From the NCBI GenBank assembly GCA_030753015.1, contig JASMDC010000013.1:25216-89215 (forward strand): 64,000 nt of DNA, written 5' to 3'. The DNA comes from Candidatus Undinarchaeales archaeon (GTDB taxonomy: Archaea; SpSt-1190; JASMDC01). A program made the translations under genes and the position numbers. Below, one piece after another: positions 1 to 64,000 of the stretch. The notes beneath the pieces were generated by a model. It had not been told where the DNA came from. It did not search any database and worked only from the letters and a program-made list of their open reading frames with translations. The number at the start of each line of letters is the position of its first letter. Within the stretch, counting starts at the first letter, position 1.

Positions 1-3000
1 CCGAGCAGGCTATCGCTCACCGTGGTAGGTGTCGTACACACGACGACGGTGTCGCCGGACGACAGTATGACCTCGTCAACAGCCTCTTCACCCTCCACAA
101 GGCCCCGGCGGTCGACAAGGGCGGACGTCACCGTTCCGCGGAACTGGCCCATACCGGTGTTCTCCAACTCCGCGCACCCGACCACCTCCTCATCGAAGAA
201 GGCCCGGTGAGGGCCATCGGGTCCCACTGGCTCTCCCTCCACCTCGAAGATGGTGCTAACCACCCGCAGGTCGGAGAGCTCGTCGCGGACAGCGTCCGCC
301 AGGTCCACGTCCAAGGGGCCCATGCCGTTGCACAAGCACGCGAACCGTCCCTCCTGGGCGTTGAACGCGTTCGTGAACCCTCGGCACCCGTACTCGTCGC
401 GGCAGTACGTCTGCAATGCTCGGTACACGGCTGCGCCTTGCGGAAGTGGGCATGGTCTGCCCGTATGGACGCCCACGGGATCGTCATCCCAGGCACAGTG
501 GCACTCGCCCGCTACGGTACCATCAGCGGATACCGAAGCGCGACAGTAACCGTAGAGGCTTCCCGGGACACCACCGGGCGAGCGGAACATGCTACATGCG
601 TCCTGGCACGAGACCGCCTCATGCACGCGCTCGTAGGGATCCAGACCTCCCCCCTCGATATCGAAGCATTCCGGATCGGGGAAGATCCGGCGGACATCTA
701 GTGAAGCGATGGACGCGATGGTCGCCTGGAGCAGTGTCCGACGTGCGATCTCCCGCCCACGGTCAGCGGCCTTGAGCGAGCAGACCATGGGTATCGGGCC
801 GGGATAGCTGGCGTTGATGATGAAAGCCGTCCGGTCGGCCAGGGTGTCGAACGGATAGGGATGCTCGACATCGCAATCGACCGGGTTCACCGACCAGATC
901 TCATCGGGACATCGCACGCAAGCAGGGAAAGTACCCTGTTCGTTCGGTCCGGTGGTGGGATTGCCGCAGGCGAACGTACAGCTTCCCGGGACGATACCCA
1001 CACCCTCGTCACCGAAGACCGCGCCGTTGGCCGTAGCCAAGGGTCTGTCGCGGAGCGCGTCAGCGATCCGATCGCCCAAGCACTGCTCGTCCAGCTCACC
1101 TTCGGCAGTGCATGCCGGTGCTCCGCGTTCGTGGATGCCCTGGAAGCATCCTGTGTCGTCACCGCCCGTGCACTGACATTCACCGTCGAGGAGCGTCGCG
1201 AGGACCCCTTCGTCGTACTTGGGAGAGAGCATGAACGGTATCTGCTGGTCGGCCTCCACGACAATGTCGTGCGCGATGTCCCAAAGCATTCCTACAGGAG
1301 CGACGGCATCCTCGCTCACTGCGTCAGCTGGCATGTCCCGATAGAGATCGCGTAGCAGGTCAGCCGCTCCCGGCTCGAGGTCGCCACGCGCGGCAATGAC
1401 GAGCTGCTCGAGGAGGAGGCTGAAATCATCTAGGATCAGGTCGGAAGTATCCGCATGTGCGGCCGCCTCGAACAGCTTGGCAGCCACCTCGCCGTTCTCG
1501 AAGGCCACGCAGGCATCATGTCTGGGCTTCCAGAGAGCGACCAACGCGCGATAAGCATCATCGTTGCCCTGGCCGGATTCGGGGAATGGAACGCACGCGC
1601 ATGGATCCATGTCAGGATAGGGCGCGTTTGCAATGCACCTTGACGCTTCCTGCATTCGTTCCCACCCTGCGTCCATCCCCTGCAGTGTTGTGAGATAGGC
1701 GTCCAGGAACGTGTCCATCTCGTCCAGTCGCTCGATAGAACCGCAGGGATTATCTGTGCCTTCTTCCATGATGATGGTGCGTAGGTTGGCCCCCAGTTCG
1801 GCGGTGGGTGCGCCGTTCCATGTGACGTTCGAGGTGAAGACACGCAGACCGCGCAGTGTGCATGCGCGCTTGGTACGGAGGACGTCGCGGACGCAGGTCG
1901 CGATACCCTCGGCGCTGGGTGCCGGCTCGGTACCGGGTGCACCGGGGGCGACTGAATCCCCTTCGGTCATGCAGGTCCCAACACGGGTAACCAATGGGCA
2001 CGCCTCTACGTCGAATCCCTCCCACTGCGTGCATGTGGCCGTGCAGAGTGCGGCAGCGCTAGCATAGCTGAGACCGTCGGCGAAGTACACGGACAGTCCC
2101 GCTTCGTCGTGGTCGGCGATTGCGTTACCGATAAGTGGCGGGGCGTCCTGGTCCGTGCTCGTGCATCCTCCATAGGTCGCCCCGAGCACGCGGACATCGG
2201 CCAGACATCGTCCGCACTGCTGTTCGAGGACGTTGCGGAGCGCAAGCAGGTCGTCGCGCACGCGCGAAAGGAGCGCACGCCGCGCCCGCAGGTAGCCGTC
2301 CAGGTACTCGAGCCTACTAACCTCGCTCTCGTGGTGGAAGGATACGCACCGGCCGTCCGGTAGAACCCTCAACACATCGTCAAGGCACTCCTCTTCCGGA
2401 TCCCCATCCCGGCAGGGCTTTGGGGACCGCATGGCCGCGTCCTGGAGCTTGCCGAGCTCGTCGTCCGGTGACACGGGTACCCACTCGCCATCGCACACGG
2501 CACGGTCGGCCCCCTCACCGCATCTCGGGGTGATATGGACCGCGTCGTTGCCCTCGGCATCGCACACACCGGCCACCGCCAATGGCAGGGTTGCTCGCTC
2601 CCGGTCCCGGAACCGTGCTCCGACAGCACCGCCCTCCGGGGCCAGCCGCCACAGGTCCGCCGAGTACGAGAACAGGGGCTGGGTCCAATCGAGGCCATAG
2701 CCCTTGTTAAGGCTCTGTCTTGCGATTCCGCGCCAGGCACTGTAATGGAGCGCCCGCTGACGCAGGGCGTGCTTGGTCATTCCTGTCGCCGTACCGATGG
2801 CCAATCCCATGTCCTGAAGCACTTCGGTGGCTGTGAGAGAGGTCGCCTTACCCATCACGTCAAGCCCACCGTCCAACGCCTGGGCGTTCACCTTCTCGAT
2901 CGCTTCCAGGACCAGGTCCCGTGCTGCGGGCTGGCCGCCGGACAGCGCTTCTCTCGAAAAGACCCGCTCGAGCGCCTCCCGGATGGGGCCGATGAAACCT

Positions 3001-6000
3001 ACGCTCCCGAGCATGTCTATCGCTGCACGCTCGGTGATACCGAAACGAAGGGCGATCCGCCGGCCGGTCCGCTTGATATGTGCCTCGAGGAGGATTGCAT
3101 TGAGACCGTCCACCATCTCACGTTGGAACTGCGAATGGGCCGCCGCGGTTGCCTCCTCGAACGCCTCAGGTGTCAAGGTCTTCCCGCCCCGCGCCATGAA
3201 CTCCTTGTTGAGGTGCTTGGCATAGATCGCACCCGTGTCGATGGACGGGAGGAGCTCGTCCAGGTAGCTGTACGTTGCCGCACGGAGCGTTTTCCCGTCG
3301 GAGAACCGGGAGACGAGATGCCTCAGGTCCATGTTGTTCGCGACCCCCTTCAGGGCCGAGGCCCTGCTGACCATTCCTGGAGGATATTTACGTGAAAAGA
3401 ACTCGACCTGTGCGTCGAGCATCTTCCTGCTCAAGGTTGCCGGATCGCCTGCGAACGGGCCCGCCTCTTTCGCTCCTTTCGCGAAGGCAGCTCGTGCCTG
3501 CTTGAAGGCCTCGTCACCTATCCGCTCTTTTAGCAATAACTGACCCTCGGGGCCGATAGCGTCGAACCCTTCACGAAGGAGTAGGTATTTCGTCCGTTTA
3601 CCTGTACCGGTCACCGGTCGCGCGAGGATCTTGCCCAGCCCTTCTGTCATCTCTATGGCCACCTTCTCCACGTTCAGTTCTGAAAGTCCCTTCCCGATGG
3701 TCCGGCCGATATCGATACCGAGCTCCCTGGACCCTAAAGGTAACCGTTTCGGCATGCGTGCGTTCATACCAGCCATGAGAGCGGTGGCCTGGTCGACCGA
3801 GAAACCTATGGTATGGAGCCTTTCGGCCACGGTCGCCCATCCATCGCCGTCCAGAGCATCGAGATGACGCAGCGCGTCATCCGTGAACTTGAACCATCCG
3901 CCCTGCTTTGGAACAGTGAATGCACCATTGTCCCAGATCTCGGGTACAAGGGTCGAGGGGGACCTGAATGTGTACCTCGGTGGAGCTTCCATACCCCTGC
4001 GCATCATATCGTCAAGACCCCTGCCCATGCGCTCGGCCAGTTCCCGCTGCACGTCGTCGGCAGGCTCTGCAAGGATCAAGCGCGCTGTGTCGAGGGCGGA
4101 TCTGGCGGTCTCACCGGCCGTCACCTTGACCGCGAACTCCCCGGCCTCCCCTCCGGCCTCCTCGGCAAGCTCTTTGGCTGCCCGTCGCACCGAGTTCGCG
4201 CCAGCCGTCGCGGCCCCTTCGGTCACCTCCATCCCGAGCCGGGTGGCGACCTTGGGAGCGTAGTGCGTGAGCAGATAGCTGCCCGCACCGCCGACCTTCG
4301 TGTTGATCCGCATAGGGAGATAGTAGGGGCTCCGTGCCAGATACTGGGCCGCATCGGTGCCCGCTTCCGTCGCGAGCTTCCCATGCCCCGTGATCTCGGC
4401 GACCGCGCTGGCCGCCCCTGCGGTATAAAGCAGCGATGCCCCGTGGCCGAGGAGCTCGCCCGTGCCGGACTTCGAGTATCCACCTGTGTAGAGGTGCATG
4501 CAGTACCCGTCATCGACGCCTGGCAGCGCTTGGTCCGACTGGTGGTAGAGCAGATCGGCCATGAGGGCCGGATCGAGCTCCCGGAAGTACGGATTCACCT
4601 GCTCCTCGCCGGCCCCTACCAAGTCGGATACGACAGGGTAGGTAGTACCCTCGTTCTCCACGTGCTCGATGATGGACGTACCCCGCCCCGAGACCGCCGT
4701 ACGCTCCAGCTCGCGGATGGTGTAGAACCATGGCGGACTGCCCGGAGAGAGCGGCTGCCCTTGCCGGTCGGTCGGTGTCCACGCTCCCTGCTCGTCGAGC
4801 ACCTCGATGCCGTCGGTCCCACGGGCTAGGACGGGGCCTCCTGCAACGGTCACGATGACCGGCTCCTCGTCCGGCGCGGTGCACGTCGTGATCACACCGA
4901 AAACGAGGGCCTGGACCTTGGCAGGATCGGGTACCAGCTCGTGTACTATGCGGGATTTGAACGAGCTCTTGTGCGTGGAGTCCAATAGGACCCCGGTCGC
5001 GCCCCAGAGGGCTGTCTGAAAAGTCGTATCACGCTCCGATCCGCCCACGGCCAATCTCCCGTTGAACGAACAGGCACCCTTCTCCCTGGCATAGGGTCCG
5101 GATTCGCACAGCTGCCGCATCACGTCCAGGATGGCCCGGTCCTGTGGGCCATCATCATCAGCGGCGAGCTGGTTGTGCGGGCACGCGAGGTAGGAACGGG
5201 ATGCCAAGTGCACCTTCCATGGAAGCCCGCGCGCACCCTTGGCCTGACGCTGAGTGACCGATGTCCCGTCATCCCCGAGCGACATGGAGGCAAGCAGTCC
5301 ACGGGGGCAGCGTGCCAGCGCCTCCTGATCGAGCGTGCCGTCATCCTTGCGGAAGCTCGGTCCCAGCACCAGCGCCACTCCGATGTCCACTGAAGCCCCC
5401 GTGACGCTATCTCCGCCATCGGTGATCTCGACCTTGCCCCCGTAGCGGTGGGCCATCGACAGGTCATGGGACGAGAATTGCTCCAGCATCCAACCAGCCG
5501 GACCGGCGCCGATGGTACCGGTGTTCCTGTCCAGGGCGCACGAGCGCATGCAGTAGAGACCGAAGAACATCCGAGATGCCGCTTCCGCCTGTTCCTTCTG
5601 TTGAAGACCATAGGAGCGGATCGCTTTCTCTCGCGTTGTATATTCAATTCTTGATACCGCGTCCACACCCGGAGTGTCTGTCAACCCTTGTCCTACTGTG
5701 GCACCGGCCATTCCCAGATCACGGGTCAAATAGAACCAGGGCATCGCCTCACGCAGCGCGCCCTCCATCACTCCCAGGGCCTCCTGGGACATCCTGCTCC
5801 GGACGATCTGGTGGCCGAGGTTGTTCTCGTAGCAGTCAATGGCGAGGTCGAAGCACGAGGCGCAGGCGTTGTCGTCCTCCAGGACACGTCGCACCTGGTC
5901 ACGGCACCTGATGAGGGGCGAATGGGAGATGAGCGTCTCCAGCTCAAGTACGTATCGTCCCAGGAGGTCGGCCATGAGCCGTGTCTTCTCGGCGTAGCAT

Positions 6001-6872
6001 TTCCGTCGTCGCTCGGTCGCAAGGCCTTCGCACTTGCCCACGTGTATGGACACTCGGGGATCCATCAAACGCAGCATGCCTATGGCGTCTACTGACCGTG
6101 CGGCCGTGAATACGACCTCCTTCGCGCAGTGAGCGGTATCACAGGTCGTGGGGTACTGGGGACAGCTACAATCCTCGGCATTATCGGCGCACGCATCGCA
6201 CTCTTGGCACCTGCGGGCGAGCGAACCGTCATGCCAGATCAGGTCCTTGGCACGCCGTGCGGTCCATTCCGCGACATCGAGGTCCCCGAACGCTGTGTCG
6301 AAGCCCTTCGTGAATATGTCATATCTGGTAACCTTGAAGTCGCAGAGGTTCTCTGCAGGCGTGAGTTCGGTGACCGCAGTGAACTCGTCCTTCAGGTACT
6401 CGGCCCGCAGCATTTCACCAAGACAGACGGGCACTCCATAAAGAGGCGTGCTCTCTGTGAAGGACCATTCGGCGCAGAACCGTCGGCCGTCCGGATCGAG
6501 GATATCACCTGCGTCGCACACGAGCACGACATAGGCACGGTCCACGTCATCATACGCTAGCTCGTCGATGGTCACGAACGATGGGACCACGTCCATATCG
6601 AGCCCGAGGGCTTCGGATAGGATGAGGCCGCTCTCCTTGTCGTCCCCTTCCGGAAGGAGCCCGTCCGGGAGTACGAGGACACCGCCCCGCGCCACCTCCT
6701 TCATAATGTGGGCTGCGGTGTCGGCCGTCAGCTTCCTTCCAGAGAGGGCCTGTCGCCGCAGGTCTTGGCAGCTCGCCCCATCAGCGAGGGCAGGCAAGGT
6801 GACGAGAAAGACTATGAGAAGGAGTCCGAAGGCTCGTGGAACAAGACATCTCGGAACAATTTCCCCCCCCAT
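1..6872 (-). CDS. Giant secreted Cys-rich protein, >2290 aa, 3' end outside window (absent from ORF track)
   Basis: Hand translation from ATG at 6872 (MGGEIVPRCLVPRAFGLLLIVFLVTLPALADG, signal-peptide-like) found no stop down to position 1. No minus-strand ORF in the track between 1 and 6872 uses this frame, as expected for a stop-less edge ORF. Confidence 0.88.
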   Translation of the reverse strand, partial: MGGEIVPRCLVPRAFGLLLIVFLVTLPALADGASCQDLRRQALSGRKLTADTAAHIMKEVARGGVLVLPDGLLPEGDDKESGLILSEALGLDMDVVPSFVTIDELAYDDVDRAYVVLVCDAGDILDPDGRRFCAEWSFTESTPLYGVPVCLGEMLRAEYLKDEFTAVTELTPAENLCDFKVTRYDIFTKGFDTAFGDLDVAEWTARRAKDLIWHDGSLARRCQECDACADNAEDCSCPQYPTTCDTAHCAKEVVFTAARSVDAIGMLRLMDPRVSIHVGKCEGLATERRRKCYAEKTRLMADLLGRYVLELETLISHSPLIRCRDQVRRVLEDDNACASCFDLAIDCYENNLGHQIVRSRMSQEALGVMEGALREAMPWFYLTRDLGMAGATVGQGLTDTPGVDAVSRIEYTTREKAIRSYGLQQKEQAEAASRMFFGLYCMRSCALDRNTGTIGAGPAGWMLEQFSSHDLSMAHRYGGKVEITDGGDSVTGASVDIGVALVLGPSFRKDDGTLDQEALARCPRGLLASMSLGDDGTSVTQRQAKGARGLPWKVHLASRSYLACPHNQLAADDDGPQDRAILDVMRQLCESGPYAREKGACSFNGRLAVGGSERDTTFQTALWGATGVLLDSTHKSSFKSRIVHELVPDPAKVQALVFGVITTCTAPDEEPVIVTVAGGPVLARGTDGIEVLDEQGAWTPTDRQGQPLSPGSPPWFYTIRELERTAVSGRGTSIIEHVENEGTTYPVVSDLVGAGEEQVNPYFRELDPALMADLLYHQSDQALPGVDDGYCMHLYTGGYSKSGTGELLGHGASLLYTAGAASAVAEITGHGKLATEAGTDAAQYLARSPYYLPMRINTKVGGAGSYLLTHYAPKVATRLGMEVTEGAATAGANSVRRAAKELAEEAGGEAGEFAVKVTAGETARSALDTARLILAEPADDVQRELAERMGRGLDDMMRRGMEAPPRYTFRSPSTLVPEIWDNGAFTVPKQGGWFKFTDDALRHLDALDGDGWATVAERLHTIGFSVDQATALMAGMNARMPKRLPLGSRELGIDIGRTIGKGLSELNVEKVAIEMTEGLGKILARPVTGTGKRTKYLLLREGFDAIGPEGQLLLKERIGDEAFKQARAAFAKGAKEAGPFAGDPATLSRKMLDAQVEFFSRKYPPGMVSRASALKGVANNMDLRHLVSRFSDGKTLRAATYSYLDELLPSIDTGAIYAKHLNKEFMARGGKTLTPEAFEEATAAAHSQFQREMVDGLNAILLEAHIKRTGRRIALRFGITERAAIDMLGSVGFIGPIREALERVFSREALSGGQPAARDLVLEAIEKVNAQALDGGLDVMGKATSLTATEVLQDMGLAIGTATGMTKHALRQRALHYSAWRGIARQSLNKGYGLDWTQPLFSYSADLWRLAPEGGAVGARFRDRERATLPLAVAGVCDAEGNDAVHITPRCGEGADRAVCDGEWVPVSPDDELGKLQDAAMRSPKPCRDGDPEEECLDDVLRVLPDGRCVSFHHESEVSRLEYLDGYLRARRALLSRVRDDLLALRNVLEQQCGRCLADVRVLGATYGGCTSTDQDAPPLIGNAIADHDEAGLSVYFADGLSYASAAALCTATCTQWEGFDVEACPLVTRVGTCMTEGDSVAPGAPGTEPAPSAEGIATCVRDVLRTKRACTLRGLRVFTSNVTWNGAPTAELGANLRTIIMEEGTDNPCGSIERLDEMDTFLDAYLTTLQGMDAGWERMQEASRCIANAPYPDMDPCACVPFPESGQGNDDAYRALVALWKPRHDACVAFENGEVAAKLFEAAAHADTSDLILDDFSLLLEQLVIAARGDLEPGAADLLRDLYRDMPADAVSEDAVAPVGMLWDIAHDIVVEADQQIPFMLSPKYDEGVLATLLDGECQCTGGDDTGCFQGIHERGAPACTAEGELDEQCLGDRIADALRDRPLATANGAVFGDEGVGIVPGSCTFACGNPTTGPNEQGTFPACVRCPDEIWSVNPVDCDVEHPYPFDTLADRTAFIINASYPGPIPMVCSLKAADRGREIARRTLLQATIASIASLDVRRIFPDPECFDIEGGGLDPYERVHEAVSCQDACSMFRSPGGVPGSLYGYCRASVSADGTVAGECHCAWDDDPVGVHTGRPCPLPQGAAVYRALQTYCRDEYGCRGFTNAFNAQEGRFACLCNGMGPLDVDLADAVRDELSDLRVVSTIFEVEGEPVGPDGPHRAFFDEEVVGCAELENTGMGQFRGTVTSALVDRRGLVEGEEAVDEVILSSGDTVVVCTTPTTVSDSLL

Positions 6873-6898
6873 TTAATCTACATTGGATAGGAGCAGAA

Positions 6899-7867
6899 TT
6901 AAGAGTCTTTGCTACGGACCGGACGAGGCCACATCCCGGCCACACCGCCGTGCTTCAGGTCCACCACAGGCGCCTCTTGTCCCCCGAGTCCCACACGCAG
7001 CACACCTGAGCCATCGGTCTCGCCGACCACGGCAGTGGTGAAAGGCCCGTCCAGAGCCCTGATGAGCTCATCCGGCCGGTCCGTGGTGAACACGAATCCC
7101 CGTGCCGGATAGACGAGCGACCAGCGATCAACCAGTACGCTATCGGGACGGGGGATTCGGTCCGCGTGGACGATGCCGCCCACGGTGCTTGTCTCAAAGA
7201 GCATCCCGAGCGTACCGATGATTCCCGGATTGCTCGCGTCCTTGCCCGCCGTCGCTAGGTGCCGTTTTGCTACCTCGCGTATGGCATCATGTGCTTCCCT
7301 GTACCGTTCCGGCCCCTCATTATCAGGGGGCCGCCACGCGAGAGGCCAGCGCGGATGGGCCTCTCCCGTCAGGTCCACGGCGACCACGATGGCGTCACCA
7401 GGTGACGCGCCACTTGAAGTGAGAAGGGCGTCACGGGGCACGGTCCCTAGCGCTGTGGCGCTCACGCCGGTCCGCGGTGCGTCTGGATGGATATGCCCAC
7501 CGACCACGGGGACACCGAGCAGGTCTGCACCCTCTTGGAGCCCCGCGAGCACGCTGGGAAGGTCGTCATCATGAGCCGACACTACATTGACGATGGCGAG
7601 GGGAGTCCCCCCCATGGCGACTATATCGTTTACGTTCACGAGCACGGCGCACCGCCCTGCGAACCGAGGATCGGCCTCCACAAGATCAGCGATGATACCG
7701 TCCGCTGCAAGGAGCAGGAGCTCATCACCGCCACGGTCGATGACGGCCGCGTCCTCACCCCAGCTCGAGGGGGGTACGCCGAGGGTCTTGCAGGCCTCTC
7801 CCAGGGGCGATTTCCGAACGAAGCCACGGTGCTCCCTGACGGCACTGGCGAGGGCACGGGCGTCCAT
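6899..7867 (-). CDS. AIR synthase (PurM/ThiL/SelD-fold) related protein, methanogenesis marker 2 / sll0787-like
   Basis: Motifs GEDAAVI, LLAADGI, VNVNDIVAMGG, GGHIHP, KDASNPG. Start reassigned to ATG 7867 (MDARAL) because the longer ORF overlaps the Lrp gene antisense. Confidence 0.8.
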   Translation of the reverse strand: MDARALASAVREHRGFVRKSPLGEACKTLGVPPSSWGEDAAVIDRGGDELLLLAADGIIADLVEADPRFAGRCAVLVNVNDIVAMGGTPLAIVNVVSAHDDDLPSVLAGLQEGADLLGVPVVGGHIHPDAPRTGVSATALGTVPRDALLTSSGASPGDAIVVAVDLTGEAHPRWPLAWRPPDNEGPERYREAHDAIREVAKRHLATAGKDASNPGIIGTLGMLFETSTVGGIVHADRIPRPDSVLVDRWSLVYPARGFVFTTDRPDELIRALDGPFTTAVVGETDGSGVLRVGLGGQEAPVVDLKHGGVAGMWPRPVRSKDS

Positions 7868-8003
7868 GACGTGGGTGGGCCCGTTCGGTTTTAAGAGTGT
7901 TTGCCCCAGCACTCCACCTGACAGATACGATGTATCGTCATCACAGAGTAGAAAGCATAAGGTTTTTATTGGCCATCCTCGGAAGAAAGCTCGTGATGTG
8001 CCC

Positions 8004-8495
8004 ATGAAGATCGACAGCCTTGACGTTTCTATCCTGCGCCATCTCCAGAATGACGCACGGACCTCTTTCAATGCGATCGCCAAGGCCTGCGATACGACCA
8101 CCGATACGGTGAGCAAGCGTTTCAAACGCATGGTCCGTGACGGACTGGTGCGCAAGACCACCATCATCAAGGATCCCCGCCGGTTCGGCCAGGACTGCAT
8201 CGCCATCTTCGGCATCTCCGTGGGGAGGCCGGTGACCGATACCACCCTGGAGCATCTCCAGCGGGTTCCGGGCGTGCTCTTCTGTAGCCACAGCTTCGGA
8301 GCGCACGACATCATCGGTATCGTCGTAATGGACTCGATCGACCACTTGGGGAGCATCCAGGAGCGTATCCGGGACATCCCCTCGATCAAGGACCTCCACA
8401 TCAGCATCTTCGTGGGAGACTACCGGCTATGCCCGCACAACCTGGAGTTCGACGTTGAGGGCAGCTGTTGGGAGACCAAGAGGGGTGAAGCCTGA
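8004..8495 (+). CDS. Lrp/AsnC family transcriptional regulator
   Basis: MKIDSLDVSILRHLQNDARTSFNAIAK HTH, plus a C-terminal RAM domain (GAHDII); start at ATG 8004. Confidence 0.9.
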   Translation: MKIDSLDVSILRHLQNDARTSFNAIAKACDTTTDTVSKRFKRMVRDGLVRKTTIIKDPRRFGQDCIAIFGISVGRPVTDTTLEHLQRVPGVLFCSHSFGAHDIIGIVVMDSIDHLGSIQERIRDIPSIKDLHISIFVGDYRLCPHNLEFDVEGSCWETKRGEA

Positions 8496-8950
8496 TGGCC
8501 GGCGACATGGACGAGATCGATCACGGCATCATCATGCGGCTCGAGAACGATGCACGGACGCCATTCTCGGCCATCGCCAAGGAGCTGGGCACATCGGTCG
8601 ATACCATCCGCAACCGATTCCGCAAGCTCCAGCGCCTGGGTATCGTCCGCGGCTCGACAGCGGTCATCCGGCCGGAGAAGCTCGGGTACGAGGTCATCGT
8701 GTTCTTCGGCGTCACCGTGCGACTCGGATCCCACGAGGAGCTCTTGGACAAGATCATCAAGATCCCGTCCATCTTAGTGGCCACACAGACAGTGGGACCC
8801 CACGACGTGATGGCCATCGGAGCCGCGAAGAGCTTCGCCCACCTGGACAGGATCGTACAAGCCATCCGCAGCCTCCCGCAGGTGTCCGGTATCGACATGA
8901 CCTTCAGCATGGGGCCCATGGAGCTCCACTCCCAGTACTTCCTGTTCTAG
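8495..8950 (+). CDS. Lrp/AsnC family transcriptional regulator (tandem paralog)
   Basis: MDEIDHGIIMRLENDARTPFSAIAKELG HTH, GPHDV; TGATG overlap with the upstream gene. Confidence 0.92.
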   Translation: MAGDMDEIDHGIIMRLENDARTPFSAIAKELGTSVDTIRNRFRKLQRLGIVRGSTAVIRPEKLGYEVIVFFGVTVRLGSHEELLDKIIKIPSILVATQTVGPHDVMAIGAAKSFAHLDRIVQAIRSLPQVSGIDMTFSMGPMELHSQYFLF

Positions 8951-9013
8951 CTGGAGCATCCCGGCCGACAGGTATTTATCCGAGCACGGGCTCTTTGCTG
9001 TTAAGGGAGCATC

Positions 9014-9595
9014 GTGAGACGCGTTCCGTCAGGGAGAAGGGGTCAGACCCAACCAGTCATTCTCGTGCTCGTCATCGGCCTCATCGTGGCGGGGTACGTC
9101 GGTAGTGATCTCATCGAGATGGTCGGAGAGGGTCTCCACTCGTTCTGGAAGAGCTTTACAGGAGAAAAGCAGGCCCTGGAAACCCGGATTGAAGTAATCA
9201 CCGTATACGGCTCCACTGACGTGACGGGCCCTCGTGCCAATCCGTACTGTGTGGCCAGCTGTTCGCCCGATGATGCGAGCCTCAGGCTCGTGCTCAAGGT
9301 GAAGAACACCGGTGAACACGACATCAAGCGAGGCCAGTACGATGAGCTCAAGGTCTACATGGGCGGCGTGCCGCTGGACAACGACACCGGCTACCGCCTC
9401 GACCACACCGTGGACCTCGGTAAGCGGGATGGCATGATGGATATCCCTCTCAACGTCACCTGTGCACAGGTGGGTGCCTCTACTGGATCGTCTGTGACGT
9501 TCGAGGTCAGACCGCCGAAGGGACAGGTAGGATCGATCGAGGTAGGGTGTGCCGAGTGCTGTGGTGAGCACACGACCTGCCTGACGGCCTGCTGA
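9014..9595 (+). CDS. Class III signal peptide protein (archaeal pilin/archaellin-like)
   Basis: RRGQ followed by a hydrophobic stretch (TQPVILVLVIGLIVAG); VKNTG beta-sandwich motif; Cys-rich tail. Confidence 0.65.
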   Translation: MRRVPSGRRGQTQPVILVLVIGLIVAGYVGSDLIEMVGEGLHSFWKSFTGEKQALETRIEVITVYGSTDVTGPRANPYCVASCSPDDASLRLVLKVKNTGEHDIKRGQYDELKVYMGGVPLDNDTGYRLDHTVDLGKRDGMMDIPLNVTCAQVGASTGSSVTFEVRPPKGQVGSIEVGCAECCGEHTTCLTAC

Positions 9596-9648
9596 AGGCC
9601 GGGACCACCCCATTAATTACTTAAGCCTGGGCCAGGAAGGCGTCAGTC

Positions 9649-11052
9649 ATGTCCGACCGGTACGATATCGTGGTCATCGGCGGCGGCCCCGGCGGCTACT
9701 CAGCTGCCATCAGGGCGGCCCACCAGGACCTTTCCGTCGCCATCGTCGAGGAGGACAGGCTTGGAGGCACCTGCCTGAACCGCGGTTGTATACCGACCAA
9801 GGCGCTGATCGCCTCGAGCTCGCGCTTCGCCTCCCTCGCCACGCTAGAAGAGCACGGTATCTCGGTCAAGAGCCAGTCCTTCTCCTACGGTGCGATGGCC
9901 TCCCGGAAGGACCGTGTGGTCGAAGCGATAGTATCCTCCCTGGAGAAGCTCGTAGCAGGTAACGGTATCACTGTGGTCACGGGCCGCGGACGGATCGTCG
10001 ACGGTGGCACCGCGGTGGAAGTGGCCCTCACTGACGGTGGGACACAAAGGCTCGAGGCGGGGACGCTCATCATCGCCACCGGCTCACGGACCGCTTGCTT
10101 GCCCTTCATTACTCCGGACCATGAACACATCCTCTTCTCGGACGATCTCCTGAAGCTCACCGAGCTGCCAGCGAGCCTTACCATCATCGGTGGGGGCGTC
10201 ATCGGGTGCGAGTGGGCCTCGATCCTCGCTGACCTGGGGTGCAATGTGACCATCGTCGAGCTTATGCCCACTCTGCTCCCCGGCATGGACAGGATGGCCG
10301 CGAACCTGGTGAAGCGGAGCCTGAAGAGCAAGGGCGTCACCATCAATACCAAGGTCTGCGTGACCGGTGTGAGCGTTGACGGGAACTATACCGTGACGAC
10401 GCTCGAGTCCGGTGAGGATGTACGCTCGGAACGGACCCTCGTGTGTGTTGGCCGGTCCTGCAACACCGAGGACCTCGGTCTGGAGGAGGCCGGTGTGGAG
10501 CTAGAGAAGGGACACATTGTCGTGGACAGGTTCCTACGGACAGATAACGACCACATCTTCGCCGTGGGCGATGTAGTGGGAGGGCTCATGCTCGCCCACA
10601 AGGCAAGCTGGGAGGGGGAGGTGGCCGTCCACAACATACTCCACCCTGATGAGATGGTCGACGCCACCGACGCGCTCATCCCTTCGGTGGTGTTCACGAG
10701 CCCGGAGATCGCCATGTTCGGTAGGACCGAGAACGAACTCAAGGCAGAGGACATCGCCTTCCGGGCAGGGAGGTTCTCCTTCGCTGCCAACGGCAAGTCC
10801 TTGTGCTCAGGAGAGTCGGACGGTTTCGTCAAGGTCCTCGTGGGCGAGGACGGATGCATCCTCGGCGCCATCATCGTGGGCCCGGACGCATCGTCCCTCA
10901 TCCCGTCGCTGCTCGTCCCGACCGTCACGGGTGTGACCGTGGAGCTGATCTCCGATGTCGTGTTCCCCCACCCCACTCTCGGCGAGGCAGTGAAGGAGGC
11001 AGTGGACGACGCCCAAGGGAGGGCGCTGCACAAGACTGCCCCGAAGCGGTGA
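9649..11052 (+). CDS. lpdA: Dihydrolipoyl dehydrogenase
   Basis: GGGPGG FAD motif, GGTCLNRGCIPTK redox disulfide, GGGVIG NAD motif, HPTLGE catalytic His-Glu. Confidence 0.95.
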   Translation: MSDRYDIVVIGGGPGGYSAAIRAAHQDLSVAIVEEDRLGGTCLNRGCIPTKALIASSSRFASLATLEEHGISVKSQSFSYGAMASRKDRVVEAIVSSLEKLVAGNGITVVTGRGRIVDGGTAVEVALTDGGTQRLEAGTLIIATGSRTACLPFITPDHEHILFSDDLLKLTELPASLTIIGGGVIGCEWASILADLGCNVTIVELMPTLLPGMDRMAANLVKRSLKSKGVTINTKVCVTGVSVDGNYTVTTLESGEDVRSERTLVCVGRSCNTEDLGLEEAGVELEKGHIVVDRFLRTDNDHIFAVGDVVGGLMLAHKASWEGEVAVHNILHPDEMVDATDALIPSVVFTSPEIAMFGRTENELKAEDIAFRAGRFSFAANGKSLCSGESDGFVKVLVGEDGCILGAIIVGPDASSLIPSLLVPTVTGVTVELISDVVFPHPTLGEAVKEAVDDAQGRALHKTAPKR

Positions 11053-11060
11053 CAATACCT

Positions 11061-11200
11061 GTGAACTACCCCTCTCCAAGTGGAGGGGCTTCCCGCTTCG
11101 ACGCTGTTTCCAGCTCCACGGGCGCATCGGGTGGTCCCCACCCTGATCTATCCTGAATGTTGATCGCAGCGTTCAGGTCGCGGTCTATTGTCAGCCCGAG
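11061..11200 (-). mobile_element. tnpB: IS200/IS605-family remnant: tnpB C-terminal fragment plus right end / omegaRNA region
   Basis: Minus strand encodes GLTIDRDLNAAINI (TnpB RuvC-III motif), followed by GAAGCCCCTCCACTTGGAGAGGGGTAGTTCAC (right-end hairpin ending TCAC at 11061). The rest of tnpB and tnpA are absent; a possible left end lies near 11545-11577. Confidence 0.8.
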
Positions 11201-11661
11201 GGTGATCCGGCCCAGACTATCGATGGAAACGTTCAGATCTCCTTCCATTACCAGACTGGGTCGAGGCATCTGCACGTGCACGAGGACCTCCCTCAGAGCG
11301 CACCATGCTATGGGCATCCATCACCCTGCCCCTGGAAGACCACGACCCCGACCGATCAGCCAGCATTCTCATCTTTGCTCATCGTTGGCCGGTTTTAGGT
11401 CTCCAGGACGCGACTGTTATCGCCTCTGGTCAATGATTGTCCTTGGTGGTCACCCCTATAGGTATTAGGCCGTTCATCATTATATCCCAAAGGGAGGTGG
11501 CGTGCCGGTACTCGTCCGGAAAGTAACTTTCGGGTCCGTCCCCCCCACGCCCCATCGGAAGGGGATTTCCCGCCAAAATAAATAAAGAGTTAAATCTTGG
11601 GAACGCTCAACCTGCGGTGCTGCTCGCAGGACGCCTTCCCAAGGCGTGAGGGCGGCGGTTC

Positions 11662-11763
11662 GGGCTCGTAGCTCAGCCGGTTAGAGCGCCGGTCTTATAT
11701 GGCCTGTGCTCATACACAGCCTAGGACAGCCGGAGGTCAGGGGTTCAAGCCCCCTCGGGCCCA
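11662..11763 (+). tRNA. trnI: tRNA-Ile(UAU) with 28-nt canonical 37/38 intron (11700-11727)
   Basis: Full cloverleaf: acceptor GGGCTCG/CGGGCCC, anticodon TAT at 11696-11698, T arm AGGGG-TTCAAGC-CCCCT. BHB: CUUA pairs with intron UAGG, bulges UAU and ACA, outer helix GGC(C)UGUG/CACAGCC. Confidence 0.93.
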
Positions 11764-11764
11764 T

Positions 11765-11788
11765 GGGGGAGGTCGTTGGGCCTCCCCC
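11765..11788 (+). terminator. GC hairpin directly after tRNA-Ile (terminator or processing signal)
   Basis: GGGGGAGG-tcgttggg-CCTCCCCC 8-bp stem, followed shortly by TTT. Confidence 0.45.
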
Positions 11789-11858
11789 GATAACTTTGTC
11801 GTCCTGCTCGAGCTGCGGTCATTATATATCCTATAACTGATTAAGAATTAGGGGGACG

Positions 11859-13871
11859 ATGGCGAGGACAATCATTGCCGTGCTCATCGTGGTGTCATTG
11901 CTGACAACTGCCCCGGTATCGGTGGAGGCGAACTGGGACGCGCTCGGCGGTGGCAAGGCCTACAACGGCATGACGTCCTTCTTCAAGGTTACCGTCATGA
12001 ACCGGGACCGGGACGATGGTGTACGGACATCACTGCTCGTCACCGTGGACAGCGAGGACCTCCATCTGTCAGGTCCGCTGGACTGGCAGAACGTCCTTCT
12101 CAACCGGGCCATGTACACCATTCCTTTCCACCATGGCGAGGAGGACATGGTGCTCGAGACCGAGGCCGTGGAAGTGTTATACGGTAATCCGGCGACTTAC
12201 TACTTCGGTATCGAACCCGACGAGGAGTGCGAGACCGGGACCTACCGCGTCAACATCGGCGTCCAGGCGATGAACCCGGACGGGACCTGGGCCATCGTCG
12301 AGTCCAAGGTACTCATGTTGAGGGTGGAGGAGAGCATCGAAGTGGTTCTCCCCAGTATGGAGCTCTTCGTGGGCGGCGAGGCCAAGAAGATAGCCCTCCT
12401 GGTGAGGAACCGCGGACGTGCTGTAGAGAAGATCGAGGAAGTCTCGGCGACCTTCGAGGTACTCACACCGGAGTGCGATGGCCAGCTCCTCTTCTGTGAC
12501 CTGACCAACCGGCCGTGCGATGCGACCGAATGGCGGTTCCGTCCCCAGCGTAAGGATTCGCTCGTCAATACCGAGGATAATCCCATCATTCCCTACACCA
12601 TCAGGGTGGATGAGAGGTTCCGTTGCGATGATTCAGAATATTGCGGGATGTGCGACATCCGGGTCAATGTCACGTACATAACGTCCTACACCGACCTCCT
12701 CCTCAAGCGCAGCTACTCGTCCCAGATAAAGGCCGATGGCCTGGCGCCCATCACCGTCCGGGCCGGTGAGCGATCCGACGTCCATGTACGGCTCGTCGGT
12801 GCCCGGGCGCAGGACGGTGAGCTCCATTATGACGGCATCCCCGGCGAAGATCTCGAGATCCCACTCCTCATTAAGAACACAGGCAGAGGCTATGCTCACA
12901 GCTGCGAGGCGCTGATAGCTGTTCCGTCCTTCCGCGGAATGGCCGCATACGACATCCTCCAGATAGTATCTCCCTTCGAGGGCCAGGCGGTCGGGGAAGA
13001 CCTGGTGAGCGACGGAGTAGTCCTTGATAGGCTCGCACCGGACGAGCTCAGGGAGGTCAGGTACGTCCTGCGCATCAGCCCTGACGCACAAGACAACCTT
13101 GACAGGATGCCCGTTTTTTTCGAATTGGAATGCATGGACGGGTTCGGACGACAGTACACTGCCGAGAAGGACGGTGGATGGGACGATTTCTACATCACCG
13201 TGTCCCGACCGATTCCGCCCGAGCTCGCGCTCGATGTCACAGCATCAAGTGACGTCATCGACGGCGATCCTTTCAATGTCGACATCACGCTCACCAACAT
13301 GGCCCCCACTCCCGCTCACGATTGTACACTGTCCGCCAGCTGGTCCGGGCCGGTCCCTGTGGCCGGTGACGGGCACCTCTCCCTCAGCCGCCAGCTCGGA
13401 CGTGACACGCCCTACTCGCGTGTCATGGAGTTCACGGTCGTGGTGTCGGAGGACATCAAGGCCACTTGGCAGGGTGCGGCCCCTGGATCGATACGCATCA
13501 GTGGCACCTTCACGGCCTGGTGCACGGACCCGCGAGGAGTGAGCCTCGCCACGACATCGAGGTCGCTGAGCATCGCTGTGCGGGAGCGCGAGTCCGCGTT
13601 CATGAAACGCCGCGACCGCTCATGGGCGAGCCCCGGCCGCTCATGGACGAGCCCCGGTACTGTCGAGCAGGATGTCGTCGATGTGGAGGACAAGCTGGCC
13701 TGGCGAGGTATCCTCGGACTGGGGGTATTGGTCGTATTCATCTGGCTGATCGTCATGCTCAATCATCTCCAGCGGATGATGTCCGCACCCTTCACGGCCG
13801 TGTCCGATGAGGAACGGGACAGGAAGATGCGCGATAAGGAATCGTCCGACGAGGACGTGGATGAGCTGTAG
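11859..13871 (+). CDS. Secreted, C-terminally anchored multi-Ig-fold surface protein (COG1361/S-layer-like)
   Basis: Signal peptide; repeated (V/I)xNxG beta-sandwich motifs; C-terminal TM helix and acidic tail. Confidence 0.7.
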   Translation: MARTIIAVLIVVSLLTTAPVSVEANWDALGGGKAYNGMTSFFKVTVMNRDRDDGVRTSLLVTVDSEDLHLSGPLDWQNVLLNRAMYTIPFHHGEEDMVLETEAVEVLYGNPATYYFGIEPDEECETGTYRVNIGVQAMNPDGTWAIVESKVLMLRVEESIEVVLPSMELFVGGEAKKIALLVRNRGRAVEKIEEVSATFEVLTPECDGQLLFCDLTNRPCDATEWRFRPQRKDSLVNTEDNPIIPYTIRVDERFRCDDSEYCGMCDIRVNVTYITSYTDLLLKRSYSSQIKADGLAPITVRAGERSDVHVRLVGARAQDGELHYDGIPGEDLEIPLLIKNTGRGYAHSCEALIAVPSFRGMAAYDILQIVSPFEGQAVGEDLVSDGVVLDRLAPDELREVRYVLRISPDAQDNLDRMPVFFELECMDGFGRQYTAEKDGGWDDFYITVSRPIPPELALDVTASSDVIDGDPFNVDITLTNMAPTPAHDCTLSASWSGPVPVAGDGHLSLSRQLGRDTPYSRVMEFTVVVSEDIKATWQGAAPGSIRISGTFTAWCTDPRGVSLATTSRSLSIAVRERESAFMKRRDRSWASPGRSWTSPGTVEQDVVDVEDKLAWRGILGLGVLVVFIWLIVMLNHLQRMMSAPFTAVSDEERDRKMRDKESSDEDVDEL

Positions 13872-13940
13872 GCCACAAGCCCGAAAGTGGGAGTGCGTTG
13901 GTTGACAGGTTTTTAATAATCCACAGACATTTCGGAGACC

Positions 13941-15302
13941 ATGAAGGTCACGGTCCTCAACGGCAGCCCCAAGGGCGACGTCTCCGTCACCATGCAGTAC
14001 GTCGGCTATATCCGCAAGCGCTTCCCCGGGCACGAGTACGTGGTGCATGACATCTCGCAACGGGTCAAGAAGCTGGAAGGTAACTTGACCGCGTTCAAGG
14101 AGGTTGTCGACGACGTCGGTTCATCGGATGTTGTACTGTGGGCCTTCCCCCTTTATCACATGCTGGTCCCCTCCCAGTACAAACGGTTCATCGAGCTGGT
14201 TTCTGAGAAGGATGCGGTTGATGCTTTCAAGGAAAAGTATGCTGCGGTCCTGACCACGTCCATCCACTTCTTCGACCACACCGCTCACGCCTACATGCAT
14301 GCCATCTGCGACGACCTGGGGATGCGGTACGTCGGCTTCCATTCGGCCGAAATGAGCGACCTGCTGAAAGAGAAGGGTCGCGACCAGCTCGTTCTGTTCG
14401 CAGAGGATTTCTTCGACGCTGCCGAGCGCAAGAGGGTCACATCACGGGCGAACCCTCCCGTGAACACACGCTCCTGGAACTACCTTCCCGGTGCAGTCGC
14501 CGGGGCCATCGATACGAAGGGCAAGCAGATTATCGTGCTCACAGACGGGACCGGGGGGAACCTGGGGCGGATGGTTGAGCGCTTCACTGAGAGCCTCGCT
14601 GGTAAGGTGGAGGTCCACGACATCAATGACATCCCACTGAAGAACGGCTGTCTGGGATGCTGCAACTGTGGGCTGGACAACGAGTGCTCCCAGAAGGACG
14701 GCTTCCCGGAGTTCTTCAATGAGAAGGTCCGTACGGCGGATGTCGTCGTGTACGCGGGGAAGGTGACCGACCGCCACCTCTCCTCCCAATGGAAGAAGTT
14801 CATCGACCGCACGTTCTTCCACAACCACGTCCCGGCGCTCAAGGGTAAACAGCTCGGTTGGATCATTGCGGGGCCGCTAGGCCAGCTCCCCACGCTCAGG
14901 GCGACCTTGGAGGGCGAGGCCGAACTGGGTAGGATTAACCTCGTGGACATCGTGACCGACGAGTCCGGTGACAACGAGACCGTGGACACCATGATCCAAT
15001 CCCTCGCAGAGCGCCTCATCAGGCATTCCTGCTCAGGATACATGCGGACGCGCACGTTCCTTGGTGTGGGGGGTGACAAGCTATTTCGCGACTTCGTGTA
15101 CAATAGCCGGTTCGTGTTCCAGGCCGACCATGCTTACTACAAGAAGCACGGATTCTACGACTTCCCCCAGCACGAGTACGGAACGCGACTCCTTAATACT
15201 GTAATGACCGGGCTGACGTGGATTCCGCAGTTCAGGAAGGAGTTCAAGAAGCGTACGACCTCCGAAATGATCAAACCGTTCCAGAGACTGCTCGATGAGT
15301 AA
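13941..15302 (+). CDS. Two-domain NAD(P)H-dependent FMN oxidoreductase / iron-sulfur flavoprotein
   Basis: N-terminal LNGSPKG flavodoxin-like motif; second domain with CLGCCNC-x5-C (Isf-type cluster). Confidence 0.85.
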   Translation: MKVTVLNGSPKGDVSVTMQYVGYIRKRFPGHEYVVHDISQRVKKLEGNLTAFKEVVDDVGSSDVVLWAFPLYHMLVPSQYKRFIELVSEKDAVDAFKEKYAAVLTTSIHFFDHTAHAYMHAICDDLGMRYVGFHSAEMSDLLKEKGRDQLVLFAEDFFDAAERKRVTSRANPPVNTRSWNYLPGAVAGAIDTKGKQIIVLTDGTGGNLGRMVERFTESLAGKVEVHDINDIPLKNGCLGCCNCGLDNECSQKDGFPEFFNEKVRTADVVVYAGKVTDRHLSSQWKKFIDRTFFHNHVPALKGKQLGWIIAGPLGQLPTLRATLEGEAELGRINLVDIVTDESGDNETVDTMIQSLAERLIRHSCSGYMRTRTFLGVGGDKLFRDFVYNSRFVFQADHAYYKKHGFYDFPQHEYGTRLLNTVMTGLTWIPQFRKEFKKRTTSEMIKPFQRLLDE

Positions 15303-15621
15303 GCAATTGATGGAGAATGGTGCGCCGGTCGAGAACAAAGCGCACACTCACGAGTAATTGTTTACAGATTCACACGTAGAGGGCCGCATTCTAGGGAAGA
15401 AGGGATAGAATGATGTACAGTAGTCCAGACCAAGACGACCTGCTGATGGGCCGGAAAGGTACGAAATTTAAAGACACTCGATAACAGAATCCATAGGTGG
15501 CAGAAATGGATTCTAACAAACCTACATCAGTGGCCTACAGCCAGGGGATAACCGCACTCATCTTCGTGTCGGCGCTCCTCGGGTTGTTCATCATGCCCAT
15601 GGAGGGGTTCGGGCCGTCGGA

Positions 15622-17320
15622 CCCTGATGTGCCCCCTTTTGACACTACACGGGCTCAATAGAGCTTCCGTTCAACGTTATCATTTCGAAAGCTTTAAATC
15701 AGGGTAGTGATAATAACACTACATGACCTTCATTCGCCGTATCAAGAGGGGCGACAGCACTTATGTGTACAATGTGCGGACCTACCGTGAGAAGGGTACC
15801 GGCAAAGTCAAGCAGGATACCGAGTACCTCGGCAAAGAGGTAGAGAAGGACGGCGAGACCACCATCATTCCACCCAAGAGAAGGACAAAGGGATTGCGCT
15901 CGATCCTGGATTACGGTGAGCCCATGGCCCTCTACAAGCTCGCCAAGGAGTTCGGCCTGCCCGAGGTCATCGATTCCTGCATCGCGCCACACACGAGGAT
16001 CGATGACATCGGCCTGAAGACCACCATCCTGGCCATCAACAAGGTCACTGCGGACGCGAGCCTCAGGGCGACAGGCTCCTGGTTCTCCCGCACGGCCCTC
16101 AGGGAGCGCGTCGATCTCACGTCGGCCGACCTCACCCCCAAGTGTGTCAGAGGCATCCTCTCGCTCCTCTCCAAGGAGACGCCCGACGTGACGGGGTTGA
16201 TCGAGGAGGGCATTGCGCGGCGCATCAAGAAGCTGTACAGCGATGATCTCGACACGCTCGTCTACGACCTGACGCCCATGACGTACTACGGCGACTGCAA
16301 CGACCTTGCCCGGTACGGCCATGCCTACCGTAGCACGGGGGAGAAGCAGGTGAACATGGTCCTTGCCGTGACCATGGGCCACCGCCTCCCCATCCATCAC
16401 AAGGTGCTCCCTGGCAACATCGTCAGCGTTTCCACCATCCGCACGTTCCTCAAGGAGCTGGAGGTCTTCGGGGTCAAGAACCTCGTCCTGGTGCTCGATC
16501 GTGGCTTTTACAGCAAGAGGAACATCGAGGAGATCCTGGGCGCGAAGCACGACGTCATCGGCGCGCTGGCATCGAACCTGAACCTGACCAAGCGGGCGCT
16601 CACCAAGAGCGTCGGCATGGAGAACTCCCGGAACCGTATCAGGTATCCGGGGGCCGTGACCTTCGCCAAGGAGTTCAAGGAGGACGATATCAGGGCCTTC
16701 GTCTACCACGATTCGGAGCGGCGGAGCCGCCAGCTCACCAGCTTCTACGAGGGCCTCACCGAGGTGGAGCGGAAGCTGGACGATCTGGGTGAGGTGGCGT
16801 TCCCGATCAAGGACGAGATGCTGGGGGAGCTGCACGGCGTGTGCGGTGACTACGCCGGGTACATCCGAGTCACGCCGACGTTCTCCGAGGACTGGTCGTT
16901 CACCTACCGGGTGAAGCACAAGGCGGTCCAGAGGACGACCAACCGGTTCGGGAAGACCGTCCTCTTCACCTCCACGAGTTTGAATGCCGTGGACGTGCTG
17001 AAGCTCTATCGGGAGAAGGACGTGATCGACAAGACCTTCAGGCTGATGAAGGACCGCGGGCTCGGGCCACTGCAGGCGAACCTCGAGGGATCGACGAGAG
17101 CTCGGGTATTCCTGGCGTACCTGGGCTACCTGATGCTCTGCCTTCTGCGAATGAAGCTGAAGGAGGAGACCTCCCTGGAGGAAGCGCTCTCACGGCTTGG
17201 TGAAGTGAGGGAGGTGCTCTACAAGGATGGATCACGGGAACTGCCAGAGCTCACGAAGCAGCAGAAGGCGGTCCTCAAGATGCTCGGGATGATGTAGTGA
17301 TAAAAACGGGCACATCTGGG
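15622..17320 (+). mobile_element. IS1634-family insertion sequence, 1699 bp
   Basis: Imperfect 27-bp TIRs (CCCTGATGTGCCCCCTTTTGACACTAC / GTAGTGATAAAAACGGGCACATCTGGG); 6-bp TSD GTCGGA at 15616-15621 and 17321-17326. Confidence 0.92.
15723..17297 (+). CDS. IS1634-family DDE transposase
   Basis: N-terminal YVY...YREKGTGKVKQ...YLGK; VYDLT, LDRGFYS and YREKDVIDKTFR motifs. Confidence 0.92.
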   Translation: MTFIRRIKRGDSTYVYNVRTYREKGTGKVKQDTEYLGKEVEKDGETTIIPPKRRTKGLRSILDYGEPMALYKLAKEFGLPEVIDSCIAPHTRIDDIGLKTTILAINKVTADASLRATGSWFSRTALRERVDLTSADLTPKCVRGILSLLSKETPDVTGLIEEGIARRIKKLYSDDLDTLVYDLTPMTYYGDCNDLARYGHAYRSTGEKQVNMVLAVTMGHRLPIHHKVLPGNIVSVSTIRTFLKELEVFGVKNLVLVLDRGFYSKRNIEEILGAKHDVIGALASNLNLTKRALTKSVGMENSRNRIRYPGAVTFAKEFKEDDIRAFVYHDSERRSRQLTSFYEGLTEVERKLDDLGEVAFPIKDEMLGELHGVCGDYAGYIRVTPTFSEDWSFTYRVKHKAVQRTTNRFGKTVLFTSTSLNAVDVLKLYREKDVIDKTFRLMKDRGLGPLQANLEGSTRARVFLAYLGYLMLCLLRMKLKEETSLEEALSRLGEVREVLYKDGSRELPELTKQQKAVLKMLGMM

Positions 17321-17690
17321 GTCGGAGTACCTTGCCGCGCTGGAGACCAACCAGTTCATCGCAGGATTGATTTTCTACATCACAATCCTGGGCGCGGTGG
17401 CTTTGGGGCTCGCGTATATAATCCAAGAGATTGAGCGGACCCGGGCGGCTTGCCTCGAGAAGCTGTTCGACATGGACGAGAAACTTGGAATGCTGGTCGA
17501 GAAGAAGAAGTAGACTGGACGACAAGATCCTACCGCCTTGAACGTCAGGTTTCGGGACAGCGGCAACCACATCCAGAAGTTCTCGTAGACATAGGGTTCC
17601 CGGTGCACGAGCTCTCCGAAGGTAAGGAGGAGAAACCGAACACGCAAATCAATCCCCGAGTAAAGTCCTCCGAATCGGAGCGTAATCGGA

Positions 17691-17767
17691 TGGTGCGCCG
17701 GTCGGGATTTGAACCCGAGTTATCTGCGTGGCAGGCAGATGTCCTAGGCCAGCTAGACTACCGGCGC
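17691..17767 (-). tRNA. trnG: tRNA-Gly(GCC), CCA encoded
   Basis: Reverse complement GCGCCGGTAGTCTAGCTGGCCTAGGACATCTGCCTGCCACGCAGATAACTCGGGTTCAAATCCCGACCGGCGCACCA. Confidence 0.96.
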
Positions 17768-17846
17768 ACCTGACCTCGTGCCGGAGGAAGCCAAATCTTT
17801 TAAGGTTAGTGGTCGGCCTCCGGGCCTCCGTTGTAGCGCTTGTGGA

Positions 17847-18518
17847 CTACTTCATCCGCATGAGCCGGGCAGTGCGTCTGCGCCACTCCTTGTCGACTTC
17901 TCTGAGCTCCTGCTGGCACTTTTTCACGAGCTCTTCAATGCGCCTTCGCTTGACGTACTTCATGTAGTAGGGCAGTATGTGCTTGAGCACGGGATTGCGC
18001 TGCCAGATGAGCTCGAAGTCCATGTCCACGTACCAGGTGGTCCAGATGGCATAGGGGCCCGTGGGGGGCTCGCCATCGAGCCAGCCAACTCCCGGCGGGA
18101 AGGGCCGGTCCGGGATCCACAGGGTAAGGTACGGGATGCGGATCTGGGAGAACATATAGTCCTCCTCGCGCAGCATGATTCCGCCGTGGAGGATGATGTC
18201 GCGCACCCGTCGTGTGGCGAGGAAGAAGAAGTTCTCCATGATGCGGAACCCGCGCTCCTTCATGAGCTGGATGAAGGTATCCTCCACTTCGGGAAAGAGC
18301 TTGCCCACGTAGGTGAGCTCGAAGTTCTTTACCGCCACCTTGGACCAGCGGCCCGTGCGTCCACCTGTGCCGAAGGCGTCCACCCACGCCGGGTTCTGGC
18401 GCGAGCTGTAGATACCACCCCCGACAAACTCGGAGTCCTCCTCCTGCAGCAGCCCCATGAGGGTGGCGCCACGGGGGACCATCACGTCCGGCATGCCCAC
18501 GGGAAGGTTAATCGCCAT
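17847..18518 (-). CDS. Hypothetical protein, 223 aa
   Basis: GGAGG RBS; abuts the upstream gene stop; coding-like composition. Confidence 0.75.
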   Translation of the reverse strand: MAINLPVGMPDVMVPRGATLMGLLQEEDSEFVGGGIYSSRQNPAWVDAFGTGGRTGRWSKVAVKNFELTYVGKLFPEVEDTFIQLMKERGFRIMENFFFLATRRVRDIILHGGIMLREEDYMFSQIRIPYLTLWIPDRPFPPGVGWLDGEPPTGPYAIWTTWYVDMDFELIWQRNPVLKHILPYYMKYVKRRRIEELVKKCQQELREVDKEWRRRTARLMRMK

Positions 18519-18519
18519 C

Positions 18520-20505
18520 TCAGTGCCTCCCCTGCTGTTGTGGTGGGTTCAGATCGAACTTGAAGGCCCCTCTCCAGGCCTCCTGCATGGCCGCGGTGAA
18601 GATGGGCTGCATCTCGAAGAGCAGCGCGTACATAGCCCTCCGGCGCCGGCTGGAGAAGAGCCCGCCGAACATACCGCGGAACCTTCCGTACCGGTCGATG
18701 GGGGGCGCGTCACCGCCGTATGAGAGGCCGAAACCCTTTGGATAGAGCCCGAAGGTCGCCAGGACATCGACGACCGAGTACCACGACTCGGCGATGCCCC
18801 GGCGGAGGGGTTCGAAGAGGCTCTCGACCCGTTCCACCTGCTTGATGACGATTCCGTCGTTGACGTGCGCGGGATCGAAGCGGAATAGCTCGTCCAACCA
18901 CCCGAACGTGATGAAGTTCACTATCCAGGGAAGCCCTTTACCGAACACCGCATCGAGGATGCCGCCCTCATGGGCGTGCCCGTGGTCTTCCGTCTCGCCG
19001 TACTCCTCGTCCTCGAGGTCCCCCTCGTCCTCCTCGAGCTCTCTTAGCCATTTGGGCTTCTTCTTCTTGTTGAATAGCTTGTTGCCATAATCGATGGTCT
19101 CCCAAGGCGAGAAGCCCGAGGCCTTGTTGAGCCAGTACATGAGGAACGCGTGGGACCGTGCCCGCTTTGCGGGGATGCGCTGGCAGAACACGGTGGGATC
19201 GCCACGCCACCAGACGTTGAATGACGCCCATGAGATCACGTTCGCGAGGCGCTCGACCTCCACGATGCCTATGTAGCTCCACGTCCTCACCCTGCCCCAG
19301 AGGAAGGGGGTCCCGGGTTCGGAGTACACGACCATGGCACGCTCGACGAGGATCTTCCACATTGGTTTCCAGAAGTGCCACATGGGCTGGCAGAAGAGGA
19401 AGTATGCAGTGTACCTTACACGAGGCACCCACTCGATCTGTTCTCTCACTACCCCTTCCATCTGGCCCTTCTCGCTGGTCCTCTGGAACTCGTTGAACGT
19501 GTCGATGCGGATCTTCTCAGCGGCCGCGATGTGCCGGGCCGCCCACATCTTGTAGGACCGTAGGTTGGCCAGCTGGAGCGACATGTTCTTGTGGATCTCC
19601 GTCTTGAGGCGGTGGAGCATCTGATAGTAGTTGATCTTCCAATGGAGGTACTCCTGTAGCTTTCGTTTGAGCACTGCCGCCACTGCGGGATTGATCTTCT
19701 TGTTCTTCACCAGATCGTCCACGCTCTTATAGTCCTGGACCCGGTAGAACCACATCATCACCCCCCGGAAGGTCTCCACAGGTTTCCCACCGGTCGCGCG
19801 TCCGGTCGCGAGGGCTGAGATGCTGGCGTTACCACCGTACTCGTCGATGAAGATACCCCGCACGAACTCCTCCTTCGGTCCCGTGAGGCATGCTGTTGAT
19901 ACTTCCTCAGACCACTCCTCCACGTTTCCGACGTCGACCTTTCGCCGGTCAGTGACCTCGTTGAAGGTGCGGAGGTTGTCCTCGAACACCCCGAGCCTCT
20001 CATCGATCTTCTGCTGGTCGGCCCGGAGGTTGTACACAGCGGTCTGGACGGACTGGATGGTAGAAAGGAGCTGCTGGGCGCTGCGGCGCTGGTAATCCTG
20101 GCGCGAGAGGAGTTCGCCGGCCGTACGTGACATGGGCGTGGCGTAGAACGCCTCGTCTAGGATGAAGCCGCCCCAGTAAGTACCCTCCGAGAAGAGCTGC
20201 TCGTGGCAGGCGTTGATCTGTTGGTAGGCGTACTCGATGGCCTTGAAGAGGTCCACATCGGTCCGCATGGCGATCTCAAGGATGATGAACCACGAGAATG
20301 AGGTCAGGCCGAGGTAGTTCATGAGGTCGTCCACGGACACGGGTTTGCGCTCCTTGAACAGGTCCACGAACTGCTTTTCGGCGGCCTTGAGGAGCAATAG
20401 CTCTCTCCAGGTCTCGTAGAGAATGATCATCACGATGATGAACAAGCCCACTACACCGATATACTTCGCACCGAAGAGTAGAAGTGCTGCGATATCAATG
20501 GCCGT
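18520..20505 (-). CDS. Membrane-anchored conserved hypothetical protein (resembles a DPANN-conserved family, from recall)
   Basis: 643-aa ORF in track (GTG 20451), extendable to ACG 20505 behind a GAGGGGTGA RBS; N-terminal TM; helical core ...LKRKLQEYLHWK...QLANLRSYKMWA. Confidence 0.8.
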   Translation of the reverse strand, partial: TAIDIAALLLFGAKYIGVVGLFIIVMIILYETWRELLLLKAAEKQFVDLFKERKPVSVDDLMNYLGLTSFSWFIILEIAMRTDVDLFKAIEYAYQQINACHEQLFSEGTYWGGFILDEAFYATPMSRTAGELLSRQDYQRRSAQQLLSTIQSVQTAVYNLRADQQKIDERLGVFEDNLRTFNEVTDRRKVDVGNVEEWSEEVSTACLTGPKEEFVRGIFIDEYGGNASISALATGRATGGKPVETFRGVMMWFYRVQDYKSVDDLVKNKKINPAVAAVLKRKLQEYLHWKINYYQMLHRLKTEIHKNMSLQLANLRSYKMWAARHIAAAEKIRIDTFNEFQRTSEKGQMEGVVREQIEWVPRVRYTAYFLFCQPMWHFWKPMWKILVERAMVVYSEPGTPFLWGRVRTWSYIGIVEVERLANVISWASFNVWWRGDPTVFCQRIPAKRARSHAFLMYWLNKASGFSPWETIDYGNKLFNKKKKPKWLRELEEDEGDLEDEEYGETEDHGHAHEGGILDAVFGKGLPWIVNFITFGWLDELFRFDPAHVNDGIVIKQVERVESLFEPLRRGIAESWYSVVDVLATFGLYPKGFGLSYGGDAPPIDRYGRFRGMFGGLFSSRRRRAMYALLFEMQPIFTAAMQEAWRGAFKFDLNPPQQQGRH

Positions 20506-20625
20506 TGTAGGTCACCCCTCTGTAGTAACTAGTCGCGTCGTTGGTATAAGTACCACTCAACTTTTACACTATCAGTGTAAAGTGTATATGAATGCTTATA
20601 TATCTATTACGCCATTTGTATACAC

Positions 20626-22161
20626 ATGGCGCGTCTAGACCCCCGGATCCTGCACCAATTACGCATAACGGGATCTATCTTCGTGAACAATGTGGAGAAC
20701 AGGAACGAAGCCCGACTGCTCGTGATCAGGCATGTCCATGAGCATCCGGGGATAACCGTTGACGACCTGTACACCGCCCTGAAGCGTGAGCTCCACCCCC
20801 TCTGGGTGCGCTCGCCCAAGGACCTGGAGACCCATGTGCTCCGACGACTGTCCCAGCACGTGATCGAGATCGTCGACGCCTCAGGGACGCGGAAGGAACG
20901 CGATCCAGAGATCGGAGAGGTGTTGCGTATCAGGGGGAACGACCACCTGAGCATCGAGCCCGAATTCACTGCAACCCTCCGGCCCGAGGAGCGCCCTGCC
21001 GATCCATCACGGGCCGCGACCTCCCTGCAGGCCTTGCAGGCAGCCACGCTCGAGGCAGAGGGGCGCCTCTCGTTCTGTGATGGGCTCTTGACCCTCCTCG
21101 AGCTCGACCTGTACCATTATAGCAAGTCGTTCCACATCCGGTACGAGGACATGCGACCGCTCTTGGATAAGCTACGATCGGCAGGTTCCCTGGCGGACCC
21201 CGACCTCGGCCTGGAAGGATTCAGCGAGATCATGCGCCCCGAATCGGAGGCGCGGTTCCTGAGAGCCTGCGCCGAGGGGGTCCATTACCTCAACCATACC
21301 CTCAAGGTCGAACGTCGATTGACCGTTGAGGAGCGGTCCCATGTCGAGGAGGAAGCGCGGGCCATCGCCGAGATGGCGGGCGAGGCCTTCACTGCCCTGA
21401 ACGCACACCTCGAGGATAATCTCCAGCTGCGGTTGCGCACGTTCTCTAGATGCGAGTGCGTGCTCGCGCTCTCAGCATATACCGCGACACTTGCTCATAT
21501 GGGCGAGGAGAAGGAGAGGATCGAGACGGCGAACCAGCTCCTCAGGCGCCTGGCCGACATGCTCGTCCTCGACGTGAAGGGGAAGACCTTTCACTACATA
21601 GATACTATCGAGCGGAAGGAGACGCTCGTGAACGACCGGGCACCGTACCTCATGGCACTCGCCACCATCGCGCTCTCGGCCTCCGTCCCCGCCTTCCATC
21701 GGGACGGTGATGAGGGACGGGTGTTCGAATGCGAGCGCACTGTCACCAAAGCACTCCATGAGCTCGCGGCCATCGGGACCGACGAACTCGAGGGGATGAG
21801 CGATGACGAGGCCGCTGCCGAGCGGTTCGGTTTCGGCTACGGGAAGGTAATGGTCCCCCATCCCGGTCTCGCGCTCGTCCTGGCCGCCGTAAGCGGTGCC
21901 ATGACGGACCCGCCCCCGGGGGCGGATAGGGAGAGCGATCCTGAGCTCATCGAGGCGTTGGAAGAGCTCCAGCTCGTAGGGTACCCCCTGCTCCTCGACC
22001 TACGAGGGGAGGACGGCATGTGGGAGGACAAGAACGGGGCGGCCGTGGTACCATTCACCGCGATGGCGATGCGTGCGCTCACTCTCCGTTCCGATCTCCT
22101 CGATGCCAGAGAGGTGGCCACTGCCATCAGCAGCTCGGTGGAGACTAACGAGGAGAACTAA
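20626..22161 (+). CDS. Hypothetical helical protein, possible N-terminal winged-HTH
   Basis: 511-aa ORF preceded by an AT-rich TATA region; HPGITVDDLY HTH-like segment. Confidence 0.7.
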   Translation: MARLDPRILHQLRITGSIFVNNVENRNEARLLVIRHVHEHPGITVDDLYTALKRELHPLWVRSPKDLETHVLRRLSQHVIEIVDASGTRKERDPEIGEVLRIRGNDHLSIEPEFTATLRPEERPADPSRAATSLQALQAATLEAEGRLSFCDGLLTLLELDLYHYSKSFHIRYEDMRPLLDKLRSAGSLADPDLGLEGFSEIMRPESEARFLRACAEGVHYLNHTLKVERRLTVEERSHVEEEARAIAEMAGEAFTALNAHLEDNLQLRLRTFSRCECVLALSAYTATLAHMGEEKERIETANQLLRRLADMLVLDVKGKTFHYIDTIERKETLVNDRAPYLMALATIALSASVPAFHRDGDEGRVFECERTVTKALHELAAIGTDELEGMSDDEAAAERFGFGYGKVMVPHPGLALVLAAVSGAMTDPPPGADRESDPELIEALEELQLVGYPLLLDLRGEDGMWEDKNGAAVVPFTAMAMRALTLRSDLLDAREVATAISSSVETNEEN

Positions 22162-22166
22162 AGGAC

Positions 22167-23273
22167 CTATACCTCGAACCTGTTCGCATCGATCTCCTGC
22201 CCGAGCTCGAGCAGGGCACCACCACAACCGATGGCGTCCCACCGAGGCCCGGCGACATACTCCCGTGCGAACGGATCACGGTAGGTCCGCAGGTTCATGA
22301 TCGGATTCTCCATCATCCGCAACTGCCCGGGATTGACCACGGGAGTGCCCTCGAGATAGGTCACACCGACGCACGAGTGGACGTGTCCGCAGCCGACCAC
22401 GGCCGTCGCCGAACGCTGCGCGAACTTGGCCACCATCTTCGAGCCCACGAAGAACACCTTGAACTTTTCCTCGTCCTCGGTATCACTGAGGATACCGATA
22501 TCGGCACCGGAGTGGTAAGGCGGGATATGCGAGAGCAGGATTATACGCCGCCCTTCCGCTTTACGGTAGGCACGAAGAAGAAGTCGGCCGTACTCCTCCT
22601 CGGAATACTCCAGGCGAGGGGCGTTCTGGGTCAGGACCTGCGTGTGGAATGTATTGAGGTAGTAGGATTCCCAGGGGATGAGCGAAGTGGGGAGCCCCGC
22701 GGGTACCAGTTCCACTACACGCCCGAGCCCAACGACTGCCAGGTCGTTGCTGAGGGGGACGGCCCGTCCATGAGCATGGACGATGTTCGGATGGTCCTCG
22801 CCCACCTCCTCGACCATACGCTCGGCATTGAAGTAGTCCTGCTCACCCAGCACGATGACCACTGGCTGCTTCCTGATGGTCGTGAGGACGTCAAGAACGT
22901 CCCGGAGGCTCCGGCGTGTGAAATCCTTGAAGTCCGGGTCGTTCCGCCCACGCTCGATGAGTCCCTCGACCCATATGACGCGTTCCGTTTCCACAGGACG
23001 CTCCCCCTTCACGTCCTTCACGTACTCCTCGAACCGCAGGTGTTCGTCCTGCGTCACCTTAAAGGGGAAGTAACCTCGCTCCCTGAGCGTGTCGCGCTCC
23101 TTCTCAGTGGCGTCCGGGGCCACGGGCCAGACGGCACGGGAGCCGACGTCCCCGGCCACAAGGAAGGCGTCCGCCTTGCGCGATAGATGGAACCGCACGG
23201 CTCTGCGCGTGTTCTCCACGTCACCATGGATGTCGGCGACAAGCACCGCCCGGTATCTATGCGTCTTCGACAT
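22167..23273 (-). CDS. Calcineurin-like metallophosphoesterase (Icc-related)
   Basis: ADIHGD, AGDVG, LGEQD, SHIPP, CGHVH motifs. Confidence 0.85.
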   Translation of the reverse strand: MSKTHRYRAVLVADIHGDVENTRRAVRFHLSRKADAFLVAGDVGSRAVWPVAPDATEKERDTLRERGYFPFKVTQDEHLRFEEYVKDVKGERPVETERVIWVEGLIERGRNDPDFKDFTRRSLRDVLDVLTTIRKQPVVIVLGEQDYFNAERMVEEVGEDHPNIVHAHGRAVPLSNDLAVVGLGRVVELVPAGLPTSLIPWESYYLNTFHTQVLTQNAPRLEYSEEEYGRLLLRAYRKAEGRRIILLSHIPPYHSGADIGILSDTEDEEKFKVFFVGSKMVAKFAQRSATAVVGCGHVHSCVGVTYLEGTPVVNPGQLRMMENPIMNLRTYRDPFAREYVAGPRWDAIGCGGALLELGQEIDANRFEV

Positions 23274-24387
23274 GCTCGGTCACGATGATGGGGGAAGCGC
23301 GGACATCCCGCCCCTCTACCTCTGCGATTGCGGCCATTCCACCCATGGGTTCCCAGATGGCTACGGGGACGTATGACGTAGCAATCTCGTCCACCACGTT
23401 GCGTACGTTGTACAGAGGGCGCTCGAGGCCGGCGAGCTGCCCCGTGTTGACGACCAGCGTCTCACCGATGCGCGTGAGTCCCGTGCAGGCGCGGATGTGG
23501 CCGGTATTAACGAGGAGGGTTTCGTCACGCATGGCGTACGTACGCACGGCGGACGATCCCGTAGGATGCACCTGTCCCTCTTTTGAAACCACAAGATCGG
23601 CCCCCGATGCGAAGGGCGGCGTGTGGCTGAGGAGCAGGACTGGACGTCCTTTTGCCTTCTTGTAGCCCAGCCCGAGGAGCCGACCGGCCTCTCCCTCCGC
23701 GATCTCGTTATGCCCCACGGATTTGTGGACCTTTGGCCTTGAGCGCTCGTGTCCGGCGAAGAACGAAGCGGGGCTCTTGGTGAAGAGGGTCTCCACCACC
23801 TCGGAGCTGTCGGTGGCCACGACCCGGCCGAGGCCAACGACGGCAAGGTCGCCGAGGTCAGCACAATCCCCATGGATGAGCTTGAAAAGGGGCGTTCGCT
23901 CCCCAGTGGCCTCCATCAGGTCAGAGGCGCAATCGATGTCCCCGGAGCCGGGCACTATCAGGCAGGGGAGGTCGTTGTCGGCACAGAAGGTCTCGATCGT
24001 CTCGAGCACGGTGCTGAGCGATCGCTTACCGAAGTCTGATCCTTCGAGTTTGGTAGCACCCTCCTTGAACAAGCGGTCAAGGGAGTCCATGTCCTCTGCA
24101 GTGGCCTTCATGTCAAGGAAATCGTTGAACCGTCGAGCGAAACCGTCGAAGGTGGCGGCGTCCACAGAAAACGGCATGACCCCTCGTTGCTCGAGGAAAG
24201 CGCGGTCGCGATCGTCAGCTTCTGGATGGACGGGCCATGCTCGGTCGCCACCGAGGTCGCCGCTGACAAGCAGGCCGTCCACTCCAGTCTTCCTGCCCTC
24301 CTCGAGGACGTGTGAAAGGAAGAGACTGTCCCCGTGGACATTCGAGAGAAAAAGCAGCCGCGTCATAGTGTTCAGTACCGTTATCAT
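23257..24387 (-). CDS. Metallophosphoesterase paralog with degenerate metal ligands
   Basis: SNVHGD, SGDLG, PGSGD, SHTPP, TGHIR; collinear with the adjacent gene; start may be ATG 24366. Confidence 0.8.
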   Translation of the reverse strand: MITVLNTMTRLLFLSNVHGDSLFLSHVLEEGRKTGVDGLLVSGDLGGDRAWPVHPEADDRDRAFLEQRGVMPFSVDAATFDGFARRFNDFLDMKATAEDMDSLDRLFKEGATKLEGSDFGKRSLSTVLETIETFCADNDLPCLIVPGSGDIDCASDLMEATGERTPLFKLIHGDCADLGDLAVVGLGRVVATDSSEVVETLFTKSPASFFAGHERSRPKVHKSVGHNEIAEGEAGRLLGLGYKKAKGRPVLLLSHTPPFASGADLVVSKEGQVHPTGSSAVRTYAMRDETLLVNTGHIRACTGLTRIGETLVVNTGQLAGLERPLYNVRNVVDEIATSYVPVAIWEPMGGMAAIAEVEGRDVRASPIIVTEHVEDA

Positions 24388-24431
24388 AGGAAAACTATAA
24401 AAACTTCCAACGGTGCTCCTTTCGTAAGGAA

Positions 24432-24653
24432 ATGGGACACGAAGAATTCATGTATATGAACTACCTCTTTGGCCTCGGACTTTTGGCCATCTTCATCTCG
24501 GTAGTCGTGAATTACTTCTCCACACCTATTTCGCTGCTCGTGGCCGCAATCCTTATACTCCTCATCTTCAAGGAGGTCATTACGCCGGAGTTCCCCGAGA
24601 TCGACAAGTGGGATGCCGAGTCCGATCTCTACGAGGACTACCACAACTACTGA
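24432..24653 (+). CDS. Small two-TM membrane protein
   Basis: 73 aa, two hydrophobic helices, acidic tail. Confidence 0.6.
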   Translation: MGHEEFMYMNYLFGLGLLAIFISVVVNYFSTPISLLVAAILILLIFKEVITPEFPEIDKWDAESDLYEDYHNY

Positions 24654-24663
24654 GGTCTTCGCC

Positions 24664-25131
24664 GTGAACGACGACGATCCGCTTACAAGCTTACTAAGCC
24701 CGCTCTTCGAAGAGCCTGCTGAGCGAGAGGAACCAGTGATCGGCCCCATTCGCGATGACTTCGGGCCGGTCCTGCCTTCCGTCATGGATGAGCCGACGTC
24801 CGCTCCCACGGACACGTGGATGTGGCCCATGCAGGACCCTCACCCCGAGGATATCGACCGTGAAGCGGACCTTCGCTCTCGTCTGGAGTTCATCCGCAAG
24901 GAGCTCCCCCCCGCCCAACGTCGGGAATGGATGCTGCGCCTGCTCAACCAGTTCTCCGACCTCTCCGAGGACAACGCCCTGTTCGGTGAGCTTAACAACT
25001 ACATGCGCCTCACTCAGGAGGAGGAGCATGCCGCCGGCGAGTTCTGGGAACGTACACCGCAGGCCTGGGACCATCCCCACGGTGGTGACTACGAGGACAA
25101 CAACACTCGTGACACATACAGGCTAGTGTGA
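24664..25131 (+). CDS. Acidic hypothetical protein
   Basis: GAGGT RBS then GTG at 24664, in the frame of the 24613..25131 ORF. Confidence 0.55.
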   Translation: MNDDDPLTSLLSPLFEEPAEREEPVIGPIRDDFGPVLPSVMDEPTSAPTDTWMWPMQDPHPEDIDREADLRSRLEFIRKELPPAQRREWMLRLLNQFSDLSEDNALFGELNNYMRLTQEEEHAAGEFWERTPQAWDHPHGGDYEDNNTRDTYRLV

Positions 25132-25165
25132 ACCTTTTTATCCAGTGAGGGGTCAATAGGAACCT

Positions 25166-25741
25166 ATGCGGCCTCAACTGGAGGATGCTGACAAGGGCAT
25201 GACAGGGCTCTTCGTCTATCCCGTTGTGCTACTGGCCGTGTTCTATCCTTTTCGGTTCACCCTTTCCATCGACGACATCGGCGTGGTCATCAATTCCACC
25301 CTCATGATAACTGCCATCCGCCTCGCTCCCCTTGGCCTCTACCTCTTCTTCTGCGAGATGCGCGTGTTCTTCGCCTTCCGCGCCGCCATGGACGATGGCC
25401 AGCGCACTCTTTCGATCCTGTTCGGTGCATTCTTGCTCCTCTCATGGATCCCCGTCATGTACGGCGCCCAGAGCCAGATTACCCTCAAGGTCGTTGAACC
25501 TGTTGCAGGTGAGGAGCCTCTGATCCAGGCATTGTTCGAGACATTCGCCTCCATAGCCACGGTCATGGCCGAGGGCACTATCCCTGCTTTCGCTTTCCTG
25601 GGCTTCGCGGCCTTGGTCAACGCCTTTACATCGATGATCGACCGCGACTCGGATCCCTATTACCAGATGTACCAGCTTTCTGAGCAAGAACGCAAGAGGC
25701 GGGACCGTCACCATGACGCTCGCATGGAGATTCACCTTTGA
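25166..25741 (+). CDS. Four-TM membrane protein
   Basis: Four hydrophobic segments; TTTTTAT box about 30 bp upstream. Confidence 0.7.
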   Translation: MRPQLEDADKGMTGLFVYPVVLLAVFYPFRFTLSIDDIGVVINSTLMITAIRLAPLGLYLFFCEMRVFFAFRAAMDDGQRTLSILFGAFLLLSWIPVMYGAQSQITLKVVEPVAGEEPLIQALFETFASIATVMAEGTIPAFAFLGFAALVNAFTSMIDRDSDPYYQMYQLSEQERKRRDRHHDARMEIHL

Positions 25742-25796
25742 AGGATCTGCCCCCGCTCGGGAAGAGTTTTTATTTCTAATCATCTAGTCACGGTCC

Positions 25797-25988
25797 ATGA
25801 CCATCATCGAGAGCCCCATGAAGGACTTCGTGGTGCACATCTGTGCCAACTGCAGCGAGAAGGACGAGTGTGCGAAGTCGGAGAAGGACATGCTTACATG
25901 CTCCGACATCCTCGCCGCGCGCTCCCTGAGCTTCATCTCCAACTACCTCGCTGCCCAGATGCAGTTCTGCGCCGAGCAGTACAAATAA
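25797..25988 (+). CDS. Small Cys-containing protein (CxxC-x5-C-x9-C)
   Basis: 63 aa with strong GC3 codon bias; TATA-like box upstream. Confidence 0.65.
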   Translation: MTIIESPMKDFVVHICANCSEKDECAKSEKDMLTCSDILAARSLSFISNYLAAQMQFCAEQYK

Positions 25989-26003
25989 ACAGATCGGTCC
26001 CCC

Positions 26004-26615
26004 ATGGGACGCTCCGCGGGTCCGCCGTCGCGTCCCGGTCGACGGCGGTCCTCCCGAGCCCTCCGTTTCTCGTTATTCCACACGTTCCTCAATCTCGGCT
26101 GGCGTCATCATCTCAAGCTCCGCCAGCTTGTCGACCTCGCTGGTTGTGATGTACTTGACCTCGGTGGGGGCGGGATCCCGCTCCAGGGGTTCTACGCTGG
26201 AGGTGCCAATCGTTACGTTGTCGGTGACATAGATGGTACGTCCCTCGGCCTCGGACGGTCCCTTTCACGGTTCTTGCGCATCCCTATCGAATACCGTCGT
26301 CTCGACGCCCGCTCCCTTCCCGATGAACGTTACGATGTCGTCGTGTCCACGAACCTCGATCTCCATCCACGGAAGTACTTCGAAGAGGTAGACCGCATCC
26401 TTTCCCCCGGAGGACGGTTCTACTGGAGCTACACCGAGTTCGAAGGCATCAGTCCATGGTATCTGGATGCCGAGGCACGGATGCGCAAGTTCGGATTCTC
26501 CACCCATGTAGTCTCATCCTCCTGGTACCCGTTCTCCACGATGCGTGCGGGTCGCCACGGGGGCCGTCACATGGTCGTCATCGGCCGCAAGGAAGAGAAT
26601 AAGAGAAACCTTTAA
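26004..26615 (+). CDS. Class I SAM-dependent methyltransferase
   Basis: VLDLGGGG motif I, VVGDID, DARSLP, YDVVV, LSPGG. Confidence 0.8.
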   Translation: MGRSAGPPSRPGRRRSSRALRFSLFHTFLNLGWRHHLKLRQLVDLAGCDVLDLGGGGIPLQGFYAGGANRYVVGDIDGTSLGLGRSLSRFLRIPIEYRRLDARSLPDERYDVVVSTNLDLHPRKYFEEVDRILSPGGRFYWSYTEFEGISPWYLDAEARMRKFGFSTHVVSSSWYPFSTMRAGRHGGRHMVVIGRKEENKRNL

Positions 26616-26643
26616 ATAGTTGTTACTACTAATAAGTAGTGGC

Positions 26644-27423
26644 ATGCTGCCTTCTTCAACCCTTGAGTACGCGGTACGCGATTTCTCCGGTGGTAAGGCT
26701 AACATCACCGGGACCTACCGCGTTGACGAGGGCAATATCAATGCGGCCTACCGTATCGATGTAGATGAGAAGGGGCTTCTTTTTTCGTCCTCCGGTTCGT
26801 ATTACGCGAAAGAGGGGGACATGCGCGGGGAGATCGTGGGCTCCAAGCTCGCGGAATGCGCCGGGCTCTCCACATATCGCATCAAGCAGTACAAGGGCTT
26901 CGGCCTCATGGAATCGGCGCCAGGGAACATGGTAATCAAGTCCCGTAACGCGATCGACAAGGACCCCAAGCGCTTCGCCTACGAGATCGGTAAGTTATGC
27001 GCCTATGACTTCGTGTTCGGCGTAGGGGACGGTCACGCCAAGAACGTGTTCTACGACGGCAAGAAGGCAACACGGATCGACATGGAGTCCGTTCTAATGA
27101 CGGACATGGTGGACACCCGATACGTTGCCAGGGACTTCCTCGACAACCTCACGGGCTACCACACCAAGGCCGAGACGCTCAAGCCGCAACTGCGCAAGGG
27201 CTTCGACGACGCCTACAAGTCCATCCGCTCGAACAAGAGAGAGGCCCTCGGGACCGTGAACCGGGCCATCCGCGCAGGTATCGAGGTGGGCGACGGCTAT
27301 GGGAAGAAACCAGTGGACCCGAGTGTCACCAGTGAGGTGTCCCGACGCATCGATCTGAACACCGATCGCCTCTTTGACGAGATCTTCGACCAGTACCGGA
27401 TTCTGGCGGAGAGGAGACAGTGA
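26644..27423 (+). CDS. HipA/PI3K-PI4K-like kinase
   Basis: YYAK-x6-EIVGSKLA, DFVFGVGDGHAKN catalytic loop, RIDME; start ATG 26644 after a TTTAAATA box. Confidence 0.7.
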   Translation: MLPSSTLEYAVRDFSGGKANITGTYRVDEGNINAAYRIDVDEKGLLFSSSGSYYAKEGDMRGEIVGSKLAECAGLSTYRIKQYKGFGLMESAPGNMVIKSRNAIDKDPKRFAYEIGKLCAYDFVFGVGDGHAKNVFYDGKKATRIDMESVLMTDMVDTRYVARDFLDNLTGYHTKAETLKPQLRKGFDDAYKSIRSNKREALGTVNRAIRAGIEVGDGYGKKPVDPSVTSEVSRRIDLNTDRLFDEIFDQYRILAERRQ

Positions 27424-27517
27424 TAGAATATACCACCGATGAACTTTGCCCCAGCCGCGAAGGTCAGATTTTTAAAATCCGTCATGGTGGGGTGCCCCGC
27501 ATCCAGGGTGACATGCC

Positions 27518-28723
27518 ATGATCAATCCCACTGAGCGTTCGGCCAACATCGAGTACGCGATCCGAGACGTTCTCATTCCTGCTCTCAAGCTGGAGGAGCA
27601 GGGCCGGACCATCCTCAAGCTCAACATCGGCGATCCCATCGCCTTCGATTTCGAAACGCCTCCGCACATGGTGGAGGCGTACTGCCGAGCGCTGCGCGAC
27701 GGCCACAACGGCTACTCTGACTCGCAAGGGTACAAACCACTCATCAGTTCCATCGTGGAGCATGAGCGCAAGAAGTACGGCACTGAGCTGGATCCGTCCA
27801 AGGTGCTCGTCACTGCCGGTATATCTGAAGCACTGGTGTTCCTGTTCGGAGCTCTGCTGGAGCAGGGGGACGAGATCCTCGTTCCGGGACCGAGCTACCC
27901 ACCGTACACCACCCTCGTGAAGTTCATGGGTGGCGTAGCCCGCACCTACCGTACAGATGAGAACAACGGCTGGCAGCCCGATATCGATGACCTGCGGGCC
28001 AAGATCACGAACCGTACCAAGGCTATCGCCATCATCAATCCCAACAATCCCACAGGCTCTGCTTACACCCGACAAGTGCTCGCTCCGATCATCGACCTGG
28101 CCGCCGAGCATAAGTTGCCCATCATCAGCGATGAGATATACGATGGGCTGGTGTACGACCTGCCCCACACCTCGCCCCTGGCCCTCTCCGAGGAAGTACC
28201 AATGGTGCTCCTCAACGGCTTCTCGAAAGTGTACATGGTCCCAGGCTGGCGTGTCGGGTACATGGCCTTCAGGGACACCGAGGGACGGTTGGACGGCCTG
28301 TACGACGGCTGCATCCGCCAGGCCCGTGTGCGCCTGAGCACGAACCACCCGGCCCAGGTCGCATCCCTGGCAGCACTGGAGGGCCCGCAGGAGCACATCG
28401 AGGAGAACCGCCGGAAGCTCATGGAGCGGCGGGACATCATCTCCCGGCGCGTCAACGCCATCGACGGCCTCTCGGTGGCCAGGCCCGAGGGCGCGTTCTA
28501 TGCCTTCCCCCGTATCGATATCGAGCGGGGGCCATGGAAGAACGACAAGGCCTTCGTGCTGGACATGCTGGAGACCGCCGGTGTGCTTTGCGTCCACGGT
28601 AGCGGGTTCTGCGAGGATTTCGGCAAGGACCACTTCCGTGTCGTGTTCCTGGCACCACCTGCCGAGCTGGAAAGGGCCTGTGATGCCATCGAGGACTTCA
28701 TGGCCACACGGCTGCGGGACTGA
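27518..28723 (+). CDS. PLP-dependent class I/II aminotransferase (alanine aminotransferase-like)
   Basis: LNIGDP, INPNNPTG, SDEIYD, GFSKVYMVPGWRVG. Confidence 0.92.
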   Translation: MINPTERSANIEYAIRDVLIPALKLEEQGRTILKLNIGDPIAFDFETPPHMVEAYCRALRDGHNGYSDSQGYKPLISSIVEHERKKYGTELDPSKVLVTAGISEALVFLFGALLEQGDEILVPGPSYPPYTTLVKFMGGVARTYRTDENNGWQPDIDDLRAKITNRTKAIAIINPNNPTGSAYTRQVLAPIIDLAAEHKLPIISDEIYDGLVYDLPHTSPLALSEEVPMVLLNGFSKVYMVPGWRVGYMAFRDTEGRLDGLYDGCIRQARVRLSTNHPAQVASLAALEGPQEHIEENRRKLMERRDIISRRVNAIDGLSVARPEGAFYAFPRIDIERGPWKNDKAFVLDMLETAGVLCVHGSGFCEDFGKDHFRVVFLAPPAELERACDAIEDFMATRLRD

Positions 28724-28726
28724 GGC

Positions 28727-29245
28727 TCACGGCTCCTTCTTCTCCACAGGGGCGGGAGCGAACCGGAAGGACTCGACCCAAGGTTCCTCGACCAGGCCCT
28801 TGGTATCCACTGCCGCAATGAAGAACTGTATCTTTCGGGTGGTCTTGTCCCCGGCAAAAGGCTGGCCGCCCGTGGCGTTGATAGCGTCCACGACCTGATC
28901 GAAGGTCATCTCCTCCGAGTGAACGAGGGTGACCATGACCTTCGTGCCGGGATTCTTGGCCATGTACTCCTTCATCCCCTCACGGCCGTAGGGCCCCTCG
29001 TCCGTCATGACGTTGTAACCGAAGTAGGCCGCCACGACGAGCACGAGGAGGATACCTATGACCTTGGGCGATATGCTGATGCCCCTCCCGGTCGCGGCGG
29101 GCGCTACCGGGGTCTGGCCGTAGTCCATCTGGGGCTGGCCGTAGTCCATACGCTGCTGTACCATACCGTATCCGCGGCTGCCGTAGTAGGAGCCGTATCC
29201 CTGGCCCTGGTACGCGCCTCCGGCCTGCTGAGGGTACGGGCCCAC
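28727..29245 (-). CDS. Single-TM protein with Q/G/Y-rich N-terminus
   Basis: Low-complexity YQGQGYG/MDYGQ repeats, one TM helix, small globular C-domain. Confidence 0.7.
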   Translation of the reverse strand: MGPYPQQAGGAYQGQGYGSYYGSRGYGMVQQRMDYGQPQMDYGQTPVAPAATGRGISISPKVIGILLVLVVAAYFGYNVMTDEGPYGREGMKEYMAKNPGTKVMVTLVHSEEMTFDQVVDAINATGGQPFAGDKTTRKIQFFIAAVDTKGLVEEPWVESFRFAPAPVEKKEP

Positions 29246-29257
29246 GGTAAGTGTCCC

Positions 29258-29764
29258 CTATTCCTTCTCCTCGAGGATCCGGATGCGCTCCACACCGTCG
29301 ACGCGCTTGATGAGGTCGGCGACCTCGGGCGGGACGAGCGACTCCCAGTCCTCACCGGTCACGATGCGCCGCCGGATCTCCGTACCGGAGAGCGCCTCCC
29401 GCTCGTACAGCGGTGAGTGGCGCACGTCGAACCCTGCCTCAGAGAACAGACGCCGGACCAGTGGGTTGTTGGAGAACACGACATCGATGGGCGGGCACAT
29501 GGACTCTACATGGCGCACCCAGATAGCGTTGCGGTTGACGTCGATGATGGGCACGAAGAAGAACACGCCCTTGCCCGACTGCTTCATCACCTTGGATAGC
29601 ATCCACACGCGCTCGCCCGCAGTGAACGGATTATTATGAGTGTGCGATGTCTGGGCGGAGCCTATACCGACGACCACGTCATCGAACTTCGCAGCTATGT
29701 CGCTGAGCACCCTGACATGGCCCTTGTGGGGCGGTTGATAGCGCCCTATCACGAGTGCGCGCAT
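29258..29764 (-). CDS. nadM: Nicotinamide-nucleotide adenylyltransferase
   Basis: MRALVIGRYQPPHKGH, GSAQ-SH-x2-NPFTAGER, SGTEIR, WESLVP; true start ATG 29764. Confidence 0.95.
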   Translation of the reverse strand: MRALVIGRYQPPHKGHVRVLSDIAAKFDDVVVGIGSAQTSHTHNNPFTAGERVWMLSKVMKQSGKGVFFFVPIIDVNRNAIWVRHVESMCPPIDVVFSNNPLVRRLFSEAGFDVRHSPLYEREALSGTEIRRRIVTGEDWESLVPPEVADLIKRVDGVERIRILEEKE

Positions 29765-29816
29765 CCCGGGAAGAACGCGAGATGCACTTATAACTCTTAT
29801 GCAGGATTCGATGGGC

Positions 29817-30332
29817 ATGAAGCTTCCCATCTGTGCGTTCTGCGCAAACTCGTCCGCCCTCTGCGCCGTTGACGAGCCGCGTCTGGAGGCAGGGGAGATC
29901 GACCAGGCCGACATCATAATCTCACGCGCCATCGCCCGCATCGGCCGCCGGTCCCGCGCCCTCCAGGAATCCGAGATCGTCCGGGGGTTCGACCTGGGTG
30001 ACCGATTAGTAATCATCACCCGGGAGGAGGACGTAGGCCGCATCATCGGGAAGAAGGGCACTCGCGTCAAGCGTCTCACCGACACGCTGGGCAAGCGCGT
30101 CGTCGTCGTGGGCCAGCGGGACGACGTGCGGGGCATCGTGGACCGGATCATCTACCCGGGACGCCTGCGCGCCATCTCCAACGTCTACACCGACACGGGC
30201 TCCAAGCGCCTCGTCGAGGTGAACCGGGCTGGCGAGATCGACCTCGATCGGTTCGTAGCCATGCTCGCCTTTCTCTTCGGTGGTGAGTTCGAGGTCCGTG
30301 TCCTGGACAAAAAGAAGCGGGACGACGAATGA
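29817..30332 (+). CDS. Archaeal NusA-like KH-domain protein with N-terminal Cys motif
   Basis: MKLPICAFCANSSALC and IIGKKG KH loop. Confidence 0.8.
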   Translation: MKLPICAFCANSSALCAVDEPRLEAGEIDQADIIISRAIARIGRRSRALQESEIVRGFDLGDRLVIITREEDVGRIIGKKGTRVKRLTDTLGKRVVVVGQRDDVRGIVDRIIYPGRLRAISNVYTDTGSKRLVEVNRAGEIDLDRFVAMLAFLFGGEFEVRVLDKKKRDDE

Positions 30333-32104
30333 CGCGCATCGCCATCGTCAAGAAGGACGAATGCCAGGGCGGCCGTGATTGCCCCTATACGTGCCAACGC
30401 TTCTGCCCCCGCGTCCGTACCGGCGACGAGACCGTCACCGTGGGCGAGGACGGTAAGCCCGTCATCCACGAGGAGTTGTGCGTGGGATGCGGTATCTGCG
30501 TGAACAAGTGCCCCCACGACTCGATCATCATCGTCAACCTCCCGGAGGAGCTGAAGAGCGAACCGGTCCACCGGTTCGGTATCAACGGGTTCCGCCTGTT
30601 CAGGCTGCCGGTGCCCAAGCGCGGTTCCGTGGTGGGCCTACTGGGACCCAACGGTATCGGTAAGTCCACGGCCATCTCCATCCTCGGTGGCCAGCTGGTC
30701 CCTGACCTCGGAACGGGCGAGCCCGCCGATTGGGACGACATTGCGGAGTTCTTCGCAGGCAACGAGATCCTCAACTACCTCCAGGAACTGCGAGAAGGTA
30801 CGGCCAACCTCGCCTTCAAGCCCCAGCAGATCACCGCGATCCCCAAGCTGTACAAGGGCAAGAGTGCTCGCGAGCTCTTGGAGAAAATTGACCAGGCCGG
30901 TCGTTTGGACGAGCTGGTGAAGGCCTTCGAGCTCACCGACCTCCTCGATCACCCCGTGCAGAATCTCTCAGGTGGCGAGATGCAGCGCGTGTCCATCGCA
31001 GGCTGTCTCTCCCGGGACGCACAGTTCTTCTTCCTTGACGAGCCCTCGTCCTTTCTCGACATCAAGCAGCGCCTCAACGTGTCCAAGGTCATCAGGGACC
31101 TGGCGACCCAGGACAAGGCCGTGATGGTCGTCGAGCACGACCTGGTCATCCTCGACTACCTCACAGATTACACCCACTTGATGTACGGCAAGGCCGCAGC
31201 TTTCGGCGTGGTCTCCCTCCTGCGCGGTGCGCGGGCCGGTATAAACACTTACCTCGGCGGGTACCTTAAAGAGGAGAACGTCCGGTTCCGGACCGGCCCC
31301 ATCACCTTCGATGTGCGGGCCCCGATACCCGAGCGGGACGCCGACAAACTCGTGACCTTCGAGGGACTGAAGCGTTCGTTCCCGAGCTTCTCGCTGGACG
31401 TGCCCAAGGGCAACGTATTCCGTGGAGAGGTCGTAGGGATCCTTGGGCCCAACGGCATCGGTAAGACCACCATGGTCAAGATGCTGGCCGGGATTGAGGA
31501 GCCGGACGAGGGCTTCATAGACACGACCGTGACGGTCTCATATAAGCCTCAGTACCTAGAGGCCAAGGGCAACGCTACGGTCCAGTCCACGCTCAAGGCG
31601 GTCACCTCCGACGTCGGTACGGGGCTCTACCAGACCGAAGTGCTCCGCCCGTTGGCTCTCGAGGGCCTGCTCACCAAGCGTATCGTCCACTTGTCGGGTG
31701 GCGAGCTCCAGCGCCTTGCCATCGCTGTCTGCCTCTCCCGCGAGGCCGACCTGTACCTGCTCGACGAGCCCGCGGCGTACCTTGACGTAGAGCAGCGCAT
31801 TAACGCTGCCCGGGTCATCCGCCGCACCATGGAGAGACGGGAGGCGTCGTGCATGGTGGTCGACCACGACATCCTCTTCCTCGACTACCTCTCCAACCGG
31901 CTCATGGTGTTCATGGGCCGACCGGGCGTCTCGGGTAAGGCTGTGGGCCCCATGACGATGCGGGACGGGATGAACCTCTTCCTCAAGGACGTGGGCGTCA
32001 CCTTCCGGCGAGATCCCGAAACTCGCCGGCCGCGCGCGAACAAGACCGCATCCCTCAAGGACCGGGAGCAGAAGGCGCAGGGCGAGTACTACTACCTCGA
32101 GTGA
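30329..32104 (+). CDS. rli: ABCE1/Rli1 ribosome recycling ATPase
   Basis: N-terminal 2x[4Fe-4S] Cys motifs, two GPNGIGK Walker A, LSGGE signatures, C-terminal DREQK...GEYYY. Confidence 0.97.
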   Translation: MTRIAIVKKDECQGGRDCPYTCQRFCPRVRTGDETVTVGEDGKPVIHEELCVGCGICVNKCPHDSIIIVNLPEELKSEPVHRFGINGFRLFRLPVPKRGSVVGLLGPNGIGKSTAISILGGQLVPDLGTGEPADWDDIAEFFAGNEILNYLQELREGTANLAFKPQQITAIPKLYKGKSARELLEKIDQAGRLDELVKAFELTDLLDHPVQNLSGGEMQRVSIAGCLSRDAQFFFLDEPSSFLDIKQRLNVSKVIRDLATQDKAVMVVEHDLVILDYLTDYTHLMYGKAAAFGVVSLLRGARAGINTYLGGYLKEENVRFRTGPITFDVRAPIPERDADKLVTFEGLKRSFPSFSLDVPKGNVFRGEVVGILGPNGIGKTTMVKMLAGIEEPDEGFIDTTVTVSYKPQYLEAKGNATVQSTLKAVTSDVGTGLYQTEVLRPLALEGLLTKRIVHLSGGELQRLAIAVCLSREADLYLLDEPAAYLDVEQRINAARVIRRTMERREASCMVVDHDILFLDYLSNRLMVFMGRPGVSGKAVGPMTMRDGMNLFLKDVGVTFRRDPETRRPRANKTASLKDREQKAQGEYYYLE

Positions 32105-32140
32105 GGGTGTAACCGCTTCCTACGGGCCGCCGATCAGAAC

Positions 32141-33063
32141 TGTAATTCCTCAGGACATATTGGACACTTTCGAGAATACTTGTGAGGGTATTTGGTATCC
32201 TATGCCTGCATGTGGCCTTTCGTTGTTGTAATAATCGACGAACGTTTCCAAGCTGTTGAATCGTGGGTATGTTGCTCTGAACGTCCTGTGGAATCTCTCG
32301 ATTTTTCCGAGCGTGGTGGGCTTGCCTATACCTCCGAATATGTGTTGTATACCTCGATCTTTGCAGAAGATCGTGAAGCCGGATACCTGTCCTTTAGATG
32401 CGTAGTACTGTGTTCCGTGGTCTGTGATTATCTGTCGGGGCTTGCCGTAGTCGTCAATAATCGTCTCGAGCTGTCCGAGGATGTTTTCTGTCGTTCCCCG
32501 TTTGAACAGCTCGATCCCCAGGATGTATCGCGAACAGTCGTCGATGAATGTTGACAGCCAACGGCGCTTGTAGATGCATAGATCTGTCTGCCATAGGCTG
32601 TTCGGGTGCTTCCTGGACCAGCTCTTGTACGTCTTCTGCCTGCGTTTTTTCTTCAGGCGTTTGATCAGACCTGCATCTTTGAGCGTCCGGTATACCGTCG
32701 CATGACCAACGCAGATACCTTCTTTTTCTAGCAAAACTTGTAGGGTCTTCTCGTTATGTCCCGTCTCTTCACGGATCGCTATGATCCGCTCTTTGACACT
32801 CTCGGGTGTCCTGTGTATCGTTTTGGGACGCCGGGACTTGGGCTTGAGACCTTCAAAGCCTTCCTTCTCATACTTGTCCCACCATGTGTAGAACGTGCTG
32901 CGTGGAACGCGGGCTTGAGAACAGATGTCATCCACGCGCCTTCCTTCTTTCCGTCGCCTTACCATCCAAAGCCTGAGCTTAGCAAGATCACGCTTCATAA
33001 CTTACCACAAGAAAAAAGAGAGACTCAACAACAAGAATGTCCAACATGTGGTGAGGAACTACA
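32141..33063 (-). mobile_element. IS481-family insertion sequence, 923 bp
   Basis: TGT...ACA ends with imperfect 26-bp TIRs (TGTAATTCCTCAGGACATATTGGACA / TGTCCAACATGTGGTGAGGAACTACA); 15-bp TSD GCCGCCGATCAGAAC at 32126-32140 and 33064-33078; visibly lower GC. Confidence 0.92.
32150..32998 (-). CDS. IS481-family transposase (HTH + rve)
   Basis: WQTD, FIDDCSR, TDHGTQY, GKIERFHRT, YNNERPH. Confidence 0.95.
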   Translation of the reverse strand: MKRDLAKLRLWMVRRRKEGRRVDDICSQARVPRSTFYTWWDKYEKEGFEGLKPKSRRPKTIHRTPESVKERIIAIREETGHNEKTLQVLLEKEGICVGHATVYRTLKDAGLIKRLKKKRRQKTYKSWSRKHPNSLWQTDLCIYKRRWLSTFIDDCSRYILGIELFKRGTTENILGQLETIIDDYGKPRQIITDHGTQYYASKGQVSGFTIFCKDRGIQHIFGGIGKPTTLGKIERFHRTFRATYPRFNSLETFVDYYNNERPHAGIGYQIPSQVFSKVSNMS

Positions 33064-33124
33064 GCCGCCGATCAGAACAACAACCCTTATATGGTATCCA
33101 AACTACATCAATAACTAGTAGATA

Positions 33125-36100
33125 GTGGAACCTATGGAGAATGGGAAGGAACAATCCAGTGTCCTAGTAGAAGGACTCTTGCTGTTGGTACTGCTCCCAT
33201 CGCTGGTACTGTCCACCGAGCTCGACGTCGGCACAAACATAGCCACGAGCGAGATGTACTCCCAGCAGCTGAGGTACTTCAATGTCGATGTGGCCTTCTC
33301 CGACCCCGTACTCACTATGGAGGACGGTTCCACGAGCATCACTATCGAGAACACCACGCTCGTCTCCGAGCCCACGCACCCCATGCTCCCGATGAGGATC
33401 GTCACCCTTTACATCCCTGAAGGGTATCAGGTCTCGTCGGTGGAGGTCATTGAACTTGTGACTCGCTCCCTCGGAGCTGACCATCAGGTTCTGCCCGCCC
33501 CCTACCCCATTAGCCCCATCGATCATAAGCCTTCTGAAAGGAACACCTCCATCTACGGCTCACCGGAACCCTTCCCTCCTCAGTCTTTCATGACGTATGG
33601 GACCCGGCGCCTGATGGGATACAACGTGTTCCAGGTCGCGACCTTCCCCATCACCTACTACCCGATCAATGGAAGTCTACTCTTCCATCCAAGAATCAGA
33701 ATCAGGGCACAGCTGGAGTGGACCGGAACGGAGGGTCCAGGAAAGGAGGAGGAAGAGCGAGGTTTCATCAGCTCGATAGTCGAGAACGACTTCGCGCTCG
33801 AGGAGGGATTCGGAACGCCCGTCGTCCCCGATCACTCGGATTCCGATGGAGCTGGTGAAGGTGAGGGTGAGTCCGGGACCACGGAGGGCGGTGCGGACGG
33901 TGAGGGCGAACCACAGGCGGACAGCGGTCCAACATACGAATACCTTATCGTGTATCATTCACCGACCTTCAACTCCGCCGCGAACAGGCTGGGAACGTGG
34001 AAGTACCAGAAGGGCTACACAGTCGGTCTTGCCTCGACCGCATACTTCAACAGTAATTATGCAGGATATGACCTTGCCGAAAAGATCAGAAACGGTCTCA
34101 AGAACCTCCATGATAACTACGGTACTCAATGGGTCGTTCTCATTGGAGATTACAACTACGTCCCCCCCCGGTGCGGGTATGACAAGAAAGGAACGAACAC
34201 AGGGGGCAATACGGGTTACCTCTGTGACGCTGACTCCACACCAACTGACCTATACTACGCTGATCTCGATAGCGACTGGGACTACGACGGGGACAACCTG
34301 TACGGCGAGTACATCGATGATCACTGGGGCGGGGGAGTCCAGCGCCTCGACCTCACGGCAGAAGTGTACGTAGGAAGGATTTCTGTGTCTGATGCCGACA
34401 CCGCCCTGCAGGTCGTCGACAAGATCATCAAATACGAGAAGGAACCTACGACAGGGGACTGGCTATCGAAGGCCCTCATCCTGGGCGCTATGGCCAACTA
34501 CGACGAGGACACGAACAGCGACGGTCAGGTGGACAAGTTCAAGCGCGACTGGGCCCCGGTCATGGAGCAGCTCAGGACCGACTACTTCCCCGCAGACTAT
34601 TCCCTCACCACCATGTACGAGAAGGAAGGGGTCGCCTCACCCCTGGGACAGTCCACTTACTCATGCACCACGCCCCTCACGAACGACAACGTGAAGTCCG
34701 CTATCAATCAGGGCTACGGTGTCATGACCATGGGCGGCCACGGCGGTAAAACCGACATCTGGAGGGTCATCTGGAGCATGGACGCCGATAGTGACAACAT
34801 CAACGACCCCTCTGAAAAACAATGGTCGGCGTACCTGAAGACGACGGATACACTGTCGAACGCCAACAAGACACCATTCGTGTATACTGCCTCATGCCTG
34901 ACCGCCCTCATTGACGGTTCAAGTGACTCCCTGGGGGAATGGCTCGTCAACCAGCAGTGGTCGGGAGCGATCGGGTATGTGGGAGCGACGCGCACTTCGT
35001 ACTCCGGCATCGGTAGCACCGAATATTACAATCAGAAGCTCGTCAAGCTATTCTGGGATTCGCTCTTCTCAGGGTACTACTCATCGGGCGAGGCGCTCTA
35101 CCGCTCCAAGACACAGTACTCTGTACACCATCCGTTCACAGGTGCCTCGAATGATAATACCAAACTAAGGAACTACTACGACTACATCCTGCTAGGTGAT
35201 CCCGAGACGCCTATCTGGACGGATGATCCCGTTACGGTCTCCTCCACAGGGCTTCCCGAGAAACTCCAGACCGGGCATGCCAATGAATTCGTAGTGATAA
35301 TCAAAGACTCGGAGCAAAGCGCGGTCAATGGAGCACGTGTATCCATATCAGGAGCTGGGACCCATGAGGAAAAGACGACGGATACCCAAGGGAACGCTGC
35401 ATTCACGGGGATCTCGCCCACGTCGGACGGTACCGTGACCCTTGTCGTCACCAAGCACAACCACCTCACGGTAATCGAGGAGGTACAATCTATCACGGAC
35501 AATGACGCCCCGACCACCACGCCCGGAGTAACGGAGGACGGGTGGTACTCCGAGGACCAGACGCTCAGCCTGACATGCGACGACGGTTCCGGTGTGGGAT
35601 GCAGCACGACGTACTACTGCACGGACTCTGTAGGAACGTGCACGCCCGGGACTGTGTACACGCAACCGGTCTCGCTCTCATGCTCGACAGGGAGCATATG
35701 CATCCACTACGTCAGGTACTACAGTAAGGACCAGTTCGACAACGCGGAGTCATTCAAGACGAGCGTGGCTTTCAGGATCGACAAGCAGAAACCGACAACG
35801 ACGGACAGTTCGGATGCGAACTGGCACGGAAGCGACCAGGCCATCACGCTGACGTGCAATGACGGGACCGGCGCGGGATGTGACACCACGTACTACTGCA
35901 CCGATACGAGCGGTACGTGCACGCCTGATACGAATTACACGCAGCCCATCAGCATTACGTGCTCCGCTGGAAGCGTGTGCACAAGGTACGTCAGGTATCG
36001 CAGTAACGACACCCTTGCGAACACGGAGGACGTCAGGACAAGCAATCAGGTCAGGATCGACAAGCAGAAACCGACAACGTCGGACAACTCCGATACGAAC

Positions 36101-39100
36101 TGGCACGGAAGCGACCAGACGGTCACTCTCACGTGCAACGATGGGACCGGCGCGGGATGCGACACCACGTACTACTGCACCGATACGAGCGGGACGTGCA
36201 CGCCCAACACAACGTACTCGCAACCGATCAGCGTCACGTGCTCTGTGGGAAGCGTATGCACCAGATATGTCAGGTACCGCAGCAACGACACCCTTGCGAA
36301 CACGGAGGATGTCAGTACGAGCAATCCGGTGAAGATCGACAAGCATATACCGACCACGACCGACAGCTCTGACGCGAACTGGCACGGAAGCGACCAGGCA
36401 ATCACGCTCACGTGCGATGACGGATCGGGTGCAGGGTGCGACACCACATACTACTGCACCGATATGAACGGGACGTGTACGCCCGACACAGCGTACACGC
36501 AGCCGATCAGCATCACGTGCTCCGCGGGGAGCGTCTGCACGAGGTACGTCAGATACATCAGCAACGACACACTCGCAAATATCGAGGATGTAAAGACAAG
36601 CACGGGTCCCCGCATCGATAACGAGGCCCCTGTCACGAGCTCCAATGTGACGGAAGCATGGCACTCAATGGACCAATGGGCATCTCTGGTGTGTGATGAC
36701 GCCACAGGTGTGGGATGTAACGCTACCGCATACTGCATTGACACAAGCAGCGTATGTGGCTGTACCCCCACCACCATCTACGAAGGCCCGACCAACCTAA
36801 TCTGCTCCCCGGGTAGCGTGTGCACCCACCATATCTGCGTCGCGAGCAACGATTCTCTAGGCAATCTCGAGGAGAAGAGGAACATCGACGTGAACATCGA
36901 CAAATCCGGCATTGTGCTCCGCGACATAATCCTCCCCACGCAGGGAGGCCACTACCGGACACCAACGTCCCTGCCCCTTTCCCTGTCAGTGAACGATCAC
37001 ATCATCGACACGTGCTGGTACACAATCACGTCGACCGTCGGAGGCCGCTCCGTGCACACAATCCCAAAGTGTCAGAACGTCACTCTGGACATCACGACGG
37101 GCTCGTGGCTGGACGACTTTGACGATGGCTCGTGGATCGATAACAGTACATCCCACAACATCACCGTTTCCACCGGGGCGGTCCGACTCGTGCCCAAGGG
37201 CAACTCCACGGCCATTACCGGCAGGCTCCACAGCAGCCGGATCCGACCCATTAATCCTGGAAACTGGGGCCGCTTCACAGCCATCCAGAACGTCAACAAG
37301 TCCCAGGGCTCTGCGATCAGCTATTCGGTCCTGGACGGGGAGACGAACGAGACCTTGTGCAGTACCAACACCTCTAACAGGACTGTTGTGATTGACCTTT
37401 CCTCCTGTCTGAACGGGACCGCTTCGATAGTACTCTCGGCATCGCTCACATCTACGAACACATCGGCCGTGCCAGTTATCTACATGTGGAACGTGACGTG
37501 GTCACGGGCGGACGGCCCCTACGATCTGACGGTCCATGCCAACGACACGACGGGACGCTCCCAGAACAAGTCGCGACAATTCGTTGTCGACACGATCCCA
37601 CCTTCCATCACTTCGCTACTCATCAACGATGATGCCGCCTCCACGTCCACGAGGGACGTCACGCTCAATGCATCGGGCAGCGGGTTCTCGGAATGCAGGT
37701 TCAGCAACGATGGAGCCGAATGGTCCACGTACACTGCCTATAGCGGACCCGCGTCGTGGACACTCTCGGCCGGGAACGCTCAGAAGACCGTCTCTATGCA
37801 ATGTCGGGACTCCGCCGGTAACGAGGCGGTACAGGTCACCGATACCATCGACCTATCGATCCCGTCCAGTGGTGGTGGGAGCAGCAGCGGCAGCAGCAGC
37901 AGCAGCGCGAGCAGCAGCAGTGTAGCCAGTAGCAGCAGCAGCGGGAGCAGCGGTGGTGGTGGTGGAGGCGGCTATTCGCGCCTGAGCTATAACTTCTCGA
38001 TCGAGTGCGACCACCCGGAAATGCTCACGATGGAACCGGGCGGTCGCGCCAAGGTGTCCTGTATCGTGACTGCCCTGGAGACCCAGCTCCCCTCACTCAA
38101 CGTGACGACGGAACCGGTGGAAGGGCTCCATATCTTTCCCGCCATCCATTCCTTCGAAGAGATCCCGTACTGGACCTATAAGGACGCGGAAGAGACCTTG
38201 AAAGATGAACTGGTCGCATACCGGAAGTTCGTTCTCGAGATCAGTTCGGAGAAAAGCTGCAGAACGAGGATAGCTCCGATAAACATAATCGGTAGCTGCA
38301 TCTCGGAGGATGACAGGATCAACGTCACGAACGTGAGCAGGATATTCGCTAAAGTGCTCCCGCTACCGGAGTGTCCCGAGGAGAGTGATGGGTTCTGTCA
38401 GTCTTCGTGTCCTCTGGATGTCAGCGGGTGCGTTCCCGAGACGTGCGAGAACGCTCCCGAGGACTGCGGCCCATGTCCCGCGGACGAGGAAGAGGACGCG
38501 AACACTACGGATGACGAGGCCATCGGGCACGAAAACGTGACCCTTGAAGTCCCTACACCCTCCCCTTCCCAGGAAGCTACACCTGAGCCGACGGTCTCTC
38601 CTTCCCCGACGCCCGAGCCCGAGCCCGAGCCCGAACTTGAACCTGAGCCAAGCCTTGAACCTGAACCCGAGCCGACCCCGGTCCCGAATCCCAATGTAAC
38701 CGAGGACGAGTTCAACATGCATCTTGACGAGACGCGGAGCATCGTGGAGGACCTATCGTCAAGAACTGAGAACGTGACATCCCTCCTAAAGAACGATACT
38801 AAGATGGAGCTCCTGAAGAACATGAACATGGAACAGGAAATCAAACGCAACCTGGATTCCATCGAGGAGCTGTCACTGGAGTTCGAGATCATAACCAGGT
38901 CCAAGCCTGACGACATCATCGACGCCGATCAGCGAATCAGGACGATCAACCAGCGTATCGTTAAGCTCCAGGACACCACGCCCAAGAATATCATGATCGT
39001 GCACAGCTCTCGCCATGTCAGCAGGACGGCGAGACGTTCGAGGGAATCCATTCTCGATGAGATCGTCACGAGAGAGCAGGTCCGCCCGTCACCTCCGCTC

Positions 39101-40222
39101 GAGCGGGACACATCGGGTGAGAGCGAAGGTCCGGTCATTGTGGAGAACGCGTCCATCGTCACGGAGGTCGAGACCGTCCAAACCGAGTACCTGTCAGGGA
39201 GGGTGGAGCGCAAGACCCTGCTCAGTAAGGTGCTCACGAACACGGGGAACACGACACAGTACAACGTATCCCTCATCGTTAGCGTCTCCAAGGATATTGC
39301 AGCCAGGGCCAACCAGCTGGAGTTCAAGGTGAAACCAGTCGTGATCGTCGATGATCCCGTGTTCGGATGGACCATCGCCGAGCTTCCTCCGAACGTGACA
39401 GTGGAACGGACGTTCATGGTTCGAAAGGAACTTGAGTCATCCCAGGTGGAGTCGATCGACGAGGTGATCGTCAGCGGCATCCAGCTCGTTGAGGTCGAGA
39501 AGACTACCCCCTCGTCCGTTGTCACGGCAGGTCTTCCCGAACCGCCCTCCATGGGAAAGCTCATCGCTATAGTGGTCGTGCTCGTTTTTCTATCCCTCTT
39601 CATCTCGAGCGTAGACCTCGGCCGCCGTCCCATTCCACTTGGGGTACCTGATACTGCTTCGCTCCTACAAGCCCATACCGACTCGTGTCCACAACACATC
39701 CCCCTGGACCTCTCGACAGCCGAACGAACGATACCGAGGGAGGAGATGAACGTTTCCAGTATCGTCCGCTACATGAGCGAGGCACCAGAAAGGGGACAGG
39801 GAGAGATCGAAGCGGAACTGCTCGCCCTCGGGTTCTCCCAGCACGAAGTATCGCTCGCGTTCCAGGAACTCGCCGGACGGGCACGGAAGAAGGAAACGAA
39901 CGTATCCAGGATCGTCCTCTTTTTGAGCGAGGCACCGGAACGGGGTCAGGGAGAGATCGAAGCGGAACTGCTCTCTCTCGGATTCTCCCAGCACGAGGTC
40001 TCGCTCGCATTCCAGGAACTCGCTGGACGGGCACGAAAGAAGGAGACGAACGTGTCCAGGATCGTCCACTTTCTGAGCGAGGCACCGGAACGGGATCAGG
40101 GAGAGATCGAAGTGGAACTGCTCGCCCTCGGGTTCTCCCCGTACGAAATATCGCTCGCGTTCCAAGAGCTCGCCGGAAGGGTGCCCGGAGGGATTCCCCC
40201 GAGTTCTTTTCCAGAATATTAG
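33125..40222 (+). CDS. Giant membrane-anchored C25 (gingipain-like) cysteine peptidase, 2365 aa
   Basis: Signal peptide; C25 propeptide (PMLP...IPEG); catalytic domain (VVLIGD, DLYYADLD, VGRI, GGHG, ASCLT, GAIGYVG, LLGDP); Ig domain; Cys-rich repeats; Ser/Gly and PE linkers; TM; cytoplasmic repeats. Confidence 0.9.
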   Translation: MEPMENGKEQSSVLVEGLLLLVLLPSLVLSTELDVGTNIATSEMYSQQLRYFNVDVAFSDPVLTMEDGSTSITIENTTLVSEPTHPMLPMRIVTLYIPEGYQVSSVEVIELVTRSLGADHQVLPAPYPISPIDHKPSERNTSIYGSPEPFPPQSFMTYGTRRLMGYNVFQVATFPITYYPINGSLLFHPRIRIRAQLEWTGTEGPGKEEEERGFISSIVENDFALEEGFGTPVVPDHSDSDGAGEGEGESGTTEGGADGEGEPQADSGPTYEYLIVYHSPTFNSAANRLGTWKYQKGYTVGLASTAYFNSNYAGYDLAEKIRNGLKNLHDNYGTQWVVLIGDYNYVPPRCGYDKKGTNTGGNTGYLCDADSTPTDLYYADLDSDWDYDGDNLYGEYIDDHWGGGVQRLDLTAEVYVGRISVSDADTALQVVDKIIKYEKEPTTGDWLSKALILGAMANYDEDTNSDGQVDKFKRDWAPVMEQLRTDYFPADYSLTTMYEKEGVASPLGQSTYSCTTPLTNDNVKSAINQGYGVMTMGGHGGKTDIWRVIWSMDADSDNINDPSEKQWSAYLKTTDTLSNANKTPFVYTASCLTALIDGSSDSLGEWLVNQQWSGAIGYVGATRTSYSGIGSTEYYNQKLVKLFWDSLFSGYYSSGEALYRSKTQYSVHHPFTGASNDNTKLRNYYDYILLGDPETPIWTDDPVTVSSTGLPEKLQTGHANEFVVIIKDSEQSAVNGARVSISGAGTHEEKTTDTQGNAAFTGISPTSDGTVTLVVTKHNHLTVIEEVQSITDNDAPTTTPGVTEDGWYSEDQTLSLTCDDGSGVGCSTTYYCTDSVGTCTPGTVYTQPVSLSCSTGSICIHYVRYYSKDQFDNAESFKTSVAFRIDKQKPTTTDSSDANWHGSDQAITLTCNDGTGAGCDTTYYCTDTSGTCTPDTNYTQPISITCSAGSVCTRYVRYRSNDTLANTEDVRTSNQVRIDKQKPTTSDNSDTNWHGSDQTVTLTCNDGTGAGCDTTYYCTDTSGTCTPNTTYSQPISVTCSVGSVCTRYVRYRSNDTLANTEDVSTSNPVKIDKHIPTTTDSSDANWHGSDQAITLTCDDGSGAGCDTTYYCTDMNGTCTPDTAYTQPISITCSAGSVCTRYVRYISNDTLANIEDVKTSTGPRIDNEAPVTSSNVTEAWHSMDQWASLVCDDATGVGCNATAYCIDTSSVCGCTPTTIYEGPTNLICSPGSVCTHHICVASNDSLGNLEEKRNIDVNIDKSGIVLRDIILPTQGGHYRTPTSLPLSLSVNDHIIDTCWYTITSTVGGRSVHTIPKCQNVTLDITTGSWLDDFDDGSWIDNSTSHNITVSTGAVRLVPKGNSTAITGRLHSSRIRPINPGNWGRFTAIQNVNKSQGSAISYSVLDGETNETLCSTNTSNRTVVIDLSSCLNGTASIVLSASLTSTNTSAVPVIYMWNVTWSRADGPYDLTVHANDTTGRSQNKSRQFVVDTIPPSITSLLINDDAASTSTRDVTLNASGSGFSECRFSNDGAEWSTYTAYSGPASWTLSAGNAQKTVSMQCRDSAGNEAVQVTDTIDLSIPSSGGGSSSGSSSSSASSSSVASSSSSGSSGGGGGGGYSRLSYNFSIECDHPEMLTMEPGGRAKVSCIVTALETQLPSLNVTTEPVEGLHIFPAIHSFEEIPYWTYKDAEETLKDELVAYRKFVLEISSEKSCRTRIAPINIIGSCISEDDRINVTNVSRIFAKVLPLPECPEESDGFCQSSCPLDVSGCVPETCENAPEDCGPCPADEEEDANTTDDEAIGHENVTLEVPTPSPSQEATPEPTVSPSPTPEPEPEPELEPEPSLEPEPEPTPVPNPNVTEDEFNMHLDETRSIVEDLSSRTENVTSLLKNDTKMELLKNMNMEQEIKRNLDSIEELSLEFEIITRSKPDDIIDADQRIRTINQRIVKLQDTTPKNIMIVHSSRHVSRTARRSRESILDEIVTREQVRPSPPLERDTSGESEGPVIVENASIVTEVETVQTEYLSGRVERKTLLSKVLTNTGNTTQYNVSLIVSVSKDIAARANQLEFKVKPVVIVDDPVFGWTIAELPPNVTVERTFMVRKELESSQVESIDEVIVSGIQLVEVEKTTPSSVVTAGLPEPPSMGKLIAIVVVLVFLSLFISSVDLGRRPIPLGVPDTASLLQAHTDSCPQHIPLDLSTAERTIPREEMNVSSIVRYMSEAPERGQGEIEAELLALGFSQHEVSLAFQELAGRARKKETNVSRIVLFLSEAPERGQGEIEAELLSLGFSQHEVSLAFQELAGRARKKETNVSRIVHFLSEAPERDQGEIEVELLALGFSPYEISLAFQELAGRVPGGIPPSSFPEY
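35495..36900 (+). repeat. 279-bp (93-aa) Cys-rich tandem repeats inside the C25 gene
   Basis: Near-identical units start at 35774, 36053 and 36332 (xIDK.KPTT.D.SD.NWHGSDQ...LTC.DG.GAGCDTTYYCTD..GTC), with degenerate copies on both sides. Confidence 0.9.
39749..40180 (+). repeat. 150-bp (50-aa) triple repeat in the cytoplasmic tail of the C25 gene
   Basis: Units NVS.IV...SEAPER.QGEIE.ELL.LGFS..E.SLAFQELAGR start at 39749, 39899 and 40049. Confidence 0.9.
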
Positions 40223-40293
40223 AGCCATCCCACTGGTCGATGTGCAAGCTGTGATGCATCAAGAAGAGAGAAGAAGGCGCAGGGCGAGTACTA

Positions 40294-42819
40294 CTACCTC
40301 GAGTAGTCCTGCGGATACTCCTGCTGGTACGGCGGAGGCACACCCTCCCCATCTTCCTCGTCCTCTATGTGGAGGTGGAAGGCGAAACCCACAGCAAGAA
40401 TGATCAGCATCCCCAGGACCATGAGCGTGGACAGGACGAGGTAGGTCCGCTTTGGTTTCGGTTGCTCCACGGACGTGGGCCGGTACTGCTCCAACGTCTC
40501 CTTGGCCTTGTCGAGCTTATCTTGGGCGGCCCCGTACTCACCCCGTTGTGTCAGCCGTGTCGCGTCCATGAGGGTGTTCTCCAGATCGGTCCGAATCCTG
40601 ACGTCGGAGATCTGCCCGACAGCCTCCTTGACGTAGGCAAGGTCCGCCTGGGTCCTGGCCCTGGACTCGGCGACGCGGTCGCGAGCATCGGCCGTCCCCG
40701 CGTCGGGCTCGTCCACATCGGTACCCAGGGGGGCGACCTCCAGCTCTGCCACGGTTGTCGTCGGCGACAGGCTGGGCCTGGTGTCGTTCCCGGGGTCTAC
40801 GGTGGTATTGGGGACAGGGGTGGGCGTTGGCGTCGTCACTACCAGTGACTCGCCGGGGGCCGTGAGGTTGAGCCCTCGCTCCTCGCATCGCTCGTTCCCG
40901 AGGACGTCCGCGCAGCAGAACCTGACGGCATGAGCACCCTCGCCCAGCGTCAGGGTCCACTGATTCTCCACGCCCCCCTCATCGGGGACACGGGTGCTCC
41001 CGTCGACGACAAGAGTGCAGGTGGCCGGCGGGCTTCCCCGCTCCTCGACGTCGACGGCATTGAACCGCACGATGGGCTGGTCGATGCCTGGCCGATAGGT
41101 GAGACTGAACGTCGGTGGTGTCGAGTCGAGGATCACCGTCCCCCGTTCGCATGCACGGTTGCCTGTCCGATCGGTACAGCACGCCTCCAGCCCGTTCTTG
41201 CCCTCGATCACCGTTGTCGTAAGGAACGCGCTCCCCTTCGCCTTGACCGGTCGCCCCACCTCGCCATCGCGTGCCAGGGTGCACGACACCTCCTCGTCCA
41301 TGGCATCGGTCACATCCTCGAGGATGATCCAGAGCGTATGTTCGCTCACCAGCTCAGGGAAGGAGGCTGCGAAATTGGGTGTCGCGCGGTCCACCATCGC
41401 GGGACTGCGTGTGATCACCGTACCACGTGGTCCGTTGCACATGACCTCCAGGTCGTACATGCCGTCGGTGTCAGCTTTGACACTCCCGACGAAAGCATTA
41501 CCGGCGAGCTCCATGTCAATGGATTCCCCCTCGGTCGGTGCGATCATGTGCATCTCACAGGCCACGCCGTCCTTGAGCGTGGGTACGATGGTGAGCTCAA
41601 TGGTCTCCTCGTCGACGCGCACACCGCCGATGGTCACGTTAAAGACCGTAGCGGGTCGCACTTCGAGCTCGGCCCGCTCGTAGTTGGGGAGCCCACCGAC
41701 GGTAAAGGTATAGAGGCCGTGGAGGGACGGGACGAATGTGATAGAGTGGATGCCCGGTGATCCCTCCACCAAGAGAACGTTGCTCTGTTCGCCCACGGGG
41801 GACGTGATGATGATGGAGAGGGGGACTCTAGCAGGTCCAAACACCTCGATCAATACCTCGTCCCCGAAGAAGGGCTGCTCGGGACCAACTGACAGCTCGA
41901 GCGAGTACAGACTGACCGGGAGATAGGCCACGTCGAACACCCGTGCATCCGTGTCATCGCACACCTCGTCGCAACACGTTACATTGGCCACGATCAGTCG
42001 GAGCTGAAGTACAATGGGCTCGTTACCGGCGCTACCGACGCGAACGTCCACGGTCGTGTTCGAGGACGTGGCCAGGTCCCTGATGGTACAGGAGCGCTCT
42101 TCGCCCAGCTCGAACACGATCGCCACGCTCACCGTCTCACCGTCATTTGTGATGTTCGCCCTCACACCCGCCTCCCGTCCCACCTCGACGCGATCCTCAT
42201 CGAGGACCGTTCCGCTGAAGCCGATGGGCGAGATGGCGACCGTTCCTACGTTGAGGTTGAGGCGTTGGGTGACGAGGAGGTTGGTGAGGGGTCGATCGGG
42301 ATCATAGGGCTGAGTGCGGTTGACCGTGATCGGATTGACCGTGATAAGTAGGGTTCGGCTGTCCTCACTGCGGCGCTCGTCCCAGGAGAAGAGCTCAGCG
42401 TAGGTGTAGCTCGGCGCATCCCGGATCGGCACCTGGGCGATGGTACCGTTCACGAGCACGTTCACCAGCAGATCGGTCCGTTCCTCGACCTTGGTCTTGT
42501 GCCCGTGGAGTCTGACGGAGGTCACGCGCCTCCCGCGGGGGACGGGGACCTCGTTCCGTGCCACAGGGAGGCGGATGGCGTAGGGTGCGGTGTCCTGCTC
42601 CGTGCCATCGATGACGATCTCGGCCTCGCCACGCACGTCCTCCACGCGGTGCTCGCGAATGGTGAGGTTCGCCCACCCCAACCTGGGGGAAACCGACCAC
42701 TCGACCCCAACGGCGGTCGTTAGCAACAGCACTACCAGGACGATGCACGCGCGTTGGACGCCCACGAGTGATTGAGTGCGAGCGTGTTTTAAATTACTTG
42801 CACTGGTGTGACGTGACAC
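40294..42819 (-). CDS. Secreted multi-Ig-domain surface protein with C-terminal TM
   Basis: Hydrophobic leader; (V/L)D.T.P / C.D..GN Ig-like units; PT linker; TM near the C-terminus. Confidence 0.8.
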   Translation of the reverse strand: MSRHTSASNLKHARTQSLVGVQRACIVLVVLLLTTAVGVEWSVSPRLGWANLTIREHRVEDVRGEAEIVIDGTEQDTAPYAIRLPVARNEVPVPRGRRVTSVRLHGHKTKVEERTDLLVNVLVNGTIAQVPIRDAPSYTYAELFSWDERRSEDSRTLLITVNPITVNRTQPYDPDRPLTNLLVTQRLNLNVGTVAISPIGFSGTVLDEDRVEVGREAGVRANITNDGETVSVAIVFELGEERSCTIRDLATSSNTTVDVRVGSAGNEPIVLQLRLIVANVTCCDEVCDDTDARVFDVAYLPVSLYSLELSVGPEQPFFGDEVLIEVFGPARVPLSIIITSPVGEQSNVLLVEGSPGIHSITFVPSLHGLYTFTVGGLPNYERAELEVRPATVFNVTIGGVRVDEETIELTIVPTLKDGVACEMHMIAPTEGESIDMELAGNAFVGSVKADTDGMYDLEVMCNGPRGTVITRSPAMVDRATPNFAASFPELVSEHTLWIILEDVTDAMDEEVSCTLARDGEVGRPVKAKGSAFLTTTVIEGKNGLEACCTDRTGNRACERGTVILDSTPPTFSLTYRPGIDQPIVRFNAVDVEERGSPPATCTLVVDGSTRVPDEGGVENQWTLTLGEGAHAVRFCCADVLGNERCEERGLNLTAPGESLVVTTPTPTPVPNTTVDPGNDTRPSLSPTTTVAELEVAPLGTDVDEPDAGTADARDRVAESRARTQADLAYVKEAVGQISDVRIRTDLENTLMDATRLTQRGEYGAAQDKLDKAKETLEQYRPTSVEQPKPKRTYLVLSTLMVLGMLIILAVGFAFHLHIEDEEDGEGVPPPYQQEYPQDYSR

Positions 42820-42888
42820 GAGGACGATACCTTTTTAATTGGTCCGCGGGGCATAGACTAGGGAAATCCTTCTTGGATGTGACATGAC

Positions 42889-45582
42889 ATGGTGACCGTA
42901 CGACCTGTGATACTATCACTCGTGCTCGCCGCGCTCGTGCTGACGAGCGCGCAGGCGGGCTTCTTCGACAAGGCATGGGACAATGACTGCAGGAAGGCCA
43001 TCGGCACCGATCCCGCGGGCCTCGACGTTGACGTAGTGTGCTCCGGGTTCGTCGCCTACCTGAACGAGATGGGCCAGAAGCAGCCCGGCATCAACCTCAT
43101 CCTGCACCCGCGGACGATCGACTGCCTCAAGCTCGTGCGCGACGCGCGGACGGTCATTGCCAACGGCACCGTAGAGAGCGACGCGGACCTGGACGATCCC
43201 ATCGCCATCTGTCGGAACCTCATCGCACAGGAGCTCGCATGCGTGGAAGAGCGGAAGGCCGCGGGCAAGGAGACGCTCACCTGCTGGTTACTGACAGCAC
43301 ATGCAGGTAAGATACTCACGATGCATCCCGAGCACCTTTCAGAGACAACGAAGATCGGCGATGTCGTGAACCTCCAGCTCCACGAGGACTGCGTCACCAA
43401 CTCCCGCAAGCAGTTCGCTGACACCTTTGCCGATATCGGCGAGGAAGGACTGGAGGAGGAGTGTACCGAGTACGTTGACTTCATCGCAGGGGCGATCGAT
43501 GACTACGGCGTCGCCGCGCTCCCCCAGATACAGATACGGATCGCGCTCTGCTTCGCGTTCGTCAAGCAGAACACCAACGTCACCCACCCGATCATCTTCT
43601 GCAAGGACCTGCTCATCGAGGAGAAAGTGTGTGTGGACGAGAAGGTCGCCGCAGGGGTGGCGCAGCCGCTCAAGGAGTGCGACCTGGCCCATCTCCTCGT
43701 ACCGGCCATCAGGGCGAAGTGCATCAACGACGTGAAGAAGCATCTGCCCGCGGTAGCCGGACGTCTGGGCGATGAGGCCCTCGGCGAGGAGTGCGTCGGG
43801 TACCTTGGGTTCCTCGACCGCATCAAGAAGGACCACGGCCAAGCCGGCGTCAACTTCGTCCACTGGCAGATGGGCGAGTGCCTCAAGGGCATGGCTCGTG
43901 GCATCGAGGATAACAGCCTCACCATCGAGAATCCGATCAAGGTGTGCGAGCGCCTCATCTGGAAGGAGAAGGAGTGCGTGGACGAGTTCAAGAAGGCCGG
44001 TAAGAAGGACAAGGGTCTCTGCTTCTTCCTCGCGTCCCTGGCCGGCAAGACCATCATCAAGCATCCGGAGATACTTGAGGAGGAGGCCACCCTGGCCGAT
44101 GTGCTCGAGGTCGGGCTGGTGCACACCTGCGTCCATGACGTACGGAACAAGCTCCCCCGCACCTACGCTGACCTCGGCCCCGACGGCACGGTCACGCACT
44201 GCGTGGACTACGTGGCGTTCCTCACCGACACGGTCAAGACCTACGGTATCGGGTCCCTGCTCCTGGTCAAGCAGCGCATGGACGCCTGCTTCAGGTTCAT
44301 GGTGACCAAGACAGATGTGGACAATCCCGTGCTCGCGTGCAAGACCGCCATCATGCAGGAGCGCGAGTGCGTGGACAAGCTTGTGGCCGAGAACCACCCC
44401 GATCCCTTGGGTGCCTGCGACAAGCGTTTAGCGGCCGCGGCCGTCGCCATCGCCCTCGATCCAAGGCTGGCCAACCTCATCCCGCAGGGCATCGATCCGG
44501 GACGACAGCGTGCCGTGGACCGATTCATGAAACGTCATTCCTCGCTGGCCGACCTACTGGAGAAGCTCCCCGAGGACAAACGGGAGGTGTTCCTTTATCT
44601 GGACCGCGCCCGTCAGAAGAAGTTGCTGGAGAAGGGCATCGAGGACGCTGCCAAGCAACTTGCGAAGTTCCGTGTCAAGAAGGTCATCCGCCAAGAGCTG
44701 TTCCGCAAACGACTGGTGACGGCCGCGATACTGGAGCGGACCAGGAAAGCCTACCAGACAGCGCGAGGACGGTTCCAGAGCGCCCGTGTACGTCTCGCCA
44801 CGGCCAAGGCCGAGTTCGAGAGGTACAAGAGCCTGGAGAAGGAGTGCGTCGGGAAGGACACTCCCGAGTGCATCGAGGCGAGGGAGAAGGCCATCGAGCA
44901 CGGACGTGCGTTCCTCACGGCGCTGGCCGACAACGGCATCCAGCATCTGGAGAAGACCCGGAGCAAAGTAGAAGCTGCTGACGACCTGTCCGAGGAGGAC
45001 ACGGCCGACATCCTCGACGCCATCGACACCGAGGTCGCAGCGCTGGAGGCTGCCAAGGCCGCGGTCGCCGACGCTACCACCAAGGACGAGCTTAAGGAAG
45101 CCGGCCGCGAGATCGTCGCCATCGGTAGACGCGTCCATAAGAAGAGCGCCGTGTTCCTCCAGAGCATCGCTGCGGCCCACGTCCAGGACGTGCTCGCCCG
45201 TGCGGACGACCTGGAGCGGCGGCTGGACACCATTCTCGCCGATCTCGAGGAAACAGGCACCGACGTGTCATCCCTCGACCTGAAGGTGGAGACGTTCAGC
45301 CTACACGTGAGCACGGCCCGGGACAAGTTCGCGCTCGCCCAGCGCCACATCGAGGAAGCGCGAAGGCTGCGCAAGGACGAAGACCAGCTCGACGCCGCGC
45401 TCGAGAGCGCCAACAGCGGCAAGAAGCTCGTGAACGAGGCCAAGTCCGAGCTGCGATCTGCCGAGATCCTCCTCCGGGATATCGCCCGCGGCGTCAAGGC
45501 CGCCGGCGGTACCCTGAACATCGAGGTCCAGGAGGACACCGAGCAGATCGTCGTGGAGGAGATCGAGGAGGAGGTGGCCTAG
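42889..45582 (+). CDS. Secreted protein: four six-Cys helical repeats plus a long coiled-coil C-terminus
   Basis: Signal peptide; internal repeats (DPI..C..LI..E..CV.E); charged helical C-terminal half. Confidence 0.85.
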   Translation: MVTVRPVILSLVLAALVLTSAQAGFFDKAWDNDCRKAIGTDPAGLDVDVVCSGFVAYLNEMGQKQPGINLILHPRTIDCLKLVRDARTVIANGTVESDADLDDPIAICRNLIAQELACVEERKAAGKETLTCWLLTAHAGKILTMHPEHLSETTKIGDVVNLQLHEDCVTNSRKQFADTFADIGEEGLEEECTEYVDFIAGAIDDYGVAALPQIQIRIALCFAFVKQNTNVTHPIIFCKDLLIEEKVCVDEKVAAGVAQPLKECDLAHLLVPAIRAKCINDVKKHLPAVAGRLGDEALGEECVGYLGFLDRIKKDHGQAGVNFVHWQMGECLKGMARGIEDNSLTIENPIKVCERLIWKEKECVDEFKKAGKKDKGLCFFLASLAGKTIIKHPEILEEEATLADVLEVGLVHTCVHDVRNKLPRTYADLGPDGTVTHCVDYVAFLTDTVKTYGIGSLLLVKQRMDACFRFMVTKTDVDNPVLACKTAIMQERECVDKLVAENHPDPLGACDKRLAAAAVAIALDPRLANLIPQGIDPGRQRAVDRFMKRHSSLADLLEKLPEDKREVFLYLDRARQKKLLEKGIEDAAKQLAKFRVKKVIRQELFRKRLVTAAILERTRKAYQTARGRFQSARVRLATAKAEFERYKSLEKECVGKDTPECIEAREKAIEHGRAFLTALADNGIQHLEKTRSKVEAADDLSEEDTADILDAIDTEVAALEAAKAAVADATTKDELKEAGREIVAIGRRVHKKSAVFLQSIAAAHVQDVLARADDLERRLDTILADLEETGTDVSSLDLKVETFSLHVSTARDKFALAQRHIEEARRLRKDEDQLDAALESANSGKKLVNEAKSELRSAEILLRDIARGVKAAGGTLNIEVQEDTEQIVVEEIEEEVA

Positions 45583-46134
45583 ATGGACCGGGACCATCTC
45601 ATCACGGTGGTGCTCATCGTGCTCGTGCTGTTTGCAGCGGGATGCCAGAAGAAGGGCACTCCGCCCGGGAAGCAGCCCCCTAAGCCACCACCGGCCGCGC
45701 CCACGGAGGCACCTGTGGTGACCGAGGCGCCGGAAGCGACACCCGCACCCACAGCGACACCCGAGCCCACGAAAGCACCAGCACCGACCGAAGAGCCTGC
45801 ACCAACGGAAGCACCCACTGTGACACCTGAGCCGACGGAGGCACCGACACCCACCGAGGAGCCTACGCCGACCGAAGCACCCACAGTGACACCTGAGCCA
45901 ACGGAGGCGCCGGCACCCACCGAGGAGCCTGCACCGACAGAAGCACCCGTTGCGACGCCTGCGCCGACCGAGGCACCTACTGCGACACCTGAGCCCACGC
46001 CCGTGCCCGAGGACAACGAGCTGGCCGGCCAGATGGAGCTCGGTGACGACGAGCTCGACCAAGAGGAGAGCGACCAAGTAGCGCTCGGGGAGAGCGTGGA
46101 CGAGGCTGAGGACCTGATCGGCGACTGGGAGTAG
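45583..46134 (+). CDS. Lipoprotein with Pro/Thr/Glu/Ala-rich repeat stalk
   Basis: Lipobox-like LFAAGC; PTEAP/PTEEP repeats about 45700-46005; acidic tail. Confidence 0.8.
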   Translation: MDRDHLITVVLIVLVLFAAGCQKKGTPPGKQPPKPPPAAPTEAPVVTEAPEATPAPTATPEPTKAPAPTEEPAPTEAPTVTPEPTEAPTPTEEPTPTEAPTVTPEPTEAPAPTEEPAPTEAPVATPAPTEAPTATPEPTPVPEDNELAGQMELGDDELDQEESDQVALGESVDEAEDLIGDWE

Positions 46135-46268
46135 TTTTCGGCGGTCATCGGTCATGTGTGAATGGCTCTAGGGCACGATCCGCCCGTTCTTTTCCGGTCC
46201 AGTCCGGAAAAGGCATTAAATACTCCAATAGTCTGTCACACCGTTACACACGGGAAAGAGGGATCCAC

Positions 46269-47087
46269 ATGATCGATATTGAAGCTAATCCTGACCTAGA
46301 ACGGGTTGTCGATGCTTACACCGACCTGAAGATGAAGGAATCCTACGGGGCCGTCGTCGAGCTCTTCGGCAAGGACGCCGCTGACGTCACATCCGGTGAG
46401 ATCTACGATATCGCCGGCAACTACGACTCCGCTGAGTCAAGGACCGAGCGTTCGCTCAAGGCCATGATCCGCAACGACGCCGACACCATGCTCGGCCGTG
46501 CCTGGAAGCACTTCGTCGGCTACATCCACCTCTCCAAGGAGGAGCGCGAGATGAAGGGCGTTCTCAACGAGACCGTCGATCGGAAGTACGGCGATGTCGA
46601 GGACCGCCTCGGCGGCACCATCGAGAAGCGGTACGGTTTCGTCACTGACGGGATCGAGTCCGGCGAGAAGCTCTACGACGAGCTCACGGACCGGCTCTGC
46701 GCCACGAAGAAGGAGTTCAAGGAGGTCAAGGGCCACATCAGGACGACCGCCAAGGAACTGTACGGGCTTGAGCACGACCTCAACCTCTACAGCAGCGCCC
46801 GAAACAAGTACGAGCGCACAAGAGACCCCAAGGACAGCGAGGGCTACAAGGCCATCCTTCACGACATCCATCGGACCGAGGGCGCCATCAAGGACACCTT
46901 CGCCGAGCTGGGCGGGTACAAGGCCAAGCGCGACGATCTGAAGGGCACCATCAAGGAGGTCAAGAAGGAGCGCAGCGATACCTTCGACGAGCTTGTGACC
47001 TGGCGTCACGAGTCCAACGACCTCCAGCTCATTTACTTCTTCCGGTACAACCGCGACGTCGGCGCCGAGGAGAAGCCCGAGCAGTAG
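46269..47087 (+). CDS. Coiled-coil hypothetical protein
   Basis: ATG 46269 after GAGGGA; strong GC3 bias; heptad-rich C-half. Confidence 0.75.
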   Translation: MIDIEANPDLERVVDAYTDLKMKESYGAVVELFGKDAADVTSGEIYDIAGNYDSAESRTERSLKAMIRNDADTMLGRAWKHFVGYIHLSKEEREMKGVLNETVDRKYGDVEDRLGGTIEKRYGFVTDGIESGEKLYDELTDRLCATKKEFKEVKGHIRTTAKELYGLEHDLNLYSSARNKYERTRDPKDSEGYKAILHDIHRTEGAIKDTFAELGGYKAKRDDLKGTIKEVKKERSDTFDELVTWRHESNDLQLIYFFRYNRDVGAEEKPEQ

Positions 47088-47159
47088 TAACGTATAGGAT
47101 ATGTGATTGGGGCCCCGATAGTCCGGGACCCCTTCCCTCTACTTCTCCGAGTACCTGTC

Positions 47160-48911
47160 CTACATCGAGACCGGTTCGTCCTCGGTGACGACCTCAGCTT
47201 TCTTCAGCTGGTCGATGAGGTGGCCTTTCACGTCGCGAGCCGTGAGCACGCCTGGAGAGGGCACGTCCGCGCTGAAGGTGCGCAGGATGCCGCTGGCTGC
47301 CTCGAACGATATCTTGAGCGAGGCCTCGTGGTCGAGTATCTCCTCCTTCCAGGATACACGCTTGAGCTGCGTGTTCGCGTCGGCGGTCTCTTCCGAGACG
47401 AGCACTTCCTTGGTCGCCAGATAGGCGTTCAGCCGGTCAGTGTCCACCTTATGGTCGAACCGAAGGGTGATCCGCAGGTCCTTCTCCGATGCTGCCTGGA
47501 GCTGGTCCATGATATAGTAGAGCAGCCACCCGATCGCACCCCAGACCATCAGGATGATGAGGAACCAGAGCGAGGAGTGCTCGCCCGCCCATATCGCGAG
47601 GGGCTGATTGACGTATTCGCCCGAGAAGGTGTTGACGATATCGAAGGAGATGGATCCGGCCAGGATTATCTCGAGCACCTCGACAGCCGAACCCGTCCGA
47701 TCCGACGCTCGCGTCATCTCCTGCATCTCGGCGATGTTCTCCTGCAGGGCCTCGTTCACCTTCTTCATCTGCTTCTCTGCGATGGTCCCGGCGATGTCGC
47801 GTAGTCCCGAGATCTCGTTCTGGAGCCCGGAGATGCCCATCTTGATGTCGGTGATGATCTCGCCGCGGGTGTGGGCCTGCTTATCGATCTCCAGCGCCTC
47901 CACGAGGTTCGCGCAGCACTCGTCATCCGCGATCTTCGTGCGCAGTGCGTTCCACTCACGACGGATGTAAGCCGTCGAGTGTGACATGTACTTGGTGATC
48001 TCTTCCAGGAGCACGATTGTTCCCGAGATCTTTGAGAGCATCTCCTGGATGTGCGAGATGCCCTCGGTATCCGACTCGGACACGGCAAGTATCTTCTCCC
48101 GCGTCTCACGGATCTGGTCCCAGAGGATCCACATCCTGGTGGATACGTTCCGCTGGAGTATCTGGAGCGAGTAGAGGAAGGCCGCCACGGACACGATCTC
48201 CTCGTACTTGGAGGCGTCAGGGCTGACCAGTATGATGCCGTGGGAGCCGACGAACACCTTCTCCTTGGGCGAGAGGGTGACCACCCGGTGCACCGCCTCC
48301 AGCACCTGGTTGAGCTCGTTCTCGTGCTGCTCCTTGTCCAGGTACTTATCGTCGTCGTCGAAGTGCGGTGTGATCTCGTCGCCGATGATGACGGTGAACT
48401 TGTCCCGCTCCTTCGAATCATCGAAGAACACAACGTCGAGCAGGCGCTTCTGGAACACTGAAAGGAGAGTGTCCACCATCACGGACGAGTCGAGCACGAC
48501 ATCGGAGATGACCCGGGACATCTTGTCCAAGGACTGGACCTCCTTTCGTCCGTCGATATCCTTGAGCGCCAAGCCGTAGATGACACGGCCCGAGAAGTCT
48601 ATGTTGACCCCGAACCGCTCGATCTGGACGACGTCCTCGGGATAGAACACCTGTGCGTCGAAGCATACGAACCGCGAGACGTCGTAGTCCCTGATCTTGA
48701 CCTCGGTGAAGATGGGATTGGTGGTGAAGGTAGCCGTGTTGGGCGTTGTGTCGATGCGTGATGTGAAGAGGTTGGACTTGATGCGCTTGGTGGTCTCCAG
48801 ATCATCGTTGATCGTCATGATCTGGTTCTTGTTGAATGGGATCCACTCACAGATCATGATCCGGGGATTCTTGAGGAAGACGATCTCCTCGAGCTCGTCC
48901 TTAATCTCCAT
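47160..48911 (-). CDS. Conserved hypothetical protein with CorA-like helical/2-TM C-terminal architecture
   Basis: Start ATG 48911 (MEIKDEL) after GGAGGTGG; EWIPFNKNQI...VQIERFGV...ENELNQVL; coiled coil, then two hydrophobic helices. Confidence 0.85.
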   Translation of the reverse strand: MEIKDELEEIVFLKNPRIMICEWIPFNKNQIMTINDDLETTKRIKSNLFTSRIDTTPNTATFTTNPIFTEVKIRDYDVSRFVCFDAQVFYPEDVVQIERFGVNIDFSGRVIYGLALKDIDGRKEVQSLDKMSRVISDVVLDSSVMVDTLLSVFQKRLLDVVFFDDSKERDKFTVIIGDEITPHFDDDDKYLDKEQHENELNQVLEAVHRVVTLSPKEKVFVGSHGIILVSPDASKYEEIVSVAAFLYSLQILQRNVSTRMWILWDQIRETREKILAVSESDTEGISHIQEMLSKISGTIVLLEEITKYMSHSTAYIRREWNALRTKIADDECCANLVEALEIDKQAHTRGEIITDIKMGISGLQNEISGLRDIAGTIAEKQMKKVNEALQENIAEMQEMTRASDRTGSAVEVLEIILAGSISFDIVNTFSGEYVNQPLAIWAGEHSSLWFLIILMVWGAIGWLLYYIMDQLQAASEKDLRITLRFDHKVDTDRLNAYLATKEVLVSEETADANTQLKRVSWKEEILDHEASLKISFEAASGILRTFSADVPSPGVLTARDVKGHLIDQLKKAEVVTEDEPVSM

Positions 48912-49467
48912 GGCGGACCACCTCCTCCAGCAGCGCGATGCGGGGCATGAACGGCTCTGTGATGTAGGGTACGTCCTCGATGCCCAGCAGGTCGATGGGG
49001 GTCTTCTTGTTGCACGACTTGCAGAAGAAGTAGGCCTCAGTCGCCTCCACGAACACATCACGGGTCTTCTTGCATTTCGGGCAGATGATCAGCTCCTCCA
49101 CGGCGTCCTGGTCGTCCTCGGTTATGGCCTCGACGGCCTCCAGTCCCTTTTCGCTGAGACGGTAGGCATTGATGTGGGTGTGCTCCGAGGTGGAGAGACG
49201 GAGCTTGTCCACGAAACCGATCTCCCGCAGGTCGTTGATATCGTCCTCTCCCTCTTGAGTGACGTTGATGAACTTACGCCGTCCGTGGAAGAGCACCGAC
49301 TGTGGAGCGTAGTCCCAGTCGAAGATACCATGGATGATGCCCTGGTAGAGCAACGCCTTGAGCGGCAGGTCCTTGACCCAGACTACCTCGTCCTCGCTGT
49401 CGGTGCGGGTGAGGAGATGTATGAGATAGAGCAGGCGTCCCTGCTCGCGGGTGAGCTTTACCCCCAT
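48901..49467 (-). CDS. Conserved hypothetical protein, winged-helix-like plus CxxC..CxxC zinc ribbon
   Basis: MGVKLTREQGRLLYLI, FDWDYAP, NVTQEGEDDINDLRE, AYRLSEKG, CPKC/CKSC; overlaps the downstream gene. Confidence 0.85.
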   Translation of the reverse strand: MGVKLTREQGRLLYLIHLLTRTDSEDEVVWVKDLPLKALLYQGIIHGIFDWDYAPQSVLFHGRRKFINVTQEGEDDINDLREIGFVDKLRLSTSEHTHINAYRLSEKGLEAVEAITEDDQDAVEELIICPKCKKTRDVFVEATEAYFFCKSCNKKTPIDLLGIEDVPYITEPFMPRIALLEEVVRHGD

Positions 49468-49526
49468 ACCACCATCCATCGGGGAGAGCTTTAAAAATTG
49501 CACGGACGGGTCGTGTGGACGTGCTC

Positions 49527-50174
49527 CTAGGTCGGGGCGGTGGGTGCCGCACCATCGCCCGGACATCCTTCTACGAGCCACCGTATGACAGGCTCGCTCA
49601 CCTTTGATCTATCGACCCCGAGCGCGGCCATGATCCCCTCGAAGGGGATATGGTTGCACCTGACCATCGCACGGAGGAGCCAGACGAGCTCGGTGGTCGT
49701 CATGTCAGGTGGCTGTTCGGGGGAAGTGTGCGCAGGACGCTCGCTGTACCGTGTCCCTTCCTGCTCGCGCTTCCGGCGCGGATCAGCGCTGAAGTAGACA
49801 GAGCAGCCCTGTAGCCTGGTACGGACGAGCTGATCCTTCCTGACGCACTCGAGGAGGTGGTGGTGGACGTTGGGGTGGGAGAGGAGGCGCCCCAGCTCAT
49901 AGGCGGTCAGGCCCTGTTCGCTCCCGTCGACAAGGGCGCGGATGGTGGGCCCGAGGTTCTTCCACGCAGAGAACCGGGCGCCTTGGTACTCCCAGAGGCC
50001 GTTCTCGTCGAAATCGGGGGTGGTCGGGGACGTGAGCATCTCACCGTTCATATTGTAGCTGGTGAGGTAGCCGGTGTCCTTGAGCTTCCTGAAGATGGTC
50101 CGCGTCGAGCAACTGAAGTGTCGAGCAAGTCCCTTGGCGCTGATGACCTTGTACGCGTCGAGAACGAGGACCAC
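49527..50174 (-). CDS. HTH protein of a family I recall adjacent to transposases (probable mobile-element remnant)
   Basis: SCSTRTIFRKLK..GYLTSYN.NG, FDENGLW, RFS, GLTAYEL; start codon uncertain. Confidence 0.6.
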   Translation of the reverse strand: MVLVLDAYKVISAKGLARHFSCSTRTIFRKLKDTGYLTSYNMNGEMLTSPTTPDFDENGLWEYQGARFSAWKNLGPTIRALVDGSEQGLTAYELGRLLSHPNVHHHLLECVRKDQLVRTRLQGCSVYFSADPRRKREQEGTRYSERPAHTSPEQPPDMTTTELVWLLRAMVRCNHIPFEGIMAALGVDRSKVSEPVIRWLVEGCPGDGAAPTAPT

Positions 50175-50340
50175 GGATAATTGATCGGTCTTTTCTTCGA
50201 AGATATGTCATAGTATGCGATCCTTGATTAAATCATTCCAGTACTACCAGCGGTAGTAACTATCAGATCGATAACGGACGGCAAGAGACCTGGGATAGAC
50301 ATAATGGGCCGTGCACAGAGGGAGGGATTGGTGAGTCGAC

Positions 50341-50591
50341 GTGTCAACGTAAGCGATGCATGTGATTGATACCGAGGTGTGTATTGATTACCATGACACG
50401 ACATGGTAGCCCCTACAGTCGCAAGCGGGGTGTCAGCATGTCAACGTAAGCGAGGATGATAAGGAAGAGAGGGAGTGCATTGATTACCATGACACGACAT
50501 GGTCGCCCCTACAGTCGCAAGCGGGGCATCAGCATGTCAACGTAAGCGAGGATGATATGGGGGAGTAAGAGTACGTTGATTACCTTGACAC
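50341..50591. repeat. 2.6-unit array, 96-97-bp period, conserved palindromic scaffold plus variable 26-27-nt window
   Basis: TGTCAACGTAAGCGA at 50342, 50439 and 50535, each followed by a variable segment and TTGATTACC(A/T)TGACAC. Confidence 0.9.
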
Positions 50592-50674
50592 AGAACGGGC
50601 GCTTTGTTACGAAAAGCCTACATACCAGCGAGGTCTAGCTCACAGCCTCACCAGGAGTCGTTCTTTATATGTCG

Positions 50675-50736
50675 TTTCCGTTATAAACGGAAATATCGGG
50701 CATTAAATTTCCGTTATGAACGGAAACCTATATAAA
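50675..50736 (+). promoter_or_regulatory. Two palindromic operators plus TATA box for the AAA ATPase gene
   Basis: TTTCCGTT-N3-AACGGAAA at 50675-50693 and 50708-50726; TATATAAA at 50729-50736, about 25 bp before ATG 50761. Confidence 0.75.
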
Positions 50737-50760
50737 CTAGAGATCCCTACTACCTAGTCG

Positions 50761-51915
50761 ATGGAGTTAGAGGAGATACTCCACTACTTCAATCCCTGGT
50801 GGGAGGGAGAGACCGGCTTCCCGGGCATACTGCGGGACGCGTACCTCGACCGGCTCGGGGGGGAGCTCAAGGGCGACAGGCTCACCCTCGTGACCGGACT
50901 GCGACGCGTGGGCAAGACCACCCTCATGAAGCAGCTCATCCACACGCTGCAGGAGGAGGTCGATGCGAACCGTATCCTATTCATCTCCCTCGAGCATTTC
51001 GGCCTTCGTGATGAGCGGGTCTACGACATCATCGATGTGTTCCGCAAGATACACTCCCTCCCTCGAAAGGAGCGGATCTACGTGTTCCTTGATGAGATCA
51101 CCTACAAGGACGACGTGGCACGGGACCTCAAGATAGTCCACGACAACGAGAACGTGAAGCTGGTTGCAAGCTCGTCCTCAGCCACAGGCCTGCACGACGA
51201 GAAGGCTTACCTCACTGGGAGGAACCGGGTGATACGGATCGATCCTCTGGACTTCAGGGAGTACCTGACGTTCACAGGAAAGAAGGCAAGTGGTTCGGAG
51301 CGATATCTCCTTGAATCGTACTTCGAGGAGTACATGGAGTACGGGGGCATGCCAGAGTACGTGCTGACCAGGGATCCGGCGCTCATCCTTGAGCTGGTCT
51401 CTGACATCATCGAGAAGGACGTCATCGCGCGGCACGACGTCAAGGACCGAAGGACGATCGACGACCTCTTCCTCCTGCTGTGCGAACGGACGGGGAAGCA
51501 GCTCACCTACAACCGGCTGGCGCGGATACTGGATGTGAAGCCCGACACCGTGAAGAGGTACATCTCCCTCCTTGAGGAGAACCATCTGTTCTCCGTCCTA
51601 CCGCGTCATTCGAAGAGGTTGAACGAGAGGATCCGCTCACCCAAGAAGGTCTACATCGGCGACGTTGGGATTAGGAACGTGCACACCGGCTTCAGGGACA
51701 AGGGCGCGATCTACGAGAACCTCGTGTTCCTCAGGATGCGCGACGCCGTCCTCGGCTACCTGTACAGGGACGGGACCGAGATCGACTTCGTGACCGACGA
51801 GACGCTGGTAGAGGCGAAGTACAGACACGACCTCCCGGAGAGGCAGGAGGCGCTCATGCGCAAGCAGAGGGGGCGGAAGAGCGTCGTCGCTCGTGGCCAC
51901 GACTTCTTCCTGTGA
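50761..51915 (+). CDS. AAA_14 / DUF4143 ATP-binding protein
   Basis: NPWW, GLRRVGKT, FLDEI, LTGR, YGGMPE, wHTH, PKKVYIGDVG, YENLV, EIDFV...VEAK. Confidence 0.92.
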   Translation: MELEEILHYFNPWWEGETGFPGILRDAYLDRLGGELKGDRLTLVTGLRRVGKTTLMKQLIHTLQEEVDANRILFISLEHFGLRDERVYDIIDVFRKIHSLPRKERIYVFLDEITYKDDVARDLKIVHDNENVKLVASSSSATGLHDEKAYLTGRNRVIRIDPLDFREYLTFTGKKASGSERYLLESYFEEYMEYGGMPEYVLTRDPALILELVSDIIEKDVIARHDVKDRRTIDDLFLLLCERTGKQLTYNRLARILDVKPDTVKRYISLLEENHLFSVLPRHSKRLNERIRSPKKVYIGDVGIRNVHTGFRDKGAIYENLVFLRMRDAVLGYLYRDGTEIDFVTDETLVEAKYRHDLPERQEALMRKQRGRKSVVARGHDFFL

Positions 51916-52069
51916 GCTAGAATACTGTCTTGGAAGATGCTATCTCCCTATTAACTTGGGATTCCCTGTCGTCTCCCATGCCCGAGAAAGCATGTCATCC
52001 GGTATATAAGTCTTATCCGGCAGGTGTCATGCTAGTGTAGTGACGGGCCCCGTGCCCGTATGTGGCCCC

Positions 52070-52774
52070 TCAGCTGCTCTGGCCGCCTATGAGGGCGATA
52101 CCGTTCTCTCCGATCTCGTAGGTGAGGAGCTTGATGGGCGTCTTGGTCCCGCGCATCTTCACGATGTCCATGGCCCGCTCCCGCTCGCCGGTGTATGGAT
52201 TGTCGCGCTTCACGAGCCGCAGAGCGCCATAAACGGAATACTCGGCCGAGTCCTGGAAGTTGCGTGACGTCGCCGCGTCGAGGATGATGAGGGCGGTGAC
52301 GTCGAGCTCCTTGAGCATGTACACCAGAAGGTCCAGCTGGTCCTTGAACTGGTACTGGTCCACCTTGGCGGCATAAGTGCCCAGGCTGTCGAACACCAGC
52401 ACCTGGGTCTCGTCCGGTGCGTGCTCGAGGATGTTGGAGAAGTTGCCTGTACGTACGGCAGTGGCCATCTTGTTGGCACGGTCGATGGACTCGACACGCT
52501 TGCCCGTGAGCTCGATGATGGAAAGGATACCCTTCTCCTCAAGGGCGTCCAGGTCCCAACCGAAGCCCTTGGCCTGGAACTTCAGGTCGGCCGCGTCCTC
52601 CTCGCTGGTGATGTACACCGTCCGCTTCCCCTGGTCACAGCAGCTCTTGGCGAACTGGAGACCGAGGATGGTCTTTCCACAGCCCGGCTCGCCGGTGAGC
52701 AGCACGGTCCGTCCGGCGGGGATGCCTCCGATGATCTCGTCGAGTCCCGCTATCCCGCTCTTGATCCTATCCAT
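52070..52774 (-). CDS. Single-domain KaiC/RAD55-family ATPase
   Basis: GIAGLDEII, GEPGCGKT, SEE, FDSL, IVKMRGT. Confidence 0.9.
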   Translation of the reverse strand: MDRIKSGIAGLDEIIGGIPAGRTVLLTGEPGCGKTILGLQFAKSCCDQGKRTVYITSEEDAADLKFQAKGFGWDLDALEEKGILSIIELTGKRVESIDRANKMATAVRTGNFSNILEHAPDETQVLVFDSLGTYAAKVDQYQFKDQLDLLVYMLKELDVTALIILDAATSRNFQDSAEYSVYGALRLVKRDNPYTGERERAMDIVKMRGTKTPIKLLTYEIGENGIALIGGQSS

Positions 52775-52853
52775 GATGATCAGCTCTTGTGAAGATTATC
52801 TACTTGGAGCATCAGTTTTTTATGTGCTTGGTCGGGGCAGTGGACCCGGAGGC

Positions 52854-53555
52854 TTACACGTCCATCTCGATCTGACTCGTCAGGCTGATCCCGCCCTTGC
52901 TGATCTTGTAGGACAGCAGCTCCACTGGTGTCGCCGTTGAGCGCATCTTTACGATCTCCATGGCCCGCTCCCGCCGGCCGGTGAAGGGATTGTCCCGGCG
53001 CATCAGGCGGATGGCCCCGTACACAGAGTACATGGCCATGTCGTCGAAATGCTTGGAGGTGGCGGCGTCCAGGATGACCAGGCAGGTGATCTGCCGCTCG
53101 GCGAGGTTGTACAGCAGCAGGTCGAACTGGTCCTTGAAGTCGTAGGCTGTGACGTCTGCCGCGTAGGGGCCGAGGCTGTCGATGATCAACAGTTGCGTCC
53201 CATCAGGAATGTGCTCGATGAGGCCGGCGAAGTTGCCCTTGGCGACATCCGAGCCGATGCGTACCGAGAGTTCGATCTGCTTGGTACGCTTGCCCAAAAG
53301 CTCAACGAACGTCAGGAGCCCTTTCTTCTCAAGGTCCCAGCCAAGCGCCGTGCACTGGAGCCGGAGGTCGGCTGCGGTCTCCTCGCTCGAAAGATAGACC
53401 GTCTTCAATCCCTGCTCGCACCCGCTCCGAGCGAACTGCAGCCCCAGCACGGTCTTTCCGCAACCAGCCTCGCCCGTAAGCAGAGTTGTCCTGCCCACAG
53501 GGATGCCCCCGAAAAGATCATCGAGCTCCTTGATGCCTATCTTGATCCGTTCCAT
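52854..53555 (-). CDS. Single-domain KaiC/RAD55-family ATPase (paralog)
   Basis: Start ATG 53555 (MERIKIG); GEAGCGKT, SEE, IDSL, IVKMRST. Confidence 0.9.
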   Translation of the reverse strand: MERIKIGIKELDDLFGGIPVGRTTLLTGEAGCGKTVLGLQFARSGCEQGLKTVYLSSEETAADLRLQCTALGWDLEKKGLLTFVELLGKRTKQIELSVRIGSDVAKGNFAGLIEHIPDGTQLLIIDSLGPYAADVTAYDFKDQFDLLLYNLAERQITCLVILDAATSKHFDDMAMYSVYGAIRLMRRDNPFTGRRERAMEIVKMRSTATPVELLSYKISKGGISLTSQIEMDV

Positions 53556-53560
53556 GTCGA

Positions 53561-54493
53561 TCACTTCCCCTGCAGCCTGATGTCGAACATGCACGACTTC
53601 GCCCCTTGGGCGATGGTGCCCGTGACGCTCACCTCGCCCTTGAGCTTGGTCCATGTGAAAGTCCGGGTGACCATGGCGCGGCAGATATTGCAGAAGATGG
53701 GGCTGCCCTTTGCCTCATCGAGCCAGGGACATCGCGAGATCTGAACGGCGAGCTCATCCGGTCCCCCTGTACGCTTCGCGTGCGAGCCGAGGCCGTCGTA
53801 GAGTCCGTCCAGCCACGAGAAGAAGGCGTCAATAGCGAGGTCATCGTCGATGTTCCGGGCCACCCTCGAGTAGGGCGATGCACGCATCCGACCGAGATGG
53901 ACGTCGAACCGTTCCCGCATATTGCGATCGAACCTGTCTGCGAACGAATGGAGGAGCATGGTCCGTGCTTGCGGGGGCACTCCGGCCGCGAACACGGGGA
54001 GCGCGCTCGCCAGCAGGCTGAACACCTCGGCCCGGGCCTCGCGCTCGGTGAGCTCGTATGCCTTGAGCCGCGCGGTGATGTCGCGGAACACGATGGCGAC
54101 ACCGGAAATCTCGTCCCGTTCGTCCCTGATGAAGGCAGTATTGAGGCTTACCGGCACCCGCTTGTCACCCTTTGTCACTAGAAGGGTGTCCCGGTCATAG
54201 GTGACGCCCTCGTTCCGCTCGAAGGTCAGTGCGACCGGGCAGGTCATTGGCGTCCGCGAGCCCTCGTCCTCGAGCACGATGAGCTCGGAGATCCTCTTAC
54301 CGACGACCTCCTCGAAGGTATGTCCGGTGAGGGCCTCTGCTGCAGGGTTCATGAAGGCGATGTCACTGTTCTTGTCCGTTGCCACCACGGCGTCGGCGAT
54401 GCTGCGAAGGATGATCGACTGGCGCCGTTCCTCACGGGTGTGGTCGTGCCCGGACCGGTCCTGATCCCCTTTCGATGATGGCCTTCTTCCCAT
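53561..54493 (-). CDS. PAS domain plus V4R/methanogen-output-domain-like protein
   Basis: PAS (MNPAAEALTG...EVVGK...VFRDIT); C-terminal CPW...PIFCNIC...IAQGAKSC. Confidence 0.85.
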   Translation of the reverse strand: MGRRPSSKGDQDRSGHDHTREERRQSIILRSIADAVVATDKNSDIAFMNPAAEALTGHTFEEVVGKRISELIVLEDEGSRTPMTCPVALTFERNEGVTYDRDTLLVTKGDKRVPVSLNTAFIRDERDEISGVAIVFRDITARLKAYELTEREARAEVFSLLASALPVFAAGVPPQARTMLLHSFADRFDRNMRERFDVHLGRMRASPYSRVARNIDDDLAIDAFFSWLDGLYDGLGSHAKRTGGPDELAVQISRCPWLDEAKGSPIFCNICRAMVTRTFTWTKLKGEVSVTGTIAQGAKSCMFDIRLQGK

Positions 54494-54561
54494 CCTTGCT
54501 CACCTCAGGAGTGGAATGTCACCTTTATACGTGCTAGCCAATGAGAGCGGCGGGACAATCA

Positions 54562-55116
54562 TCAGATCTCGATGACCCGGTCGCACAGCTGGGCGATCTC
54601 GGCACGTACCATCTTGTTGATCCCGTCCTTTTTAGAGACGAGCACGCCGCTCATGTGGAAATGGCGTATGTTCGTGAGGACGATATGCATGAACCGCGCG
54701 AAGAAGAGCGGGTGGTTCTTCTCCAGCATGGCCGGGATGTCGTCGATGAGCAGGAACTTCTTGGCTGGCAGCTTCTTGATCGAGCTGATGATGGACACTA
54801 CGATGAACGTGAGGTCGGTTATGTCATCGATGCGGACGACGTTGTCGGTAAGCTCGGGTGTGGGACACTTGGCGTCCCCGTCCACGCAGTCGAGGATGAG
54901 TAGCCGCTCGCAGTCGAGGTCCTCGTTCTTGCAGCGCTCGATCAGCTTGTCCAGCGGCTGTCCCGCCGATAGCACCATGCCGCTGTACCCCTGGTCTAGC
55001 AGCTGCCGCATGGCCTCCATACCCACCTCGGGCTCGGTCCCTTCGCCCGTCTCGAGGAGGACGATACAACCCTCGGGCAGTTCCTCGATCGCCGTGCCCA
55101 CGATGGAGTCGATCAT
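54562..55116 (-). CDS. Inactivated KaiC-like (DUF835/DUF7504-type) protein
   Basis: RecA-like topology without Walker A; LILDCV, FLLIDDI, LCDRVIEI. Confidence 0.7.
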   Translation of the reverse strand: MIDSIVGTAIEELPEGCIVLLETGEGTEPEVGMEAMRQLLDQGYSGMVLSAGQPLDKLIERCKNEDLDCERLLILDCVDGDAKCPTPELTDNVVRIDDITDLTFIVVSIISSIKKLPAKKFLLIDDIPAMLEKNHPLFFARFMHIVLTNIRHFHMSGVLVSKKDGINKMVRAEIAQLCDRVIEI

Positions 55117-55715
55117 AGGCTCACCTTGATGACCTCGTCCACCTTGAGTGCTACGTCCTTGATGAACCGTTTCTGGGCCAGATCGGCAGCGACGTTGACC
55201 ACGAGGCTGACGTTCTCGATGTCGTGGTGCTTGCGGATGGTCCTGAGCAGGAACTCCGAGAACCTCAATGTCTCGGACAGCGGCTTGTAGAGCGTGATAG
55301 TCGTGAGGGAGTCGATGAAAACGAACCGCTTGGGCCGCGACAGACGCTCGATGGACATGTAGATCGCCCGGACCAGCTCGTCGATGTCCAGCTCCGGGGA
55401 GACGTGGATGCAGCGCGGATCGTCGGTCCGTTCGGTGTCGGCGAGCGCGGTGGCCACGTCGACGAACAGGAGCTTCTTAAGGTCGATCCCCCGCTGACCG
55501 AACAGTTCCACGAGGTTCGGGAAAGGACGGTTCACGCTGACATACACGCCTTCGAAACCGAGCGCCAGAAGACCCTCCACGGTGGCGAGGTTCGCGTCGA
55601 AGTAGGCCTCTGTCGGCAGTTCGAGCATAACGACAGCCCCGGTCGCATGGTCGCTGAGCACTTGGGAAAGATGGCTCTCGATCGCCCTCCCATTTCCCGT
55701 TTCAGGTCCGTCCAC
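55113..55715 (-). CDS. Inactivated KaiC-like (DUF835/DUF7504-type) protein
   Basis: GVYVSVNRP, LFVDV, FVFIDSLTT, VDEVI; GTG 55715 after GAGGTG. Confidence 0.72.
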   Translation of the reverse strand: MDGPETGNGRAIESHLSQVLSDHATGAVVMLELPTEAYFDANLATVEGLLALGFEGVYVSVNRPFPNLVELFGQRGIDLKKLLFVDVATALADTERTDDPRCIHVSPELDIDELVRAIYMSIERLSRPKRFVFIDSLTTITLYKPLSETLRFSEFLLRTIRKHHDIENVSLVVNVAADLAQKRFIKDVALKVDEVIKVSL

Positions 55716-55716
55716 G

Positions 55717-57423
55717 TCAGGCACCTCGCTTCTTCTTTGAAGATACTGAATCGTCTTTATCACTCTTTGCCTTCTGCAAGGGTGACGGGGATCTTGCCTG
55801 TATTGTGAGGTACACTCGCTCCCACGTGTCCGTGTACCGTTCGGGTATGGACAGGCTCAGTCGGATTGCGAGCCGCTCCCCGTCCAGAGCGTAATTAACG
55901 GTATCGGCCTCGAACCGTGTCTTCCCTTCCGCTAGAGCGACGATCTCGTGCCTGAACATGGCATATGACTCCTCCTTGAACACCTTGGGTAGCCCCGCAA
56001 GGAGCTCGTCCTTGCTCGATGCCTTGTACAGGTCGAGGGTATGCTGGTTGACATCGATGACTCGTACTATCCTTGCGAGCTTGACCAGTTCCTCCGGATG
56101 ATTATCGAGGTAGGAATCCAGGTCGGTCACACCCTCGCGCTTCAGCTCCTCGATGCGTTTCTTGCCTTCCGAGAAGTCCTCCTCCCACATCGAGATGGGA
56201 GCGTGCTCGAACAGGAACCGGTACCGCACCTCGCTCTCCTCCAGCGCCCTTTGCACCTCCTCCTTCTCCCTGAGGGTCTTTCTCAGCTCATCGCTCTCCC
56301 GTTTCAGCTCGGGTGCCGTTAGCTTCATGGCGAGCTTGAGGCTCACCATCATCCGCTCGAAGGCCCGGGCAAGCTCGCCGATCTCGTCCCGCGAGCCCGT
56401 GAGCTCCGGGTCGATGGTCGCCTCCATGTTCCCCAGGCTGATGTCCTCGAGGGTCGAACGCAGCTTCATGAGGGGGCGGGAGATCGAGTGGGCGGTCATG
56501 AGCGCGATGGCGATGACGGGCATCATCAGGATGAACAGAGCTGCTGTTGCACGGTCCTGAGCTCTATCGATCGGGTTCGTGATCTCCTCGGAATCGATCT
56601 TCACGACGAGCCCCCAGTCCGTCGCAGGGATGTACCGGGTCGCGGCCAGCACGGCCTGACCACGATAGTCCACATCCTGTGTGAACGTGTTCTCTGTCCT
56701 TGAGAGCGCCTGGATGATGGGAGCGTCCGTCCGTTCCTTGGGCATGGTATGATCCTCGCCCTCGATCTCGAACCGCAGCGGTGTGATGAAGTGAGCGTTA
56801 CCATCAGCACCTCTCATCGCGACCATGCTCTCACCCGTTTGCCCTAGGCCGGTCCGGTCCCTTGTCACGTCGATGATGCTGTCCATGCTGGCCTTGATGC
56901 AGATGACACCGATGGTCCTGTTATCGAGCACAAGGGGACCGACGAGGAGGAGCTGATGATGTATCTGGTCATTGGACCTGGCCTCCAGGTACGATCTTGT
57001 AACGCCCTTCTCGAGCTGTGGACCCGTCAGGGGGGATGTACCTTCGCTCGACGGATCTGTCGATGCGAGGACTCTCCCACCCTGATCCAGCACTGATATC
57101 TCCTCGAAGTCAGGGATCGATCCCCGTGCGTCGGCCAGGATGCGCCGCATCGTCACCAGGTCCTCGTCGCCCGCTTCCCGCAAGAACCGCTCTAAACTTA
57201 TGCGTAGCTGGGTGCGGCTCGAGACCAGTTCAAGTCGCTCGATATTACTGTCCACGACCTCCTCGACCCGTGCCTCCTGGATCGCGGCGAGGGCGTCCAG
57301 CTTCTCCGTCGCGAACTTCACGGCCTCGCGTTCTGCGATATCGAAGGTTACGAGCCCGATGATCATCATGGGGATTACGGATACGAGCAGCAGCGTTACA
57401 GGTAGCCGTCGCTTGAGGTCCAT
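55717..57423 (-). CDS. Membrane sensor: TM-Cache-TM-HAMP-coiled coil-PAS, no kinase domain
   Basis: Two TMs flanking a Cache-like domain (DYRGQAVLAA..Y....WGLVVKID); HAMP (ISRPL...DEIGELARAF); PAS (YRFLFEHAPIS...VNQ). Confidence 0.85.
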   Translation of the reverse strand: MDLKRRLPVTLLLVSVIPMMIIGLVTFDIAEREAVKFATEKLDALAAIQEARVEEVVDSNIERLELVSSRTQLRISLERFLREAGDEDLVTMRRILADARGSIPDFEEISVLDQGGRVLASTDPSSEGTSPLTGPQLEKGVTRSYLEARSNDQIHHQLLLVGPLVLDNRTIGVICIKASMDSIIDVTRDRTGLGQTGESMVAMRGADGNAHFITPLRFEIEGEDHTMPKERTDAPIIQALSRTENTFTQDVDYRGQAVLAATRYIPATDWGLVVKIDSEEITNPIDRAQDRATAALFILMMPVIAIALMTAHSISRPLMKLRSTLEDISLGNMEATIDPELTGSRDEIGELARAFERMMVSLKLAMKLTAPELKRESDELRKTLREKEEVQRALEESEVRYRFLFEHAPISMWEEDFSEGKKRIEELKREGVTDLDSYLDNHPEELVKLARIVRVIDVNQHTLDLYKASSKDELLAGLPKVFKEESYAMFRHEIVALAEGKTRFEADTVNYALDGERLAIRLSLSIPERYTDTWERVYLTIQARSPSPLQKAKSDKDDSVSSKKKRGA

Positions 57424-57433
57424 GGTGCTCCTA

Positions 57434-59155
57434 TCACCCGCCGTTGAGGATGGCGAACACCCGTTCCTTGAACCGCTTGGCGTCGTCCTTTTTGAGAATG
57501 CCCTGCTTTGTGAGGTCCTTGAGGTAGTCCTCGATGTGCTCCTTGGTCAGGCCACGTGACTTCAGGTCACTGAACACGGTCCCGGCCATGGGCCCGATGA
57601 ACTGTTTGAACTCCTCGTTGAGACGCTCCTCCAGGGAATCGGACACCTTCCGTCCGACACCGGTGAGCATGCCCTCGTACCCCCTGAAGGACGGGCCTAT
57701 CACCATGCCCTCTTCGGTGATATCGTACCTTCGCAGGCCTTTGCTGTGGGCGCTGCCGCGGACCTTGAGGATATTGAGCATGAGCTTGAGCTCCCCTTCC
57801 ATCTCTACGTACCGCAACATGATGATGTTGTCGGTCATTGTGGAGAGGGTGCTCTCTGTGAGGGTGGTCTGGCCGATGAGGGACTGAGTGGCCATCGTGA
57901 ATATGGCCGTTGCTCCGCTCCCCTTCAAGTAGCCATTGAGCCGCTGGGCGAATCCGTTGAACACGTCTCCCGGGTACGAGTTGGAGACGGATGAGAGCGA
58001 GTCCACGACGCACCGCTTTATGTTCTTCTTCTCCACGATGTGCTTGATCTGGTGCAGGTGCTCCTCAGGCAGCTTCTCGCCTGGATATGCGCACCGGATG
58101 GTCAACAGACCTTCCCGCTCGTACCACTCCATATCCCAGCCAAAGCCCTTGGCGTTGCGGAGGAACTGCTCCCGGCTCTCCTCGAACCCAACGTACAAGG
58201 ACGCTTCGCCATGGCGGAGACCCTCCATGATGAAGTGCATCCCGAGCAGCGTCTTCCCCGTCCCTGTGGGGCCTGCCACGAGCGTGGACGAGCCCTCTAG
58301 AAGGCCGCCTGTCACCATCTCGTCCAGCTCCGGGACACCGGTGGACATGCGCTGAGTCGACGATCCGTAGTTGAGCTCTGTCCTTAGCAGCGGGAACGCA
58401 GTGATGCCTCCGTCGGTGATCCTGAAGAATAGCTCCTCGGCACGGTAGCTGCGGCCCCTGACCTTGACGAGACCCATCACACGCTGGAGCTCGCCACGCA
58501 CCTTCACCTGGTCCATCCTGAGGATGGCGTCGGAGATGAACTCCTCCACTCCGTACACCGAGTAGTGCCCTTCTGCGGTAACCTCGCTGGTGAGGATGGT
58601 AGTGCAACCAAGGCTTGCAAGAACTGTGCCAAGCTTGAAAATGAACTGCCTGATCTGGGCCTTGTCCTGGAGCTGATAGGCGATGGCCGTGACCGAGTCG
58701 ATGCACAGGCGTTTAGCGTTCTGCGCTTTTACCTGCTTCTCGATGAAGTCGATGACCTTCTCCTGGTCGAAATCCTTACCCGTCTTTGTGACGTTACGGG
58801 CCAGAATGTCCTGAAGGTCTACGATCATTATCTGCTCGTTCTCAAGCGCGTCCCGGTCGTAGAAGCTCATGGCCTCGAGGTTCTCGACAGCCTTGAAGAG
58901 GGGTTCGGTGACGGTGAAATAGATCCCCTTCTCGCCGTGGTGGACGCCCGCAAAAAGCCACTGGAACGAGAGGATGGTCTTACCGCTCCCCGAGGAACCG
59001 GCAAGGAGCACGACCGCTCCCTTGGGGAATCCCCCGCCCAGGATGTTGTCGAGCTCCCTCACTCCTGTGTAGGAATTCTCCTCGACGATCTCGGCGAGGT
59101 CCTCGCCCTCCTCCTCGTATAGCTTGTCGTCCTTCTTCGGAACCAGCGGTACCAC
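57434..59155 (-). CDS. kaiC: Double-domain KaiC-family ATPase
   Basis: Two RecA domains (GSSGSGKT, GPTGTGKT); VEEFISD in CI; FEES; LSTMTDNIIMLRYVE in CII; LKVRGSAHSK. Confidence 0.88.
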   Translation of the reverse strand: MVPLVPKKDDKLYEEEGEDLAEIVEENSYTGVRELDNILGGGFPKGAVVLLAGSSGSGKTILSFQWLFAGVHHGEKGIYFTVTEPLFKAVENLEAMSFYDRDALENEQIMIVDLQDILARNVTKTGKDFDQEKVIDFIEKQVKAQNAKRLCIDSVTAIAYQLQDKAQIRQFIFKLGTVLASLGCTTILTSEVTAEGHYSVYGVEEFISDAILRMDQVKVRGELQRVMGLVKVRGRSYRAEELFFRITDGGITAFPLLRTELNYGSSTQRMSTGVPELDEMVTGGLLEGSSTLVAGPTGTGKTLLGMHFIMEGLRHGEASLYVGFEESREQFLRNAKGFGWDMEWYEREGLLTIRCAYPGEKLPEEHLHQIKHIVEKKNIKRCVVDSLSSVSNSYPGDVFNGFAQRLNGYLKGSGATAIFTMATQSLIGQTTLTESTLSTMTDNIIMLRYVEMEGELKLMLNILKVRGSAHSKGLRRYDITEEGMVIGPSFRGYEGMLTGVGRKVSDSLEERLNEEFKQFIGPMAGTVFSDLKSRGLTKEHIEDYLKDLTKQGILKKDDAKRFKERVFAILNGG

Positions 59156-59218
59156 CTGTAGAGTAAGGTGACGGACCGCAGTAATTTAAGCGTTTATTCT
59201 CGGCCGGCAGGGGGAACA

Positions 59219-61483
59219 CTAACCTTCACGCGGCAGAACGCGCCACGCGGCAAGGTAGCAGCACCCGGCCACCGCGAGCGCCCATCGGAAGCCGATGACC
59301 ATCCCCAGTTCCTGCGCTGCGAGGGAGCCAACGACCGAGGCAGCACCGTTGAGGGCCCATGCCACCGGTACGGCGTTCCCACCGATGCGAGCGAGCCCTG
59401 TCGGGAACGGCACCCCCATGAGAAGGCCCAAGGGTGCCACGAGGGCAACGACGGCCATCGATCGTTGTAGTCTATCTAGAGCGAGAGCGCTCGGGATCAG
59501 GACGTCCAGGAGGATAGGGGACGCGATGCAGAGGATGCCCAGGGCAGCTATTGCCCGGGAGGGATCGGCCAGTCGCGAGGAGAGGAGGGCTCCCAGACCG
59601 GATGAGGCGAGCAGTGCGGCAAGTGTCACTGAGAGGGTGGCAGTGGGAGAGTCAAGGAGCGGTAAGAGTCGATGGATGAGGGCTATCTCCACGGTCATGT
59701 ACGCGAGACCTACCAGCGAGAAGTATAAGGGCACGTTGCGCGGGACCTCTGCAATCTGTCCCTTGAGCGGGAGGACCACCAGGACGAGTGCCAGGACGAG
59801 TGCTTGTACGAGCATCAGCGGTACTATGAAGCCGCCCTCGATGAGCGGTTCCCAGCTCCCACCTCCGCGGTAGAGGTCGCCCGTCCGAGAGAAGCGGAAG
59901 AATTGAGCGAAGAACGGCCGGTCGTCCGAGGCAGGTCGGACGTCGAAGGCATGTCCGGCCAGTGTCCTCCCGGTGTCGGTGACAACGCCGTGGATATCGC
60001 GGAAGAGCAGCCCCTCCCCGCCACCAGGGAACGCAACGGGGCACCCGCGCTCATCGCATCGTGAGCGGATGCGTTCCAGCAGCTCGGTGGGGAGCGGGTT
60101 CGGGGAGACCACGATCGTGTATGTGGAGTAGGACGTGAACACAGCGATGTGGGACTCCAGTGCTGCGACACCCCGGTCCCGAAGGGCCGCTGCGAGTGTG
60201 GACACGAGCTTGACGCTGTCCCGGGGCACGGGGTGGAGGTAGCGTGTGACCACCAGAAGACCGCCAGGTCGGAGGGCGGCCAGGGCCGCGCCCAAACCCT
60301 CGGTCGTGAGCAGCTCGTCGGCCTCGAGGGTCGCCAGACCGGCGGACGAGACGAACGCCCGCCCCCCCTGGGTGAGGAGGATGAGGTCGAACGCTCTGGG
60401 GGAGCGGGCAAGGAAGGGTCGGGGTGTGTCGGCGGCCAGGGACACACGGGGATCGCCGGTGAGGTATCTCTCCTGGATTGTCCTGAGAATGGGATCGGGC
60501 TCCACTGCGGTCACCGATGAGGCACCGGCATGGAGAGCGAGCGCGATATCGAGGCCCGCACCGGGCCGCAGGACAAGCACGTCTCCCGGACGTGTAGGAA
60601 GGGGGACGACAGGGGGCAGGCATGCGGTGAAAGCAAGCTCGTCGCCCGGCACACCGCCCACGGCCTCGCCGTCGACGTACACCCCCAGCTGGGGCGGGAC
60701 GGGTACAGGGCAGTTCAGGCTCATCCCCGGTGCGAACCGCAGGGGCGAGCCGCCGTCAGGACGGGTGGCATTGAGCACGTCGATCCGGCTCGAGGGGCCC
60801 CACTCAGTGGACACCAGACGGGCCGCATCATAGTTGAGGTCGTGCTCCAGGCCCTTGTAGGGCGAGAGTGGGACGGCCATCCCGGGTCCAGCTAGAGCGA
60901 CCACCAGGGCGAGCGCCATGATAAGGCCAGGCATTGCTGCGCTCCGGTCGCGTGCCAGGAGCGGGGCCGCAAGGGAGCCGGCGAGAGCCGCGACAAGGGG
61001 TACGGCGGGACCGCCCAAGGCGGACGCCGCCAGGCAACCGAGGGACGCACCGAGCATGTCCGCCAGGTACACGCGCCATGGCCGACCGTGAGAGAGCGCG
61101 TAGGCAGTGCCCGTGCACATACCAGCGCACAAGAAGGGCAGTGCGATGAACAGATAATAGAGAGGGACGAGCCAGAGTTGCTGATGAGTGAGCACGAGGC
61201 TATAGGGATCGATGGGCGATAGGGCCGCGAGCATGAAGGCGGACGCCGCCGATGCCGCGAAGAGGGCAGGCCACGCGGCCAGGCGCTCGGGCGTCACCAG
61301 TCGGCGACGGATGGAGAGGAGCGTACCGGAGGCGGCGATGCCCATGACGGCACAGCCTACGACCATGACGGCGAAGTGGTGCCACAGTGACACCGAGAGC
61401 ACGCGGGTCAGCGACACCTCGAGGAAGAGGGCCGCTGCCGAGAGGAGCGCGATACCCCCCAGGTCGCGTGGGCGCAGGTCCAT
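59219..61483 (-). CDS. Membrane-fused spermidine-synthase-like / SAM-dependent transferase
   Basis: N- and C-terminal multi-TM blocks around a Rossmann core (VLVLRPGAGLD, AVEPDP, FDLI, PASDDRPFF). Confidence 0.85.
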   Translation of the reverse strand: MDLRPRDLGGIALLSAAALFLEVSLTRVLSVSLWHHFAVMVVGCAVMGIAASGTLLSIRRRLVTPERLAAWPALFAASAASAFMLAALSPIDPYSLVLTHQQLWLVPLYYLFIALPFLCAGMCTGTAYALSHGRPWRVYLADMLGASLGCLAASALGGPAVPLVAALAGSLAAPLLARDRSAAMPGLIMALALVVALAGPGMAVPLSPYKGLEHDLNYDAARLVSTEWGPSSRIDVLNATRPDGGSPLRFAPGMSLNCPVPVPPQLGVYVDGEAVGGVPGDELAFTACLPPVVPLPTRPGDVLVLRPGAGLDIALALHAGASSVTAVEPDPILRTIQERYLTGDPRVSLAADTPRPFLARSPRAFDLILLTQGGRAFVSSAGLATLEADELLTTEGLGAALAALRPGGLLVVTRYLHPVPRDSVKLVSTLAAALRDRGVAALESHIAVFTSYSTYTIVVSPNPLPTELLERIRSRCDERGCPVAFPGGGEGLLFRDIHGVVTDTGRTLAGHAFDVRPASDDRPFFAQFFRFSRTGDLYRGGGSWEPLIEGGFIVPLMLVQALVLALVLVVLPLKGQIAEVPRNVPLYFSLVGLAYMTVEIALIHRLLPLLDSPTATLSVTLAALLASSGLGALLSSRLADPSRAIAALGILCIASPILLDVLIPSALALDRLQRSMAVVALVAPLGLLMGVPFPTGLARIGGNAVPVAWALNGAASVVGSLAAQELGMVIGFRWALAVAGCCYLAAWRVLPREG

Positions 61484-61569
61484 CGCAGGTACCGGGCGCT
61501 CTCAGGAATTAAAAGGTTTGGGCGAGCGCGGGACGGTCCACGACGCGGGCACGAAAGAATAAGGGGGAC

Positions 61570-61668
61570 CTAGAACTCCTCGAACAGGAGCTTCTTGAGG
61601 ATACCAAGGATTAGAATGACAACCCCGATGAGGAGGCCGAGAAGGATATCGGGCACAGAGATGCTCAT
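61570..61668 (-). CDS. 32-aa single-TM small protein (below ORF-track cutoff)
   Basis: MSISVPDILLGLLIGVVILILGILKKLLFEEF; ATATAAAT box about 30 bp upstream on the minus strand. Confidence 0.6.
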   Translation of the reverse strand: MSISVPDILLGLLIGVVILILGILKKLLFEEF

Positions 61669-61730
61669 ACCAACCGAGAGAAGATGTGGCATTGATGATT
61701 TATATTATATCCGCAAGGATAGACCGCACC

Positions 61731-62393
61731 ATGGGCATCCTCAGGAACCTCCTTGCCGTGCTTCTCATTCCCCTCTGTGCCGGGTACACACTAGCCCTGA
61801 TCGATGTCGTCCGTTCCCTGATCAGGATCTCACCGCGTTCGGTGTCCTTCCTGGTCGGGATGGGATTCTTCCTCCTCCACCGGAGGCTCGCCGCACGCAT
61901 CGGTGGTGCCAAGAAGCAGGGCTTCGCAGAGGTGTTCGAGCACGAGCTCACGCACACGGTCGTCGCATGGCTCATGGGCTCCGAGGTGACAGAGTTCCAG
62001 GCGACGGATAAGAAGGGAGGACACATCGCCCACACGCATACGAACTTCATCATCACGCTCGCCCCCTACTTCCTCCCCACCGTCACGGTGCTCGTGCTCA
62101 TGATGGCCCCTGTCATCAAGGACGAGTACAGTCTCTACGTCGTGTTCTTCGCGGGATTCACGTACTGCTACCATCTCCTGTCGACCTGGCACGAGTTCTC
62201 CTTCCACCAGCCCGACATCGAGAAGAGCGGCAAGTTCTTCTCGGTGGTGTTCCTCTATCTCATGAACGTTGTGTTCGTGGGCATCGTACTACAATTCGTC
62301 GACTCGGGGAACTCGACGGTGCTAACCTTCCTGCTCGACGGCCTCAGCCAGAGCCTGACCCTCGTGGTCTCTGCGCTCTCACGCCTCATGTAG
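61731..62393 (+). CDS. M50B-like membrane metallopeptidase
   Basis: FEHELTH HExxH, GGHI, LAPYF, downstream QPDI Asp; multiple TMs. Confidence 0.8.
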   Translation: MGILRNLLAVLLIPLCAGYTLALIDVVRSLIRISPRSVSFLVGMGFFLLHRRLAARIGGAKKQGFAEVFEHELTHTVVAWLMGSEVTEFQATDKKGGHIAHTHTNFIITLAPYFLPTVTVLVLMMAPVIKDEYSLYVVFFAGFTYCYHLLSTWHEFSFHQPDIEKSGKFFSVVFLYLMNVVFVGIVLQFVDSGNSTVLTFLLDGLSQSLTLVVSALSRLM

Positions 62394-62400
62394 GGTCCGT

Positions 62401-62904
62401 CTAGGGACCTAGTTGCGGGTTGGACTCGCCGACTAGCTCACCCGGGGGCATGTCGCCCGTGCCGATGGCGAGTTCCTCGCCCTTTCCGAGCTTCCGGACC
62501 TCGGTACCATCACTGTGCGGGCACCAGTTCTCATCGAAGGCGCCCTCGAGCTTGACCTCCCATCCAGAGGCACCATCCTCGAATGAGGGATTGGTAATGT
62601 GGTTGAAGGGATCAGGGAGCTCCGTGCAGTCAGGAGGGACGCACATCTCGTCCACGGGTGTATCGGTGCAGTCGGGCGGGACGCACAGATCCTCCTCGTC
62701 GGATTCATCGGGTGTGGCCGTCGGCATGGGTGTGATGACCGGAGGCTGTTCGGTCGGGAGCGGCGTGAGGATCTGCGGCGAATCCGTCGGGAGCGGCGTG
62801 ATGACCGGAATCGTCGGGGTGGGTTCGATCGTCGGTTCTGCCACCGTCAGGAGCGATACCACCAGGAATAATGCGAACAGGGTCCTATGCCTTCTCATAA
62901 ACAC
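62401..62904 (-). CDS. Secreted Pro/Thr-rich protein, possibly C-terminally truncated
   Basis: Signal peptide; ITPLPT repeats; CVPPDCT x2; NPSFEDG CBM-like start followed by an early stop. Confidence 0.6.
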   Translation of the reverse strand: MFMRRHRTLFALFLVVSLLTVAEPTIEPTPTIPVITPLPTDSPQILTPLPTEQPPVITPMPTATPDESDEEDLCVPPDCTDTPVDEMCVPPDCTELPDPFNHITNPSFEDGASGWEVKLEGAFDENWCPHSDGTEVRKLGKGEELAIGTGDMPPGELVGESNPQLGP

Positions 62905-63015
62905 TTTTCTCCAATGGATGGTTTATATTGGTATTGCACCCGTAAAATAGAGGTCACCGGGGGCCGGTCCGCTTCGACTCCTGGATGGAACGACGATGCT
63001 TGTGGGGAGTCTCTG

Positions 63016-64000
63016 TCATCCTTGGCGACTGTCACCCCACCTATCGCAGTCAGCCCCACACGTGCCATCGTCCTCGAACGGAAACGAGCATATGCTGTCA
63101 CCACAAATCGCGCAGTCAACCAGACACCTGTGCACGCTCTCGAACGGCACCGAGCATGTGCCGTCACCGCAAATAAATTCCAACGTAGACCCGGCGCGTT
63201 TCACGGTCTGGCGATATCCCTTCATACGCCCATCATCATCGTAGCTTATGTCCGTGATGTCGGTCTCGCCCACATCTTCGGAATCGGTTGTATCCTCTAT
63301 TTGGACGCTCGTCACCTTGCCATCATCATCGTAGCTGATCGTGACGGTTATCTCTCTCGTACCCCCTTCATCGGTCACTTCCGTGTACGTGTATCCCGTC
63401 ACTCGGCCCTCGTCATCATAATGGATGTCGGTGACAGTTGTCTCGTCCAGGTCTATTCCACCGGTCACGGTGGTCTCGCGGATCTCCATCACCTCACCGA
63501 GGGAGCCATATTCGATGAAGGTTTCCCTGGTGAATTCCTCCTCCGAGCCCTCGTAGTTTTTGGTAGTGGTCGTTCTCGTCGCCGAGAGCCTACCATAGTA
63601 GTCATACGTGCGTTCCTCATTTTCGATGGTCACCTGCGGGTAGCTCCCCAGGGGCAACAGATCGAGGCCGATCAGGGTGTTACGCCATCCCCGCGCCACG
63701 GAAGCATTCCCGAAGTGGGACTCGATGGAAGTGTACCGCTCGTCCAGGTTCTCACGGAGGTCTGTGTCGTGCACATCCTGGTTCGAGCCGCGGAACTCTG
63801 CCTCTTTCCTCTCCATCAACGCCGACCTGACAGTGTCGTCGGAGGGCCCGGATAGGGTCCCTTTGTCCCATCGCCTGATGCAGAACTTCATGCACGCCTC
63901 AGCCTCTCCCTGCCCCTTGCACTGCTCCCGACAGAGGGTGATGGGATCTGGACCGGATGGTTCCGGCGGTGCCCTGTCGCACACCCTACCGCATGTGTCG
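63016..64000 (-). CDS. Partial protein with YD-like repeats and CGDGxC Cys-rich tail (5' end outside window)
   Basis: Frame open to 64000; YDYYGRL, YDDEGRV, YDDDGKV, YDDDGRM; CGDGTC and CGDSIC units. Confidence 0.8.
   Translation of the reverse strand, partial: DTCGRVCDRAPPEPSGPDPITLCREQCKGQGEAEACMKFCIRRWDKGTLSGPSDDTVRSALMERKEAEFRGSNQDVHDTDLRENLDERYTSIESHFGNASVARGWRNTLIGLDLLPLGSYPQVTIENEERTYDYYGRLSATRTTTTKNYEGSEEEFTRETFIEYGSLGEVMEIRETTVTGGIDLDETTVTDIHYDDEGRVTGYTYTEVTDEGGTREITVTISYDDDGKVTSVQIEDTTDSEDVGETDITDISYDDDGRMKGYRQTVKRAGSTLEFICGDGTCSVPFESVHRCLVDCAICGDSICSFPFEDDGTCGADCDRWGDSRQG

Follow-up and report, generated by a model that had tools for sequence, protein, structure and literature searches.

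In an archaeal genome, three near-identical scaffolds follow one another upstream of a gene for a putative winged-helix protein, each enclosing a short segment that varies from copy to copy. The question that this locus raises is whether such an array works as RNA, with the variable segments acting as programmable loops, or as a row of sites on DNA. The array lies on contig C22 of the host genome (G000), which comprises 3.85 Mb in 117 contigs with 60% G+C; positions given below are those of the window, the whole 64,000-nucleotide stretch of DNA that was analyzed. The sequencing runs holding array DNA were marine or seawater metagenomes. From the sequence comparisons described here, we give a probability of roughly 0.45 to the reading that a DNA-binding protein, probably the regulator encoded next to it, binds the array at a series of split inverted repeats.

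Self-comparison, together with comparison with a second genome of the same genus (G001), delimited a tandem array of 2.7 units with a period of 97/96 bp at positions 50330–50605. The homology extended beyond the coordinates of the initial annotation, leftward to about 50330 and rightward to about 50605, and Tandem Repeats Finder reported a row at 50379–50591 (period 96, 2.2 copies, 88% matches, score 335). Each unit was composed of a left arm of 15–17 nt, a variable segment of 26–27 nt, and an inverted right arm of 16 nt. On the plus strand, unit W1 (50340–50399) comprised the left arm at 50340–50356, a 27-nt variable segment at 50357–50383, and the right arm at 50384–50399; the corresponding parts were found at 50437–50453, 50454–50479 (26 nt), and 50480–50495 in unit W2 (50437–50495), and at 50533–50549, 50550–50575 (26 nt), and 50576–50591 in unit W3 (50533–50591). 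Two 37-nt linkers, also read on the plus strand, separated the units (linker 1, 50400–50436; linker 2, 50496–50532) and were identical to each other at 34/37 positions.

The arms stood out clearly from the surrounding sequence. The left-arm 15-mer TGTCAACGTAAGCGA had three exact matches, at 50342, 50439, and 50535, which are 97 and 96 nt apart, and eight matches were found in the window when up to three mismatches were allowed, compared with 1.15 expected; none of 100 shuffles reached eight. The right arm TTGATTACC[A/T]TGACAC was found at 50384, 50480, and 50576, with four matches against 0.23 expected. All of the sequence facts noted initially were found where they had been placed, the three variable segments read as quoted, and recounting gave the same 8/26 differences between the variable segments of W2 and W3. 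The arms, with the consensus TGTCA-W-S-GTAA-N-C-R-A, formed imperfect inverted repeats over 16 positions: pairing was possible in 81% of 96 cells, as opposed to 25–46% when the partner was slid by one to three columns, and the outermost arms (50341–50352 and 50580–50591) were 92% complementary. The anatomy first described for this locus, a scaffold with a variable center and inverted-repeat flanks, was thus correct. Within a unit, the arm centers lie ~42–43 bp apart, which would place them close to four helical turns from each other.

G001 carries the orthologous HTH gene with two units, G1A and G1B, at the same place. The flanks aligned W1 with G1A and W3 with G1B, leaving W2 as an extra unit in G000. 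In this comparison, which is based on two species and six units, arm identity was 16/17 and 15/16 for W1/G1A and 16/17 and 16/16 for W3/G1B, amounting to 63/66 in total. The variable segments were identical in 12 of 29 aligned columns for W1/G1A (41%; both are 27 nt long) and in 18 of 26 for W3/G1B (69%), and their length was 26–27 nt in all six units of the two genomes. The linkers were 72% (linker 1) and 79% (linker 2) identical to the G001 linker, which differs by 2 nt in length. The spacer on the gene-proximal side of the array (50261–50329) appeared unconstrained in the G000–G001 alignment: counted to the first arm, it measured 79 nt in G000 versus 41 nt in G001, and 32 of 80 columns were identical (40%), with 40 gap columns. 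This retention of the arms and of the segment length beside a scrambled spacer indicates that the arms and the arm-to-arm spacing are under selection, the sequence of the variable segment being largely free. The differences among the variable segments fit unconstrained drift under a length constraint.

The array was also stable within its own population. In three runs from three studies, contigs spanned the whole array and did not differ at any position; those of a fourth run covered part of it. Since the array was identical in contigs from four studies, it appears to be a stable feature without strain-level turnover, as far as can be read from contigs, which can hide rare variants.

Besides the array, G000 contains one dispersed unit on contig C63, bringing the total to four units in G000 (three in the array) and two in G001. 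The expectation that the scaffold might recur elsewhere was therefore borne out in two ways, upstream of the orthologous gene in G001 and as this single copy. The C63 copy is flanked by the 3′ ends of two convergent genes, one of the histone-deacetylase family and one small, where an operator would be unusual. As judged by eye, it consists of one period (101 nt) with TCGCCCC on both sides and fills nearly the whole gap between the convergent genes. Its numbers do not match the many dispersed copies, with terminal inverted repeats and target-site duplications, that mark MITE- or IS-type elements, and short direct repeats flanking the units were, by eye, inconsistent from unit to unit.

Scanning of 401 archaeal genomes with the arm pattern revealed the element in two, G000 and G001, and the same kind of scan of viral contigs gave no match. 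BLAST searches with the 271-nt array against 41 relatives yielded a convincing match in G001 only; the next match, in G023, was in an apparent coding sequence of an unrelated genome. A pattern ending in TTNACCNTGACA, which fits only the C63-type right arm (TTTACC), leaves the array-type arm (ATTACC) outside and thus says nothing on the range of the array, was found at no locus in a genome-contig collection and at three loci in metagenome contigs. One of these loci (L062) was identical to the C63 unit, and the other two (L061 and L063) were in apparent coding sequences and look like chance matches.

These data bear on one account of the locus, namely that it is repeated DNA without present function, produced by slippage or unequal recombination, from which one period was copied to C63 at short homology, the conservation of the arms being selfish or coincidental. 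We consider this account rather unlikely. The extra unit W2 shows that the copy number changes by duplication, the TCGCCCC borders of the C63 copy seen by eye are what would be expected from a one-period circle inserted at a microhomology, and both the copy number and the occurrence in 2/401 genomes are low. However, decay at the neutral rate is exemplified by the spacer, from which the nearly intact arms and the unchanged segment length differ sharply; the W1/G1A and W3/G1B positions predate the species split; and a diverged paralog of the HTH gene on contig C57 has retained, in the corresponding position, an array whose period is equal (see below). The initial annotation had itself weighed neutral decay of a tandem duplication as a counter-explanation: the variable segments are indeed drift-like, but the arms and their spacing have been kept.

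We examined the alternative that the array acts as RNA. According to this explanation, it gives rise to a multi-hairpin noncoding RNA, most likely as a plus-strand transcript divergent from that of the HTH promoter, with programmable or sponge-like loops, serving as a guide array or as a CsrB-like decoy for a protein or a pyrimidine-rich RNA. Several features agree with it. The arms can pair as described, the loops hold their length while their sequence changes, and the 3′ intergenic region that houses the C63 unit would be a fitting home for an RNA element. In addition, the six variable segments of G000 and G001 were purine-rich on the plus strand (113/159 bases, or 71%, versus 54% locally; 76/107 in the four least related segments), and GGAG, GAGG, or AGGA was present in five of the six; a plain spacer does not explain this strand asymmetry. 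The purine richness may be a regional property, given that the unconserved spacer beside the array was also purine-rich (53/79).

The sequence-based tests of an RNA structure lent it no support. Searches of Rfam 15 gave no relevant match at E values of up to 10 over positions 49900–51000 and none at E values of up to 0.1 in six related loci. The folding energy of the 281-nt region was no better than that of shuffled sequences (z = −0.28 for the plus strand and −0.13 for the minus strand), and no promoter for such a transcript was identified. Covariation, which the initial annotation had put forward as a check, was analyzed in the six sequences at hand, and compensatory changes were found in none of the 16 stem pairs, a result of low power as nine of these pairs never vary. 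Two mismatches between the arms were conserved instead, C.C in all six units and G.A in five of the six, and a change at pair 9/55 in the C63 unit breaks a pair that three other units form. Because the left and right arms keep these differences, recognition of each arm by its sequence seems more likely than selection for pairing. The linker hairpin reported initially exists in this genome but is disrupted in G001, and in the C57 array, a hairpin predicted for unit 1 was, by eye, not kept in unit 2. Together with the invariance of the array across four studies, these results give no support to the guide-RNA array with programmable loops that had been proposed for this locus, and we regard a noncoding RNA of either kind as unlikely.

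Comparison with particular RNA systems led to the same assessment. As in the CsrB/RsmZ sponge RNAs, a plus-strand transcript would present a row of hairpins with GGA-bearing, purine-rich loops. The differences are that a CsrA homolog was not found in G000, the control genomes being positive in this search, that neither a stability nor a covariation signal was detected, and that the host is an archaeon. A K-turn or box C/D reading of the GCGA...TTGA and GAUGAUA motifs was dismissed by eye because the bulge does not have the required length and the C63 unit lacks the 3′ GA. Adenine-specific variation of the kind seen in diversity-generating retroelements (DGRs) was likewise unconvincing by eye, with five of the eight W2–W3 differences at adenines and no reverse transcriptase seen. 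A specific form of the RNA reading holds that the array and its C57 counterpart are both transcribed into multi-hairpin RNAs whose purine-rich loops, fixed in length but free to change in sequence, would be exchangeable guides or decoys for a partner encoded in the adjacent operon, which specifies the HTH, zinc-ribbon, and MJ1566_N-like proteins; we consider it very unlikely, although, if true, it would mean that an archaeon with a large genome has an RNA-programmed system of a new type.

CRISPR arrays are built from direct repeats of ~23–50 bp and unique spacers of similar length that vary among strains. The locus resembles them in that conserved and variable segments alternate. It differs in its proportions, with a repeated part of ~70 nt (arms plus linker), a variable part of 26–27 nt, and three units, confirming the initial remark that it is not CRISPR-like in size. 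It also differs in that no variation was seen in contigs from the four studies, in that the two species have orthologous “spacers” at matching positions, and in that no Cas protein was found among the eight neighboring proteins scanned: PADLOC detected no Cas effector among them, giving only a weak Csa3-like HTH match (E = 4e-4). The array is neither a CRISPR array nor a known RNA family, and, as the evidence stands, the element ought not to be classed among guide-RNA or CRISPR-like arrays.

The units might alternatively be translated. In this scheme, each unit would contain a micro-ORF of ~20 codons with a TTG or ATG start in the right arm, a Shine–Dalgarno (SD)-like GGAG or GAGG in the variable segment, and a stop codon in the next left arm. 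Such frames are present in W1, W2, W3, and G1A, with the SD-like cores 4–13 nt upstream. However, since the G001 linker differs by 2 nt in length, the frame there is shifted once five codons have been read, which leaves the orthologous peptides unrelated, and their composition is not kept. We therefore view translation of the units as extremely improbable.

The initial annotation had also offered iterated sites on DNA, in the form of tandem transposon ends or attachment sites. This proposal came closer to our preferred reading insofar as it placed the function in DNA, but we favor sites bound by a protein over transposon ends and attachment sites. The array does lie at a synteny break. To its right, G000 has ~4 kb containing an ATPase gene, two KaiC-like genes, and a PAS-MetOD1 gene, where G001 has a single gene of 404 aa, whose 3′-terminal remnant survives in G000 next to the array. 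This remnant forms part of the tail (50592–50640), where a partial linker-like stretch is followed by sequence that corresponds in G001 to the last codons and the stop codon of the intact 404-aa gene (31/49 aligned columns identical).

Such a break would be in keeping with the units being recombination sites, either folded as single strands (attC-like) or att-like, that mark a cassette-exchange hot spot. The attC sites of integrons carry the core motifs RYYYAAC and GTTRRRY at their ends and have an IntI integrase nearby. The units resemble attC in having a variable center between imperfect inverted repeats whose mismatches are conserved, but neither core motif was found in the arms by eye, and no integrase or other recombinase was present among the neighboring genes scanned. 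Furthermore, the “cassettes” between the sites would be only 37 nt long, and the array was invariant in the contigs from four studies. For these reasons, we judge a role in recombination to be very improbable.

A link to transposons was likewise not apparent. The initial annotation described the HTH gene as transposon-associated. Neither a transposase nor an integrase gene was found next to it, its Pfam matches are weak and generic HTH matches, and the description could not be upheld. The nearest transposon-type gene, a TnpB-like fragment, lies 1.1 kb away from the C63 unit, on the far side of the deacetylase gene; we rejected it as a link.

The genes on both sides of the array were as first described, an HTH gene on one side and an AAA/DUF4143 gene on the other. 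The HTH gene (P0001; 49527–50174, minus strand) is a 215-aa ORF whose start lies ~170 bp from the array, the repeats spanning 170–430 bp upstream. It is followed on the same strand by a 226-aa zinc-ribbon ORF and by a gene for a 633-aa protein resembling MJ1566_N-family clusters. Searches of PADLOC and PHROGs with the HTH protein and the products of its downstream genes gave nothing useful. On the other side, the AAA_14/DUF4143 ATPase gene (50761–51915) has its own TATA-like box and two private palindromes. The 64-kb window carries KaiC-like, PAS-MetOD1, and DUF4143 ATPase genes, which, together with archaeal neighbors of G000 in the genome collection, identify the host as an archaeon. The G+C content falls to 0.52 over positions 50000–50999 from ~0.60 in the surroundings.

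What kind of protein does the HTH gene encode? The 215-aa sequence gave a weak HTH_11 match in Pfam and a weak ArsR match in NCBIfam. Its AlphaFold model was confident (mean pLDDT, 85.6) and predicted two winged-helix domains (residues 1–48 and 74–129) with a β hairpin between them and a C-terminal helical part. In a structure search, residues 72–137 matched generic winged-helix chains of the MarR/ArsR type with Z scores of 8–9.5, and Foldseek matched tandem winged-helix proteins at weak scores. Judging from this model, the product is a DNA-binding–type protein of no named family.

The 215-aa protein has one ortholog in G001 (77% identity) and five paralogs in G000 (38–49% identity); the remaining 15 genomes of the class yielded no paralog, and no viral relative was found. 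The homologs P0003, P0004, and P0006 were 84%, 78%, and 69% identical. More distant look-alikes form clusters of unnamed proteins in many bacteria, and the bacterial homologs are paired with an unrelated 634-aa protein. One of 14 family members gave a weak AbiEi_4 match (E = 2e-4). A literature search for “MJ1566” found no paper, and among the matches listed for archaeal tandem repeats, winged helices, and autoregulation, nothing comparable was seen.

Between the array and the HTH gene lies a segment that is likely to contain the promoter of the latter (50175–50260, minus strand). Including a palindrome, it was identical to G001 at 74/86 positions without a gap, and TTTAAT on the minus strand may represent the TATA box. 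The promoters of the paralogs have a CATACTAT(A/G) motif in common just upstream of the start codon. The palindrome, TACTACC-AGC-GGTAGTA (50242–50258), is situated between the array and the promoter. In its form with a G+C center, TACTAC-N5-GTAGTA was found across both genomes only at this locus, at its G001 ortholog, and at the C57 paralog; when the center is left free, the pattern is not rare, with 4 sites in G000 (each counted on both strands) versus 7 for the reversed control. The conserved arms and spacing, above the neutral background of the spacer, thus lie beside the putative promoter of a candidate DNA-binding factor, in a locus that is syntenic in two species, as would be expected of an operator array.

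The promoter block also contains a stretch that resembles a unit with a collapsed variable segment. This look-alike (50206–50235, plus strand) consists of TGTCATAGTATGCGA, 3 nt, and TTGATTAAATCA, and matches the left arm with three mismatches at 50206–50220. The similarity between the promoter and the units was marginal: the observed score was reached by 41, 104, and 220 of 1000 shuffles for the three units and by 17 of 1000 in G001. At C57, array and promoter were not similar (the score was reached by 395 of 1000 shuffles). We treat the arm look-alike as a hint that arm-like sequence may also occur in the promoter.

If the array belongs functionally to the HTH gene, other members of the family might be expected to carry arrays of their own. 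The C57 paralog (40% identical) has a tandem array with a period of 97 (2.5 copies, 80% matches) that ends ~100 bp before the start codon, so that the arrays are linked with the gene family through a second, paralog-specific case. Tandem Repeats Finder gave 408 rows for the whole genome; besides the C22 and C57 arrays, a period of 96/97 was shown by three of them, which fall at two loci (C26 and C59) that both gave rows with shorter periods (66 and 48) as well. The C22 and C57 arrays had no significant sequence in common, with 60 of 300 shuffles reaching the observed score, and a common GGGGCGACC(A/G)TG was discarded as not significant on the same count. Because of this lack of significant likeness, the equal period could be a coincidence. 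The C57 units contain a compact pseudo-palindrome, CACGCTATAGTGCG, which is not split, and the differences between them are spread evenly, without a scaffold-plus-variable-segment layout.

Other members of the family lacked an array. No tandem array was found upstream of the full-length paralogs C11a and C11b or at the two distant bacterial homolog loci examined. C11a and a truncated paralog on C62 have a common conserved segment of ~170 nt upstream of their genes, and the neighborhood of C11a again contains homologs of the 226-aa and 633-aa genes.

Among known systems, the array appears to work most like the iterons or operator arrays that lie beside an autoregulated winged-helix gene. Iterons are ~17–22 bp long, spaced ~22 bp apart, and accompany an autoregulated rep gene in plasmids of the RepA, RepE, and π types. 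The likeness lies in direct repeats beside a two-winged-helix gene, in a separate palindrome at the promoter of that gene, and in a repeat sequence that is specific to each paralog. In contrast, the array has a period of 96–97 bp and units that are split inverted repeats with a free center of 26–27 bp, and its locus is chromosomal and syntenic in two species without a replicon context. In the annotation of the locus, no AT-rich unwinding region, DnaA/Orc box, or other replication gene was identified. Rep structures were absent among the fold matches listed for the 215-aa protein, which may nonetheless have such a fold. We do not file the array as an origin.

A second comparison is provided by AbiEi antitoxins, autoregulated winged-helix regulators reported to bind their own promoter at several inverted repeats (PMC7319586). 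The systems agree in an N-terminal winged helix followed by a second domain and in several inverted repeats upstream of the gene for the regulator. They differ in the downstream gene, which for the array is not an AbiEii-type nucleotidyltransferase gene: a zinc-ribbon gene and an MJ1566_N-like gene follow instead. The repeats here also differ in being 170–430 bp upstream in a long-period tandem arrangement rather than inside the promoter.

Taking the conserved arms, their spacing, and their asymmetry together with the position of the array, we propose the following model. The array would be a cis-acting DNA element with three copies of a split inverted-repeat site, each having two 15–17-bp arms 26–27 bp apart, and the sites, one every 96–97 bp, would lie a short way upstream of the promoter. 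The candidate most likely to bind them is the adjacent double winged-helix protein. In the binding mode and stoichiometry that we infer, the protein would occupy each arm and bridge the arms in pairs, and the array would build up a multi-protein complex. The variable segment would act as a spacer whose length matters and whose sequence mostly does not. The complex may then control the operon of the protein itself, comprising the HTH gene and the genes for the 226-aa zinc-ribbon protein and the 633-aa MJ1566_N-like protein.

If the array is such a docking platform, it would represent an unusual layout for gene control in archaea, with tandem units of long period and arms four helical turns apart. 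This layout would be paired with an uncharacterized protein family, two paralogs of which each have an array of their own. A defined DNA target would provide the first handle on the function of this family and on that of the genes downstream of it.

On the plus strand around the array of three split inverted-repeat units that lies upstream of the HTH gene, purines made up 71% of the variable windows between the unit arms (50357–50575) and 67% of the unconserved spacer between the palindrome and the array (50261–50339), both above the level of about 54% in the surrounding kilobase. A single dispersed copy of the array unit was located on contig C63 of the same genome (locus L002, 476–594). It consists of one 101-nt period with TCGCCCC at either boundary and takes up almost all of the space separating two convergent genes, one of them a deacetylase gene. 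Past the deacetylase gene, 1.1 kb from the unit, this contig also has a TnpB-like fragment with a Cas12f1-like TNB domain.

On the right side of the array, the palindrome TTTCCGTTAT(A/G)AACGGAAA occurs in two copies 33 bp apart (50675–50693 and 50708–50726), just 5′ of a TATA-like box (50729–50736) and the start codon (ATG) of the gene for the AAA_14/DUF4143 ATPase. Genome-wide, this palindrome was found at these two sites only, and the two copies resemble a private operator pair. The ATPase gene belongs to a block of about 4 kb (about 50640–54560) that also carries two KaiC-like genes and PAS-MetOD1. In G001, the same-genus sister genome, one gene takes the place of this block; it encodes 404 aa with nucleoside 2-deoxyribosyltransferase domains, and its final codons persist in the window as a remnant at about 50618–50636.

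Elsewhere in the window, a 2365-aa ORF (33125–40222) encodes propeptide, catalytic and Ig-like domains of a peptidase C25 (gingipain-type). The window's genome, which has a contamination rating of 5%, and G001 are 3.6–3.8 Mb in size with 60% G+C, and the 15 other genomes of the class are 0.6–1.2 Mb; either the two represent a very unusual large-genome lineage, or their placement or binning may be at fault.

Two distant homologs of the HTH protein were present in one bacterial genome labelled Wallbacteria (loci L085 and L093), each followed by a diverged copy of one and the same protein of about 634 aa. Pfam returned no family for this protein, and it is unrelated to the genes downstream of the archaeal HTH gene.

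Among the paralogs of the HTH gene in the window's genome, the one on contig C57, encoding a 224-aa protein, has a non-coding tandem array immediately 5′ of it, with a period of 97 and 2.5 copies (C57:2562–2805; L067, 1101–1344). The sequence of this array is unrelated to that of the window's array, but the interval from array to gene contains a TACTAC-N5-GTAGTA palindrome, as at the window's locus. The C11 and C62 paralogs share a conserved upstream segment, non-coding and about 170 nt long (L066, about 2330–2500, minus strand, and L070, about 1235–1400), for which Rfam gave no match. This segment may be a mobile-element end or another cis element of the HTH gene family.
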